64,000 nucleotides of DNA, from positions 8,138-72,137 of the forward strand of contig JAUVVY010000019.1 of NCBI GenBank assembly GCA_030604405.1. Direction: 5' to 3'. The translations under genes were made by a program, and so were the position numbers. Source of the DNA: a bacterium. Lineage in GTDB: Bacteria > Armatimonadota > Zipacnadia > Zipacnadales > UBA11051. This document shows, piece after piece, positions 1 through 64,000 of this stretch (position 1 is the stretch's first letter; each line of letters begins with the position of its first letter). Under the pieces are notes generated by a model that saw only the letters and a program-made list of their open reading frames with translations, searched no databases and was not told the origin of the DNA.

Positions 1-527
1 CTGTTACAGCACTTCTTGTCGTCCCACTCATCGCCCCAGGGATACTTGCGGCCCTCCGGCCCGGCCGCCGCGTACTCCCACTCCGCCTCCGTCGGCAGCC
101 GCAGCCCATAGTGCTCACAATAAGCAACGGCATCTTCCCAGCTTACATATACTACCGGATGGTCATCTCCCTGGTCGCTTTCCGATGGGAATTCGCGGTC
201 CGTCGCCTCGCAGAACTTGCGGTACTGGGCATTGGTCACCTCACACCTACCCAGCCAAAAGCCTTTGGTAATCTTCACCAGATGCGCAGGCTTCTCGTCA
301 TCTTCTGCATCATCATCGTCGCATCCCATCATGAATTCTCCCGGCGGCACCCATACCATCGTCCCGCCATCGGGGCCGATAATGTCTTCAGCGGCAGTCG
401 TGCCGGGCCGCTGCCACGGATTGCCACTTTCCCCTGTCTCAGGGGCGATCTCCTGCACAGGTTGCCTTTGGCAAGATGTGATGCAAGACGCGAAGCCCAC
501 TGTCAGGCAAACCAGGATAGGTCTCAT
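1..527 (-). CDS. Formylglycine-generating enzyme (FGE-sulfatase/SUMF1) domain protein, probably exported; 3' end runs off the window
   Basis: Not in the ORF track; manual minus-strand translation from ATG 527 (RBS AGGAGG): MRPILVCLTVGFASCITSC...MVWVPPGEFMMG...HPVVYVSWEDAVAYC...LRLPTEAEWEYAA...YPWG, hallmark FGE motifs. Confidence 0.9.
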   Translation of the reverse strand, partial: MRPILVCLTVGFASCITSCQRQPVQEIAPETGESGNPWQRPGTTAAEDIIGPDGGTMVWVPPGEFMMGCDDDDAEDDEKPAHLVKITKGFWLGRCEVTNAQYRKFCEATDREFPSESDQGDDHPVVYVSWEDAVAYCEHYGLRLPTEAEWEYAAAGPEGRKYPWGDEWDDKKCCN

Positions 528-774
528 CTAGATCGCCTCCTGGATTGAATACGTTCGTCCGGCTAGATGATTTCTGCAAGAGCTATGGGATTACCTGCAA
601 TGTGGGGTGTTGGCAGCAAATCCGGGGCCGCGAGTAGGCCGGAACTATGATAGAACTTTTGCAATAGAAATGAGCAGAAATGCGAAAAACGCAACTAAAC
701 AAGGATTCGGTTGAATGGGAGAAGAACAATAGGGCAACAAGTATTTTGCGGCTGGCAGTGAGGGGAAGTCACGT

Positions 775-1707
775 ATGCAAGCGCGCTGGGGGCGAAGCAG
801 GTCTCCCGTGGAATCTGACCCGCTGTCGCGTGTTGTCACAGAGCGATGGCGTCGGCCCGGAAGCCTTATGGGGCTTTGCCTGTGGCGCGTTTTGCTCGTT
901 GTCGGTATCTCAAGCGCGTTGCCGGTCTGGGCGCAAAACGGTTCCGGAGCCAGGCGGCCAAGCGGCGTAGTCCCCGACATGTTCAGGCTTTCTCCCGCCA
1001 TTCCCGGAACCTCAGAATATGAAATGCGGCAGAGGGCCTCTGAGTTGGAGGCCGTGCTGGCCGACCTGGATGCGATCGTCTCGGCGCGAGTAAGCCTGCG
1101 GCAGGCAACCGGTGAGGGCGAGGCACCTGCAGCCGCCGTGCAACTCGAACTTACCGCGGACGCAGCGTGGTCGGCGCAACTTTCGCAGACCGTTGTGGCC
1201 CTTGTCAGTCAGCTTGAGCCGGAACTAACCCTGGAAGCAATCCTCATCACAGACAGACAAGGGCGCGTTCTGTTTGACAAGGGCCGCATTGCCACGGCTC
1301 CCGATCCCGCGCCGCAACCCCAGCCGACGGCGCTGGTACAGACGCTATCGGGGCCGGTGGCAATTGCCGTGGGCCTGGCACTGGGCCTGGTCGTCGTGCT
1401 TGGTTGGTGGTTGTTCGGAGCCAGGCCGGCTTTACGGGTGCGTGGACAGCCGTCGGCCCCGGAGGGCCCGTGGACATTCCTCGCCACTGTCGAACGCTCT
1501 AAGCTCAAGCGCGTGCTGAGGGCGCAGCGTCCCGAGCTTATCGGTGCGATCGCGGCTCAACTCGATGACCGCACCGCCGCACGCCTGCGGCCGGTGCTGA
1601 GAGCTCTTGACCATACGGCGATACCCGCGCCGGATCGGGCGATACACCCTGAAATAGCAGACGCCTTGGCAGTCAAAATCAGGCAGATGCTTGCGGAAGA
1701 GGAATAG
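775..1707 (+). CDS. Miniature FliF/SctJ-type ring-building domain + TM helix + FliG middle-domain fusion protein
   Basis: N-terminal hydrophobic/signal segment; ELEAVLADLDAIVSARVSL...PAAAVQLEL...VVALVSQLEPELTLEAILITDRQGRVL matches RBM2; TM VAIAVGLALGLVVVLGWWLF; PWTFLATVERSKLKRVLRAQRPELIGAIAAQL...IHPE matches FliG-M; occupies the fliF-fliG position before fliH. Confidence 0.75.
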   Translation: MQARWGRSRSPVESDPLSRVVTERWRRPGSLMGLCLWRVLLVVGISSALPVWAQNGSGARRPSGVVPDMFRLSPAIPGTSEYEMRQRASELEAVLADLDAIVSARVSLRQATGEGEAPAAAVQLELTADAAWSAQLSQTVVALVSQLEPELTLEAILITDRQGRVLFDKGRIATAPDPAPQPQPTALVQTLSGPVAIAVGLALGLVVVLGWWLFGARPALRVRGQPSAPEGPWTFLATVERSKLKRVLRAQRPELIGAIAAQLDDRTAARLRPVLRALDHTAIPAPDRAIHPEIADALAVKIRQMLAEEE

Positions 1708-1725
1708 TAGGTAAGAAGAGGGGGG

Positions 1726-2343
1726 TTGCAATTGCCTCGTGTTTTCAAGGCCGATGAACTACCCGAAGGCGGTCGCATCAGGCCCTTAGGAAAAACGTTG
1801 ACGGAAGCGACCAAGGAGCCGGAAGCGAGAACGCAAGCGGAGCCGCAGCCTGCCGAGCCGGCAGTAGAAGCGGCACGAGTAGAGCCACATCCCCCGCAGG
1901 TGTCGGCGGATAGCCTCGAGCGCGTCCAGCGCCTCCTACACGAAGTTGTCGCCAGCTTCGGCCGGCAGCGTAATCAACTGCTCCAGCAGCTCAAACCTGG
2001 GCTGGCGAAGCTGGTAATCGCCGTGGCGCGGCAGATCGTAGGGCGCGAACTGAGCGCCGATGAAGACGCGATCAAGCGGGTGATGGACACTGCGCTTGCG
2101 GAGCTGGGTCGCTCGGGCCGCGTCGTCGCCCGGGTCAGCCCGGAAGATGCGCCGGTTCTGCGCGAAGCGATCGAGCAGGATCAGTGGGCGCCGCCGCCGA
2201 TGGTCGAACTCGAAATCGTCGCCGATGCCTCCGTGACCAGAGGCGGGTGTGTGCTGGAAAGCGATTACGGGCAGGTTGATGCGACTATTGAGACGCAGAT
2301 CGCTGAACTGGCCAGGCTTTTGGACAATAGCGAAAACCAATAG
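1726..2343 (+). CDS. fliH: Flagellar/T3SS ATPase stator FliH/SctL (start TTG 1726 or 1732)
   Basis: C-terminal VARVSPED...IVADASVTRGGCVLESDYGQVDATIETQ; directly upstream of fliI. Confidence 0.9.
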   Translation: MQLPRVFKADELPEGGRIRPLGKTLTEATKEPEARTQAEPQPAEPAVEAARVEPHPPQVSADSLERVQRLLHEVVASFGRQRNQLLQQLKPGLAKLVIAVARQIVGRELSADEDAIKRVMDTALAELGRSGRVVARVSPEDAPVLREAIEQDQWAPPPMVELEIVADASVTRGGCVLESDYGQVDATIETQIAELARLLDNSENQ

Positions 2344-2358
2344 ACTTAGGGGATCAAG

Positions 2359-3729
2359 TTGAGCGCGCGGCGCGACACGACAGTTGAGATTGACTTCGGC
2401 AACTGGCTGGCGGAGCGGACGGCCAAGGTGCAACAGGGCCGGCACTTTCGCAGGCTGGGCACCGTGCAGGAGATCGTCGGCTTGACCATGGTCTCTCAGG
2501 GGCCACCGGCGCAGGTGGGGGAGACCTGCTATATCAAGCCGGCGATGGACCGGCCCACCGTCTGCGCGCAGGTGGTCGGGTTCCGCGACAGCCGGGTGCT
2601 GCTAATGCCGTTGGGCGACACCCGTGGCATCCAGCCCGGCTGCGAGGTAGTGGCAAGCGGCGAGCAGCTCTCCGTGCCGGTCGGGCCGGAGTTGCTGGGC
2701 CGCGTCATCGACGGGTTTGGCGCACCGCTGGACGGACGTGGTCCGCTGGATGCCGCGCGTCGCCGCAGGATATATGCCGATGCGCCGCGGCCGATGGAGA
2801 GGACCAGGATGACGCAGCCGATGTATCTTGGCGTCCGCGCCATTGATGCTTTGCTGACCTGCGCCAAGGGCCAGCGGGTGGGTATCTTTGCGGGCAGCGG
2901 CCTGGGCAAGAGCGTGCTGCTGGGGATGATCGCGCGCAACAGCAGCGCCGATGTCAATGTTATCGCGCTGGTGGGCGAACGCGGCCGGGAGGTGCTGGAC
3001 TTCGTCGAAGATAAAATGGGCCCGGCGCTGGAGCGTTCGGTCGTAGTGGTCGCGACCGCCGACGAGCCCGCTCTGATCCGCTTGCAGGCCGGTTTTGCCG
3101 CCACAACAATAGCCGAGGAATTCCGCGACCAGGGCGCTCATGTGATGCTGATGATGGATTCTATTACCCGGCTGGCGCGGGCGCAGCGGGAAGTGGGGCT
3201 GGCCGCGGGCGAGGTTCCGGCCAATCGCGGCTTCCCGCCTTCGGTTTACGCGATGATACCGACCCTGGTGGAGCGGGCCGGGCCGTCAGCAGACGGGACC
3301 ATCACAGGCATGTACACGGTGCTGGTCGAGGGCGATGACATGCTTGAGCCGGTGGCTGATACGGTGCGCGCCACTCTCGACGGCCATATCGTGCTGTCGC
3401 GGGACCTGGCTGAAAAGGGCCGGTATCCTGCCATAGATGTCAATGCGAGCATCTCGCGCTCGATGGTGCAGGTGGTGGACGAAGCGCACTGGGAGCTGAG
3501 TGAAACGGCGCGCCGGCTGCTGCGGACATACGCCGACATCGAGGACCTGGTTGCCGTCGGCGCCTACGAGGCAGGCGGCGACCCCTGGGTGGATGTGGCC
3601 GTGGCCATCAACCCGCAGATGCGGGAATTCCTGAGCCAGGGCATTGAGGAACAGGCTGACCCGGTTGATGCGCTGACGCGTCTGCAGCAACTGATTAGGG
3701 CCGCCGAAGAAATTATCGGCGGCAGGTGA
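2359..3729 (+). CDS. fliI: Type III export ATPase FliI/SctN
   Basis: Walker A GIFAGSGLGKS, VGERGREV, Walker B LMMDSITR, LDGHIVLSR, YPAIDV. Confidence 0.97.
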   Translation: MSARRDTTVEIDFGNWLAERTAKVQQGRHFRRLGTVQEIVGLTMVSQGPPAQVGETCYIKPAMDRPTVCAQVVGFRDSRVLLMPLGDTRGIQPGCEVVASGEQLSVPVGPELLGRVIDGFGAPLDGRGPLDAARRRRIYADAPRPMERTRMTQPMYLGVRAIDALLTCAKGQRVGIFAGSGLGKSVLLGMIARNSSADVNVIALVGERGREVLDFVEDKMGPALERSVVVVATADEPALIRLQAGFAATTIAEEFRDQGAHVMLMMDSITRLARAQREVGLAAGEVPANRGFPPSVYAMIPTLVERAGPSADGTITGMYTVLVEGDDMLEPVADTVRATLDGHIVLSRDLAEKGRYPAIDVNASISRSMVQVVDEAHWELSETARRLLRTYADIEDLVAVGAYEAGGDPWVDVAVAINPQMREFLSQGIEEQADPVDALTRLQQLIRAAEEIIGGR

Positions 3730-3736
3730 TGAGCTC

Positions 3737-4177
3737 TTGAAAGAAGCCAGCAGGCTTGCGCGTCTGGCCAGACACTTCGCGATGGAGCACAAGCGGCTTG
3801 AGCTCGCAAAGCGGGCCTCTGAGACGGCCATGCGCCGGGTACAAGCGCGTCAGAGACGCTTGGCCGCCGAGCAGACCACGGCTGCGGAGGCCGAGCCGCC
3901 GCGCAGAAACGCCGTGGCATGGATTAGGTGGCGCGGAGCCTACCTGGACAGGACAGGCAATCAGAGCAAACGGCTTGCCGCCAGCCAGGAGCAGCTCAGG
4001 ATCGCCCTGGCGCTGCAGAACAGACGCCTGGTGCGAAGCTCGGGCCGCCAGCGCGGAATAGAAAAGCTGCTGGCTGCTGCGCACAGCGCCGAGCAAGGAC
4101 GCGTCGAAAGTATGCAGCAGGCTGAGGCCGACCAGCGCGCCGGCATATCGCGCCTCGGAAGAGACGATGTGATATGA
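3737..4177 (+). CDS. fliJ: FliJ/SctO-like coiled-coil stalk protein
   Basis: 146 aa, helical, directly after fliI; C-terminal EQGRVESMQQAEADQRA resembles the FliJ EQxxxDE motif. Confidence 0.65.
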   Translation: MKEASRLARLARHFAMEHKRLELAKRASETAMRRVQARQRRLAAEQTTAAEAEPPRRNAVAWIRWRGAYLDRTGNQSKRLAASQEQLRIALALQNRRLVRSSGRQRGIEKLLAAAHSAEQGRVESMQQAEADQRAGISRLGRDDVI

Positions 4178-5037
4178 AACAGACAACTGAGACTGTGCGG
4201 CCGCTTGCGATGCCACGCGCCGACGCGCCCGGACATCTGGACCGGCTAGTTCTGCAGCGCTGGGCCGAGCGCATGGCCGCAGCATGTGGGCCCGAGCTTG
4301 CACAAAGAGCCGCCCTTCCCGCCCGCCAAATCAACTGCACAGCCAGCGTCCTGCCCAGCGGCGAGCAGTGGCAGCACCCGCCCGACGCAGCATGGCTGGC
4401 GGTGCAGTGGGGTCCGGTTCCCGGCCGGATCGCCATCCCAATGCCACTGGCGGTCTCTCTGGTGGCGCGGTGCCTGGGATATGATAGCTGCTCTGAACAG
4501 CCGCTTGCTGCCCTCGATTACGAGGTGCTCATCGTGTGGCTGCGGCCGGTGCTGAACTGGATGCAGGAGACGGCCAACCTGCGTGACCGCGCGACACTGA
4601 GCGCTGCCGAAGCCGACCTCGAAACACTTGGCAGCGGGCCGGCGGTGCTGTTGAGCATTTCCATGACCGTGGGAGCCGTCCGGGGGACGTGGCAGTTGGT
4701 AGTGCCGTGGGAGGCACTGCGCGAGCAACTGCGCGTCGAGGCCGCGCTGCGTGGAGGTCGGGTGAGAGCGGAGGTGGCGGCTCTGGGCGGCCTGCCAGTG
4801 ACTGTCGAGGCGATCATCAGCGGCGGCACGCTGGCGCTTCGTGAGAGCTTTGAACTGGAAGTGGGTGATGTGATAGCTCTCGATTGTGACCTGACCACCG
4901 CCGTAGAACTGCGGGTCGGCAGTCAAGCCGTGGCGGTGGGCAGACTGGGAAGCCATGAGGCGCAATGGGCCGTGCGTATAAGCGAGATGCAATGGCGTAC
5001 AAGTGCCCGGAGCACTGAGGAGGCAAGCAATGACTGA
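4174..5037 (+). CDS. fliM: FliM/SctQ-like C-ring protein with C-terminal SPOA domain
   Basis: C-terminal VTVEAIISGGTLALRESFELEVGDVIALD...GRLG...AVRI is SPOA-like; middle CheC-like region; precedes fliN. Confidence 0.8.
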   Translation: MKQTTETVRPLAMPRADAPGHLDRLVLQRWAERMAAACGPELAQRAALPARQINCTASVLPSGEQWQHPPDAAWLAVQWGPVPGRIAIPMPLAVSLVARCLGYDSCSEQPLAALDYEVLIVWLRPVLNWMQETANLRDRATLSAAEADLETLGSGPAVLLSISMTVGAVRGTWQLVVPWEALREQLRVEAALRGGRVRAEVAALGGLPVTVEAIISGGTLALRESFELEVGDVIALDCDLTTAVELRVGSQAVAVGRLGSHEAQWAVRISEMQWRTSARSTEEASND

Positions 5038-5359
5038 CGAAAACGATCCCAACGAGGGAGCGAGTGGCAGTGAGGGTGCCGACAGTGAAAGCAGTGCGCT
5101 GAGTTCTGTGGTGCTGGCGGCTCTGGGCGATATGTCGCTTGCGGTGGAGGTGCGCGTAGGTAGTGCGAAGATCAGCCTGCGGGAGCTCCTGGACTGCACG
5201 CCGGGGACAGTCCTGGCGCTTGACGCTCCCGTCGGGGGACTGGTTGACCTGCTGGTTGGCGGTCAGCTTGTGGCACGCGGCGAGTTGGTCGCAATCGACT
5301 CGCAGGTTGGGCTGCGGATCGTAGAGATCGTCACGGAGGGCGGCAGCAATGAGGCCTAA
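5030..5359 (+). CDS. fliN: FliN (SPOA domain) C-ring protein
   Basis: DMSLAVEVRVGSAKISLRELLDCTPGTVLALD...VDLLVGGQLVARGELVAIDSQVGLRIVEI; ATG 5030 with GGAGG RBS. Confidence 0.92.
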   Translation: MTDENDPNEGASGSEGADSESSALSSVVLAALGDMSLAVEVRVGSAKISLRELLDCTPGTVLALDAPVGGLVDLLVGGQLVARGELVAIDSQVGLRIVEIVTEGGSNEA

Positions 5360-5720
5360 AACCCACACAGTCATCATTTTGCTGCTCAGTGCAGCGCCCG
5401 CCTGGTGCCAAGTTGACACGCCGCTGTCCGCCCACGAGCCGACCTACCATCTGCTCCGCGCGCTGGCCAGTCTGCTGATCGTCATCGTCTTGATTCTTCT
5501 CACCTACTATGCTCTGAAGAAGCTGTCGTGGCCTGCGCCCGGCGCGCTCACCGAAGGGCCGCTTGAACTGCTGCAGGTTTTGCCCGTGGGGCCGGGCCGG
5601 CGCATCTATCTAATCGGCCTGAAGGGGCGCGCCTACGTCATCGCATGGTCACAGGAAAGTGTCGCGCTTATAGGCGAATTGGAAAGGTCAGAGGTTGATG
5701 AGCAGCTCCCTGACGGCTAA
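5349..5720 (+). CDS. fliO: FliO export gate assembly protein
   Basis: Signal + single TM followed by LELLQVLPVGPGRRIYLIGL...IGEL; between fliN and fliP. Confidence 0.85.
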   Translation: MRPKTHTVIILLLSAAPAWCQVDTPLSAHEPTYHLLRALASLLIVIVLILLTYYALKKLSWPAPGALTEGPLELLQVLPVGPGRRIYLIGLKGRAYVIAWSQESVALIGELERSEVDEQLPDG

Positions 5721-6441
5721 GGCGCGGGTGCTACAGGGCGCACTTCTGACTGCGGCCTGTGGGCTGCTTGCCCAGCCAGTAGCGGCCCAGGAAGGGATCA
5801 GCATTGATTTCGGGTCCGGGGAGTCGGGAAGCTACGCGCGACTGCTCTTGCTGTTTGCCGCCATCGCGCTGGCCCCGGCGGTGCTGGCCGTCGTCACCAG
5901 CTTCGCCCGCATCGCGATCGTCCTTTTCTTTATGCGCGCCGGCCTCGGGGCCAACGACATCCCGCCGACCGTGGTGATTATTGGCCTGGCCATTTTCCTC
6001 ACCGTCTTCACCATGGCTCCGCAGATGGAGCAAGCCTATTCCAAGGCGATCGCCCCTTATCTGGCCGGCGAGTTGGAGCTGGATGGGGCCAGCAGCATCT
6101 TTGTGGAAGAACTGCGGGGGTACATGGGCGCGCACACTCGCCCGGCTGATTTGGCCGTGTTCGAGGAATTCAGGCCGGAGCGGGCTGCGGATCAGGCAGT
6201 GCCGATGGGCACGCTCGTGCCCGCCTTCATCATCAGCGAGCTACGCGCCGCCTTCCTGATCGGCTTTATCATCTACCTGCCGTTTCTGGTCATAGACCTG
6301 GTGGTGGGCAGCACGCTGGCGTCAGTGGGATTGGTCAGCTTGCCCGCGCCGGCCATCGCTTTGCCGTTCAAGGTGCTGCTTTTCGTGATGGTGGACGGCT
6401 GGGCGCTGCTGACGCAGTCGCTGCTGGCGACGATACTCTAG
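5698..6441 (+). CDS. fliP: Export gate protein FliP/SctR
   Basis: VTSFARIAIV, IPP, LVPAFIISELRAAFLIGFIIYLPFLVIDLVV, LPFKVLLFVMVDGW. Confidence 0.95.
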   Translation: MSSSLTAKARVLQGALLTAACGLLAQPVAAQEGISIDFGSGESGSYARLLLLFAAIALAPAVLAVVTSFARIAIVLFFMRAGLGANDIPPTVVIIGLAIFLTVFTMAPQMEQAYSKAIAPYLAGELELDGASSIFVEELRGYMGAHTRPADLAVFEEFRPERAADQAVPMGTLVPAFIISELRAAFLIGFIIYLPFLVIDLVVGSTLASVGLVSLPAPAIALPFKVLLFVMVDGWALLTQSLLATIL

Positions 6442-7274
6442 GGTATGTAGTCCATGACAATGTGGAATCGCAGCAGGCTACCGGCCAGCCGGAATTCGAG
6501 GTCTATATCTTTCATGACCGGCCCATGATTCGCGGCCACATCGGTATTGACTGTCCCAGTGCATGCGCCCTGTTCGCCCTGAAAGTTAATCGTGGCCTGC
6601 ATAGTCTGTACGCAGGTCACCCACTCAACGTCCGTACCGGTGCCTGCAATGTTTTCAGGGAGCCGGTACTGTACCTTGAAGTTTGTCGTAGTGCCACTGA
6701 GCGTGTCGTTGTTGGAGTAAAACGGTATCGTGGTCAGCGGCACGGAATGAGTCGCTGCACGGCCGGTAATTACGGGATTGCGCAAGAATGGTCGGTTGTC
6801 GGACACCGGTGTGGGTATGGCCGTGGGCGGGCCTGAGGCTGTTCGTACTGTGTGGTTGGCAATGCCGTCGCCATCAGTGTCATAGGAAGCGAAGTATTCG
6901 TTCCAATCGCGTAGGCCGCCTTGAGTAGATGAGAACAGATAACCGAGGTATTGACCCAGCCGAGAGGCGGGGTCCAAGCCAACATCCGGCACCGCAATTT
7001 CGGGGAAGTCGTCTGTTATGGTCGCGATCTGGATCAGACTGCCGCCGGTGCCCGGAACGACATCAGTCACCTGGCGGGTGGATTGCTCGCTCGCGGTGAC
7101 AGTCTGGTTCCCATAGTAAGTCGTGACATCCATTTGATAATTCCATCGGGTGCCTAGTGCCGTCGGCAAGAAATCGCCCTCCAGGCTGTGGTATGGAATG
7201 CCCCGTCCGCCACAGCCGCTAAGTGCAACTATTGCAATGATGGCACACAAGATCAAAATGGTCGCAGCACGCAT
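6438..7274 (-). CDS. Hypothetical lipoprotein inserted antisense between fliP and fliQ
   Basis: Signal peptide with lipobox LSGC; RBS AGGAGG; beta-rich polar mature part; own promoter. Confidence 0.8.
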   Translation of the reverse strand: MRAATILILCAIIAIVALSGCGGRGIPYHSLEGDFLPTALGTRWNYQMDVTTYYGNQTVTASEQSTRQVTDVVPGTGGSLIQIATITDDFPEIAVPDVGLDPASRLGQYLGYLFSSTQGGLRDWNEYFASYDTDGDGIANHTVRTASGPPTAIPTPVSDNRPFLRNPVITGRAATHSVPLTTIPFYSNNDTLSGTTTNFKVQYRLPENIAGTGTDVEWVTCVQTMQATINFQGEQGACTGTVNTDVAANHGPVMKDIDLEFRLAGSLLRFHIVMDYIP

Positions 7275-7326
7275 GGCGACCTCCTAATAAGAAACAAGTT
7301 GCTGCCCACTGGTGGTGACTGTTACA

Positions 7327-7355
7327 ATTATGGCACATGGGGGAATAATCGTCAA
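7327..7355 (-). promoter_or_regulatory. Putative sigma70 promoter for the lipoprotein gene
   Basis: Minus strand TTGACG-N17-CATAAT. Confidence 0.6.
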
Positions 7356-7414
7356 CTTGCATGACCCGTGTCGGCCCATATCCCGGCAGCATTTCGGGAG
7401 GGAGTTGATGCGTC

Positions 7415-7684
7415 ACGAACGCTACCGAAGCGGTTGAGTTGTTGCGCCACGTGTTGTTGATCGGGCTCTATCTGTCTTTGCCGCCTATGGTGGCGGCGGC
7501 GCTGGCGGGATTTGCCGTGGGACTGCTGCAGTCGGCTACCGGTCAAAACGACCAGGCCGTGTCTTTCGTTCCGCGCATCCTGGCCGCCGGTGCCGCTGTC
7601 ATGGTCTTCGGTATGTGGTTAATCTCTCTGGCTACCGACTTCTGGTACAGATTGTGGACCAGCCTGCCTGAACTGGTGCGATAG
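7415..7684 (+). CDS. fliQ: Export gate protein FliQ/SctS (start uncertain: ACG 7415 or TTG 7439)
   Basis: LSLPPMVAAALAGFAVGLLQSATGQNDQAVSFVPRI resembles FliQ QAxTQIQEQTLxFVPK; precedes fliR. Confidence 0.88.
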   Translation, partial: TNATEAVELLRHVLLIGLYLSLPPMVAAALAGFAVGLLQSATGQNDQAVSFVPRILAAGAAVMVFGMWLISLATDFWYRLWTSLPELVR

Positions 7685-7696
7685 GGCTAATTCGCT

Positions 7697-8434
7697 ATGC
7701 CACAGCTATTTGACGCAGTGCCACTTTGGGGACTTGTATTTGCCCGCGTCGCCGGCATCGCCCTGTTGGTCCCACCGATCGGCTTGCAGCATGTGCCGAT
7801 TACTATCAGGATTGCCGCCGCCGGCATCATATCCGTGCCGCTCTACTACACCGCGGGCGGCTTGGAGGCAGCCGTCCCGGGCTTGGGCACCTACACGCTA
7901 TGGGTGGCAAAGAACCTGGCAGTCGGTCTGATAATCGGCGGGGCGGTAGCTTTGGTCTTGTGGGCCGCCGTGATGGCCGGCACGTATCTGGAGAGGCTGG
8001 CCGGCTGGTCGTCGCCAACGCCCCAGGCAGGCATCGCCAGCTCACTGTTGTATCTGCTCTGCGCGGTTCTTTTTGTGCTAATAGACGGCCACCACGCCGT
8101 ATTTCGGGTCGTGGCAGCCTCATTTGAGAGCGTCCCACCCGGGCCGGGGTCATGGGCCGCATTGGCCGAGCGAGCCCTGCTGCTGTTGCCTGCGAGGATG
8201 TTCCTCGTGTCATTGATGATCGCCGCGCCAGCGTTGCTAGCCGCCTTGTTGGCGATGACGCTGCTAGCCGCGGCGGAGCGGGTGTCGCTGGAGCTGGCGG
8301 CGAGCGGAATCAGCCGCATCACAGCGCCGCTGTTGGTAACCGTCGCGCTGATCGCCGCTCTGCCGGCAGTAGCTTATGTCGCGCTCTGGCAACTGCAGGT
8401 GATGTTGAATCAGGTCGCGGCCCTGCTGGGTTAG
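7697..8434 (+). CDS. fliR: Export gate protein FliR/SctT
   Basis: LVFARVAG...PP...VP..IRI, AG...DGHHAV...SFE..PPG, L.IAAP; about 245 aa, hydrophobic. Confidence 0.9.
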   Translation: MPQLFDAVPLWGLVFARVAGIALLVPPIGLQHVPITIRIAAAGIISVPLYYTAGGLEAAVPGLGTYTLWVAKNLAVGLIIGGAVALVLWAAVMAGTYLERLAGWSSPTPQAGIASSLLYLLCAVLFVLIDGHHAVFRVVAASFESVPPGPGSWAALAERALLLLPARMFLVSLMIAAPALLAALLAMTLLAAAERVSLELAASGISRITAPLLVTVALIAALPAVAYVALWQLQVMLNQVAALLG

Positions 8435-8507
8435 CAGGGCGGCCGTGTGTGGTGCGGTCGGCGTTGCAGGCCGAACACTTTCGTCGCACTTCGTAACGAG
8501 GCCGATT

Positions 8508-19164: not shown

Positions 19165-20358
19165 TCACAAGGGCACTGCGAGGCGGCGGCCCTCCTCGGC
19201 TGAAACGTAGGCAGCATAGATCACTGCGACAACATCGTGCGCCAGCAGCCAGCCTGATAGCGGTTCGCGGTCCTCGGCGATGACCTCCATGAAATCCTGC
19301 ATCTCCTGAGGGTACCCGCTGGCCCAGTGCTCGTCGGGTGATGCAAAGTTCCAACCTCGGCGCGTTGAGATTTTCTCGGCCAGGTACTCATCGCCGAAGC
19401 TGTTGTCTGCCGGCCCGTAGGCCACCACCTGGTCGTTGGGGTTGATATGGCAGCGGATGCGTCCGTTGGAGCAGAACAGTTCCATGTAGTTGTAGATGCC
19501 GCCCAGCACAACATCGGAAGAGATCACCTCGGCCACCGAGCCGTCCTCGAAGGTTATCAACGCCGCGCCCCAGTCCTCGCAATCAACCAGATCGTGCCTG
19601 AGGTATTTTGGCTCCTCAGCCAGGAAGCTTTCCATCTTCGTCAAATTGCCTATCTCCGCGACGACGGAGACGGGCCGAATCGGCTTGCCATGCTTGTGCA
19701 GGCCCTCGAATTGTTTCATGTGCAAGACTGCGCCCACTGGATGCGAGCCGGTGCGCAGAAGCGAGCCGCCGCCGGCCAGCGACCAGTGTGTGACATAGGA
19801 GGCGTGTGAGCCGGAGTGTGATTCTTCGGCGTGCAGTCGCATGATCGTGCCGCCGCCCGACGCGATGAGGTTGCGGGCCTTTGCAACCGCCGGCGCATAG
19901 ACCCAATTCTCCGCGTACATGAACTTCACGCCGCTTGCCTCCAGCGCCTGCTCCAGCTCATCCATTCGTGCCAGCGTATGGTCGAGCATCTGCTGGCGCG
20001 GCACCGTATCGCCGATGAGTTCGTCCCGGTCATGGCCGGCAGCGGCGGTGTAGCCGGTAAGCGGCTTTTCCAGGATGACATGCTTGCCCGCCTCGGCAGC
20101 CTGCAGCGCCATCGGCAGATGCAGATTGGTCGGCACGCACAGGTCCACCACATCAATCTGCTCGTCAGCGAGGAGTTGATCGTAGGTCTCGTATTTCGCT
20201 GGGATATTGTGTTCTTGTGCGAACCTGATGGCATTGTCGAAGTGCCCGGACGCGACCGCCACGACCTCGGCTTGCATGCCGACTAGCTTGCGGACGACCT
20301 CTGTGTGAAAGCTCGCCGCGAACCCGGTGCCTACCATTCCGATGTTGACTTGTTTCAT
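19165..20358 (-). CDS. Gfo/Idh/MocA family oxidoreductase
   Basis: IGMVGTGF, AGKHVILEKP, GGG.LL..G.H. Confidence 0.92.
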   Translation of the reverse strand: MKQVNIGMVGTGFAASFHTEVVRKLVGMQAEVVAVASGHFDNAIRFAQEHNIPAKYETYDQLLADEQIDVVDLCVPTNLHLPMALQAAEAGKHVILEKPLTGYTAAAGHDRDELIGDTVPRQQMLDHTLARMDELEQALEASGVKFMYAENWVYAPAVAKARNLIASGGGTIMRLHAEESHSGSHASYVTHWSLAGGGSLLRTGSHPVGAVLHMKQFEGLHKHGKPIRPVSVVAEIGNLTKMESFLAEEPKYLRHDLVDCEDWGAALITFEDGSVAEVISSDVVLGGIYNYMELFCSNGRIRCHINPNDQVVAYGPADNSFGDEYLAEKISTRRGWNFASPDEHWASGYPQEMQDFMEVIAEDREPLSGWLLAHDVVAVIYAAYVSAEEGRRLAVPL

Positions 20359-20387
20359 ATCTTTTCTCCCTGACTCCGTTCAGCGCC

Positions 20388-20491
20388 GTGGGCCAGTCTC
20401 AGGTGCGTTCGGCGCAGCCGAACGCACCTTCGGCAGGCCCCGCCAAGGGCTACAACAACGGCAAGGGAGTCGGGCTGGAAGCCCGACCCAC
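20388..20491. repeat. REPIN-like inverted REP pair with a nested perfect hairpin
   Basis: Starts GTGG; 13-bp hairpin AGGTGCGTTCGGC-gca-GCCGAACGCACCT; ends GTCGGGCTGGAAGCCCGAC-CCAC. Confidence 0.55.
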
Positions 20492-20909
20492 GGGAATAAA
20501 CTCGGGATGCCCGACAGGCTCCTCCATTACGACTAAGGACGCCACACCGTTGGTGTACAGCTTGAGTCGCCCAATACTTGCATAAATAGAGCTCCAGCCC
20601 GACATTAGCTATTGTGAGTTATGGTGCCTACATCTCGGTGATCTGCGTGCTCCAGCAGGGCGTGATCAGAACTGTGTCCTGCCCCCGGTCTTTGAGGGTA
20701 ACGTTTTCACGGCCGGCATTCGCTGCGCCTTGTGGGCGCGTAGGGTTTTCTTCCGCAGGCCGACGCGGCAATCCTGCCCAAAGAGACAACCGGCGGCACA
20801 ATTTGTCTGTCTTTAGCAGGTGTAATGTGGTCTGACGGCTAAATATGCGACTGTCCACGCAGAAGTAGATGGGTGCCGAGCCAGGCGGAGACCGATCGAA
20901 GGAGTAGCG

Positions 20910-21767
20910 ATGCTTGTAGAATTTCTCAGTCGGGCGATGTGGGCAGTTATTGGTATCCCGGCGCTGTTGATATTGGCCTATATGGGCGGCTGGTGGCTGT
21001 TTGTGCCTCTGGCGTTGCTGATTGTCGTTGGGCTGGCCGAGTACTACTCCGGGGCAATGGCAGGCGGCTATCGGCCGGCGGTGGGGCTTGGGTTCGCCGT
21101 GGGGGTCGGGGTGCTGGCAGCCACTATCTTCGCCCCGGGCAGCGCAACCGAGATCACCGTAGTGTTACTGGTAGCTTTGGCAGCCGGCTCGCTGGTGTCG
21201 GTGTTGCGCCCTGGATTCAAACACACGGCTGTGGCGAGTTCGGCGATTACCGTCTTCGGCGTCGTTTATGTGGCCGTGATGATGTCTTTCCTGGCGCGGC
21301 TATGTCAGGTGGATTTGCCGGCTGCAATCGGAGTAGAAGGCCTCGGTGAGTTCTGGCACCGCCTGGGCGCACTTGTGGTGGTGGTGATACCGGTCTGGTT
21401 CTGTGACACTTTCGCGTTCGTTGCGGGCAAGACCTGGGGGCAGCGGCGGCTGGCCCCGAATATCAGCCCGAATAAGAGCGTCGAAGGGGCGATCGCCGGT
21501 TTTCTGGCCGCATTGTTGTCCGCCTTGGCGATCACCATGTGGATGGGGATGCCGTGGTACCATAGTGTGATATTGGGGGTGCTGATCGGAAGTGTGACGC
21601 AGGTGGGCGACCTGTCAAGCTCAATATTGAAACGTAACCTCGAGATAGACGATTTCGGGACGATTTTCGGCGCCCACGGCGGGTTCCTCGATCGTTTTGA
21701 TGGCCTGCTTTTTAACATGCCGCTGGTTTACTATTACCTGTTATTCTTTTTCGTGATCCTGAAATAG
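20910..21767 (+). CDS. cdsA: Phosphatidate cytidylyltransferase
   Basis: DTFAF..GK.WG..LAPNISPNKSVEG, GDL.SS.LKR...IDDFG...HGGFLDRFD. Confidence 0.95.
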   Translation: MLVEFLSRAMWAVIGIPALLILAYMGGWWLFVPLALLIVVGLAEYYSGAMAGGYRPAVGLGFAVGVGVLAATIFAPGSATEITVVLLVALAAGSLVSVLRPGFKHTAVASSAITVFGVVYVAVMMSFLARLCQVDLPAAIGVEGLGEFWHRLGALVVVVIPVWFCDTFAFVAGKTWGQRRLAPNISPNKSVEGAIAGFLAALLSALAITMWMGMPWYHSVILGVLIGSVTQVGDLSSSILKRNLEIDDFGTIFGAHGGFLDRFDGLLFNMPLVYYYLLFFFVILK

Positions 21768-21870
21768 GCTGTAGGCGGCGCCCGGGGCTGGAACCCTAGT
21801 CATGCAGATTCTGCTCAACTCAAGTTGTAGGCCGTTTCGGTGTGCAGGTCTCGCCACTATAGCGTCGTGC

Positions 21871-22021
21871 GTGGGCCGGCCTCCTTGCGGTCGTCGGAGA
21901 CGACCGCAACTCGACGCGGCCCTTCCAACAGATGGGCAATGTGCAATGGGAGGCCCTTGCAGGGCTCTAAACTCCTTTTACGATTAGAAATCTGTAGAGC
22001 TACAGTGGAAGCCCGAGCTAC
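21871..22021. repeat. Degenerate REPIN-like element with nested hairpins
   Basis: GTGGGCCG..., hairpin TTGCGGTCGTC-gga-GACGACCGCAA, right end TGGAAGCCCGAGCTAC (reverse complement GTAGCTCGGGCTTCCA). Confidence 0.5.
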
Positions 22022-22074
22022 GCGACATACTTAGCCAATACTAAGTAGCGCGCACTAAGTCTATCAATGACTGG

Positions 22075-22983
22075 TTGCGTCAGGCTGAGAACCCAATGCT
22101 GGTGATAGCAAATCCGACAGCAAGATTGGTCGGCAGGACAGTACGGGTCGGCGATGTGGTGCAACGTCTGCTGGAGGCTGGGGCGAGCCCGCAAGTAGCA
22201 CTGACCCGACAGAAGGGCGATGCGCGCAGACTTGCAGCAACTGCCGCCGAGGCCGGTCACGAGCGCATTGTAGTTGCCGGCGGCGATGGCACCGTGAATG
22301 AGGTCATCCAGGAGATAGCCTCAACGCCGATGGAGTTGGCCGTGATTCCCCTGGGAACAGGCAACATCTTAGGGAGATACCTGGGGCTGCGGGCCGGCGA
22401 ACTGGCCAAAGCCAGCCGTTTGGCAGTCCATGGCCAGGCCAGTCCCATAGATCTGGGCGTCATGGGTGGGCACAATTTTGTAGGCATGGCCGGTGCAGGC
22501 TTGGACGCAGAGATAGTAGATAAGATCAGCAAGCCGTGGAAGGAGATCGTCGGCTGGCTGGCGTTTGCCGGCCAGGCTGTGCAGGCGATACTTACTGAGG
22601 AGCCGAAGCACCTGGAATTGACGTTCGAAGAACAGAGCTTTGCCGGTTCTATGTGGGGCGTTTTCGTAGCAAATCTGCCAGGCTATGGTTACCGGGTGGA
22701 GCTTTCCAGGAATGCCCAGTGCGACGATGGGCTGCTGGACTTTGTCATTCTGCACGACAGAGGCCAGGCCGACCTGCTCAACTTCGGGTTAGATACCTTC
22801 GTGTGGGGTGCGCCCGCCGACGATCACCATGCGGCCACGGTTGTGCAGGGCAGATACCTGAAAATAGAAGCCGAAAAGCCGGTGAAATGGCAAACCGATG
22901 GGGAGATAATGGGGGAGACGCCGGTGGAATGTACCATCGAGCCGGGCGCTTTGCAGCTTGTGAGCAAACTGCCAGATGAGTGA
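22075..22983 (+). CDS. Diacylglycerol/lipid kinase family protein (YegS/DgkB-like)
   Basis: IANPTA, VAGGDGTVNEV, IPLGTGN, DDGLLD, QTDGE. Confidence 0.92.
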   Translation: MRQAENPMLVIANPTARLVGRTVRVGDVVQRLLEAGASPQVALTRQKGDARRLAATAAEAGHERIVVAGGDGTVNEVIQEIASTPMELAVIPLGTGNILGRYLGLRAGELAKASRLAVHGQASPIDLGVMGGHNFVGMAGAGLDAEIVDKISKPWKEIVGWLAFAGQAVQAILTEEPKHLELTFEEQSFAGSMWGVFVANLPGYGYRVELSRNAQCDDGLLDFVILHDRGQADLLNFGLDTFVWGAPADDHHAATVVQGRYLKIEAEKPVKWQTDGEIMGETPVECTIEPGALQLVSKLPDE

Positions 22984-23043
22984 CTGCATCGCAAGATCAG
23001 CCGCTAAGAGGCACCATAGTTATAAGGACTCGGGAGGTCATAG

Positions 23044-24138
23044 ATGATCATCGGAGTACCGACGGAGATTAAGGAGGGAGAATACCGGGTGGCTGTCACA
23101 CCCGCCGGCACGCATGCGCTGGTGGCTGACGGCCATCAGGTACTCGTCCAACAAGGAGCAGGGGAAGGCAGCAGCATCAGTGATGAAGAGTACAGCGGTA
23201 CCGGTGCGGGGTTGGTGTCGGGGCCGGAAGATGTCTTCGGACGCGCCGAGATGATAATGAAGGTCAAGGAGCCGGTAGCGTCCGAGTATGGAATGCTCAA
23301 GAAAGGCCAGACGCTGTTCACCTATCTGCACCTGGCGTCTTCGGAGGAACTGACCAAGGCGCTACTCGACGCAGCAATAGTTGGTGTCGCCTACGAGACG
23401 GTACAGAGAGATGACGGGCACCTGCCACTGCTCGAGCCGATGAGCGAGGTGGCGGGAAAGATGGCCGCCGAGGTGGCCGCGCAATGCCTGCAGAAGCACT
23501 CCGGCGGTCGCGGCGTATTGATGGGAGGTGTGACCGGTGTGGCGCCGGCCGAGGTGGTAGTCCTCGGATGCGGCACAGTTGGGGCCTGCGCCATCAAGGT
23601 CGCAGCCGGCATGGGAGCGCACGTGTCCGCCTTCGACATTAACACGCAGCGGCTTGCCTACCTTGACGATATCTACGGAGCCGCGGTTACGACCCTGTAC
23701 AGCAGCCCACTGGCTGTGGCCGAGGCCGTCGAGCAGGCCGATGTGGTAATCGGCGCAGTGCTGATACCCGGAGCGCGTGCCCCGCATGTGGTGACACAAG
23801 ACATGATAAAGGCCATGAGGCCAGGCGCGGTCATCGTTGACGTGTCAATTGACCAGGGCGGCTGTGTGGAAAACATAAGGCCCACCAGCCACGCAGAGCC
23901 TATATACGTTGAATACGGTGTCGTCCACTATGCGGTGACCAATATCCCCGCAGCAGTGCCGCGGACCTCAACATACGCCCTGACCAACGCCACACTGCCC
24001 TATGCTCGTAAGATCGGCGACCTGGGCATTGTGAGGGCGATGGAGGAGGATGCAGCTCTGGCCCGCGGGCTGAATGTAGCTGACGGCGAGATCAAATGCC
24101 CCGGTGTCAGGGAGGCGTTCCCGCACCTGGTCAGCTAA
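23044..24138 (+). CDS. ald: Alanine dehydrogenase
   Basis: MIIGVPTEIK.GEYRVA.TP, KVKEP, LFTYLHLA, PMSEVAG, VDVSIDQGGC. Confidence 0.97.
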   Translation: MIIGVPTEIKEGEYRVAVTPAGTHALVADGHQVLVQQGAGEGSSISDEEYSGTGAGLVSGPEDVFGRAEMIMKVKEPVASEYGMLKKGQTLFTYLHLASSEELTKALLDAAIVGVAYETVQRDDGHLPLLEPMSEVAGKMAAEVAAQCLQKHSGGRGVLMGGVTGVAPAEVVVLGCGTVGACAIKVAAGMGAHVSAFDINTQRLAYLDDIYGAAVTTLYSSPLAVAEAVEQADVVIGAVLIPGARAPHVVTQDMIKAMRPGAVIVDVSIDQGGCVENIRPTSHAEPIYVEYGVVHYAVTNIPAAVPRTSTYALTNATLPYARKIGDLGIVRAMEEDAALARGLNVADGEIKCPGVREAFPHLVS

Positions 24139-24160
24139 ATCCGAAGCCGCAAAAAGCAGG

Positions 24161-24190
24161 GCGCGCAACTGTATTCGAGTTGCGCGCTTT
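24161..24190 (+). terminator. Rho-independent terminator
   Basis: GCGCGCAACT...AGTTGCGCGC followed by a T-rich tract after ald. Confidence 0.7.
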
Positions 24191-24233
24191 ATTCTTTTGG
24201 GTGGTCTCATATTGTGAGAGACGTAGGTCCTTC

Positions 24234-25925
24234 CTATTTGGCCGCAGTCTGGTTATGTTCCGCAACCCGGCGCAGGCGCGGCAATGCCTCGCTGAAGACG
24301 TAAATCGCCAGCGCGATCAGTACCACGCAAATGCTGCCAAGCAGATAGTTGGGTGAGTCGCCGAAAAACAGCGCGTATCCCTGGTACATCAGGGCCGCCA
24401 CTGTGGTAATCAGGATGAAGATGCCGGGCACGATCACGTACACGCTGGGCTTGCCCACGCCGATCAGATAAATGGCAACGACCAGTAGGGCGAGGGCGGC
24501 GATCAACTGGTTAGCGGCACCGAAGACAGGCCAGAGGAACTTGCCGGTGCCGGAGAGGCCGAGATAGGCTGCGGGTATTACCGTGATGATGCTGGCGAGC
24601 CAGCGGTTCTGCAGCGGCTTGATGCGATCGCCGAAAGTCTCGCTCAGCACGAACCGCCCCAGACGAGTGCAGGTATCGAGAGTGTCCAGAAGCGTCGCGT
24701 TGAGAACGATAGCGGCTACCAGTACCCCGGCCTGGAAGGTGATGAATGGCAGGCCCATGTGGGTCAGGTTCGCAAAGCCTCGGATGAACGCAACCGCTGG
24801 CCCACCGCCTTCGGGGTCCTCCATGAGGTCCAAGAGCACCAGGGACTTGCCGTCAGGCCCGAAATGGGAGCCGGCCCAGTACAGGCCCGCTCCCACCAGG
24901 AAGACGACCGATACGGCCTGTGCGGCTTCGAACACCATGCTGCCATAGGCGATCGGGAGGCCCTGCTTTTCATTGCCGAGTTGCTTGACTGTAGTGCCGC
25001 CGGCGACCAGAGCGTGGAAGCCGGAGGCCGCACCACACGCGACCAAGATGAACAGCATCGGCCAGATCGGGCCCTGCTTGGCCACAACTGCTACATGAGC
25101 CGGCGCCTCCAGCGGGGCATTGGCCGCGAAGATAGCGACAAAACCAAGGCCGATGCCGACGACCATCAGCATGGAGCTCAAATAATCGCGGGGCTGTTCC
25201 AGGAACCAGATGGGCAGGACCGATGCGAGCAGACAATACACCATCAAAACGCCGAACCAGACGACGAACGGGTCGCCCATTGACGTGGGAAGCTCCAGAG
25301 GCCATACGTAACCCGCCCACAGCAACAACCCGAGCAGCACCGCCCCGATTAGAGTCACCACCCACAGCGGCTGGCGCCACTTGTAGATGGCCAGGCCGAT
25401 GACCATGGCCGCCACAAGCAGGCCGGCGTTGGGAATAACAACGCTGGGTGCGGTGATGAGTGTCTTGGCGGCCAGTATCCCGAACATCGCAACGATGAGT
25501 ATCAGGGCGAGCCACAAGAACATTCCCATCACGACACTAGCACGCTTGCCGACGAGGCGGCCGGCGATGTCAGAGATGCTCTTGCCCTCATTGCGTGCGG
25601 ACATCATCAGGGACAGGTAGTCGTGCACGCCGCCGATAAAGATGGTGCCGAGGACAATCCAGCCGAGTGTCGCCGCCCAGCCGAAATACGCCACGGCGAT
25701 TACAGGGCCGACGATAGGGCCGGCGCCGGCGATGTTGGTGAAGTGGTGGCCGAACAGCATCAGCGGCCGAGCCGGCTCGTAGTCTATTCCGTCCCGCAGC
25801 GCGAAGGCCGGGGTCTCGGCGTCCGGGTCGGGCTCGACGATCCGGCGCTCGACAAAACGGCCGTAGAAGTAATAACCCAGCGCCAGCAGAATCAACGCCC
25901 CCACCGTCAGAAGTGCACTGCTCAT
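24234..25925 (-). CDS. cstA: Carbon starvation protein A family transporter
   Basis: TPA...DGIDYEP, FGHHF.NIAGAGPIVGP, GGVHDY, QPRDY, ACGA.SGFH, WPVFGAANQL. Confidence 0.95.
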   Translation of the reverse strand: MSSALLTVGALILLALGYYFYGRFVERRIVEPDPDAETPAFALRDGIDYEPARPLMLFGHHFTNIAGAGPIVGPVIAVAYFGWAATLGWIVLGTIFIGGVHDYLSLMMSARNEGKSISDIAGRLVGKRASVVMGMFLWLALILIVAMFGILAAKTLITAPSVVIPNAGLLVAAMVIGLAIYKWRQPLWVVTLIGAVLLGLLLWAGYVWPLELPTSMGDPFVVWFGVLMVYCLLASVLPIWFLEQPRDYLSSMLMVVGIGLGFVAIFAANAPLEAPAHVAVVAKQGPIWPMLFILVACGAASGFHALVAGGTTVKQLGNEKQGLPIAYGSMVFEAAQAVSVVFLVGAGLYWAGSHFGPDGKSLVLLDLMEDPEGGGPAVAFIRGFANLTHMGLPFITFQAGVLVAAIVLNATLLDTLDTCTRLGRFVLSETFGDRIKPLQNRWLASIITVIPAAYLGLSGTGKFLWPVFGAANQLIAALALLVVAIYLIGVGKPSVYVIVPGIFILITTVAALMYQGYALFFGDSPNYLLGSICVVLIALAIYVFSEALPRLRRVAEHNQTAAK

Positions 25926-26039
25926 GAGTGCAAGCCTCCAGTCCCAGCATGTTAACACGTTCACTTACGATCAGCCCCGGCTTAGCAAGCCGGGCTTTGT
26001 TGTCATTTCTATCCTATGAGCCTTCTGCAAACTGATGAA

Positions 26040-27086
26040 TTATCCGGGTTGGGACGGAACGCTCACGCCCTGCAATACGAGAACTTGGTCGAGCACGGAG
26101 GCATAATAGTCATCGCTCCGGCAACGCTCGTAGCGCGCCGTGGTGCGCTCAAACCAGTCGGCAGGGAAGCGCGAGTTGTCAATAATGTGGGGCGCAATCA
26201 GCGGGCCGTGACTGGGTTCGAAGAGGTCAAGCAAATTGCCGCGATAGTGCGCGCGACAATACGCCTCGATTACGCGGCGCGGATTTGCGTGCATCCTGCT
26301 GGCCAACTTGGCGACTGAGAAATAGCCCTCATAGTGGTGTATGTCCTCAGGCCTGATCCAGGAGTTCTGCAGCAGAGAAACCCAATGCTCTCGGTCTGCG
26401 TAATAGTTCCAGCAGAGACTCGGATTCCAGCCGCCGACGTTGATCGTGTCAGCGATCTCGGCCTCGTGCGCCACCAAATTGTCATGAAAGACCTGCCCCG
26501 AGCAGAAGCTCATGCAGCCACTATTGACCAGGAAGTACAGGTCCTTGGCATTGGCGTCGGTCCACGCCTTGATTTGCTTGATTCGCTGCAAGTCGCGATT
26601 GTACTCGCGCTGGAGATAGAAGCTGTCGAAGAACTCGGCCACATATTCCATCGCTTTGACCGTGCCGATGCGCATATTGACCGACGCGCGAACGTCAATT
26701 TGGGGGAAGTATTGCTGGACGGTGCGGGCGACCATCAATGATGTGGTCGTGATTGCGTGCAGGCCTGTGGTTTCAAGCAAGTGTTCAATGATTGAACAGA
26801 CGCGGTTGGCGAGGGCTTGCGAGAGGCTGTGGCCGCCGTAGCAATTGGCGTTGAACAGCAGGTCGAGTTTGATCCCCATGTCCCTAAAGACACGCAAATC
26901 ATCTTCGAGTCTGCTCTGCCCATCCCAGTCAACGAACCCGCTGCGACTGGTCATTGGCGAGCGGCCGCTGGGCATGTCAAGCCAGGGGAAGTACACTTCG
27001 TCAATCTGCCGGGGAAGGTCCGCCACGATCCGCGTAAGCGGCTCTTCGTCCTGTTCGGGCAATTGGTAGCCGACGGCGAACTTCAT
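26040..27086 (-). CDS. Peptidase U32-like (putative Fe-S) protein
   Basis: LLFNANC, ASVN..I, REYNRDL, LVNSGCMSFC...H, WIRPEDI..Y, KLASR. Confidence 0.7.
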   Translation of the reverse strand: MKFAVGYQLPEQDEEPLTRIVADLPRQIDEVYFPWLDMPSGRSPMTSRSGFVDWDGQSRLEDDLRVFRDMGIKLDLLFNANCYGGHSLSQALANRVCSIIEHLLETTGLHAITTTSLMVARTVQQYFPQIDVRASVNMRIGTVKAMEYVAEFFDSFYLQREYNRDLQRIKQIKAWTDANAKDLYFLVNSGCMSFCSGQVFHDNLVAHEAEIADTINVGGWNPSLCWNYYADREHWVSLLQNSWIRPEDIHHYEGYFSVAKLASRMHANPRRVIEAYCRAHYRGNLLDLFEPSHGPLIAPHIIDNSRFPADWFERTTARYERCRSDDYYASVLDQVLVLQGVSVPSQPG

Positions 27087-27092
27087 GGTACG

Positions 27093-28052
27093 TCACAGTC
27101 TCCAGGGCTTTCTTCTGCAGAACGGTTGCTTGAACTTGTTCTCGAGTTTCTCCTGTTCCTCGAGATGCATCATGCAGGCGCGAATACACCCGCGCGCGCC
27201 TTCGAGGGCCCTGCCGTACACGTACATGGGAGGCACTTTGTAGCGCTGTCCCTGGCCTACGGGCTGGGCGAAGCCTTCTTCATCTTCAGGACAAGTCATG
27301 AACGGATTGTATTCTTTGCTTGCACCGCAGAAGTAGCGACTGCACTTGTGATAGTCTATCTCTCCCCATTCCAGGTCCCTGCCGGCCACCGTAACTTTCA
27401 CCGTATTGGTGGTGCTTATCGCCTGTCCGGTGCATTGTTCGGCACAGAGCATGCACCTGTCGCAAAGCTGGGGGCCATCATAGAGAGGGTCAGGCTCAAG
27501 CGGGGCGTCGGTGATAACGGCTGCGAGTCTTTGCCTGGGGCCGAACTGCGGGCTGAGAAACATCTTGCTGTAGCCGATCTCGCCCAGTCCGGCACAGAAA
27601 GCGGCAATGCGCATGTGGATGAAGACGTCGGGAGCGGGCCTGTCCGGAGATACGGGGCGGCTCCAGGTCTCGCGCAATTGTCCGGTCAGTTCCGGGTTCT
27701 GGCCGCTGATGTCCGTATTCGTCCAGGGGAAGTTGTTGGGTATCGGAACCGCCTCGTAGCCCTCGTCTTCGAGTAGCTTGCAGAAGTTCCAGAGGACCAC
27801 AGGCTGATAGACAAAGTTTATTGCGGCGTAGCCCATGCCTGAGTAAGCCACAAAGAATGTCCCCTCCTCGATGCCGCGCAGGGCGCCCCGCAAGATGCGA
27901 AAGCCCATCACAATCATCGCTTTTGCATCGGGGAAAATGTAGCGCGGGTCCATCTGCTTCGGCGCACCTTCGAAGCGATCCATGGAGGTAATGCCGACAA
28001 TATCGGCACCACATTCCTTGGCGTAGGCTTTCACTTGCTCTGAAGTGACCAT
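27093..28052 (-). CDS. QueG/reductive dehalogenase-like 4Fe-4S protein, possibly corrinoid-binding
   Basis: AKECGADIVGI, AAFCAGLGEIG, PQFGPRQR...ITDAPLEPD, CDRCMLCAEQC, GCIRAC. Confidence 0.8.
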   Translation of the reverse strand: MVTSEQVKAYAKECGADIVGITSMDRFEGAPKQMDPRYIFPDAKAMIVMGFRILRGALRGIEEGTFFVAYSGMGYAAINFVYQPVVLWNFCKLLEDEGYEAVPIPNNFPWTNTDISGQNPELTGQLRETWSRPVSPDRPAPDVFIHMRIAAFCAGLGEIGYSKMFLSPQFGPRQRLAAVITDAPLEPDPLYDGPQLCDRCMLCAEQCTGQAISTTNTVKVTVAGRDLEWGEIDYHKCSRYFCGASKEYNPFMTCPEDEEGFAQPVGQGQRYKVPPMYVYGRALEGARGCIRACMMHLEEQEKLENKFKQPFCRRKPWRL

Positions 28053-28145
28053 GCTATTACCTCCATGTCCTGTTGCTCTCTTTATTGGAGGAGCTTGGGA
28101 GCCGAGACGCCTACGCAAGTTGGTGCTTGTACGCAGCTTCTGTGT

Positions 28146-29081
28146 CTAGCTTTCGCCACAGCGGTCGAGCAACTGCTCCCATTTGTAGTCAACGCGCTCC
28201 TGGATCTGCCTGCGGACCTCCTCGCCCTGGTCGCCCTTGAACAGATGGCGGAAGCGGCCCTGCTTGCTGAGGAATTCGTCAACAGGCACCTTCTCCTTCG
28301 GCCTGTAATTAAGCTTCCACTCGCCGTGATCCACTTCGTAAAGCGGCCAGAAGCAAGTATCGGCGGCGAGCTGGGAGATGGATACGGTCTCTTCAGGAGC
28401 ACAGCGCCAGCCGAGTGGGCATGGTGTCAATACATTGATGAACGAAGGCCCATCAATCTCGAAGGCGCGCTCGGCCTTGCGGGTAATGTCGCGCCAACGG
28501 CCTGGGATGGTCTGGGCCGCATAAGGCATATCATGGGCCGCCATGCACGCCGTGAGGTCCTTCTGGTACTTGGTCTTGCCCGGGATGAGTTTGCCGGCGG
28601 GACTGGTGGTGGTGTTCGCTCCCAGCGGGCTTGCAGATGAGCGTTGGATACCTGTATTCATGTAAGCCTGGTTGTTGAGACAGACGTACAGGAGTTTGTG
28701 CCCGCGCTCCACAGCCCCGGACAAAGCCTGAAAGCCGATATCGTAGGTACCACCGTCACCGGCGAAGGCCACGAAGTTGTAATTAGTATCAGCATCAATC
28801 TTGCCCTGGTTCTTGAGCGACTGGTACATGGCCTCCATACCGGCCGCCACAGCAGCGGCATTTTCAAAGGCGATGTGAAGCCACGGGATAGTCCAGGCGG
28901 TGTAGGGGAAGATGGTGGTCGAGACTTCCAGACAGCCGGTGGCGTTAGCGGCAATGACCGGGTCGTCACTGGCGGCCAGAATCTGCTTGACGACTATAGG
29001 CTCACCGCAGCCCGGGCAGAGGCGATGACCGGCGGTTAAACGCACAGGGCTTTCGGAAAGCTGCTTCAAGTTCTTTGGCAT
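28146..29081 (-). CDS. porB: Pyruvate:ferredoxin oxidoreductase beta subunit (TPP-binding)
   Basis: GHRLCPGCG, ATGCLEV, FENAAA, GDGGTYDIG, YMNTGIQRS, PCPLGW. Confidence 0.95.
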   Translation of the reverse strand: MPKNLKQLSESPVRLTAGHRLCPGCGEPIVVKQILAASDDPVIAANATGCLEVSTTIFPYTAWTIPWLHIAFENAAAVAAGMEAMYQSLKNQGKIDADTNYNFVAFAGDGGTYDIGFQALSGAVERGHKLLYVCLNNQAYMNTGIQRSSASPLGANTTTSPAGKLIPGKTKYQKDLTACMAAHDMPYAAQTIPGRWRDITRKAERAFEIDGPSFINVLTPCPLGWRCAPEETVSISQLAADTCFWPLYEVDHGEWKLNYRPKEKVPVDEFLSKQGRFRHLFKGDQGEEVRRQIQERVDYKWEQLLDRCGES

Positions 29082-29150
29082 TGTAACCCTCCTATGGAAA
29101 TCCGACGCGGTTGAGTTTCTTTCAGCGGCTGCGAAGGCTTGCGCGCGCAG

Positions 29151-30332
29151 CTATTCGCGGACACTCAACCACGTGCAGACTTGTTCTACTTTGCCTGTAT
29201 CAGCGATCTCCATCAGCCCGCGATAGACAGACTCGATGTCCGCGGGCTTGACCGTACGGCCGCCGAGGCCGTAGATGACGTTGTTTATCGGCACTGTCTG
29301 GCCGCCCGTGTACATGGCGGCTGCGATTTCGTGGAAAAGCGGCCCGCTACCGGCCCCGAAGGAAGCAGCGCGGTCCATCACACATACGGCCTTGCAGCCG
29401 GCCAATGCCGCAGCGATCTCCTCGCCGGGGAACGGCCGGAAGCAACGCAGTTTCAGCAGCCCGGCCTTGACGCCCTCGTCACGCAGCTTGTCCACCACGT
29501 CCTTTGCGGTTCCCGCCGCCGAACTCATCGCCACCACGGCGATGTCTGCATCGTCGAGGCCCAGAGTTTCCATCAGGCCGTACTCGCGGCCGAATGTCTC
29601 GCCGAAGCGCTTGCCCTCCTCAATGACGGCCTGTTTGGCCGCCGGATAGGCTTGCCACTGGCTGTATTTGTGCTCGATGTAGTAGTCGTAGAGGTCGATC
29701 GGGCCCATAGTGTAAGGGTTTTCGACATCCAGCAGCGGCTCATTGGGCTTATACGGGCCGATCCACTCGCGCACCGCCTCGTCGTCCTCGACCTCCAGCA
29801 TCTCATAGGAGTGGCTTACCAGGAAGCCGTCGAGGCAGCTCATAACCGGCAGCCGGACATCCATCCGCTCGCCGATGGCAACAGCCTGGATCAGGTTGTC
29901 GTAGCACTCCTGAACGTTTTCGGAGTAAAGCTGAATCCAGCCGGCGTCCCTGGTGCCCATGGTGTCGGAATGGTCGCAGTGGATGTTGATGTTGCCGGAA
30001 AGGGCGCGGTTGACGACGGTGAGGATGACCGGCTGGCGGAACGACGCGGTGATGTAAAGGATCTCCCACATCAGGGCCAGACCGTTGGCCGATGTTACGT
30101 TCATCACCCTGCCGCCGGCGGCAGCCGCAGCGGTACATGCGCTCATCGCAGAGTGCTCGGATTCGACGGCTACGTAGTTGGTATCAACTTCACCGTCGGC
30201 GACGAAATTGGCGAAGGTCTGTACTATCTCGGTGGAGGGCGTAATCGGATACGCGGCTACCACGTCCGGGTTGATCTGGCGCATGGCTTCAGCGACAGCC
30301 AGGTTGCCCTCCAGCGGCTGTAATTGTCCCAC
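29151..30332 (-). CDS. porA: Pyruvate:ferredoxin oxidoreductase alpha subunit
   Basis: AAYPITPSTEI, VESEHSAMS, TSANGL, DGFLVSH, FRPFP, YGLGGR. Confidence 0.95.
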   Translation of the reverse strand: MGQLQPLEGNLAVAEAMRQINPDVVAAYPITPSTEIVQTFANFVADGEVDTNYVAVESEHSAMSACTAAAAAGGRVMNVTSANGLALMWEILYITASFRQPVILTVVNRALSGNINIHCDHSDTMGTRDAGWIQLYSENVQECYDNLIQAVAIGERMDVRLPVMSCLDGFLVSHSYEMLEVEDDEAVREWIGPYKPNEPLLDVENPYTMGPIDLYDYYIEHKYSQWQAYPAAKQAVIEEGKRFGETFGREYGLMETLGLDDADIAVVAMSSAAGTAKDVVDKLRDEGVKAGLLKLRCFRPFPGEEIAAALAGCKAVCVMDRAASFGAGSGPLFHEIAAAMYTGGQTVPINNVIYGLGGRTVKPADIESVYRGLMEIADTGKVEQVCTWLSVRE

Positions 30333-30395
30333 AGGTGTGACCTCCTTGTGTCAGCTTGCAGGCTCTGGAGTCTCAGGCCAGAGCTATTGGTGGCC

Positions 30396-30710
30396 TTATT
30401 TGTCTTCCTCTTCGGGCATATCTCCGCCGGGCTGCATGGTGATGCAGTCTTTCGGGCAGACCTGAGCGCAGATGCCGCAGCCCTTGCAGTGCTTGGGGTC
30501 AAGAGCGACAACCTTCTGATCCTTGACGAGAACGGAATTGTCAGGGCAGTAGATCCAGCAGAAGAGACACTGGATGCAGCATTCATCATCGCGCACCGGG
30601 TGGGCGCTGCGCCACCCGCTGACGTCGTATTCTTCGGCGTTCCCCGCTTGAGGGATGACACCGCCGTCGGCCATTTCATGCCATTTCGCGTCCGGTGGGT
30701 AAACTCTCAT
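30396..30710 (-). CDS. porD: Pyruvate:ferredoxin oxidoreductase delta subunit (2x 4Fe-4S)
   Basis: GWRS..P, CIQCLFCWIYCP, CKGCGICAQVCP. Confidence 0.95.
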   Translation of the reverse strand: MRVYPPDAKWHEMADGGVIPQAGNAEEYDVSGWRSAHPVRDDECCIQCLFCWIYCPDNSVLVKDQKVVALDPKHCKGCGICAQVCPKDCITMQPGGDMPEEEDK

Positions 30711-31279
30711 GCTACCTGCACCTCCTCGTAAGCGCGCTGGATAGCTTGCTTGTTGCCTTCGACGACGGCGGGCGGGAGTTTTTCAGAGAGCTGTTTCTCG
30801 ACGGCTTTGAGGGTGGTTTCGAGGTCGAGCACATCACTGACCTTTGCCAGAGCGCCGAGCATGGGTGTGTTGGGCATCTCGCGCCCGATCGTGTCCACCG
30901 AGATGGCGCTTGCATCCACAGTGCACAGCTCGACATTGGGGTTTGCAAGCTCCTGCCTGATTTCGTCGGGGCTCTTGTCAGTGTTGATGATGATCAGGCC
31001 GCCATCAGCTAAGCCGTCGGTGACGTTTTCGGTCTCCAGCAGGCTCGAGTCGAGAACGACTACGATATCGGGGTTGTCAATGCTCGAGCGTAGTCTGATT
31101 GGCGCGTCCGAAATCCGGACGTAAGAGCGCATCGGCGCACCACGCCGTTCCGCCCCGTATTCAGGGAAGGCTTGCACATTCCAGCCTTGCCCGGCGGCGG
31201 CGATTGCCAGCACATAGCCGGCAGTCTTGGCGCCTTGTCCGCCGCGGCCATGCCAGCGGACTTCCGTCAAATTCGCCAT
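30707..31279 (-). CDS. porC: Pyruvate:ferredoxin oxidoreductase gamma subunit
   Basis: EVRWHGRGGQGAKTA, QAFPEYGAERRGAP, PNTPMLGA. Confidence 0.95.
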   Translation of the reverse strand: MANLTEVRWHGRGGQGAKTAGYVLAIAAAGQGWNVQAFPEYGAERRGAPMRSYVRISDAPIRLRSSIDNPDIVVVLDSSLLETENVTDGLADGGLIIINTDKSPDEIRQELANPNVELCTVDASAISVDTIGREMPNTPMLGALAKVSDVLDLETTLKAVEKQLSEKLPPAVVEGNKQAIQRAYEEVQVA

Positions 31280-31459
31280 GGTAGTCCTCCTTGAGGGTGG
31301 GTGCATGTAGGTCTGCTACAAGCTGCTGGAGACAGGCCACAAGGCCTGCCGTTGTTGGAATCTGTGTGAGCTTTCCGGCGCGACAGCGAAAACCGCCCGG
31401 CGGTCTCCGAACAGTTTAAGACCGGGCGGATCCAAAGTGCCTGGGCACTGCCACACAAT

Positions 31460-31488
31460 AGTCTATCACCAATTGCTTTCTCTGACAA
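31460..31488 (-). promoter_or_regulatory. Putative sigma70 promoter for the por operon
   Basis: Minus strand TTGTCA-N17-TAGACT with extended -10 TG. Confidence 0.55.
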
Positions 31489-31505
31489 CCGCTGAAGAAA
31501 CTGAG

Positions 31506-32111
31506 TTACTGCATTTCACGACGCCCGCTTAGCGCCCTGGCAATAGTCACCTGATCCTGGTAATCCAGGTCGGCTCCGACGGGCAGGCCGAGCGCGATGC
31601 GGGTGACGACGACACCCGGATATTGCTGCAATAACTGCCGGATATGCTCGGCAGTGGCATCGCCCTCCACCGAAGGGCTGGTGGCGAGGATCACCTCGCG
31701 GATACCATCCTGAGACACGCGGTCGAGCAGGCTATCAATGTTGAGATCACCTGGGCCGATGCCCTCCAGCGGGGAAAGCACCCCGGCCAGGACGTGGTAG
31801 CTGCCTCGGTACTCGCCGGAGCGCTCCAGGGCCATCAGATCGGATACTTCAGCCACGACGCAGATTGTGGTCCGATCGCGGGCCGGATCGTCGCAGATCG
31901 GGCACAGTTCGCCTTCGGTGTAGTTGTGGCAGACCTGGCAGCGGCCGATGCCATTAGGCAGGGAGCCGATCGCCTCCCCGAGCGCACGGGCGGCCTCTGG
32001 CCCGCTGCGCAGGATGTAAAAGGCCAGTCGCTGGGCGCTCTTTGGGCCGATGCCAGGAAGTCGCTGCAACTCTTCGATAACTCTTTGTAACGGCCGGGCG
32101 TATTGCAACAT
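31506..32111 (-). CDS. recR: Recombination protein RecR
   Basis: LPGIGPKSAQRLAF, C4 zinc finger, Toprim YHVL.G.LSP, EGDATA. Confidence 0.97.
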   Translation of the reverse strand: MLQYARPLQRVIEELQRLPGIGPKSAQRLAFYILRSGPEAARALGEAIGSLPNGIGRCQVCHNYTEGELCPICDDPARDRTTICVVAEVSDLMALERSGEYRGSYHVLAGVLSPLEGIGPGDLNIDSLLDRVSQDGIREVILATSPSVEGDATAEHIRQLLQQYPGVVVTRIALGLPVGADLDYQDQVTIARALSGRREMQ

Positions 32112-32127
32112 GATTATCGGGTCTCTG

Positions 32128-32457
32128 CTAGAACCAGTCAGGTATTCCAATGCCCATCTGGCCCAGCGGAGTTGCCTGGATAATCCTCTCTTTCTTGAGC
32201 GCCATCGCTTTGCTCATAACTTCGCGCACCGCGGCGGTAACCAGGTCCTGCAGCAGCTCTATGTCTTCGGGGTCAACAACGGCCGGGTCAATAACCACCT
32301 CAATAAGCTCGCCGTTGCCGGTCGCCCTGGCGGTCACCACGCCGCCGCCGGCAGTGGCCTCGACGGTAGTTGCAGCCAACTCCGCCAGGGCCTGCTGCAT
32401 CTTCTCCCGCATCCCGCCTAGTTGCGCCTCGATCAGCTTCTGGAAGGGATTCAACAT
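32128..32457 (-). CDS. ybaB: YbaB/EbfC nucleoid-associated protein
   Basis: VEATAGGGVVTA..TG, IDP...EDIELLQDLVTAAV; dnaX-ybaB-recR synteny. Confidence 0.95.
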   Translation of the reverse strand: MLNPFQKLIEAQLGGMREKMQQALAELAATTVEATAGGGVVTARATGNGELIEVVIDPAVVDPEDIELLQDLVTAAVREVMSKAMALKKERIIQATPLGQMGIGIPDWF

Positions 32458-32482
32458 TTTGCTTACTCCCCAATGTGGCTTT

Positions 32483-34216
32483 CTATTGGTCGGGCTCTTG
32501 CTGATCGGTGACTTCTTCACTGCCCGCAAACAGGCTCAGGGTCTGTGCCACGGCCTGCTCAGGCGTCATGGGCGCTTGTTCATCAGCCTGGGGCTTCTCT
32601 TGCGTATCTGCCTGCTGCGGTTCAACCGGTGTGGGCGACTCCGGCTCCTGCGTCTGGGCGGCCGGCTCATCGGCAGCGGGACCGGGTTCGGGCGCAGGTG
32701 GTACAGAGCCTGTCCGAGCCGCCTCGACCTGGCGCTTTAACTCGTCAGGGTCGTCGAAAAGACGGCACTCTATGCTCAGCTTGCGGCCGCAGAGACGACC
32801 GGCGGCTTCCTCAACCGCGCTCTTGTAATCGTCTTCGATCTTCCTGTAGTGGAATTGGGCGTGAAAGCCGATGGTGAGTATGTCGTTTTCAAATGCAACC
32901 GGGCTGCCTTCACGCAAAATGGCGCCAACCGGCATGTGGCCCATCCGCTTGAGTTCATCGGGCATGCGATCCCAAATCTGGACAATCAGTGGCAAACTGA
33001 GTTCCTGGCCCTCGGCGACCACAGGATGAGCTGCCGGTGGCTCAGGCGGGGCGGGAGGCTGGGCCTCCGCCTGCGTAGGACGTGCGGCGGGCTGCTGCTG
33101 GCTGGGCTGCGCAGATGGTTGGACAAGCTCCGGGGGGCGGGTGAGCTGGGCCAGGCCCACCTCCACCAGCAACGCATGCTGGGAACTGCGCTTGAGCTGG
33201 GTCTGCAACTCGGCCAGCGTCTTGACCGCATCCAGCAGCTTGTCCTCGCCCAGTGCCTCAGCCTGAGTCTGCATCTGCTCGGTCGCCTCGGCGGACATGC
33301 GCAGCCCCTCGGCCGCATCACCGGCGATCCGCAACCGCAGCAGATCGCGCAGGTAGATAGTAAGATCCTCTACCAGCCGCACCAGGTCCTTGCCTTCTGC
33401 GATGGCCTGGTCCACAGAGGCGAAGCAGGCTGCGACATCGCCACTGATGATCTCGTTGGTGATGCGGCTGAGCAGCTCGCGGTCGGTGACGCCGAGCACC
33501 TCGTTCACCACATCGAGGCTGATGGGGCCGTCGGCATAGGCGACGACCTGGTCGAATATGCTCTGGGCGTCACGTATGGCGCCGTCGGCGGCATGAGCTA
33601 TTGCCCTCAGCGCGGCGTCATCGGCCTCGACTTGCTCCTGGTCGGCGATTATGCGCAGCGACGCGATGATGTCGGCCAGTGTAATAGAGCGGAACTCAAA
33701 ATGCTGGCAGCGGGAAAGGATCGTCGGAATTATCTTGTTCGCCTCAGTGGTCAGCAACATGAATACTACGTGGTCGGGCGGCTCTTCGAGCGTCTTGAGT
33801 AGCGCGTTGTTGGCTTCGGGTGTTAGCTGGTGGGCCTCATCGAGAATGTAGATCTTGTAGCGCCCCTCGGCAGGAGCAAACTTTACCTTCTCGCGAAGGT
33901 CGCGGATATCGTCAATGCCCCGGTTCGATGCCGCGTCCATTTCGATTGTGTCCATGGCATTGCCGGCAATAATGGCCTTGCACATGTCACATTCGCCGCA
34001 GGGCTCGGGAGTAGGGCCTTTTTCGCAGTTGAGCGCGGCAGCCAGAATGCGAGCGGTGGAGGTCTTACCGGTGCCCCGGGGGCCGGTGAAAAGGTACGCG
34101 TGGGCGACACGGTCGCTGGCCAGAGCGTTCTTCAGGGTCTTGGCGATGTGCTGTTGGCCGATGACGTCGTCAAAGCGCTTGGGGCGATACTTGAGACTGA
34201 AAGAGACGTAGGGCAT
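32483..34216 (-). CDS. dnaX: DNA polymerase III subunit gamma/tau
   Basis: KYRP..F.DVIGQ, GPRGTGKTS, EMDAASNRG, DEAH, LLKTLEEPP, SRCQ. Confidence 0.97.
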   Translation of the reverse strand: MPYVSFSLKYRPKRFDDVIGQQHIAKTLKNALASDRVAHAYLFTGPRGTGKTSTARILAAALNCEKGPTPEPCGECDMCKAIIAGNAMDTIEMDAASNRGIDDIRDLREKVKFAPAEGRYKIYILDEAHQLTPEANNALLKTLEEPPDHVVFMLLTTEANKIIPTILSRCQHFEFRSITLADIIASLRIIADQEQVEADDAALRAIAHAADGAIRDAQSIFDQVVAYADGPISLDVVNEVLGVTDRELLSRITNEIISGDVAACFASVDQAIAEGKDLVRLVEDLTIYLRDLLRLRIAGDAAEGLRMSAEATEQMQTQAEALGEDKLLDAVKTLAELQTQLKRSSQHALLVEVGLAQLTRPPELVQPSAQPSQQQPAARPTQAEAQPPAPPEPPAAHPVVAEGQELSLPLIVQIWDRMPDELKRMGHMPVGAILREGSPVAFENDILTIGFHAQFHYRKIEDDYKSAVEEAAGRLCGRKLSIECRLFDDPDELKRQVEAARTGSVPPAPEPGPAADEPAAQTQEPESPTPVEPQQADTQEKPQADEQAPMTPEQAVAQTLSLFAGSEEVTDQQEPDQ

Positions 34217-34320
34217 ATATGAACGCTCCACTGTTTGCTCGTCTGGCCCGAATCCGACAATTACAGGACATCGTCGAGCGATTCGGAGTACGCGACAGGC
34301 AAAGGGATGGTTTGCTTAAT

Positions 34321-34588
34321 GGCCGCGCACCCACCTTCGATAGCGCAGGCCAGGCGTTACTCAGGTGGCTTGCTCCGGCCAGGCGGTCCGCGGCACAACA
34401 AGCTTACTGCCTACCGCTGCTTCCTTTCGGACCTGACGGAGTTCAGCAGGGCTCGTTTGCGCGGGGCCCGGCCTTCAACACCGCCCGCCTGAGGCAGACC
34501 CTAGACTGCGAAACCTCTAGTGGGAATTGTACCCCTCTATGGCGGATTGAGGGTTCAGGATACCGCCAGCCTCCCGTCTAGCGCGGCC
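34321..34588 (-). ncRNA. ffs: Signal recognition particle RNA, large (Alu-domain, Bacillus scr-type)
   Basis: Helix 8 motif CCGTCAGGTCCGAAAGGAAGCAGCGG; 5' GGCCGCGCTAGACGGGAGG...AATCCGC Alu-like; paired ends; upstream of dnaX. Confidence 0.93.
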
Positions 34589-34702
34589 AAAATCAATATC
34601 GCGTCAAAGATCACCTGATCAAGCATTACACAATGCCTCATTGCACAGTACGAGCATTCGGCGTCAGAGTGCTGATACCTCTAGTCGGCTGTGAAAGTTG
34701 TG

Positions 34703-34792
34703 TGGCGGAGAGGGTGGGATTCGAACCCACGTGCCCCTTGCGGGACAACGCGCTCTCCAGGCGCGCACCTTCGGCCGCTCGGTCACCTCTCC
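34703..34792 (-). tRNA. tRNA-Ser(GGA)
   Basis: Cloverleaf, anticodon arm CGCGC-CTGGAGA-GCGCG, long variable arm, CCA. Confidence 0.95.
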
Positions 34793-34851
34793 GGCAGTCT
34801 GCGACTTCGCCGCAGTCACGACTCAGGACTGCATGCCCGTTGCAAATCTTG

Positions 34852-34943
34852 TGGCGGAGAGGGTGGGATTCGAACCCACGAACGGGGGTGAACCCGTTAC
34901 ACGATTTCGAGTCGTGCGCATTCATCCGCTCTGCCACCTCTCC
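34852..34943 (-). tRNA. tRNA-Ser(CGA)
   Basis: Anticodon arm CACGA-CTCGAAA-TCGTG, long variable arm, CCA. Confidence 0.95.
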
Positions 34944-34956
34944 GCAAACTTTGTGC

Positions 34957-35033
34957 TGGCGCCCCCGGCCTGATTCGAACAGGCGGCCTTCAACTTAGGA
35001 GGTTGCTGCTCTATCCAGCTGAGCTACGGGGGC
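34957..35033 (-). tRNA. tRNA-Arg(CCT)
   Basis: Anticodon loop CTCCTAA, GTTCGAATC T-loop, CCA. Confidence 0.93.
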
Positions 35034-35105
35034 GCACCAACCTCGGATTGCCCTTACGCTTTCTGGAACCTTGACCTACCCGAAAGGTGTATCAAGAAGA
35101 ACACG

Positions 35106-35127
35106 AGTCGGGCTGCAAGCCCGACTT
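35106..35127. repeat. Single REP-like hairpin
   Basis: AGTCGGGCT-gca-AGCCCGACT, same family as 20469-20491 and 44502-44571. Confidence 0.55.
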
Positions 35128-35188
35128 GTGGTGCAAAGCGTGAAATATGGCGTTTCGGTCGCTAGCAGACCATGTCAGCATTTTGTAA

Positions 35189-35264
35189 TGGCGCGCCCGC
35201 CGTGATTCGAACACGGGACTTCTGCCTCCGCAGGGCAGCGCTCTATCCACTGAGCTACGGACGC
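35189..35264 (-). tRNA. tRNA-Arg(GCG)
   Basis: Anticodon arm CTGCC-CTGCGGA-GGCAG, CCA. Confidence 0.93.
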
Positions 35265-35342
35265 GCTACTTTGCACACAACGGTTCTGGCACTTCGTCGC
35301 CTGGCGGTCAAGACCCGCTGCCGAACCGAAGAGGCTTGCTGC

Positions 35343-35418
35343 TGGTACGCCCGCCGTGATTCGAACACGGGACTTCTTGCTCCGGAGGCAAGCGCTCTAT
35401 CCACTGAGCTACGGGCGC
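35343..35418 (-). tRNA. tRNA-Arg(CCG)
   Basis: Anticodon arm CTTGC-CTCCGGA-GCAAG, CCA. Confidence 0.95.
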
Positions 35419-35476
35419 ACTGAAAAGTAGTTCTGCGCAATTGGCCATCAGACAACTCAAAGAGCTTTCTTTCCAG

Positions 35477-35570
35477 TGGCGGAGAGGGCGGGATTCGAAC
35501 CCGCGATGGAGCTATAAACCCCATAGTCGCTTAGCAGGCGACCGCCTTAAGCCATCTCGGCCACCTCTCC
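35477..35570 (-). tRNA. tRNA-Ser(GCT)
   Basis: Anticodon arm GTCGC-CTGCTAA-GCGAC, long variable arm, CCA. Confidence 0.95.
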
Positions 35571-35582
35571 GCGCAGGACATC

Positions 35583-35611
35583 AGTCTATCATAAAACCAC
35601 GGCCAATTCAA
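35583..35611 (-). promoter_or_regulatory. Putative sigma70 promoter for the tRNA cluster
   Basis: Minus strand TTGAAT-N17-TAGACT with extended -10 TG, just upstream of tRNA-Ser(GCT). Confidence 0.65.
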
Positions 35612-35736
35612 GCACTGGATGATGCAAGCCGTGTACAGTCTGCCTGCAAGTTACATGCCGCGCGGCCCACGGCAACAGTGCTGTTGGGCGTGGGGGGGCT
35701 GAAGATGAGTGGCTCGGGCCTTGGCGGCTCTGAAGG

Positions 35737-36750
35737 CTATGGCAGGAGCCTGCGCAAGTGGGTACGAGCTTCGTCGCAGTGGTGGCAGAGCTCGAGGCCG
35801 TCAAGGCGGCCGCTTCTCAACTGCTCCCGAAGCCTGTGGAGCGGCTCTGAGTTCCAGATCTCCTCCAAAGTTTGCTCTGGCACTTTGCCCAGCCGCATGG
35901 TGCAGTCCATGTCATAGCAACAGGGCGCAACCTGCCCATCGGAGCACACCACAAGCGTCCGCCAGGGCCAAGCGCACGGGGTAGTGAAATACCAGGGGTC
36001 GGCGGCCGGCCTGTCAATCTGGCCCGCCCAGTTAGTGAATGGCTTGATGACGATTTGCACGTTCTGCGCGGAGTTGGTGTAACGCTCCCAGCGGGCCCGG
36101 AATGTCTCGATCTCCGCTGCAGTGTCGGCGGTCCGAATTATTTGCAGCCCGATGGTGGGCAAGTGCCTGGGTCGCGCGGCGTTGGCTTCCAGAAGGCACT
36201 CAACATTGTGCACCAGCATGTCCCACCTCTTACTGCCGTGCATGCTTCGGTAGATCATTTCGCTTGTCGCGTCCATCGCTATCCCCAGCCAGGTGAGCTT
36301 TGAGTCCAGCAGGGCCTCTACCTTGTCCTCGTCCAACAGCAGAGCATTGGTGCTGGTCGAGAGGCCACGCATGGGGTCACGCTGCTCGCCCAGCTTGCGC
36401 AGATTTGGCACGCGGCTGCCAATCTGTTCGATCATATCTATGATACGCGGGTGCATGAGCGGGTCCCCAAAGAAGTGTAAGATGACCAGCTCCAGCTCTT
36501 CCCGCTCGTCATGCCTGGCGAGTTCCTCAACCACCGGCTCGAATATCTCCGGTGGCATATCGCCCGCTTGACGCTTCATCTTGTCGCGGGGGCAGATGGG
36601 ACAGCGCAGGTTGCAGCGGCTGGTAGTCTCCACAATGACAACCCGGGGGAAGCTGTCGGGCTTGAGCTTCTTCAGCCAGGTATAACCGCGCGCAGTCAGT
36701 GGAGCCAGGAGGCGACATATCGCGTTCTGCTGTTGCATATCGCCCGGCAT
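35737..36750 (-). CDS. Radical SAM protein with SPASM/twitch domain
   Basis: CNLRCPIC; C-terminal CAWPW...DGQVAPCC...G....LEEIWNS...CHHC; ATG 36750 with GGAGG. Confidence 0.92.
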   Translation of the reverse strand: MPGDMQQQNAICRLLAPLTARGYTWLKKLKPDSFPRVVIVETTSRCNLRCPICPRDKMKRQAGDMPPEIFEPVVEELARHDEREELELVILHFFGDPLMHPRIIDMIEQIGSRVPNLRKLGEQRDPMRGLSTSTNALLLDEDKVEALLDSKLTWLGIAMDATSEMIYRSMHGSKRWDMLVHNVECLLEANAARPRHLPTIGLQIIRTADTAAEIETFRARWERYTNSAQNVQIVIKPFTNWAGQIDRPAADPWYFTTPCAWPWRTLVVCSDGQVAPCCYDMDCTMRLGKVPEQTLEEIWNSEPLHRLREQLRSGRLDGLELCHHCDEARTHLRRLLP

Positions 36751-36850
36751 TGGTATGTTCCTCCGTCTTGCCGATGCCAGAGAGTTACCTACCACTGACA
36801 TGCGTAGGTAACTGGGAGGCCGTGTGCCGGCGTGCGGTTGAGCAGATGCC

Positions 36851-38044
36851 TTACTCAGGGACAGTGACCTGCGGCGGGAAAATCCAGTCCAGGTATTTGC
36901 CAGCCACGTCGGCGGCCACAGTGTCATCTTCGTGGACATACAGGCGGAAGCGGAAACACAGCGAATGGCCTGCAGGCAGTGCATAGTCGCCGCGTTTGGC
37001 GGGGTCATCGGTGAAGTCGTGCAGGCCCCACTGGTTGGCGGTGAAAAGCCCGTATGAGCGCACGTGCCAGGTAGTCGGATAGCGCAGATTGGTCGGATGG
37101 TCCATGATCGTGACGCCGCAGACCCGGCCCTCGACGGGGCCGTAGTAGTCAACCCATGGCGCCGACTTGCCCCAGTTTTCTGCCTCACCAATTGCGCCAA
37201 AGGCATTCTGGATGCTGCCGCCTTCGCGCTCCTCCATGCTTTCCTTAAGCCTAATCGAAACCGTGCCGGCTTCCTTTGTATCGCCGAAGAACACGCCGCC
37301 CTCAGTCGCGCTCCAGACCGTTGTGAAATCAAAAATGCGGGCGGTATCGGGCGTGTTGTAAACCCTGATGAACGTGTGTTCTTCCAGGATCTTGGCACCT
37401 TTGTTGTCAACCCAGTCATTGGCGGCGTGGAGCTGAGCGAAGAGCGGCCCCTGGCTTTCGACGGTCAGCTCGCGGTTGACCGTGCGGCCATGGCCCTTTT
37501 CTTCGGACCAGTTATCTGTGCCGTTGACATCCCCCTGCGCCACCCAGATGCCCTTGTGGTGGACATGGTCAGTGTCCTCTTTGGGCGGGAAGCTGACCTC
37601 GCGCGCAATGTCGAACCCGCCCGGGCCGATGACCGGGTAGCAAAACGGTCTGGCGATGCCCTCCCTGACAACATAGCTGGTAAACAGATCATTGCCCACG
37701 CAAATGTCCGCTTGCTCGTTTGCCTTGACGTTGACAGCAACACCGGCAGCCTCGCTCGCTTCCTCAGCGGCGCCGATGGCAAAAACAGCGGTTTCACCCG
37801 CGTCAAGATGCTCTATCTGCCATACCAGTTCTCCGGCGGATCCATCTGCGGTGGGCAGGGCGGAAGTGAGGCACTGGCTGGGGATTACTCCGCCCTCATT
37901 GCCATTCTCGTCAACCGGGCGCACAGTATGGGCGGACGTACAGCCGGCCAGATGGCATGGCAAGGACACAAACACATTGTTGCGCTGATGCGGGCCGGCG
38001 TTGACCTGAACGATATGCTTGCTGCAACCACAATCGCGGCACAT
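36851..38044 (-). CDS. DUF6807 / so-called PmoA-family beta-sandwich protein (not a methane monooxygenase)
   Basis: RPFCYPV.GP, DHVHHKGIW, GDTKE, DHPTN.RYPT.WHVR.YGL..AN. Confidence 0.75.
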   Translation of the reverse strand: MCRDCGCSKHIVQVNAGPHQRNNVFVSLPCHLAGCTSAHTVRPVDENGNEGGVIPSQCLTSALPTADGSAGELVWQIEHLDAGETAVFAIGAAEEASEAAGVAVNVKANEQADICVGNDLFTSYVVREGIARPFCYPVIGPGGFDIAREVSFPPKEDTDHVHHKGIWVAQGDVNGTDNWSEEKGHGRTVNRELTVESQGPLFAQLHAANDWVDNKGAKILEEHTFIRVYNTPDTARIFDFTTVWSATEGGVFFGDTKEAGTVSIRLKESMEEREGGSIQNAFGAIGEAENWGKSAPWVDYYGPVEGRVCGVTIMDHPTNLRYPTTWHVRSYGLFTANQWGLHDFTDDPAKRGDYALPAGHSLCFRFRLYVHEDDTVAADVAGKYLDWIFPPQVTVPE

Positions 38045-38177
38045 TTGTAGGCCTCCTGAACGGCGCGTATTCATGAATTATCTACGGCAAAGCGAAATCC
38101 GCAGACCGCTGCCCTATGCTATTCTCGGTGATGAGCGTGAGCACCTTCGTACAAGCGATGACGGCATTGCAGCAAAC

Positions 38178-38900
38178 TCAGGCCGGCCGTAAGAGCCGCA
38201 TGATGTTATCGCGTGTCACTTTGGCGTAGTCGCTTTCGCTGAGCTTGCAGACCTGGATCTTGGCCAGCTCGATGGCGGGGTGTATCAACGGCCCATCGGA
38301 GCCGAATACTACGCGGTCGGCCCCAAGGCGCTGTATGGCTTCAGGTATTTTCCATGGCCGGTGACAGTACGAAGAGTCAAGGCAAACAGCAGGATACGCC
38401 TCGGCCAGGATAATGAATTGCTCGGCGAGATCCTCATCATTGGGTGAGCCCAAGTGGGCGATGATGAACTTAAGCTCACGGAAGTTTTCGGCGATTTCGC
38501 GCGCCAGCTTCAGGTTGAGAGCCATGTCTATGAGCACCGGAGCTTGGCGGTCAATGCACATCTCCAATAGCGGCGCCAGCAGCTCGACGGAGGGCTCCTG
38601 CATCTCCCCGCAGTGTAGCTTCAGCCCGCGCATGCCATCTTCGTCAAAACACCGCTGAAGTTCATCCAGTGCCCCCTGACCTTCCTCAGGGATTACATGG
38701 GCGAACGGTATGAAACGGTCCGGCGCGGCTTCGTAGCAGTCCATTGTCAGTTCGTTCGATGGACGAGAGGGCAGGCATATCGAAAAGATCACCGACTTGT
38801 CAATGCCCGCCTCCTCCATGCACTGGATGATTTGACTTGGGCGGAATTCTCGCATATATTTGTCTCCACCCTTGACGTGCACATGACAATCAACGATCAT
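38178..38900 (-). CDS. Amidohydrolase family protein (amidohydro_2)
   Basis: IVDCHVH, GLKLH, IIAHLG, VVFGSDGP. Confidence 0.9.
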   Translation of the reverse strand: MIVDCHVHVKGGDKYMREFRPSQIIQCMEEAGIDKSVIFSICLPSRPSNELTMDCYEAAPDRFIPFAHVIPEEGQGALDELQRCFDEDGMRGLKLHCGEMQEPSVELLAPLLEMCIDRQAPVLIDMALNLKLAREIAENFRELKFIIAHLGSPNDEDLAEQFIILAEAYPAVCLDSSYCHRPWKIPEAIQRLGADRVVFGSDGPLIHPAIELAKIQVCKLSESDYAKVTRDNIMRLLRPA

Positions 38901-38998
38901 GATTCACCGCCCTTGAGTTCGGCCGACAGCTTGCCTCGCCGACCAATGTCGCATATATTTATTGTTTTGTGGGTGCCGCATGCTCGGCCACCGGAGAG

Positions 38999-40729
38999 TT
39001 ATTCGGACTTGGAGTGTGTCCGTCCTTGATGGACGGCAGGGCCCATGCGCGCCACGTACACACCGTCCCTGGCGAAGATAAGCTGGTAGCCGTAAGGTTC
39101 TTCTCCGGCCAAGAGTGCCCTTATGACTCCATCCCAATGCCGCAGATGGTGTCTGCTGCGGCTGGTGCCATCATTGAGCAAGTGCTGCCGGATCTGGTTG
39201 TCCCATAGTATCAACAGGTATTCCGAATATGGCTGCTCGTCAGCGTGCCAGAACGGTGCCGGCCGCAGGGCCTCTCGCTTGTACACATGGCTCATCAGGT
39301 TCGCACTGACTGTAAGCGGGACCTCGTCCGGCACCAGCTCGATAGCCTGTTTGATCGTGTCGAGGTTGGCCGGCTTTTGAAAACTGGCCGGGTGCAACCA
39401 CACAGGGCACGCACCCAGGCCAAGACATAAAGCCAGCGCTGCCATCTGTATGGGCAAAGCCCGGGACCGCTGTCCCGAACGGCGCAGGAGCATATCTTGG
39501 AAACGCCGGATGCCATGGGCTGCGGCCAGCGCAAGCACCGGTCCGAATAGACTGGCATCCCACAAGTGCAATGTGAAGCGATTCTCCATCACCAACAGGA
39601 GCGCCAGGTGCGGAACTGCAAGCAGGCTGTAGGCGCTTAGGAGCGGCAGTACGCCACCCCATGTCAGCAGCATGAGATAGACATGGGCCAGTTGTTTGAT
39701 ACCGATATGACGGGCCACAACCAGCGGATGGGTGAACATATAGCCAACAGCGGCGCCGATTGTTTCTTGGCCGAAAAGTACGTGGACGATCTCCGTGGAG
39801 CTGCCAGTCGAGAAGTGCGGAATAACAGCCTTCAGGGAAAGTATGCCCCAGCCCACTGCTACGATGGCCGGTATCGCCACCCACGACCACCGCCGGCGTG
39901 AGAATAGGGCTGCCGCCGCCAGCACGAAGCAGGTAATCGCCATCGACTCCTTTATCGTGAGTAGCACGATGAACCATAGTATGTAGAGGCCGAAGCGTTG
40001 ACGCAAAAAGTAATGAAGCGTCAGAGCCAGCGGCAGGGGCGCGAGGTTCATCTCATGGAACTCCGGCGTCGCCTGCGACATGACCACCGGATTGAATAGA
40101 TATGCGGCGGTTATGACCACTGACGGCCCCGGCTCCAGCCAATTTCGAGCAATTTGATAAACGACAAATGCCGAGGCGGCAATGCAGACGATGACCAGGA
40201 CAATCATGGGCCAGTAGCCGGGCACCAGCAGATAGATCAGATACGACACAAACAATATGGGTGAGTTGTGCATGGAGAAATGTGAGCCGAGTTCGCGGGC
40301 ATTGTAGAAGAAACGGCCATGCTCGGTATTATATAGCGAATTCAGAAAGACGCCTGTGTCTATTGCCAGGCCGCCCAGGTAGCGTACCTGCAGCCAAGCC
40401 ACAAATACCATTGCCACGACAAAACCGGCCATTAGAAGCCATACAAATCGCCGTGCCCGGTGTTCAGACATCTCTCGCAGAGTGCCGAGCCAGTATAATA
40501 ACGGCACTGCCAGGGCAACACTCACAAGCAAACCGATGCGGATCAAGTGCAGTACCGGGTGGGCAGTTGGCGTCACGAGAAACGGTAGGCTCATAATCAG
40601 CCCGAGTAACGGCAATGCTATATGCCAGCGGCCGCTCAACGCACTTGCCATTGCTGTGGTAAGCCTCCCACATAGCTGCTTGCTGGCTACAGAATTCCTT
40701 GGTCGCTGCATCAGTTCCTGCTTGCGCAT
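38999..40729 (-). CDS. DUF2079-like polytopic membrane protein (GT-C-like); start uncertain
   Basis: D.GVF.NSLYN...HFSMHNSPI, EFHE, KE motif, multiple TMs. Confidence 0.75.
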   Translation of the reverse strand: MRKQELMQRPRNSVASKQLCGRLTTAMASALSGRWHIALPLLGLIMSLPFLVTPTAHPVLHLIRIGLLVSVALAVPLLYWLGTLREMSEHRARRFVWLLMAGFVVAMVFVAWLQVRYLGGLAIDTGVFLNSLYNTEHGRFFYNARELGSHFSMHNSPILFVSYLIYLLVPGYWPMIVLVIVCIAASAFVVYQIARNWLEPGPSVVITAAYLFNPVVMSQATPEFHEMNLAPLPLALTLHYFLRQRFGLYILWFIVLLTIKESMAITCFVLAAAALFSRRRWSWVAIPAIVAVGWGILSLKAVIPHFSTGSSTEIVHVLFGQETIGAAVGYMFTHPLVVARHIGIKQLAHVYLMLLTWGGVLPLLSAYSLLAVPHLALLLVMENRFTLHLWDASLFGPVLALAAAHGIRRFQDMLLRRSGQRSRALPIQMAALALCLGLGACPVWLHPASFQKPANLDTIKQAIELVPDEVPLTVSANLMSHVYKREALRPAPFWHADEQPYSEYLLILWDNQIRQHLLNDGTSRSRHHLRHWDGVIRALLAGEEPYGYQLIFARDGVYVARMGPAVHQGRTHSKSE

Positions 40730-40953
40730 GATGTTTGTCGGCGAGCACCAGCGACTTGAAGCAGAATATCTGCCAGCTCTTGCGAAGGAGATTCACAGGT
40801 GCACAGAGAATATGGTGGGCGAGTGCGGAACTGATATTGATAAGCGCAGACGTTATGGTCTCGGTGACATAGGCTGCTTTGGCTGTGGCTGGATGCCTGC
40901 AGCCAGTCAGCGGGCGGAAATGCGCCGTGGGATGTGCCAACAGGAGATAGATC

Positions 40954-41955
40954 ATGGATCTACGTCAGTGTCGGCAAGCGATTGTCGGCGGGCTAAAGTG
41001 GATTATCGGTCAGCAGAGTCCCGACGGGACATTCCGGCCCGTGGAGTTCGGACTGTGCGGATATCACAAGACAATCTATATGCTGTCGCTTGTGGCGCAG
41101 ACGGAGCGGGCCACGCGGCTGTGTGCATGGATTGAAGCGAATGTACTGGACGATGACGGCGATTTTGCGGACCCCCACGGCCGGCAGGGACCGATGAAGA
41201 CTTTCTATAGCTACCCCAACGCATGGCTGGCGATGGGCGCACATCGGCTTGAGCTGTACAACATATCATATCGGGCACTGGATTTCTTGACCTCACTCCA
41301 GCACCCTGCAACCGGAGGCTTCTTGAGCGCCGGCCCAGCGGCCGGCCTCGAGGACCGGCAGGATATGGTGACCACAGCAACCGCCGGTCTGGCCTGCCTG
41401 CAGCTCGGCGCGCTCGATGCCGCGCAGCGGGCCGGGGCGTTTCTCGTCAATGTGTTTGAGGCCCAGCCACGGGCCCAGACAAAACTGTACTTCTACGTGG
41501 AGAAAACCAACCAGTTTGTTACCGAATACGAGGACGAAGAGGCGGCTGCGCACGCCCTGACGCTCAACCGTCCCGGCCAGTGGTACTTCGTGCCCGGACT
41601 GGCCGCATGTTTTCTGACCAAGCTGTATGAAGCCAGCGGCGAGGACACGTTCTTGACCGCGGCGCAAAGCTACGTGCAATTCGCTGACTCCTCAGGCGAA
41701 GACAGGTATGGCGAGGCCCGCAGCGGATTCCTCGGTCTGGCCGCTGCGCTGCTTTACTCCGCCACCGATGTCAACAACTATGCCAACATAGCCGAGACGG
41801 TCGCAGACAATATCATCGCCGCCCAGATGGGCAACGGGAGCTGGGCCGAGGCCTCGATGGGTTACGAGCCGCCGGCGCCGATACTTGATGCCACCGCTGA
41901 GAATGTGATCCTGCTAACCGGCCTCCTGCAAGCTCTGGGCGGCCAGGAGTATTAG
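40954..41955 (+). CDS. Alpha/alpha-toroid protein with prenyltransferase/squalene cyclase (QW-like) repeats
   Basis: WIIGQQSPDGTF, FLTSLQHPATGGF, IIAAQMGNGSW. Confidence 0.65.
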   Translation: MDLRQCRQAIVGGLKWIIGQQSPDGTFRPVEFGLCGYHKTIYMLSLVAQTERATRLCAWIEANVLDDDGDFADPHGRQGPMKTFYSYPNAWLAMGAHRLELYNISYRALDFLTSLQHPATGGFLSAGPAAGLEDRQDMVTTATAGLACLQLGALDAAQRAGAFLVNVFEAQPRAQTKLYFYVEKTNQFVTEYEDEEAAAHALTLNRPGQWYFVPGLAACFLTKLYEASGEDTFLTAAQSYVQFADSSGEDRYGEARSGFLGLAAALLYSATDVNNYANIAETVADNIIAAQMGNGSWAEASMGYEPPAPILDATAENVILLTGLLQALGGQEY

Positions 41956-42073
41956 GCCCGGTAGAGTAACTCGCCGTGCACAGCGTCTGATGACCGCGAA
42001 GGATTTTGCATGACGCATGTAGAAAATATGAGCGCAGCAATAAGATGATTTTTGTCCGAAGGGAGTCTTTGCG

Positions 42074-43186
42074 ATGGGAACCGCCAAGAACGAAATAGTA
42101 GGATGGGGGATAATCGGCTGCGGGGTCATCGGCCCCTGGCATGCTAAGGCTGTCCAGCTAGTCGAGGGGGCCAGGATGGTGGCCTGCTGTGACGTGATAC
42201 GCGAAATGGCCGAGAAATGTGCTGAAGAATTTGGTGACGGCGATACGGCTGTCTATACAGATTTGGAAAAGATGTTGGCCGATTCTAATGTGGATGCTGT
42301 CTCGATCTGCACTCCCAGCGGCATGCACGCCGATAACGGCATTATTGCCGCACAAGCCGGCAAGCATATTCTGTGCGAAAAGCCGATGGACGTGACGCTG
42401 CAAAAGATTGATGCACTCATCGAGGCCTGCGAGGAAAACAACGTGAAGCTGGCCGGAGTATTTCAGCGCAGAACCTACGAGACATCCAAGCAAGTACGTG
42501 AGGCAGTGCAAAGCGGGAAACTGGGCAAGCTCGTGGTCGGCGACTCGTATCAGAAATACTTCCGCTCGCACGAATACTACGCCAGCGGCGATTGGCGCGC
42601 GACCTGGGAACTCGACGGCGGCGGCGCCTTGATGAACCAGGGCGTGCATGGCATTGACCTGCTGCTTTACATTATGGGCGACATCCGTCGGCTCAACGCC
42701 CGCTGCCGCACACTGGTGCGTAACATTGCCGTCGAAGACACGGCCATCGCCACGGTGGAGTTCGTCAACGGTGCCCTCGGCGTAATCGAGGGGACCACCT
42801 CTGTCACCCCGGGCATGGGCGGCAAGATCGAGATCTCCGGTGATGACGGCACCATTGTTATGGACGGGGATAAGATTGCAGTGTGGGATGTTCCGGGCGA
42901 AGCAGACGTGGAACAAACCGAGCAGGCGACGGACGTAGGCTCTGCACGCGACCCGGCAGCCGGTCTTGACGTGGCGGGACATGTGCGGCACATCGCCGAC
43001 CTCGTGGACGCTATATGGAACGATAGAGGACCGCAAATCCCCGGCCGCGAGGCGCGTCGGGCGGTCGAGGTCATCAAGGCCATCTACTTGTCCTCCCGCG
43101 GAGGTGGCGAGACCGTTGAACTGCCGCTGTCCTACGAGGACGACGGGCCGGGCATTGACGATCGCGGTCGCGACTGGGATTGGTAA
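42074..43186 (+). CDS. Gfo/Idh/MocA family oxidoreductase
   Basis: GIIGCGVI, AGKHILCEKP, WRATWELDGGGALMNQGVHGID. Confidence 0.95.
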   Translation: MGTAKNEIVGWGIIGCGVIGPWHAKAVQLVEGARMVACCDVIREMAEKCAEEFGDGDTAVYTDLEKMLADSNVDAVSICTPSGMHADNGIIAAQAGKHILCEKPMDVTLQKIDALIEACEENNVKLAGVFQRRTYETSKQVREAVQSGKLGKLVVGDSYQKYFRSHEYYASGDWRATWELDGGGALMNQGVHGIDLLLYIMGDIRRLNARCRTLVRNIAVEDTAIATVEFVNGALGVIEGTTSVTPGMGGKIEISGDDGTIVMDGDKIAVWDVPGEADVEQTEQATDVGSARDPAAGLDVAGHVRHIADLVDAIWNDRGPQIPGREARRAVEVIKAIYLSSRGGGETVELPLSYEDDGPGIDDRGRDWDW

Positions 43187-43215
43187 GATACAGGGCACTA
43201 TCTGCGAAATGACCG

Positions 43216-43244
43216 AAGGCAGGCCGGCAAGGGTCTGCCTTTTT
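43216..43244 (+). terminator. Rho-independent terminator
   Basis: AAGGCAGGCC...GGTCTGCCTTTTT. Confidence 0.7.
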
Positions 43245-43359
43245 CTATACTTACACTTATCCACACACAGCACGACGGCATGCCCACAAACGCCCGCTGG
43301 CACGGGGCAGGTCACAGGGCGACAGATAGAGAAAACTGAGCAAGTCGAAGTGTTGAAGG

Positions 43360-44505
43360 ATGGTGCTGATGAGCCAAGTAATCGAACTGCTCAGAGCGAT
43401 GGTAGCCACACCCAGCGTTAGCTGCGGCCTGTGTGGAGAGGCTGACGCCACACACGGTGAGAGCCGCATGGTGGAGTTGATTGCGGATTTCTGGGATCGC
43501 CATCACATAGATTACGAAATTCAGCCGGTTCAGCCAGACCGTGAGAACATCATCGCCCGTGTCGAGGGCGGAAGCGGGCCATCGCTGCTGCTGGAAGCGC
43601 ACACCGATACCGTCGCAATCGAGAATATGGAGATCGCCCCCTTCGATCCCGTAGTGAAGGACGGGCGCGTCTATGGCCGCGGCTCGTGTGACGATAAGGC
43701 CTCCCTGGCGGCGATGATGATAGGTCTGAGCAACGCCGCGGAAAAGGACTTGGCCGGCACTGTGACCATGGCGGCAACGGCTGATGAAGAATATGGGTTC
43801 GGCGGCGCCCGCAAGCTTGTGGCATCGGGCTTCATGGCCGATGGGGCAGTAGTGGGCGAGCCGACCTGTCTGCAGCTTGTGATCGCGCACAAAGGAGCAT
43901 GTCGGCTCAAGGTATCCAGCTACGGCAGCGCCGCCCACAGCAGCCAGCCACATAAGGGCGAGAATGCGATCTACGCGATGGCCGAAATAGTGCGGGTATT
44001 GCACGACTATGCCGACGCGCTTTATGAGCGGCCTGAGCATCCTCTGGTCGGCGGGCCAACTTGCTGCGTTGGGATGATCTGCGGCGGGCAAGCGCCCAAT
44101 ATCGTCCCCGACCGGTGTGAGATCTTCGTTGATCGGCGGATGATACCCGGCGAGGATGCGGCCACCGTGAAAGAGGAGGTCACAAACGCCATCGCCGTGG
44201 CAGTCGCTGATGAGGTCAACTGGTGCATCGAGCTGTCGCTGGCAGGCTACCCCCTCGAGACCGACCCGGAGTGCCGGATTGCATTGCGGGCACGCGAAGC
44301 AATCGCCGCAGTGACAGGAGATACGACTCTGGCAGGCGTACAGTACGGGACCGATGCCAGCGCGTTTTCCCTGAGCGGAATCCCCTCGGTTGTGGTGGGC
44401 CCAGGGAGCATCGAGCAGGCCCACACCGCCGTTGAATACGTGGATATTGACCAGGTCGAAAAAGCCGCCCTTATCTACGAGAAAATCTGCACATCTCTCG
44501 CGTAG
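43360..44505 (+). CDS. M20 family metallopeptidase (ArgE/DapE-like)
   Basis: AHTDTV, YGRGSCDDK, ADEE, GEPT, AAHSS, GTDA, GPGSIEQAHT. Confidence 0.93.
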   Translation: MVLMSQVIELLRAMVATPSVSCGLCGEADATHGESRMVELIADFWDRHHIDYEIQPVQPDRENIIARVEGGSGPSLLLEAHTDTVAIENMEIAPFDPVVKDGRVYGRGSCDDKASLAAMMIGLSNAAEKDLAGTVTMAATADEEYGFGGARKLVASGFMADGAVVGEPTCLQLVIAHKGACRLKVSSYGSAAHSSQPHKGENAIYAMAEIVRVLHDYADALYERPEHPLVGGPTCCVGMICGGQAPNIVPDRCEIFVDRRMIPGEDAATVKEEVTNAIAVAVADEVNWCIELSLAGYPLETDPECRIALRAREAIAAVTGDTTLAGVQYGTDASAFSLSGIPSVVVGPGSIEQAHTAVEYVDIDQVEKAALIYEKICTSLA

Positions 44506-44571
44506 GTCGGGCTGCGAACCTGGTTGTGATGGCTGGCCTGTAACAGCGTCGGGCTAGAAAGTTCGACCTAC
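44502..44571. repeat. REPIN-like inverted REP doublet
   Basis: GTAGGTCGGGCT...GTCGGGCTAGAAAGTTCGACCTAC; GTAG at both outer ends. Confidence 0.6.
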
Positions 44572-45468
44572 GGGTTGATGAATAATGCGGATCAGGAGCG
44601 GCGGCAGCGGCGGACGCAAATCCTTGGGGATGATCCGGCGGACGCGGCGCAGGTTGCTCAGGTCATCGGCCAGGTCGTCGCCCGGGATCTTAGGCGTCTC
44701 CATGATGAATGGCAGATGGCGGAGCCGAGGCTCGGAGAAGATGACCTGGAAGCCTTCGCGGCCGATGTGGCCCCTGCCGATGTCCTCGTGGCGGTCAACT
44801 CTGGAGCCGAGGGCGGATCTGGAGTCATTCAGATGAATCAGCTTGACGAGGTCGAGGCCGAATGCGGACTCTGCCTCTTGTAGCATCTCGTCGAGGCCGT
44901 CAGGGGTGTTGATGGCATATCCGGCAGCGAAGGCGTGGGCGGTATCAAGGCAGACCCCGATGCGTTCGGGCGTGGCCTCGGCGATGATCTCTCCGATCTC
45001 CGCCATCGTGCGGCCGACCACGCTACCCTGACCGGCACAGTTTTCGAGAATGACCAGCGATGGGCCGTCGGTGCGGTCACGCGCCTGCCTGATGGCCTTG
45101 ATGACGCGCTTTAGTCCCTTTACCGGGTCCTGCCCTCCGGCGCTGCCCAGATGTAATACTACACCCAGGGCCTGCCAGCGGTTGGCGATATTGAGTTCCT
45201 GGGCCAGGACAGATACGCCTTTTTGCCAGAGGTTCCTGTCCGCCGAGGCAAGGTTCAGCAGGTAGGGAGCATGGGTGAACACCGGGCGGATATCTGCCTG
45301 CTGGCAGCCGGCAACGAAGGCGGCGTCTTCTTCGGGATTCGACTTACGACGCATCCATGTCGAGGGCGCGGCGGAGAACACCTGCATTGTCTGACAGCGT
45401 CGCTGTCGGGCTGCCTCAAGTGCTCTGTGCATCCCGCCGCCGATTGAGACGTGAAAACCTATCCGCAC
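44554..45468 (-). CDS. nfo: Endonuclease IV
   Basis: IGFHVSIGGG, HAPYLLNLAS, LENCAGQG, CLDTAH.FAAGY, HLNDS....GSRVDRHEDIG.G.IG, METP. Confidence 0.95.
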   Translation of the reverse strand: MRIGFHVSIGGGMHRALEAARQRRCQTMQVFSAAPSTWMRRKSNPEEDAAFVAGCQQADIRPVFTHAPYLLNLASADRNLWQKGVSVLAQELNIANRWQALGVVLHLGSAGGQDPVKGLKRVIKAIRQARDRTDGPSLVILENCAGQGSVVGRTMAEIGEIIAEATPERIGVCLDTAHAFAAGYAINTPDGLDEMLQEAESAFGLDLVKLIHLNDSRSALGSRVDRHEDIGRGHIGREGFQVIFSEPRLRHLPFIMETPKIPGDDLADDLSNLRRVRRIIPKDLRPPLPPLLIRIIHQPVGRTF

Positions 45469-45606
45469 TGGCCGCGCCGACCTTCCTGTGCGTGGCTCAG
45501 AATCTGCTCGCAGTTCATCTCGCCGAGGCCCAGTGCTCGCGGCCCGCGCTGGGCCCACCTCCCAACACGGCTACGTGCTTGAGCGTCTTCACATGTTCAC
45601 TCCTTG

Positions 45607-45809
45607 CCCAGATAATTCACAAGACGCGTGGCTCGGCCTGACCTGCGCTTGGCGCAGGTCAGGTGAGAATGCAGCCTGCCCTGAGCTTGCCGAAGGGCAA
45701 GCATTCTCAGCTTCCAGCCCGAGGTCTTTGGGCCAATGACAGTGTGTGATTCTGCGCCCTGTCTGTCTAATCTTGCCGCCTCTCCCATTTCACTCACGAA
45801 TAATCCGGC
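45607..45809. mobile_element. Structured MITE/REP-composite element, copy 1
   Basis: Shares long near-identical blocks with 52058-52296; imperfect 12-bp terminal inverted repeats; internal hairpins. Confidence 0.6.
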
Positions 45810-45825
45810 CTAGCACTTGCCCCGT

Positions 45826-46062
45826 TCACGCATCAGAATCGTCAGGGGGATTATCACGCAAAGCCTTGCGCCGCTTGCGGGCCAGGTACGGGTAGGAAAG
45901 CTTCCTGACCGCAAACCAGACGCCGATCCAGAGCACCAGCGTACCGAGGGCTGCCAGGATGGCCGCAGGCAAATAGGCATATAGCGGCCAGCCTTGGACA
46001 TGCAGTGACCAACCTACCACGACAGCAGCTATGACGGCTGTGAAGATCTGGTGCACATTCAA
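45826..46062 (-). CDS. Small two-TM hypothetical membrane protein
   Basis: 78 aa, two hydrophobic helices and a basic tail, directly downstream of the heparinase-like gene. Confidence 0.55.
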   Translation of the reverse strand: MNVHQIFTAVIAAVVVGWSLHVQGWPLYAYLPAAILAALGTLVLWIGVWFAVRKLSYPYLARKRRKALRDNPPDDSDA

Positions 46063-46083
46063 GAGCGCTCGGCCCTTCGGTAA

Positions 46084-49000
46084 TCAGTCTGCGCTGAAGT
46101 CGGCCCGCGCCGGGATGGCGATCGTGTTGCCGGGGCCAATTGCCATGATGATAAAACGCTTGCGGCCATCCCCGTCCAGGTCCTTGAATGCCTCTTCGGG
46201 GACAGTCTTCTCCATCACACGCACGTCGTTTCTCTCCCGGGCAGCGAAATGCCCGACGACCTCATAGCCCTCGTTGACTACGGTCATGCCCGGGTGAGCG
46301 AAGTAGATGAGACGGTCGCCTTGAATGACATTGCCGTCGGCGATGGCCAGAACGTTGCCGATGCCGCAGCGCAGATCCTGGTCGCCGATGGAGAACACAT
46401 TCCTGTCAAGCACCTTGTCTATGCGCACTGCGTCCACATGCTGCCCGGTGTCAACCGTAACCCACAGGCCGATGTGGGCATCGCGGAGCACCGGCTCGTC
46501 CAGAGTGACAGTATTCTTCTCGTAATCCATAGAGGCAATAGTGGCTGTGGCAACGCCCTCAGAAGTGACCTCCTGGCCCGCGCCTTTCAGCTTCGTGCCG
46601 TCGAACAGCCGCATCGCCGTTGGTGTGCCCTGGAGATCGAGCCGGATGCACGCTGCTCGCCCGGTCACGGTATAGCCGCCAAAGCTGTGCTCGGTCTCCG
46701 GGTGCGCGGTCCAGAAGATGATGTCAGTGCCGGCCGTGTGTGTGACGCTCACAGCGGCCGAACCGTCGGGCGGCGAGACTGCCACAGCCTCCGCCTGCCG
46801 AATGTAGGGCGCGCTTTCATGGAATGGCTCGAACACGGTGGCGAATGTGGAGCTGAGATTATCACCGGCGCGGCGGCGGATCACCCACTTGTGCATCTCC
46901 GGGAAGTTAGGGCGGCGCTGGGGGATGCCGTCGCAAGCGAACACAGTTTCCTCATCGCCCAGCAAATGCGCGCGCAGGCCGAGGCCCTCGGTCGGCTTAT
47001 TCGGATACAGCTCGGGACCCCGGTTGAGGTCCCACCTGACCGTTCCGGTACCGTCGAGCGCGGCCTGCTGGACATTGAATAGCCACTGATAGGCGCTGCC
47101 CTTGTAGGGGTAGTAGCGCGTGCCTTGTTTGCCCTCGATCATCGTCGGATCGTCGTAGAATTGCCTGTAAGGCACATCCGGGCCGGCGAACGTGCCCTCA
47201 GCGCGCGGCTCGGAGAAGCCGATAGTCTCGGGGGAGAAGTCGGCCGGCGGCCCGTGGACGAGCCAGTCGTGCTGGCTCCCGCCGACGACGTGAAACAGGT
47301 CCACACAGTAGGCGGTGTCGTCGTCCACGTCAATGAGAAAAACCGCGCGGCGGAAGTCGCCCAGGTCAATGTCCGGATACGCGTTGAGGGCCCGAGCTTC
47401 AACCATCTGCGCCCAGCCGCCCGGATGGTAGGCAATCGGCTCGCCGTTGCCCCAGCTCTGACAAGTAGCGTCCACCATCACTGTGTTATGCACCGCGCTG
47501 TGCGACAGCCAGCCAAAGCGGCGCGGGTCGTAGGTATCAGCAGTCTCGGGATATCCGAAGTCGGGGATGAGTGTGTGGTCGTGTGAGAATATTTCCAGGT
47601 TCAGCCGCTCCATGTGCGCATGGGCCGTATAGTAGCCGTAGTGCAAAGCTATGGCGGTGCGGTTGTCTTCATTGCCGGTCTGCAGCGTGGCGTATCCCAG
47701 GCCCGGCAGCAGGCTGCTTTCCACGCCGACGGGTTTACCGTAGTCTGCAGCCATGCTCCTGACCTCTTGCTCCATTGACTTCTCGAACAGGTCAGTGCGG
47801 AATTTCGAACCTGCCTCGGCCCGCTGGACCATTATTCCGGCCTGCCGGGGATCGCGCATCCGCTCAAAAGCGCGTTCCAGATATGTTGGCGAGACGCCCA
47901 GGGCTGCCGCGAACTGGTTATTGGAGTCACCCATCGGCTGGGTCATCGTGCCGCAGACCGTCATCTTTATCGGTGCCAGATACATGGCCTGAAAACGCGG
48001 CGCCTCCCACATATTCACCCCGTTGAGCAGCAGCAAGTTCGCAACCTCCGCCAGATCGGTCATCCAATGGCAGTTGTAACTTGGGGATTCGAAGGCTATG
48101 CCGTCGCGGTGAAAAAGGTTGACCAGCGCGTCAGGCAGCGGTGTGATGCCGTACGAATCGACGATTTCAGGCCCCTTGACCACCCAGTCCACCATGTCGG
48201 CGGATGTCTGCTCACCCTCGTCGGTGTCGAGCACTAAAGCGATTCTCAGCAGAGCGGACTGGTGCATTCCATAGTTGCCACGGATGCGTCCGGAGCCGTC
48301 GGTGATGTCCTTGGCGGCCACGCGGAACATCCGGTTCTCAATATCGGCTTTGATCTCACTGGCGCTTTTGCTCGTCCACTCTTGCAACGCGGCGTCATTG
48401 TCGAGGGTCGGATATATCGCATCATACGCTAACGTGACATCCTGGATGGTGAAGCATTCCCAGGTGTGGTAGTTCAGCCGGCCGTAGTACCAGGACTGGA
48501 ATTCCAGGCCGTAGCGGGACTGGGTTTCGTAGTTGTAGTCCGGGTAGTACTGGGCCAGTTGCCACAGCAGCACCGCCGTCTTGTGCGCGTATTTTTCTTC
48601 GCCGGTCAACAGGTACGCCTGTGACATATTCTTGATTGCCGGCCGCAGCCAGCGATTGACCATCTCTCCGGCGAAAAAGGCGGCGAACCAGAACTTCTTT
48701 TCGTGGCCGGGCAGCTTGCAGCCCCAGCCGTCGTCCACATACTCGCCGGTCAGTAATTCATTATCTTTGCACCCGCCTTGCAGATAGGCCCAGAAGTCAT
48801 TTGACGGATACTCTTCGCCGTCAACGGGGCATTGGACCTTATACATATTGTCGAACGACATCTTCCAGCCCCGCTTGCCCCCGGGGAACTTCATGATCTC
48901 CTCGCCGTGGACGGGGCAGCCACTGTTGTGGAGGCTGTTGCTGCGCGCGACCTCCAGCGGCGGCACCAGGTCCTTGATGCGGCCATCCTCGTAATCAACC

Positions 49001-49182
49001 CACTGGTCGGCCCAGGAGATGATCTTGTCTCTCTGCTCCTTGGCCCAGTCGTACTGCTCGATATTTTCCTGCATCCAGCCCAGGCGCTCTTCGGTGTAAT
49101 AAGTGCGGCCGGTCTTACCGAAAACCAGCGTGCAAACAGTCAGGAATACGGACGCGATTACGATCAGTCGCAGGATACTCAT
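46084..49182 (-). CDS. Secreted heparinase II/III-like (polysaccharide lyase-type) protein
   Basis: Signal peptide; GNYGMH, ESPSYN, HAHMERLNL...PDFGYP, HNTVMVD. Confidence 0.82.
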   Translation of the reverse strand: MSILRLIVIASVFLTVCTLVFGKTGRTYYTEERLGWMQENIEQYDWAKEQRDKIISWADQWVDYEDGRIKDLVPPLEVARSNSLHNSGCPVHGEEIMKFPGGKRGWKMSFDNMYKVQCPVDGEEYPSNDFWAYLQGGCKDNELLTGEYVDDGWGCKLPGHEKKFWFAAFFAGEMVNRWLRPAIKNMSQAYLLTGEEKYAHKTAVLLWQLAQYYPDYNYETQSRYGLEFQSWYYGRLNYHTWECFTIQDVTLAYDAIYPTLDNDAALQEWTSKSASEIKADIENRMFRVAAKDITDGSGRIRGNYGMHQSALLRIALVLDTDEGEQTSADMVDWVVKGPEIVDSYGITPLPDALVNLFHRDGIAFESPSYNCHWMTDLAEVANLLLLNGVNMWEAPRFQAMYLAPIKMTVCGTMTQPMGDSNNQFAAALGVSPTYLERAFERMRDPRQAGIMVQRAEAGSKFRTDLFEKSMEQEVRSMAADYGKPVGVESSLLPGLGYATLQTGNEDNRTAIALHYGYYTAHAHMERLNLEIFSHDHTLIPDFGYPETADTYDPRRFGWLSHSAVHNTVMVDATCQSWGNGEPIAYHPGGWAQMVEARALNAYPDIDLGDFRRAVFLIDVDDDTAYCVDLFHVVGGSQHDWLVHGPPADFSPETIGFSEPRAEGTFAGPDVPYRQFYDDPTMIEGKQGTRYYPYKGSAYQWLFNVQQAALDGTGTVRWDLNRGPELYPNKPTEGLGLRAHLLGDEETVFACDGIPQRRPNFPEMHKWVIRRRAGDNLSSTFATVFEPFHESAPYIRQAEAVAVSPPDGSAAVSVTHTAGTDIIFWTAHPETEHSFGGYTVTGRAACIRLDLQGTPTAMRLFDGTKLKGAGQEVTSEGVATATIASMDYEKNTVTLDEPVLRDAHIGLWVTVDTGQHVDAVRIDKVLDRNVFSIGDQDLRCGIGNVLAIADGNVIQGDRLIYFAHPGMTVVNEGYEVVGHFAARERNDVRVMEKTVPEEAFKDLDGDGRKRFIIMAIGPGNTIAIPARADFSAD

Positions 49183-49362
49183 ATTGAAATGTCTCCTTGA
49201 ATGGCAGTCATTGGCATCATCGCTGCACCAACACAATACCTCCTTTCCCCACATTCACGCCATGTTCCTCCTCGGGGCCAAGGCAGGTAACAGAGCCAGT
49301 CTGACGAAGATTCAGATGACGGAACGCGAATAATAGAGTCTTCGCGCACACGGAGTTCACGG

Positions 49363-50568
49363 ATGAAGATAGCATATCTGGATATATTCTTCGGTATCAG
49401 CGGTGACATGACGCTCGGGGCGCTGGTGGATGCCGGCGTTGATGCCGATGAGTTGATTGCCGAGCTGAAGAACCTCGACATTGAAGGCTGGGAGATCAGC
49501 TTCGAGAAGGTCAAAGTGTCCGGCCTGGGAGCGACGCGGGCGACAGTGTCAGCCGCACACGAGCATCACCGCGACGACCACGGCATGGATCCCGGTCAGC
49601 TAATTGAGATAATCGAGCGCGCCAGCCTCAACGATAGTGTCAAGCAAAGGGCCGTGGCGGTCATCGAGCGCGTCGCCGAGGCTGAGGCTGAAGCCCACCG
49701 CGTGCCCATCACGGATGTGCATTTCCACGAACTGGGCGGCTTGGACACGATCATAGATGTGGCCGGGGCGATCATCGGCTTTGACCTGCTCGGCGTTGAG
49801 AGAGTTTACTCTTCACCAATCCCGGTCAGCCACGGCTTTGTAAACTGCGCTCATGGCCGGCTGCCTGTGCCAGTCCCGGCTGTGGTAAACCTGTTGAAAG
49901 GCGTGCCGACGATCCCGCTCGATGTCGCTGGCGAGACCGTCACACCCACGGGCGCAGCGATCGCTACGGTATTGTCCAGTGGCTTTGGGACCATGCCGGC
50001 GATGACACTGCTTTCCTCGGGCTTCGGCGCCGGGCATAAGGAATTCCCCGAAGCGGCGAACCTGCTCCGGATCATAGTCGGCGAAGCAGGCGAGGCCAGG
50101 GCAAGCGGCAGGTACGAAGCTGACGTGCAGATTCTCATCGAGGCCAACATAGATGATATGAATCCCGAGCTTTATGAGGCGGCGCAGCAGGCAATTTTCG
50201 AGGCCGGCGCCGTGGACTGCTGGTTCACGCCGATCTTTATGAAGAAGAACCGGCCGGCGGTCAAGCTGTCGGCGCTGGCTGCTCCTGGCAATGCCGATGC
50301 AGTGGCCGACGCCATAATGACCAACACCACGACCTTCGGAGTGCGGCGACTTGAGACGCGACGAGACTGCCTGGCGCGGGAGACCAGACACGTGGACACC
50401 GCCTACGGTACCGTCGGCGTCAAGGTCGGAATGCGGGCCGGTGAGATTATCACCGTGTCCCCGGAATTTGCCGATTGCCGGCGACTGGCCGCCGAGCACG
50501 CCGTGGCGGTCAAGACCGTCTATCAGGCTGCAGTTGCGGCAGCCGCTGCACTGCTCAAGTCACCCTAG
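49363..50568 (+). CDS. larC: Nickel-pincer cofactor Ni insertase LarC
   Basis: AYLD.FFGISGDM.LGALVDAG, His-rich loop, VHFHELG..DTI.D, CAHG.LPVP.PA, TPTGAA, NIDDMNPE, MKKNRP, TTTFGVR. Confidence 0.95.
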   Translation: MKIAYLDIFFGISGDMTLGALVDAGVDADELIAELKNLDIEGWEISFEKVKVSGLGATRATVSAAHEHHRDDHGMDPGQLIEIIERASLNDSVKQRAVAVIERVAEAEAEAHRVPITDVHFHELGGLDTIIDVAGAIIGFDLLGVERVYSSPIPVSHGFVNCAHGRLPVPVPAVVNLLKGVPTIPLDVAGETVTPTGAAIATVLSSGFGTMPAMTLLSSGFGAGHKEFPEAANLLRIIVGEAGEARASGRYEADVQILIEANIDDMNPELYEAAQQAIFEAGAVDCWFTPIFMKKNRPAVKLSALAAPGNADAVADAIMTNTTTFGVRRLETRRDCLARETRHVDTAYGTVGVKVGMRAGEIITVSPEFADCRRLAAEHAVAVKTVYQAAVAAAAALLKSP

Positions 50569-50584
50569 AGAGAGGGGCAACGGA

Positions 50585-52057
50585 ATGGAAAGCAAGCAGA
50601 TGCTGATCGGAAAAGACTGGCTATCGGCGGCTGACGGCGGGGAGTTTGATAACATCAACCCCGCCAACGGCAAGCTGATATGCCGCATTGCCCGTGGCGG
50701 AGCCGAAGATGTTGACAGGGCAGTGCAAGCTGCGCAGGGGGCATACGACACAGCCTGGAGCAAGCTGGACGCCGCTGAGCGCGGACAACTCTTGCATCGC
50801 ATGGCCGATATCATACAAGAGCGCACCGATGAGCTGGCCCTGATGGACACCGAAGATATGGGCAAGCCGCTTATCCAGACGACAACGGGCGATGTGGTCG
50901 GTGCGCAGGCGTTCCTGCGCTACTACGCGGGCCTGGCCGACAAGATCGAGGGCATAACCTATGCGACGCCGGATGGCTGTTTCGGCTATAGCACCCGCGA
51001 GCCGTACGGAGTGGTCGGCTGCATCGTGCCATTCAATTATCCGCTGGCCCTGGCCTGCATCAAGGTCGCTCCGGCTCTCGCAGCGGGCAACACAGTGATC
51101 CTCAAGCCCGCCTCGGTATCGCCGCGCACGGCCCTGGAACTGGGCCGAATCGCCCTCGATGCAGGCCTGCCGGCAGGCACGCTGAATGTTGTCACAGGCC
51201 TGGGCAATGAAGCCGGCGCAGCAATGGCCGTCCATGACGGCATCGAAAAGATCAGCTTCACCGGCAGCACCGCCGTGGGACGCAGCCTCGTGGAGGCGTC
51301 GGCCGGCAATTTCAAGAAGCTCACCCTGGAGCTAGGCGGCAAGACGGCCAACATAGTACTGCCCGACGCCGATCTCGACATGGCGCTACCAGCGGCCGCG
51401 CGAACAATTTTCCTGAATTCCGGCCAGATATGCACTGCCGGCTCGCGACTGCTTGTGCACCGTGACATGAAAGACGAGATACTCGCCAGACTTGTGCCGA
51501 TTGCCGAGAGCCTCAAGGTCGGCGACCCACTGGCTCCTGATACCAAGCTGGGGCCGGTGGTCTCGAAAGAGCAGTTCGAGCAGGTGATGGGCTACATCGA
51601 GGCAGGCAAGCAGCAGGGCGCAGAGATAATAACTGGCGGCGGCAGGCCGGATGATCCGGAACTGGCCGACGGCTACTACATCGCTCCCACCATCTTCGAC
51701 AATGTAGGCCCTGCTATGAAGATATGCCAGGAGGAAATCTTCGGCCCGGTCCTGTGCGTACAGACCTACAGTGACGAAGAGGAAGCGATAGAACTGGCCA
51801 ACGCAACCGGCTACGGGCTGGCCGCCGACTTGTGGACGCGCGATGTCAACAAGGCGCACAAGCTCGCGGCGCGGTTACAGGCGGGCATCATCTGGATCAA
51901 CTGCACCAATGTCGTCGGCCCGTGGATGTCCTATGGCGGATACAAGGCAAGCGGCCTGGGCTTTGAAGGTGGCATTGAGTGCATACACGAACTCACTCGC
52001 CCCAAGAGCGTGGTTATTGACGTAACTGAGCAGCCGAATACCTGGGCGATAGACTGA
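50585..52057 (+). CDS. Aldehyde dehydrogenase family protein
   Basis: PFNYP, KPA, FTGSTAVG, LELGGK, GQICTAGSR, EEIFGPV. Confidence 0.96.
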   Translation: MESKQMLIGKDWLSAADGGEFDNINPANGKLICRIARGGAEDVDRAVQAAQGAYDTAWSKLDAAERGQLLHRMADIIQERTDELALMDTEDMGKPLIQTTTGDVVGAQAFLRYYAGLADKIEGITYATPDGCFGYSTREPYGVVGCIVPFNYPLALACIKVAPALAAGNTVILKPASVSPRTALELGRIALDAGLPAGTLNVVTGLGNEAGAAMAVHDGIEKISFTGSTAVGRSLVEASAGNFKKLTLELGGKTANIVLPDADLDMALPAAARTIFLNSGQICTAGSRLLVHRDMKDEILARLVPIAESLKVGDPLAPDTKLGPVVSKEQFEQVMGYIEAGKQQGAEIITGGGRPDDPELADGYYIAPTIFDNVGPAMKICQEEIFGPVLCVQTYSDEEEAIELANATGYGLAADLWTRDVNKAHKLAARLQAGIIWINCTNVVGPWMSYGGYKASGLGFEGGIECIHELTRPKSVVIDVTEQPNTWAID

Positions 52058-52296
52058 CCTGCATCATTCATAAACGCGTGGCTCGGCCTGACCTGCGCTA
52101 AGCGCAGGTCAGGTGAGAACGCGAGGGCACCCACGCCAGAGGCGTGGGTCAGCGTTCTCAGCTTCCAGCCCGAGGTCGTTGCGCTGATTACACTGTGCCA
52201 TTTTGCGCCACTTAGCAAGAACCGCTCTACCTGCCCATGGACGGCCTGTCTGTCCAATCTTGCCAACCGTCCCATTTCACTCACGAATAGTCCAGG
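52058..52296. mobile_element. Structured MITE/REP-composite element, copy 2
   Basis: Homolog of 45607-45809 with a swapped inner hairpin and about 35 extra bp; begins immediately after the ALDH stop codon. Confidence 0.6.
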
Positions 52297-52321
52297 CTAA
52301 TTCGGCACGCGGGAGCATGCG

Positions 52322-54382
52322 ATGGAGCAAGTTTCGGTCGTCACCATGTTGTGGACGCTGGCGCTGGCGTACATGGCTACTTACGGGCTGGGTGCGGCTG
52401 CGTGTGCGTTGGCGAAGATACGCCCCACCGGTGGGATCGGGCGCATCGGCGTATTCTGCGGCGTGGGAACGGTCATCGTCGGCTGGGTGGGATACATTTG
52501 TGCGGTCAACTCCTGGGAATTGCTGGCGCGGCTGGTGGTGTGGATTGCGGCCCTGACAGGCGCAGCGCTGATAGCATGGCATCGGCGGCAGGACCGGGAC
52601 GAAGATGAGCCGATACCGGGACGGGCGCTACTTGTCCTCATGCTGGCGATAGTGATAGCCATCGGCTACCGGGCGGGGATTAGTTACGGTCAAGTGAGGC
52701 TGACTGATGAGGGCCTGTCTGCCCGCGGTCTATGGCCCGATCTGCTGTACCGCAACGCCATCGTCAAGGAGTTCATGACCTTTGACGGCCCGCCACAATG
52801 GCCGTGGCTGGCAGGCAAGCCGCTGAAGGGCACATCGGTGCTGCGGTTCTCGGCCACTGCGACGTTGCTGTCGGCAGCAGGAGTTCGGCCGGACCAGTAC
52901 CAACATGCCGCTTCGTGGCTGGGGCTGTACGGGATACCGGTGGCGGCGGGTGCGATCTTTGCCCTGCTGCGATTCGCCGGGGCAGCGCCGATGGTCGCAG
53001 CTCTGGCGGTGCTGATAACCGCCTTCTTCGGCAATCCGCGCTGGCTGATGGCGGAGCGCTTCGCGCACTCTCCGACCTTGGTGTGGGCGGGCGGCGATGT
53101 GTTCGCATTTGTTTTCCCGGCATTCTATGCGACCGTCGCAGTAGCTTTCGCGGTCGCGGGGCGGTTCATTTGGCCGGCGGCGATACTAGGCATCTTTATG
53201 CTTGGGAGCGTGACAGCTTTCGGACCATGGTTCGCGCTGGCTCTCACTTTCGGAATACTGCTATGGCTGCTCTATTGCCTGGTAAGCCGCAGTTCCTGCA
53301 AGGCCGCGCTGGCGTTATCCATTGGCGCAGTGCTGGGGCTGGTGACGCTGAAGACGTTATGTGGCACAGGCGCTGGCGGCGGGAGCCTGTTGGCTATCCT
53401 GGGGCCGTCTCCGGTAATCCGCTCGATGCAGTGGGCGTTTCCGTTCCTGGCTGAGCCACTCGGCCCGCTGATCGCTGACATGTCGCCGCTAGCCATCGCC
53501 AAGCTGCTCAAGTTCGCCATTGCCTACGGCTGCGCGGCTATGTTCTTCATGCTGGGCAGCCTGTGGGTACGGGCGCTGTTCATTGCTGACTGGCGCCGCT
53601 GGGAATGGCGCAAGCTGGGCACTCCCGCCTACGCGCTGGGCGGAGGCATAGTTGTTGCCGGATTCCTGCTGACAACATGCTGCGATTTCAGCAAGGTTGC
53701 CTATGACTATGCCGGTTACGACATGCTGCGGCTGCTGTGGCTGCCACTGCTCTTTGCCAACCTTGCGCTTGCCCAATACGCATACGAGCATCGCGCAAAT
53801 TTGCGTCGCTGGTGGGCCATAGCTGTCGCCGTGATCGTCATCGGCCTGGGGGGATGGGAGTACAGCTACTACGTGCTTGAGAAGCGCATGATCGAGCCAC
53901 CTTACCATGTACGCGCCGCCGAGCTTGAGGTGATTTCCTACATCAATCAGCACGCCGATGCGGACGATACGGTGCTAATCAATCCCCTGGTGGCGGCGGA
54001 GACCAAACCGGAGAAGGTGGGGCATGACTGGGGTTATTTCTCAGGGCTTTGCATTCCTGCGCTATGGCTTGACAACCGCGACATGGCCTACAAGTTCGCT
54101 CAGCACCAGGAATGGGACCGGCGCGCGCTGCGTCTCAGAAGTGTGATGGCGCACAGTGACCCGATGACTGTGCTCTGGTTCCTGGGGAGCGAGGACATTG
54201 GCTGGATCTATCTGCAGGGAGACGATGACTTTGAAGTCGGTCTTGGAGAACCGGACTTGGGGTTGGAGACAGCTTTCAGCAACGAGGCGGGACGGCTCTA
54301 CCGCGTCGGCGCAACGGTCGATCAAACAGAATGGCGGTACATCGATCCGCTAAACGGACTGCAGGCCGTCGGCCGGCACTGA
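52322..54382 (+). CDS. Polytopic membrane protein, GT-C-like surface glycan modifier
   Basis: More than 10 TMs; loop WPDLLYR...P.WPWLAG.PL; C-terminal soluble domain ..IGWIY....FSNEAGRLY. Confidence 0.6.
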   Translation: MEQVSVVTMLWTLALAYMATYGLGAAACALAKIRPTGGIGRIGVFCGVGTVIVGWVGYICAVNSWELLARLVVWIAALTGAALIAWHRRQDRDEDEPIPGRALLVLMLAIVIAIGYRAGISYGQVRLTDEGLSARGLWPDLLYRNAIVKEFMTFDGPPQWPWLAGKPLKGTSVLRFSATATLLSAAGVRPDQYQHAASWLGLYGIPVAAGAIFALLRFAGAAPMVAALAVLITAFFGNPRWLMAERFAHSPTLVWAGGDVFAFVFPAFYATVAVAFAVAGRFIWPAAILGIFMLGSVTAFGPWFALALTFGILLWLLYCLVSRSSCKAALALSIGAVLGLVTLKTLCGTGAGGGSLLAILGPSPVIRSMQWAFPFLAEPLGPLIADMSPLAIAKLLKFAIAYGCAAMFFMLGSLWVRALFIADWRRWEWRKLGTPAYALGGGIVVAGFLLTTCCDFSKVAYDYAGYDMLRLLWLPLLFANLALAQYAYEHRANLRRWWAIAVAVIVIGLGGWEYSYYVLEKRMIEPPYHVRAAELEVISYINQHADADDTVLINPLVAAETKPEKVGHDWGYFSGLCIPALWLDNRDMAYKFAQHQEWDRRALRLRSVMAHSDPMTVLWFLGSEDIGWIYLQGDDDFEVGLGEPDLGLETAFSNEAGRLYRVGATVDQTEWRYIDPLNGLQAVGRH

Positions 54383-56236
54383 TCAGACTACGCCCCGCGC
54401 ATATCGCGCCACAATGTCCGCAATCCGTTCGCAGGCTTTCCCGTCAGTGGGGCCGACCTGAGCGGCCAGGAATTCCTCGCGCTTTTGTGCCAGTTCCCTC
54501 CTGAAGCGCTCGTCGAACAGCAGCTTGCGCAGTTGCGGCAGGATGTCCTCGCGCTTGTAGATGCCGACAGCCCCGCCCAGCTTTGCATACGGGAACCAGT
54601 CGTCGCGTCCGGTCAGGTTGATCGTCACTGTCGGCGTGTCAAGCAGGTTGGCCTCAAATACCACCGTTGAGTCGCGAGTAACCATCACATCACAGACGGC
54701 AAGCAGTTCGTTGAGCGAGTACTGGCCGTGTTCCGCGATGGTGACGGTGTCAGGATGAGCTTGAGCGGCCTGCTGGTAGAGCTGGTGGTTAGTGTCGGCC
54801 GGATGGAGCTTCAGGACTAGCGCGGCATCGAGTTCGGCGCATGCTTCCGCCACCGCCGCGATCCACCAGCTTGCGTAGTCTTCATAGAAGTGCTGCTCAT
54901 TCGGCTGGGTGGCCAGCACTACCAGCGCCGCCTTGCCTTCGCCCAGAGCTGCGATCTCATCCGCGACGACCCTCTTTGTCGCGATGGCCGTGTCGTAGAG
55001 GCTGTGGCCGGTCTGCATGATCTGCGGGTCCGGCCCCAGCAGCCATCTGTGGACCTCTTCGGAGTGAGACCCCCACACCAGCGCCTCGTCGAATTGCTGG
55101 GCGCCCGCCACGTAATACCAGTCACTTACGAGGCCGTGCTGCACCAGCACGCGACCGATTCCCAACACACCCGCCTGACGCACCAGAGCGACTGCGGCCG
55201 GCGCGTACATGTGGTAAGTCACTACGACTCTAGGGGTGAGCTGTGCCAGTGCGTGCTCGCTGCCGGTCTTGCGCAGGAGCCACAGCGGCGTATGTCTCGC
55301 CAGGCTCATTTTCACGCGGTCGCTTATGGCTGTCTTCAGGCCGGGCGACAGTGCGTTGAACTCCGGCACGCTTTCGGCATTCGCGATAAAGTGGCGATAC
55401 CACATCGGCCAGCGCGCCGCTTTCACTTTCAGCCCGCTCACATCGCGGCTGGTAAAGAACTGGCCGAGGTCGTAGCGGGGCAGGCCCTGGCGCTCGATGG
55501 CGCTGGTAAAGCGGTCATGGTGCAGATCAAGCACCGCACAGCGCAGGCCGTGAACTGTCGTCAGTGGCTCCCGGATGTTAGCGATGACCTGGGCCGTTGC
55601 TGCGCCGACACCGGTGAACAGCACATCGCAGCGCCGGATCTCCGCATCCGCTCCCTTTGTTCCTTGCTCACACTGGCGCAACTCCTCACGCAGCTCTCTG
55701 GCCCCGGTGAATCTTGCGCCCGCCGGCATAAGCAACTCGCGCAGCCAGTGGAGTATCTTTCCCGGCCTGGCGCTCCAGGGCACGCCGGCGGCATCGAGTA
55801 TCTCGGCTGCCACGGGCAGCAAATGGGTCTTACCCGCCCACCAGCCCAGATCATTGGACCGCTCGATGATGCAGGCCCTTTGCCAGCTTGCCTTTTCCAC
55901 GACAGCGCTCAGCACTTCCCTCGTCGCTAGCAGCGGGGCGAGCGAGAACAAGCCGAACCAGCCCGCGAAATCCTCCCAGAAAGTCGCGCCGGCCACCTCG
56001 GGATGCATGGCCCCATCCATCGCGGCTGCAAGCTGCTGCGACCTTGCTCCGATCTGCTTTATGGAGCTGCGCACCTCGGCGTGTTCGGGCCGCGCTGTGG
56101 TGATAAATGCCAACGGGTCGGTCACGGCTTCGATGACGCTCTGGCCCGCCCGCGCGGAAATGCTGTCGGCAGCCCCGGACGGAACAATCACAAGCTGGTC
56201 CGGCGTTTCTACTAACTGAGCTTCAGGTGCATCCAA
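54383..56236 (-). CDS. Surface carbohydrate biosynthesis protein (GT-B; CDP-glycerol phosphotransferase/sialyltransferase-like)
   Basis: LVQHG, VWG, TGHSLYD, LATQP, LKLHP, STVVFEA, DGKACERIA. Confidence 0.75.
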   Translation of the reverse strand: MDAPEAQLVETPDQLVIVPSGAADSISARAGQSVIEAVTDPLAFITTARPEHAEVRSSIKQIGARSQQLAAAMDGAMHPEVAGATFWEDFAGWFGLFSLAPLLATREVLSAVVEKASWQRACIIERSNDLGWWAGKTHLLPVAAEILDAAGVPWSARPGKILHWLRELLMPAGARFTGARELREELRQCEQGTKGADAEIRRCDVLFTGVGAATAQVIANIREPLTTVHGLRCAVLDLHHDRFTSAIERQGLPRYDLGQFFTSRDVSGLKVKAARWPMWYRHFIANAESVPEFNALSPGLKTAISDRVKMSLARHTPLWLLRKTGSEHALAQLTPRVVVTYHMYAPAAVALVRQAGVLGIGRVLVQHGLVSDWYYVAGAQQFDEALVWGSHSEEVHRWLLGPDPQIMQTGHSLYDTAIATKRVVADEIAALGEGKAALVVLATQPNEQHFYEDYASWWIAAVAEACAELDAALVLKLHPADTNHQLYQQAAQAHPDTVTIAEHGQYSLNELLAVCDVMVTRDSTVVFEANLLDTPTVTINLTGRDDWFPYAKLGGAVGIYKREDILPQLRKLLFDERFRRELAQKREEFLAAQVGPTDGKACERIADIVARYARGVV

Positions 56237-56410
56237 AGAGCAGTACCTCCGCCGTTATGATAGCCTGCCTTCGATAAACTTGGCAAGCGTGGCGGCCAAT
56301 TGCCTCGCGCGCTAACACTCACATAGTGTAGGAGGACTGGCAACCATCGGCGGCGAACTAATAGGTGCTTCATGCCAGTCAATACTGATGCTTGTGGGGT
56401 AAGTAGCCTG

Positions 56411-59400
56411 ATGAGATTACACCGAGCAGTTGCGTTTGCCAGTTTGTTTGTGATGCTTGCGGCCCAGTCGGCGCTTTTTGCCGAGAGAATTGAATTCGAT
56501 CCCAAGACCATGATGCGGGCCAGCGACGTGCGGCCGGGCATGCGCGGAGTTGGCAAGTCGGTCTTCCGTGGGGTCGAGATCGAGGAGTTCAGCTTCGAGA
56601 TTGTGGGACGGCTGGAGAAAGTCATACTCGGCAGGGACATGATCTTGGGCCAGATAACCGGCGGCCCACCGATAGACCGCAACGCCGGTGTCATTGGCGG
56701 AATGAGCGGAAGCCCCTGCTACATACGTGGCAAGTTGCTGGGGGCGCTGGCGTACGGGTGGTTCTGGCAGAAGGAAGCCAGATTCGGCATCACCCCGATC
56801 GAGGATATGTTAGAAGCGACATGGGGGCAGGAGGCGGAAGCGGCCGCAGTCGGGGCAAGCGGCAGGTGGACCGCACGAGAGCCGATACATATCGCCGGGC
56901 GGCAGATCACCGGCGCGGTGGTGGGACCAGCCAATTCCACCCGACCCTTCGCGGACCCGCACACCATCATCCTTCACCCCGTTTCGCCGCCGATAACCTG
57001 CAGTGGTATGAGCCCGCAGGCCATGAAGCTGATGAAGAGAATGTTGGAGCCACGTGGGGTGACGGTGCTGGCCGGCCCGGGCACGAAGAGCAATCCGGTT
57101 GATGTGGAGTTGGAACCCGGAAGTGCGGGCGGTGTGCGGCTGATGAGCGGCGATTTTGAAGCCGCCTCAGTCGGCACTATCACCTATCGCGAGGGCGACC
57201 AGTTGCTGGCCTATGGCCACCCGCTCATGGAGCTTGGGCGCACGAAGATGCCAATGTGCACCGGTTGGATCCATGATGTCATGCCCAGCATTGACAGGTC
57301 GGCAAAGATCGGCTCGGCGATGGTGGATGTAGGAACGATGTTCAGCGACACGCCGTGGTCAATAGCCGGGAGGCTGGGCCAGGTGCCAGAGACCATACCG
57401 GCCTCGTTCCACATAGTTGACCGGTCGCGGAACGTGACGAAGGACTTCCACGTACAAGTCTGCGATCAGCCGATGATAACCTCGATGATGCTGACCAGCG
57501 CGATGATGTCGGCGGTGGAGGCGACCTTCAATGCCGGCTATGAGGGCATGGTGAAGCTGCACTATAAAGTGGTCGGTCAAAAGGGCGACACCATCGAGCG
57601 CAGCAACACGTTCTACTTCCAACAGTCGGCCGTTTTCACGTTGATGTCAGAGCTGGCATTTCCCATGTACCTGCTGGAAGAGAACCGCTTCCGCCCGCAG
57701 AACATCGCCTCTCTGGAAGTCACCGCCGAATTCAACGAACAGGACAACACCGCCTTTATCGAGCGCGTCTATGCCGAGGAAAACGTCGCAGAGGCCGGCA
57801 AGGCCCTGCACCTGCACGTGGTGGTGCGTCCCGACGATGGCGAGCCGACAGACCGGGTAGTGACACTCAACATACCGATTGATACGCCTAAGGGCACGCT
57901 ACGGATTGCGGTGGCCGGTGGGCAAGCTGCCTGGACGCTGCGGTCCCGACTGCGACTGATGATGCCTGTTTGGAATGATCTGGACCCATTCATCAAGTTC
58001 TTCGAGGAGCAGGAACAGAACACTGAACTGGTAACCATCGCTGCACTGCCAAGCGCCGGCGTGATAGTCGGAGAGACGAGAATGTTCAGGTTGCCCGGCT
58101 CATTTGCATCATTGATCACTAGTTCGCCGCGCACCGACCTGCAAGGCGGCAAAGCGGAACTCTCGCATTCCGAGGCATCCCCGTGGGTGATTTATGGGAG
58201 TCAGTTCATGGCGATTTCGACGGTGGACCGAAAGGGCGCCAAGAGTGCCAAAGGCAAAGTGCCGTCGCCGGGGCCTGGCCCTGGTCCCGAGCCGCCACCC
58301 CCGCCCCCGCCCATGACCCAGTCTAACGGCGAAGCCTATCGGCGTCCGGGCGCTCTAGCGCCGTTCACAATGTACTGGGCGGCCGACGCATTCCCGGAAC
58401 CGCTCGCCACCAAGCTGCGTCAGGCCGCGCCCAGCCCGCTCCAACTGCCGCCGCCGGCGCCGCCCGATTTCGGACCGTCGTCTTCCCTGGAGGACATGGA
58501 AGAAATGATGAAACGAGAGGCCGAGAACGGGGATGAGAAGGACGAGGAAAAAGAGCCGGACAAAGAAGAGAAGAAGGACGAGCTGACGGCGCGCCAGCCG
58601 AGCGCCTGGACCCAGACAACGGCCAAGGACTTTCTGCAGGGTAAACTGGAGGGTGTGGCAGTGCGCAGCGACGGCGTCGTCACGCTGGCGCCGTATGTAG
58701 AGAAGATAGACTCGCCAGGTGCGTTCTATGTGCTCTCAGCGGTGGCTGATGCGGCCGGCAATGTCTATTTCGGCACCGGCAGCGAGGGGCACATCTATAA
58801 GATAGGTGAGAACAGCAAAGTGACGCTCTTTTGTGACATTGACACCTTCGCTGTCACCGGTCTTATCTGTGACGGCGAGGGTGGCCTGTTGGCAGCGACC
58901 TCACCCGGCGGCAAGGTCTATCAAGTCAGCAGCGACGGCAGTGCCGAAGTCTATTGCGAGTTGCCTGTAGATTACCTGTGGGCCATCGGCAAGACAGCGC
59001 AGGGGAAGATTACGCTGTGTACAGGCAGCGAAGGCAAGCTGTACGAGGTGCAGGGACCGGGGAAGTACAGCGAGGTCTGCAAATTGGCGCAGGCCCATAT
59101 CTTGTGTATGGCCGCGGACGGCGAATTCACGTATCTGGGCACCGCCAGCCAGGGCGTGGTCTATCGCCTCAGCGCGGATGGTCGCTATACGGCCCTTTTC
59201 GACGCCAAAGATAAGGACATCACCGCGATTGCAGTGCCGAAGTTGGCGGAGCAGGCTGGTAACAGAATCTACGTAGCGACAGCGTCCGGCAAGTCCGGCG
59301 GCGGCGTGTACGAAGTCTCAGCCGATGGCGCAGCATTGCTGCTGTACGAGGACAAGAAGACGCCCGTATATGCTCTGGCTTGCATGGACGGCGCTCTGTA

Positions 59401-60484
59401 TGCCGGCACCGGCGATGAAGGCAAGCTGCTTTGCATTATTGACAAAGACCACCACAGCGTAGCCTACGACTCGGATAACGCCTACATCACCTGCCTGCAG
59501 CCGATCAACGGCCGGGAGCTATATGTGGGCACCACGAACCAGGGCGGCCTGCTTCACGTTGACACGGCTCGCGCAACTGAGGGTTGGCTGGAATCATCGG
59601 TGCTCGATGCCAAGCGGATTGCGCAGTGGGGCCAACTGCAGTGGCAGGTGGAGATCAGGGGCGATGCCTCAGCGCGGGCCGCCACGCGATCGGGCAGCAA
59701 CTCCGACCCGACAGACAGTAGTTGGAGTGGCTGGTCGCGTCCCATGGAAAATGGCCAGGGCGGAATGACACAGAGCCCGCCGGCGCGTTATCTGCAGTAC
59801 CGCCTGGACCTTGCCAGAACCAAAGCCGAAGACACCGTCGCTGTGAGCCGGGTTGCCATCGCCTACTTGCCCGCAAACCAGGCACCGGAGCTGAAGATAA
59901 AGAAGCCGTCCGAGGGCGATGTGGTGTCCGAAGAATGTAGCATCTCGTGGGACGCAACTGACCCCGACAGCGACACCTTGGTTACGCACATCTACTATCG
60001 CGAGCTCGGGAAAACCGACTGGCAGTCGGTGACCGACGAGCCGGAAGAAGAGACCTACGATTGGGATACTACCGATCTGAAAAGCGGCCACTACCAGTTG
60101 CGCATCGTCGCTGATGACGGTGCCAGCAACCCGGGGCAGGCGCTTTCCGATACAGCCACGGTCGAGCTCTTGACGATAGACAATGATGAGCCGCAGATCT
60201 GGGTGGACACTATAGAGGCGCGAGGCGACAAATTGTTCGTCTCGGGTGTCGCGGCCGATGACTTGGTCAAGGTGGCAGAGGTATGTTACAGGCTTGAAGA
60301 GCGCTGGTATGCCGCGCGCGCAGTGGACGGGCTATACGACACCCGGCACGAGAGCTTTGACCTGCAGATACCACTACCGCGGGAAAAAGCTGAGATTGCA
60401 ATCCGGGCCCGCGACGCGGCCGGCAACGAGGGCTCAATAATAGTGACCTGGCCTGACGGCCAGAAGGTGGTGCCCTTGGGTTAA
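56411..60484 (+). CDS. Secreted SpoIVB/S55 peptidase-domain protein fused to beta-propeller and Ig/FN3-like domains
   Basis: Signal peptide; GVIGGMSGSP, GTITY...LAYGHP; Pro-rich linker; repeated YxGT...G.(I/L)Y blades; SP.ARYLQYR. Confidence 0.85.
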   Translation: MRLHRAVAFASLFVMLAAQSALFAERIEFDPKTMMRASDVRPGMRGVGKSVFRGVEIEEFSFEIVGRLEKVILGRDMILGQITGGPPIDRNAGVIGGMSGSPCYIRGKLLGALAYGWFWQKEARFGITPIEDMLEATWGQEAEAAAVGASGRWTAREPIHIAGRQITGAVVGPANSTRPFADPHTIILHPVSPPITCSGMSPQAMKLMKRMLEPRGVTVLAGPGTKSNPVDVELEPGSAGGVRLMSGDFEAASVGTITYREGDQLLAYGHPLMELGRTKMPMCTGWIHDVMPSIDRSAKIGSAMVDVGTMFSDTPWSIAGRLGQVPETIPASFHIVDRSRNVTKDFHVQVCDQPMITSMMLTSAMMSAVEATFNAGYEGMVKLHYKVVGQKGDTIERSNTFYFQQSAVFTLMSELAFPMYLLEENRFRPQNIASLEVTAEFNEQDNTAFIERVYAEENVAEAGKALHLHVVVRPDDGEPTDRVVTLNIPIDTPKGTLRIAVAGGQAAWTLRSRLRLMMPVWNDLDPFIKFFEEQEQNTELVTIAALPSAGVIVGETRMFRLPGSFASLITSSPRTDLQGGKAELSHSEASPWVIYGSQFMAISTVDRKGAKSAKGKVPSPGPGPGPEPPPPPPPMTQSNGEAYRRPGALAPFTMYWAADAFPEPLATKLRQAAPSPLQLPPPAPPDFGPSSSLEDMEEMMKREAENGDEKDEEKEPDKEEKKDELTARQPSAWTQTTAKDFLQGKLEGVAVRSDGVVTLAPYVEKIDSPGAFYVLSAVADAAGNVYFGTGSEGHIYKIGENSKVTLFCDIDTFAVTGLICDGEGGLLAATSPGGKVYQVSSDGSAEVYCELPVDYLWAIGKTAQGKITLCTGSEGKLYEVQGPGKYSEVCKLAQAHILCMAADGEFTYLGTASQGVVYRLSADGRYTALFDAKDKDITAIAVPKLAEQAGNRIYVATASGKSGGGVYEVSADGAALLLYEDKKTPVYALACMDGALYAGTGDEGKLLCIIDKDHHSVAYDSDNAYITCLQPINGRELYVGTTNQGGLLHVDTARATEGWLESSVLDAKRIAQWGQLQWQVEIRGDASARAATRSGSNSDPTDSSWSGWSRPMENGQGGMTQSPPARYLQYRLDLARTKAEDTVAVSRVAIAYLPANQAPELKIKKPSEGDVVSEECSISWDATDPDSDTLVTHIYYRELGKTDWQSVTDEPEEETYDWDTTDLKSGHYQLRIVADDGASNPGQALSDTATVELLTIDNDEPQIWVDTIEARGDKLFVSGVAADDLVKVAEVCYRLEERWYAARAVDGLYDTRHESFDLQIPLPREKAEIAIRARDAAGNEGSIIVTWPDGQKVVPLG

Positions 60485-60557
60485 GCGGGGCGATACAGTA
60501 GCCAACGCACCGCCTCGGTTTGATCGAGCAGTAAGCTGAGAGTACACGTGAAACAGA

Positions 60558-60595
60558 AGAAGCCGACCACCACTGTGGTGGTCGGCTTCTTTCTT
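60558..60595. terminator. Probable bidirectional Rho-independent terminator
   Basis: 15-bp stem AGAAGCCGACCACCA-ctg-TGGTGGTCGGCTTCT between convergent genes. Confidence 0.75.
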
Positions 60596-60616
60596 GGGGG
60601 TGCATATTGGATTCCG

Positions 60617-61624
60617 TTAGAACTCGTTCTGCACCTCAACCAGCGCGCCGCCCTTTTCTGACGACTCGATCGCGGCCCAGGCCGTGGCCACGGTCTTGGC
60701 CCCGTCAACACCGTCAATCAGCGGCGTCTTGTCGTTGACTATGCAGTCAACGAAGTGCTCCATTTCGCTGGCCAGCGCCTTCGCCATGCTCGCCTTGGGC
60801 AGCTCCATCCAGCGGTACCTGTCAACCTGCCGCAGGCTCATCTGGGCTGATGGTGAGGTGTTATCCCCGACCAGCGTGCCTTTGCTGCCCCAGACTTCCA
60901 GGTCGAGGCCGTACGGCCGCTGGCAGCCGGCAGAGACGGTCACATGGCCGATGACATCATTGGCGAACTGCAGGTTGAGGATCCACATGTCGTCAACCTG
61001 CTGCTGGGGGATGTTGAAGTGGTTGCTGAACGCAGACACGGTGATGACATCGCCGCCGAACCAGCGGGCCAGGTCTATGGCATGGCAGCCGCCGCCGATG
61101 AGGACGTGGCGCTTTTCCGGATCGAAGCGCCAGCCATCAAAGCCGGGAATCTGCTCGTAGTTGTGGATGTAGCTGGTCTCGACAAAGTACACGTCGCCCA
61201 GCGTGCCATCGAACGCCCACTTGTGGGCGTCTTCGAAGAACTTGTGGAAGCGGCAGACCTGAGCCACCATAAGCTTCTTCCCATACTTGCGCGCGGCATC
61301 CACCATCTCCTGACATTCTTCAATAGTACGGGCCATCGGCTTTTCCACCAACACGTGCTTGCCCGCTTCGAAGGCCTTAATCGTCTGCTCCAAGTGGAGA
61401 TGATCCGGCGTTGTGACAGAGACAATGTCCACCTCGTCCGAGGCTACCAATTCATCAAAGTCGGTGGTAGCTACCGGCAGCTCAAACTCCTTTTGCGTCT
61501 TTTCGACCAGCTCAGCGTTAATGTCGCACACCGCCACCAGTTCAGCGTCCGGCAACTCCTTGCACTGCTGGAAATGACCATAGCCCATGCGCAAACCGAC
61601 GATTCCTATTCCAAGCTTTGCCAC
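60617..61624 (-). CDS. Gfo/Idh/MocA family oxidoreductase
   Basis: IGIVGL.MG, TPDHLH, AGKHVLVEKP, GGCHAIDL. Confidence 0.93.
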   Translation of the reverse strand: MAKLGIGIVGLRMGYGHFQQCKELPDAELVAVCDINAELVEKTQKEFELPVATTDFDELVASDEVDIVSVTTPDHLHLEQTIKAFEAGKHVLVEKPMARTIEECQEMVDAARKYGKKLMVAQVCRFHKFFEDAHKWAFDGTLGDVYFVETSYIHNYEQIPGFDGWRFDPEKRHVLIGGGCHAIDLARWFGGDVITVSAFSNHFNIPQQQVDDMWILNLQFANDVIGHVTVSAGCQRPYGLDLEVWGSKGTLVGDNTSPSAQMSLRQVDRYRWMELPKASMAKALASEMEHFVDCIVNDKTPLIDGVDGAKTVATAWAAIESSEKGGALVEVQNEF

Positions 61625-61751
61625 AGCAATCAGTCCTTTTCAGTCAAATAGTCGGGTACCTCGTGACGCCGGTGATTTCGCCGGACGGGGAGCTGTCACC
61701 TACTCGGTCCGGGGCAGAATGATTCCCTGGGGGCAATACGCCATAGCTGGC

Positions 61752-62888
61752 TCAGCTCTGCGACGCCTTCTGCTCGTTCAGTACCTTCATGTAGATTTCT
61801 CCGAGGCGGGCAGCGAATCGCTCCATCGTGAAGTGCTGTCGGGCATAGAGACGCGCCGCCTCCCCCAATCGCTTAGCGAGAGCGGGGTCCGCGGCCACTC
61901 GTAAGATAGCGTCAGCGAGTGCGCGAGGCTGGCCGATTGGCACCAGGAGACCGTTTTCACCATCAGAGATGTAGTCGCATGGTCCCCAGACAGCCGTGGA
62001 AACAATGGGTTTCCCCGCAGCCATTGCCTCCTGAACCGCCATGCAGAGGCTTTCTGCGTGAGAAGGACAGACGAAGATGTCGGCCAGCCGCAGTAGCGCA
62101 GGGACATCATTGCGCACGCCCGTGAGCAGAACCTGCTGGGCGATGCCGAGGCGTGCACTCAGCTTCTCAAGGAATGCAGCGTCATCGCCGCTTCCCACAA
62201 TTAGAAGACGGGCACAGGGATAGTGTCTGAGAACGGTTCCGAACGCATGAACTAGGTCTCTCTGGCCCTTGATTCTTTCCAGTCGGCCCACCCAAATGAT
62301 GATGGGGTGGGCATCCGCCACCCCCAACTCCTGGGCCAGCGCTTTGTCGGCGGGAGGTAGATCAAAGAGCGCATAACTCACAGGGTGCACGACGGGGATA
62401 ACTCGTTCGGGCGGATAGCCAAACCATCGCTGGAGGAACTCCCCATAGCTGGGCGACACGGCAGTGACCAGATCAGGCGTCAGGCGGTATGGCCGTTGAT
62501 AGATGCGACGAGTCCATTGTGGTCGCGGCTCATGCTGGGTGATGATGAGGCGATCGATGGCGCCGTAGGCCTTGGCACGTGAGGCGTGAATTATCGTATG
62601 TTCATTGTGCGCATGTACGCAGTCCGGGTCAGCCTCGACTAGCGCCGACGCCAGTGCTCGGGATACGGACAGCCGCCAGCCATGCTTATGTAGGCCTAAG
62701 ACGCGCGTAGGAAATCCCTCAGCAGCGAGTTCGTCCAGCATTGGCTGATTGGGTGCGAAAGTCCAGGCCTCAACCTCGGCACCCAAGGCCCGGAAAGCGT
62801 GGCAGTAGAATACGAACGCGCGTCCCGCGCCCGAAATTAGCGCCGTCGAGACCTCAACAATGCGTACACCTGACAACAGCTTATCCAT
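61752..62888 (-). CDS. Glycosyltransferase family 4
   Basis: VGRL...KG, G.RNDV..LL..ADIFV.PS..E......EAMA.GKPIV, GENGLLVP. Confidence 0.93.
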   Translation of the reverse strand: MDKLLSGVRIVEVSTALISGAGRAFVFYCHAFRALGAEVEAWTFAPNQPMLDELAAEGFPTRVLGLHKHGWRLSVSRALASALVEADPDCVHAHNEHTIIHASRAKAYGAIDRLIITQHEPRPQWTRRIYQRPYRLTPDLVTAVSPSYGEFLQRWFGYPPERVIPVVHPVSYALFDLPPADKALAQELGVADAHPIIIWVGRLERIKGQRDLVHAFGTVLRHYPCARLLIVGSGDDAAFLEKLSARLGIAQQVLLTGVRNDVPALLRLADIFVCPSHAESLCMAVQEAMAAGKPIVSTAVWGPCDYISDGENGLLVPIGQPRALADAILRVAADPALAKRLGEAARLYARQHFTMERFAARLGEIYMKVLNEQKASQS

Positions 62889-62913
62889 CTGTTTGCGCTC
62901 CCTCAATACTGCG

Positions 62914-64000
62914 TCATGCTTGGCTTTGCGAGTGGTCAATTACTCTCGTATAAATATTTGCCAAGCCGGCAACGAATTTGTCCATTGAGAAATTCTCTTG
63001 CGCGTATGCACGCGCCGCCTCCCCCAATCGCTTAGCGAGAGCGGGGTCCGCGGCCAGTCGCAAGATGGCGTCAGCGAGTGCGCGAGGCTGGCCGATTGGC
63101 ACCAGTAAGCCATTGTCACCGTCAGAGATGTAGTCGCATGGTCCCCAGACAGCCGTGGAAACAATGGGTTTCCTCGCAGCCATTGCCTCCTGAACCGCCA
63201 TGCAGAGGGTTTCTGCATGAGAAGGGCAGGCGAAAATGTCAGCGACCTGAAGCAAATCAGGCACGTCCTTGCGCGAGCCTGTAAGAATAGCCTGTTCGGT
63301 CAGCCGCAGGCGCTTAGTTAGGTTCTTAAGGAAGTCACCACGGCTACCACTGCCCACGATTAGTAGGCGGGCAGAGGGATAATGTTCGACAATGGCCCGG
63401 AACGCGTGAATCAGATCGTGCTGACCCTTATGCCTTTTCAGGCGGCTCACCCAAATGATAATCGGGTACGCATCCATCAGGCCTAGCTCGCGAGCCAGCT
63501 CCTCCTGGCGAGCAGGCGCATCAAAGCAGGCCTTGTTGACGGGCATCGGCAGGGCAACGACCCGACCGGCAGCATAACCGTACCATGATTGGATGTGGAT
63601 GGCAGAGCTAGGCGCGGGGGCGATAACCATTTCAGGTGTCATACGGTGCGGCCAGGCGAAAAAGCGACGAGACCAACGCAGCCGCGGGTCATGGTGGCTT
63701 ATGATGAGACGATTGATGGCACCGGCGGCCTTGGCACGCGAGGCGTGCAACCCCGTCTCGTAATTATGCACATGCACCACGTCAGCGGCACTGTTGGCAA
63801 GCTCCGAGGCCAGTGCTCGAGACGATGACCAACGATGGCTGTGTTTAAGCAGGCCTAGAACCCTGGTGGGGAATCCGTCATCGGCAAGCTCTTGCAGCAT
63901 TGCCTGGTCAGGTGCAAACGTCCAGGCTTCAACATCGGCACCCAACTCCCTCAGAGCATGACAGTAAAACACGAACGCACGCCCCGCACCTGAGTTCAAG
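62914..64000 (-). CDS. Glycosyltransferase family 4, paralog of the downstream gene; 5' end off the window
   Basis: Same GT4 motifs; ORF open to the window edge. Confidence 0.92.
   Translation of the reverse strand, partial: LNSGAGRAFVFYCHALRELGADVEAWTFAPDQAMLQELADDGFPTRVLGLLKHSHRWSSSRALASELANSAADVVHVHNYETGLHASRAKAAGAINRLIISHHDPRLRWSRRFFAWPHRMTPEMVIAPAPSSAIHIQSWYGYAAGRVVALPMPVNKACFDAPARQEELARELGLMDAYPIIIWVSRLKRHKGQHDLIHAFRAIVEHYPSARLLIVGSGSRGDFLKNLTKRLRLTEQAILTGSRKDVPDLLQVADIFACPSHAETLCMAVQEAMAARKPIVSTAVWGPCDYISDGDNGLLVPIGQPRALADAILRLAADPALAKRLGEAARAYAQENFSMDKFVAGLANIYTRVIDHSQSQA

Follow-up and report, generated by a model that had tools for sequence, protein, structure and literature searches.

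Insect endosymbionts such as Buchnera have kept the flagellar export apparatus after losing flagellin, and it has been proposed to act as a protein exporter; such sets keep the genes for rod, hook and basal-body rings and represent the recent reduction of a sole flagellar system. In the intact flagellar gate, the sealing residues are well conserved. Positions 1 and 3 of the FliP M-loop are Met in 99% of ~2500 homologues, position 1 tolerates only medium hydrophobic residues, and triple non-Met substitutions almost abolish assembly in Salmonella (Husing et al. 2021, PMC8239009). According to the same study's account of its variants, FliQ E46D is a suppressor of a GGG M-loop that improved the GGG, AAA and SSS variants; it also raised the leakage of small-residue loops, and both plug deletions and small-residue M-loops leak in Salmonella. 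Natural variant M-loops, which correlate with Asp46 in FliQ/SctS (legend of Fig. 7 in Husing et al. 2021, PMC8239009), are in that study's view rare homologues of flagellar type, which 'remain to be investigated'. For Armatimonadota, our search of the literature (Zipacnadia, FliP, FlhB, remnant or non-flagellated systems) returned no description of a second type III secretion system (T3SS), and the study that named Zipacnadia, where its text turns to T3SS genes, treats them as flagellar.

The window, the 64,000-nucleotide stretch of Armatimonadota DNA analyzed here, comes from a genome of 4.37 Mb that is 96.9% complete and contains one 13-gene cluster (Table 1). This cluster resembles the flagellar gate FliPQR-FlhAB (Salmonella 6f2d, Vibrio 6s3l) in its protein families, its fliOPQR-flhBA order and the hallmark motifs of FliP, and the genome keeps both FliA and FlgM. 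All 13 frames are intact, and family assignments are missing only for the gene at the FliJ position, which has no Pfam or NCBIfam match and for which our locus tabulation gives orthologues in eight type-B loci (defined below), and for the opposite-strand lipoprotein-like frame. The latter, likewise without Pfam or NCBIfam match and listed in the protein atlas just as 'hypothetical protein', occupies the same place in loci of the window's family (dN/dS 0.21–0.30) but is not conserved there in other families.

Table 1. Features of the type-B export cluster, in window coordinates.
Feature	Position	Strand	Basis
Conserved motif AACAAGGATTCG ahead of the first gene	698..709	+	common to 5 of 7 same-genus upstream regions
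Ring protein, FliF/SctJ-like, short (310 aa)	775..1707	+	Pfam YscJ_FliF 26.8 bits, residues 85-167
FliH/SctL stator protein	1726..2343	+	Pfam FliH 84.6 bits
FliI/SctN export ATPase	2359..3729	+	TIGR01026 fliI_yscN 571.8 bits (cut-off 379.5); Pfam ATP-synt_ab, T3SS_ATPase_C
FliJ/SctO-position gene (146 aa)	3737..4177	+	named by position only
FliM/SctQ-like protein, short (287 aa)	4174..5037	+	Pfam FliMN_C 48.7 bits; C-terminal FliMN_C domain only
FliN	5003..5359	+	Pfam FliMN_C 69.5 bits
FliO	5349..5720	+	Pfam FliO 30.4 bits; TIGR03500 44.1 bits, below cut-off 55.25
FliP pore subunit, type B	5695..6441	+	Pfam FliP PF00813 213.8 bits (cut-off 26.9; profile positions 2-191 of 191); PDB 6f2d_A E 3.6e-45
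FliP M-loop region, T207-P219, TLASVGLVSLPAP	6313..6351	+	
FliP L213-V214-S215	6331..6339		at the MMM position of solved flagellar FliPs
Lipoprotein-like ORF (278 aa) between fliP and fliQ	6438..7274	-	signal peptide ending ...LSGC; membership of the system uncertain
FliQ	7439..7684	+	Pfam Bac_export_3 59.5 bits
FliQ Asp38	7550..7552		at the position of Salmonella Glu46
FliR, type B	7697..8434	+	Pfam Bac_export_1 91.1 bits; PDB 6s3l_F E 5.4e-06
FliR shortened plug loop, A94-A114, AGTYLERLAGWSSPTPQAGIA	7976..8038	+	
FlhB, membrane domain only (263-aa ORF)	8445..9236	+	Pfam Bac_export_2, profile positions 3-235 of 335 only
FlhB likely start, Met22 (242 aa)	8508		
FlhA, full length with cytoplasmic domain	9233..11245	+	Pfam FHIPEP 392.6 bits, profile positions 3-655 of 657
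FliA/WhiG-family sigma factor, closing the cluster	11242..12009	+	TIGR02479 251.6 bits, above cut-off 189.6

Several components are reduced or generic in their assignment. The ring protein, without match in the NCBIfam profile search, has one recognised ring-building domain between an N-terminal hydrophobic segment and a second one at ~193–213, followed by a cytoplasmic tail of ~95 residues (topology judged by eye). The FliH/SctL stator is matched by both HrpE/YscL and FliH models of NCBIfam, each time below the model's cut-off, and TIGR01397 fliM aligns with the short FliM at residues 158–271 only (38.4 bits, cut-off 219.6). FlhB lacks the C-terminal autocleaving switch domain, for which a profile search of the whole genome found no separate FlhB fragment (profile coverage limited to positions 3-236 of 335), and its stop overlaps the flhA start. 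Its closest database relatives measure 212–243 aa, and the type-B reading frames are ~240–280 aa long versus 365–404 aa for type A where complete; owing to its divergence, type-B FlhB gave no direct PDB match.

The premise, unstated in an earlier note on this DNA, that we are looking at the gate of a flagellum did not withstand inspection of the genome. Its single FliP and single FHIPEP (FlhA) are accompanied by no match to flagellin (PF00669), rod and hook proteins (PF06429, Flg_bbr_C; PF00460, Flg_bb_rod) or FliE (PF02049), whereas control genomes matched each time. FliG (PF01706, FliG_C) was not matched either, and the interval between the ring gene and fliH leaves no space for it. The genome holds nine secretin-family matches, none of them on contig C43, and no further conserved gene flanking the type-B loci was common to different families.

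A Pfam FliP scan of 41 genomes of the same order yielded two score classes, ~256–283 and ~195–226 bits, often both in one genome. The order thus has two FliP paralogues, a Met-rich canonical type A and a variant type B. Of the 45 genomes sampled from the order, 27 scored 334–385 bits with a type-B profile, whereas its best score in 356 genomes from elsewhere was 261 bits. Type B lies alongside a complete flagellar FliP in at least 16 genomes, and nine of the 41 relatives have type B (seven) or type C (two) with no match to type-A FliP, flagellin or rod and hook proteins. As all genomes are metagenome bins (66–98% complete), these genes count as not found rather than as proven absent; G002, which lacks type-A FliP and flagellin yet has four rod/hook matches, illustrates that incomplete bins can mislead. 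The 13-gene order is maintained across families. In a FliP tree with the loop columns removed, types B and C together with one metagenome protein form a starred clade separate from type A, and six SctR sequences from plasmids group together (100*), separate from all FliPs, so that type B falls on the flagellar side and not with SctR; this comes from quick tree searches whose non-flagellar sample was those six sequences and did not extend to Myxococcota or Chlamydiota, and the deep placement is a polytomy. Furthermore, the window's FliP reaches 203.3 bits on the fliP equivalog TIGR01103 (cut-off 217.45), with SctR models lower, at 111–162 bits.

The earlier note had described the FliP gasket and the FliR plug as degenerate, and both observations hold. 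Read against the Salmonella, Vibrio and Pseudomonas FliP structures and against the paralogues, the window's FliP has LVS where the solved proteins have MMM (in the ungapped HMMER alignment, vvgstlasvglvslpapaialpfk over viasvlmalgmmmvppatialpfk of Salmonella FliP, 6f2d_A), an upstream Met is replaced by Ala, and the flanking motifs are retained, ialpfk being identical. That the MTSF motif reads VTSF is correct as well but unremarkable, since the best 150 representatives have MTSF in 44, LTSF in 19 and VTSF in 12 cases. In FliR, the plug motif is lacking: the alignment to solved Vibrio FliR (6s3l_F) contains gaps of 2+1+3+1 = 7 residues and the ...vdp... stretch is missing. The segment between two conserved helices counts 63 residues, whereas Vibrio FliR and all 16 type-A FliRs of relatives have 70; in all 23 type-B rows it spans 60–67 residues, a loop shorter by 3–10 residues. 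The parallel change seen in two proteins is real and wider than the note had stated, as it extends to FliQ. Asp38 aligns with Glu46, Gln39 with Met47 and Arg46 with Lys54 of Salmonella FliQ (ungapped, offset 8 residues), and the salt-bridge pair is maintained as Asp-Arg/Lys.

These changes are shared by the type-B relatives in FliP, FliQ and FliR alike (23/23 each). At the third loop position Met occurs in none of 23 type-B and all of 23 type-A FliPs; all type-A loci read M-x-M, and all type-B loci lack Met at positions 2 and 3, following the pattern L/M (L in 19, M in 4), then V/L/I in most loci, then S/G/T/A/N. Changes that split the two paralogue groups so cleanly are not due to chance. The FliQ Asp is found in 23/23 type-B and 3/3 type-C but 2/19 type-A rows, and Met at the next position in 0/26 type-B/C but 14/19 type-A rows. 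Among injectisome-family plasmid genes, SctR/SctS of Pantoea combine MQM with Asp, and those of Mycetohabitans LNQ with Asp. The earlier note had also considered that such substitutions might be common in motile flagella; among 80 unselected metagenome FliPs (query P0098, relatives at only ~50% identity), however, they proved rare, loop position 1 being Met in 79. The one Met-less locus, L223, has the loop IIT, FliQ Glu and an ordinary-looking flagellar neighbourhood, and a general rule that a Met-less loop marks a filament-less system therefore fails. P0048, P0062, P0098 and P0105 make up a second Met-less FliP clade.

FliA holds the cluster-end position in 19 of 38 tabulated loci, most of the others stopping before that point. 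FlgM (PF04316, 69.6 bits, cut-off 25) is encoded directly behind a sigma-28-like site, TAAAGTT-N12-GCCGATAT, and is present in five of five other type-B-only genomes versus none of five same-order genomes without any FliP. Searching with a sigma-28 consensus gave four strict matches, with ~1 expected by rough estimate, and 22 relaxed ones; only the flgM site is convincing, while possible further targets are a DUF6812 protein on C6 and a membrane ORF of 48 aa on C32. A sigma-28-like site near a secretin operon was rejected because it falls within pilM and its -10 element is poor. The motif AACAAGGATTCG ahead of the cluster occurs only once in the genome, and no regulon could thus be traced through it. 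Two small RNA runs gave no contigs on the cluster; short contigs over parts of it came from a third run, of presumed RNA origin, and do not count here as a sign of expression.

Altogether, the cluster probably encodes a filament-less type III exporter of flagellar descent, functional but with a different gating, which is found in one Armatimonadota order. Since the gate change sits in a conserved second, filament-less export machine, it looks like an adaptation and not like decay. This machine would retain the FliH/FliI/FliJ-position complex, the short FliM with FliN, a minimal ring protein, FliOPQR-FlhA, the FlhB membrane domain and FliA, and it would have lost FliG and FliE together with rod, hook, filament and the substrate-switch domain of FlhB. 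Its gate appears to have been remodelled as a unit, comprising the FliP loop, Asp for Glu in FliQ with loss of the neighbouring Met, and the shorter FliR plug. The pore may still be sealed, through a hydrophobic constriction of smaller size and a closer packing of FliQ. The Met gasket has been interpreted as adapting the pore to very rapid export of subunits; as there is no filament to build here, the type-B gate may be tuned to low-throughput export. Cargo would cross the inner membrane and reach the periplasm or a putative outer conduit. FlgM is the one candidate that can be named, and its export would couple the machine to FliA-dependent transcription.

That FlgM is the only candidate cargo found would also suit a membrane platform that is not mainly an exporter, be it a nanotube-like or 'hat-like' base or a signalling device with FlgM as its sole substrate. 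Indeed, a widespread inner-membrane structure has been tied to core proteins of the flagellar T3SS, in a report that mentions T3SS relatives in nanotube formation (Kaplan et al. 2022). We regard this as rather unlikely: purifying selection has maintained the ATPase complex, FliM/FliN and a full-length FlhA that includes the cytoplasmic docking domain, which argues for active substrate handling, and we found no link to nanotubes.

A constitutively open or leaky pore, through which ions or small molecules could pass at all times once gasket and plug are lost, was offered in the earlier note beside a differently gated one, and it is unlikely. Met residues and a bulky plug are indeed absent, and the Salmonella pore leaks once its plug is deleted or its M-loop consists of small residues, more so with E46D, yet a leaky pore is also reported to cause a growth defect (Husing et al. 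2021, PMC8239009). E46D raises leakage and triple non-Met loops nearly abolish assembly in that species, so that the natural combination could be leaky. However, the altered residues are fixed across families under purifying selection (dN/dS against four congeners 0.08–0.14 for FliP, 0.04–0.15 for FliQ, 0.17–0.24 for FliR and 0.21–0.25 for FlhB), loop positions 1 and 2 stay hydrophobic, and the FliQ salt bridge is retained. Without a rod, moreover, the periplasmic end of FliPQR may remain closed. The other half of the note's proposal, a differently gated pore, fits the fixation of FliP, FliQ and FliR residues across the paralogue clade, the hydrophobic positions 1 and 2, and the Glu-to-Asp suppressor in FliQ described by Husing et al. 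2021 (PMC8239009).

Both clusters occur together in many genomes, with a FliA-type sigma factor near each, as would be expected if type B were an accessory or alternative gate serving the type-A flagellum through the latter's rod, hook and filament proteins. This is very unlikely, because seven type-B-only genomes, including the 96.9% complete one studied here, have no flagellin or rod/hook match, and type B has neither FliG to hold a motor nor the FlhB C-domain that sets the order in which rod, hook and filament are exported. Least likely of all, and largely refuted already, is the reading that a second flagellum was lost and left a decaying remnant, whose seal residues drift because nothing is exported: the axial genes are all gone from the window's genome, FlhB is truncated, NCBIfam equivalog scores fall below cut-offs (e.g. 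FliM, FliO and FliP, though FliI and FliA exceed theirs) and the type-B FliP of G009 is frameshifted, so that some flagellated hosts may do without the system, but the 13 frames are intact with dN/dS of 0.04–0.40, like the housekeeping neighbour SurA (0.14–0.25), gene set and FlhB truncation recur in several families, type B is kept in seven sampled genomes without flagellum genes found and beside a complete flagellar FliP in at least 16, and the 'degenerate' residues are themselves conserved.

If the filament-less exporter is accepted, a bolder and more doubtful proposal is that type B represents a third use of the type III machine besides flagellum and injectisome, an ancient offshoot that moves FlgM and other cargo across the inner membrane only, without the FlhB specificity switch and the Met gasket. 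Were this true, type III translocation as such would require neither gasket nor bulky plug, which would instead be adapted to export at high speed into a channel that is long and open, and the FlhB membrane domain alone would satisfy the gate function. As a natural minimal type III exporter, with no rod, hook or switch domain and an alternative gate, type B could help to separate the gate features needed for translocation from those for high-speed sealing, and to define the own role of the FlhB membrane domain. In addition, genome surveys that take FliPQR, FlhA and FliI as a sign of 'flagellar motility' will overestimate how many of these Armatimonadota are motile.

Among described systems, the rare natural M-loop variants of Husing et al. 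2021 (PMC8239009) are close in their non-Met loop, polar third residue and Asp at the FliQ salt bridge. The type-B variant differs in that it marks a whole paralogous system without flagellum, with a shortened plug and a truncated FlhB in addition; hence, of the Met-poor FliP homologues that the same study leaves open, at least the type-B set is not flagellar. The 'needleless' T3SS* of Myxococcus xanthus, as its genes are described by Herrou et al. 2025 (PMC12075869), likewise combines a sorting platform and an inner-membrane export apparatus without genes for secretin, needle or translocon, a likeness of architecture only. In the same description T3SS* is ranked with the non-flagellar T3SS, and it cooperates with the Kil Tad-like pilus, whereas for the type-B cluster we found no pilus link beyond one weak sigma-28-like site inside pilM. 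A preprint on FliO places homologues of this protein also in non-flagellar T3SS operons of Myxococcota. The Armatimonadota system groups with flagellar FliPs and has FliA and FlgM, which would set it apart from T3SS*. Against the flagellar gate, type B stands out by the missing Met gasket, the shorter FliR plug, Asp for Glu in FliQ and an FlhB without C-terminal domain. Against the Buchnera-type sets, finally, it is an old paralogue that stands beside a full flagellum in many relatives and, as a self-contained and conserved export module, survives where no flagellum genes were found.

The window's FliP aligns without gaps to the solved Salmonella FliP (6f2d_A; E 3.6e-45), and the flanking motifs, described as conserved in the earlier note, match it. 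The loss of methionines claimed there is equally borne out, since L213-V214-S215 lies over the MMM triplet of the gasket loop (loop positions 1-3) and Ala over the upstream Met. Compared with solved Vibrio FliR, the plug (the FliR seal loop) has lost 7 residues, and with them the ...vdp... stretch, as had been proposed, and both segments lie exactly at the coordinates first assigned to them. VTSF, also noted at that time, is a common variant among 150 representatives (VTSF 12, LTSF 19, MTSF 44). A change in FliQ had been missed: a gapless alignment with Salmonella FliQ, offset by 8 residues, places Asp38 at Glu46, Gln39 at Met47 and Arg46 at Lys54 (Salmonella numbering).

The cluster encoding these proteins does not specify a flagellum. 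One FliP and one FlhA are present in the window's genome (96.9% complete, 96 contigs), and genome-wide searches gave no match to flagellin, the rod/hook C-terminal family, the rod N-terminal family, FliE or FliG, all of which were detected in control genomes. Nine secretin-family genes occur in the genome, none of them on the window's contig. The FlhB match is confined, genome-wide, to profile positions 3-236 of 335; the gene's stop and the start of flhA overlap, and its four nearest database relatives measure 212-243 aa.

Positions of the features discussed (window coordinates unless a genome, locus or contig is named)
Feature	Position	Strand	Description
Motif AACAAGGATTCG	698-709		ahead of first cluster gene
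Cluster	775-12009		single, co-directional; ORF map and family scans
Gene 1	775-1707		short FliF/SctJ-like ring protein
Genes 2-3			FliH, FliI (family scans)
Gene 4			unassigned, at FliJ position
Genes 5-6			short FliM-like protein, FliN
Genes 7-10			FliO, FliP, FliQ, FliR
Genes 11-13			FlhB, FlhA, FliA/WhiG sigma factor (last)
FliP T207-P219	6313-6351		gasket segment
Lipoprotein-like ORF	6438-7274	-	278 aa; signal peptide ending ...LSGC; between fliP and fliQ
FliR A94-A114	7976-8038		plug segment
Ankyrin-repeat proteins	L002 6649-7685 (contig C43)	-	155 and 196 aa, adjacent
Sigma-28-like site	G000:C32:3249	-	TAAAGTT -35; ahead of 48-aa hydrophobic ORF
Sigma-28-like site	G000:C6:64563	+	TAAAGTT -35; ahead of DUF6812 protein
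Relative's type-B fliP	L169 (G009:C64:2500-6000)		frame change near residue 172-197

A Pfam FliP scan of 41 genomes of the same order returned two score classes, frequently within one genome, and we compared the loci of both. Type A has the canonical loop LMSMGM[MLF]M, with Met at positions 1 and 3 in 23/23 loci. Type B, the window's variant, reads L[AT]S[VIL]G[LM][LVI][SGTAN]; position 1 is Leu in 19 and Met in 4 of the 23 loci, and none has Met at position 2 or 3. The neighbouring subunits differ as well. The FliR segment spans 70 residues in all 16 type-A rows and 60-67 in all 23 type-B rows, and the FlhB reading frame has 365-404 aa in type A where complete and ~240-280 aa in type B. Asp occupies the FliQ Glu46 position in type B (23/23) and in type C (3/3), a more divergent variant found at three loci of another family, as against 2/19 type-A rows, while Met follows this position in 14/19 type-A rows and in 0/26 rows of types B and C together. 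The type-C loop (L057, L058 and L059, in G022, G016 and G032) reads G-P-A/T-T-F-S and has no hydrophobic triplet; two of these three genomes gave no match to flagellin or rod/hook. The type-B fliP of one flagellated relative (G009) carries a frame change, which marks a pseudogene or else reflects faulty assembly, and an apparent split of the type-B FliP in G004 is explained by a scaffold gap.

Type-B loci keep the 13-gene order from family to family, and no gene of their flanks is common to the families. The opposite-strand ORF, which divides the cluster into two transcription units, occupies the fliP-fliQ site in the window's family only among the several families compared; it found no match in a family search, and its dN/dS of 0.21-0.30 indicates purifying selection. 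The ring protein carries a cytoplasmic tail of ~95 aa (residues ~215-310) after its second hydrophobic segment, without a family match, which could contact the FliM/FliN platform in place of the missing FliG. The motif upstream of the cluster, which occurs once in the genome, is kept ahead of the cluster in 5/7 regions compared within the genus; it may be the site for a dedicated regulator. Upstream of the window the contig carries unrelated genes, including the two ankyrin-repeat proteins, ~0.45-1.5 kb from the window's first base and ~1.2 kb from gene 1; such repeats are frequent in proteins acting on eukaryotic partners.

Nei-Gojobori comparisons of the window with four congeners placed the dN/dS of every cluster gene within 0.04-0.40 (FliP 0.08-0.14, FliQ 0.04-0.15, FliR 0.17-0.24, FlhB 0.21-0.25), with 0.14-0.25 for the neighbouring SurA gene as control. 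By cross-tabulation, nine of the 41 genomes, from seven genera, carry type B (G000, the window's genome, and G006, G011, G012, G023, G033 and G037) or type C (G016 and G032) without a match to type-A FliP, flagellin or rod/hook. Two genomes complicate this picture: the completeness of G013 is just 66%, and G002 lacks type-A FliP and flagellin yet has four rod/hook matches, so that this bin is simply incomplete. A type-B FliP profile scored 334-385 bits in 27/45 sampled genomes of the order, and at best 261 bits among 356 sampled genomes from the rest of the phylum.

In a FastTree phylogeny of 268 FliPs, types B and C group with a single metagenome protein in a starred clade that excludes type A. 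After removal of the loop columns, a quick search under a site-heterogeneous model parted the B/C clade by a 99* branch from 61 other FliPs, including type A. When six plasmid SctR sequences served as the only outgroup, again in a quick search, the B/C clade (97*) fell on the flagellar side, in a polytomy. As judged from these FliP trees, type B is flagellar-type and did not arise by recent duplication of the flagellar fliP resident in these genomes; it may be an old paralogue or a transfer. A second, separate FliP clade without Met at loop position 1 (P0048, P0062, P0098 and P0105; loops LTM, LAN, LAG and LSG) scores above the fliP equivalog cut-off.

The sigma factor that ends the cluster scores 251.6 bits (cut-off 189.6). 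A genome scan with the sigma-28 consensus gave four strict matches, one of which, TAAAGTT-N12-GCCGATAT, immediately precedes the gene for a 98-aa FlgM (PF04316, 69.6 bits), an arrangement repeated in the congener G006. FlgM was found in 5/5 other type-B-only genomes tested and in 0/5 same-order genomes without any FliP. In flagella, the type III gate exports FlgM and thereby frees FliA. Its retention here points, by inference, to FlgM as at least one export substrate of the type-B gate. Two further sigma-28-like sites (table) are possible members of a FliA regulon in a genome without flagellum.

The consulted parts of Husing et al. 2021 (PMC8239009) report a Met content of 99% at loop positions 1 and 3 among ~2500 FliPs, only medium hydrophobic residues tolerated at position 1, and an export function that increases with the Met count. 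The plug is weakly conserved there, and its deletion causes leakage while motility is kept. FliQ E46D suppresses a GGG loop and improves small-residue loops, Asp46 correlates in nature with variant loops, and rare Met-poor homologues "remain to be investigated". Type B can be placed in this co-adapted class: its loop has Leu/Met, aliphatic and small polar residues at positions 1, 2 and 3, respectively, and its FliQ has Asp. The co-variation seems to hold outside flagella too: in the injectisome family, the Met-poor SctR loops of L164 and L165, on plasmids of Pantoea sp. (MQM) and Mycetohabitans endofungorum (LNQ), go with SctS Asp, and the Met-rich loops of Aeromonas (MMM), Shigella (MMM) and Leisingera (AMM) with Glu. 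The best reading is that the type-B gate has been remodelled instead of lost and that, since no filament is built, it is freed from the demand for very fast subunit export. A permanently open pore, one of the outcomes envisaged from the parallel loss of both seals, fits poorly, as it would be expected to be costly and matches badly the conservation observed.

In the literature searched, a second type III system lacking a filament is nowhere described for Armatimonadota, and the consulted part of the Zipacnadia naming paper takes the T3SS genes as flagellar. The nearest published architecture is the "needleless" T3SS* of Myxococcus (Herrou et al. 2025, PMC12075869), which, in the portions consulted, combines sorting platform and export apparatus but has neither secretin nor needle nor translocon; FliO is present also in T3SS*-like systems. 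The Myxococcus system differs in being classed as non-flagellar and in working with a Tad-like pilus, whereas no pilus link of the type-B system was found in the window's genome. The likeness is one of architecture.
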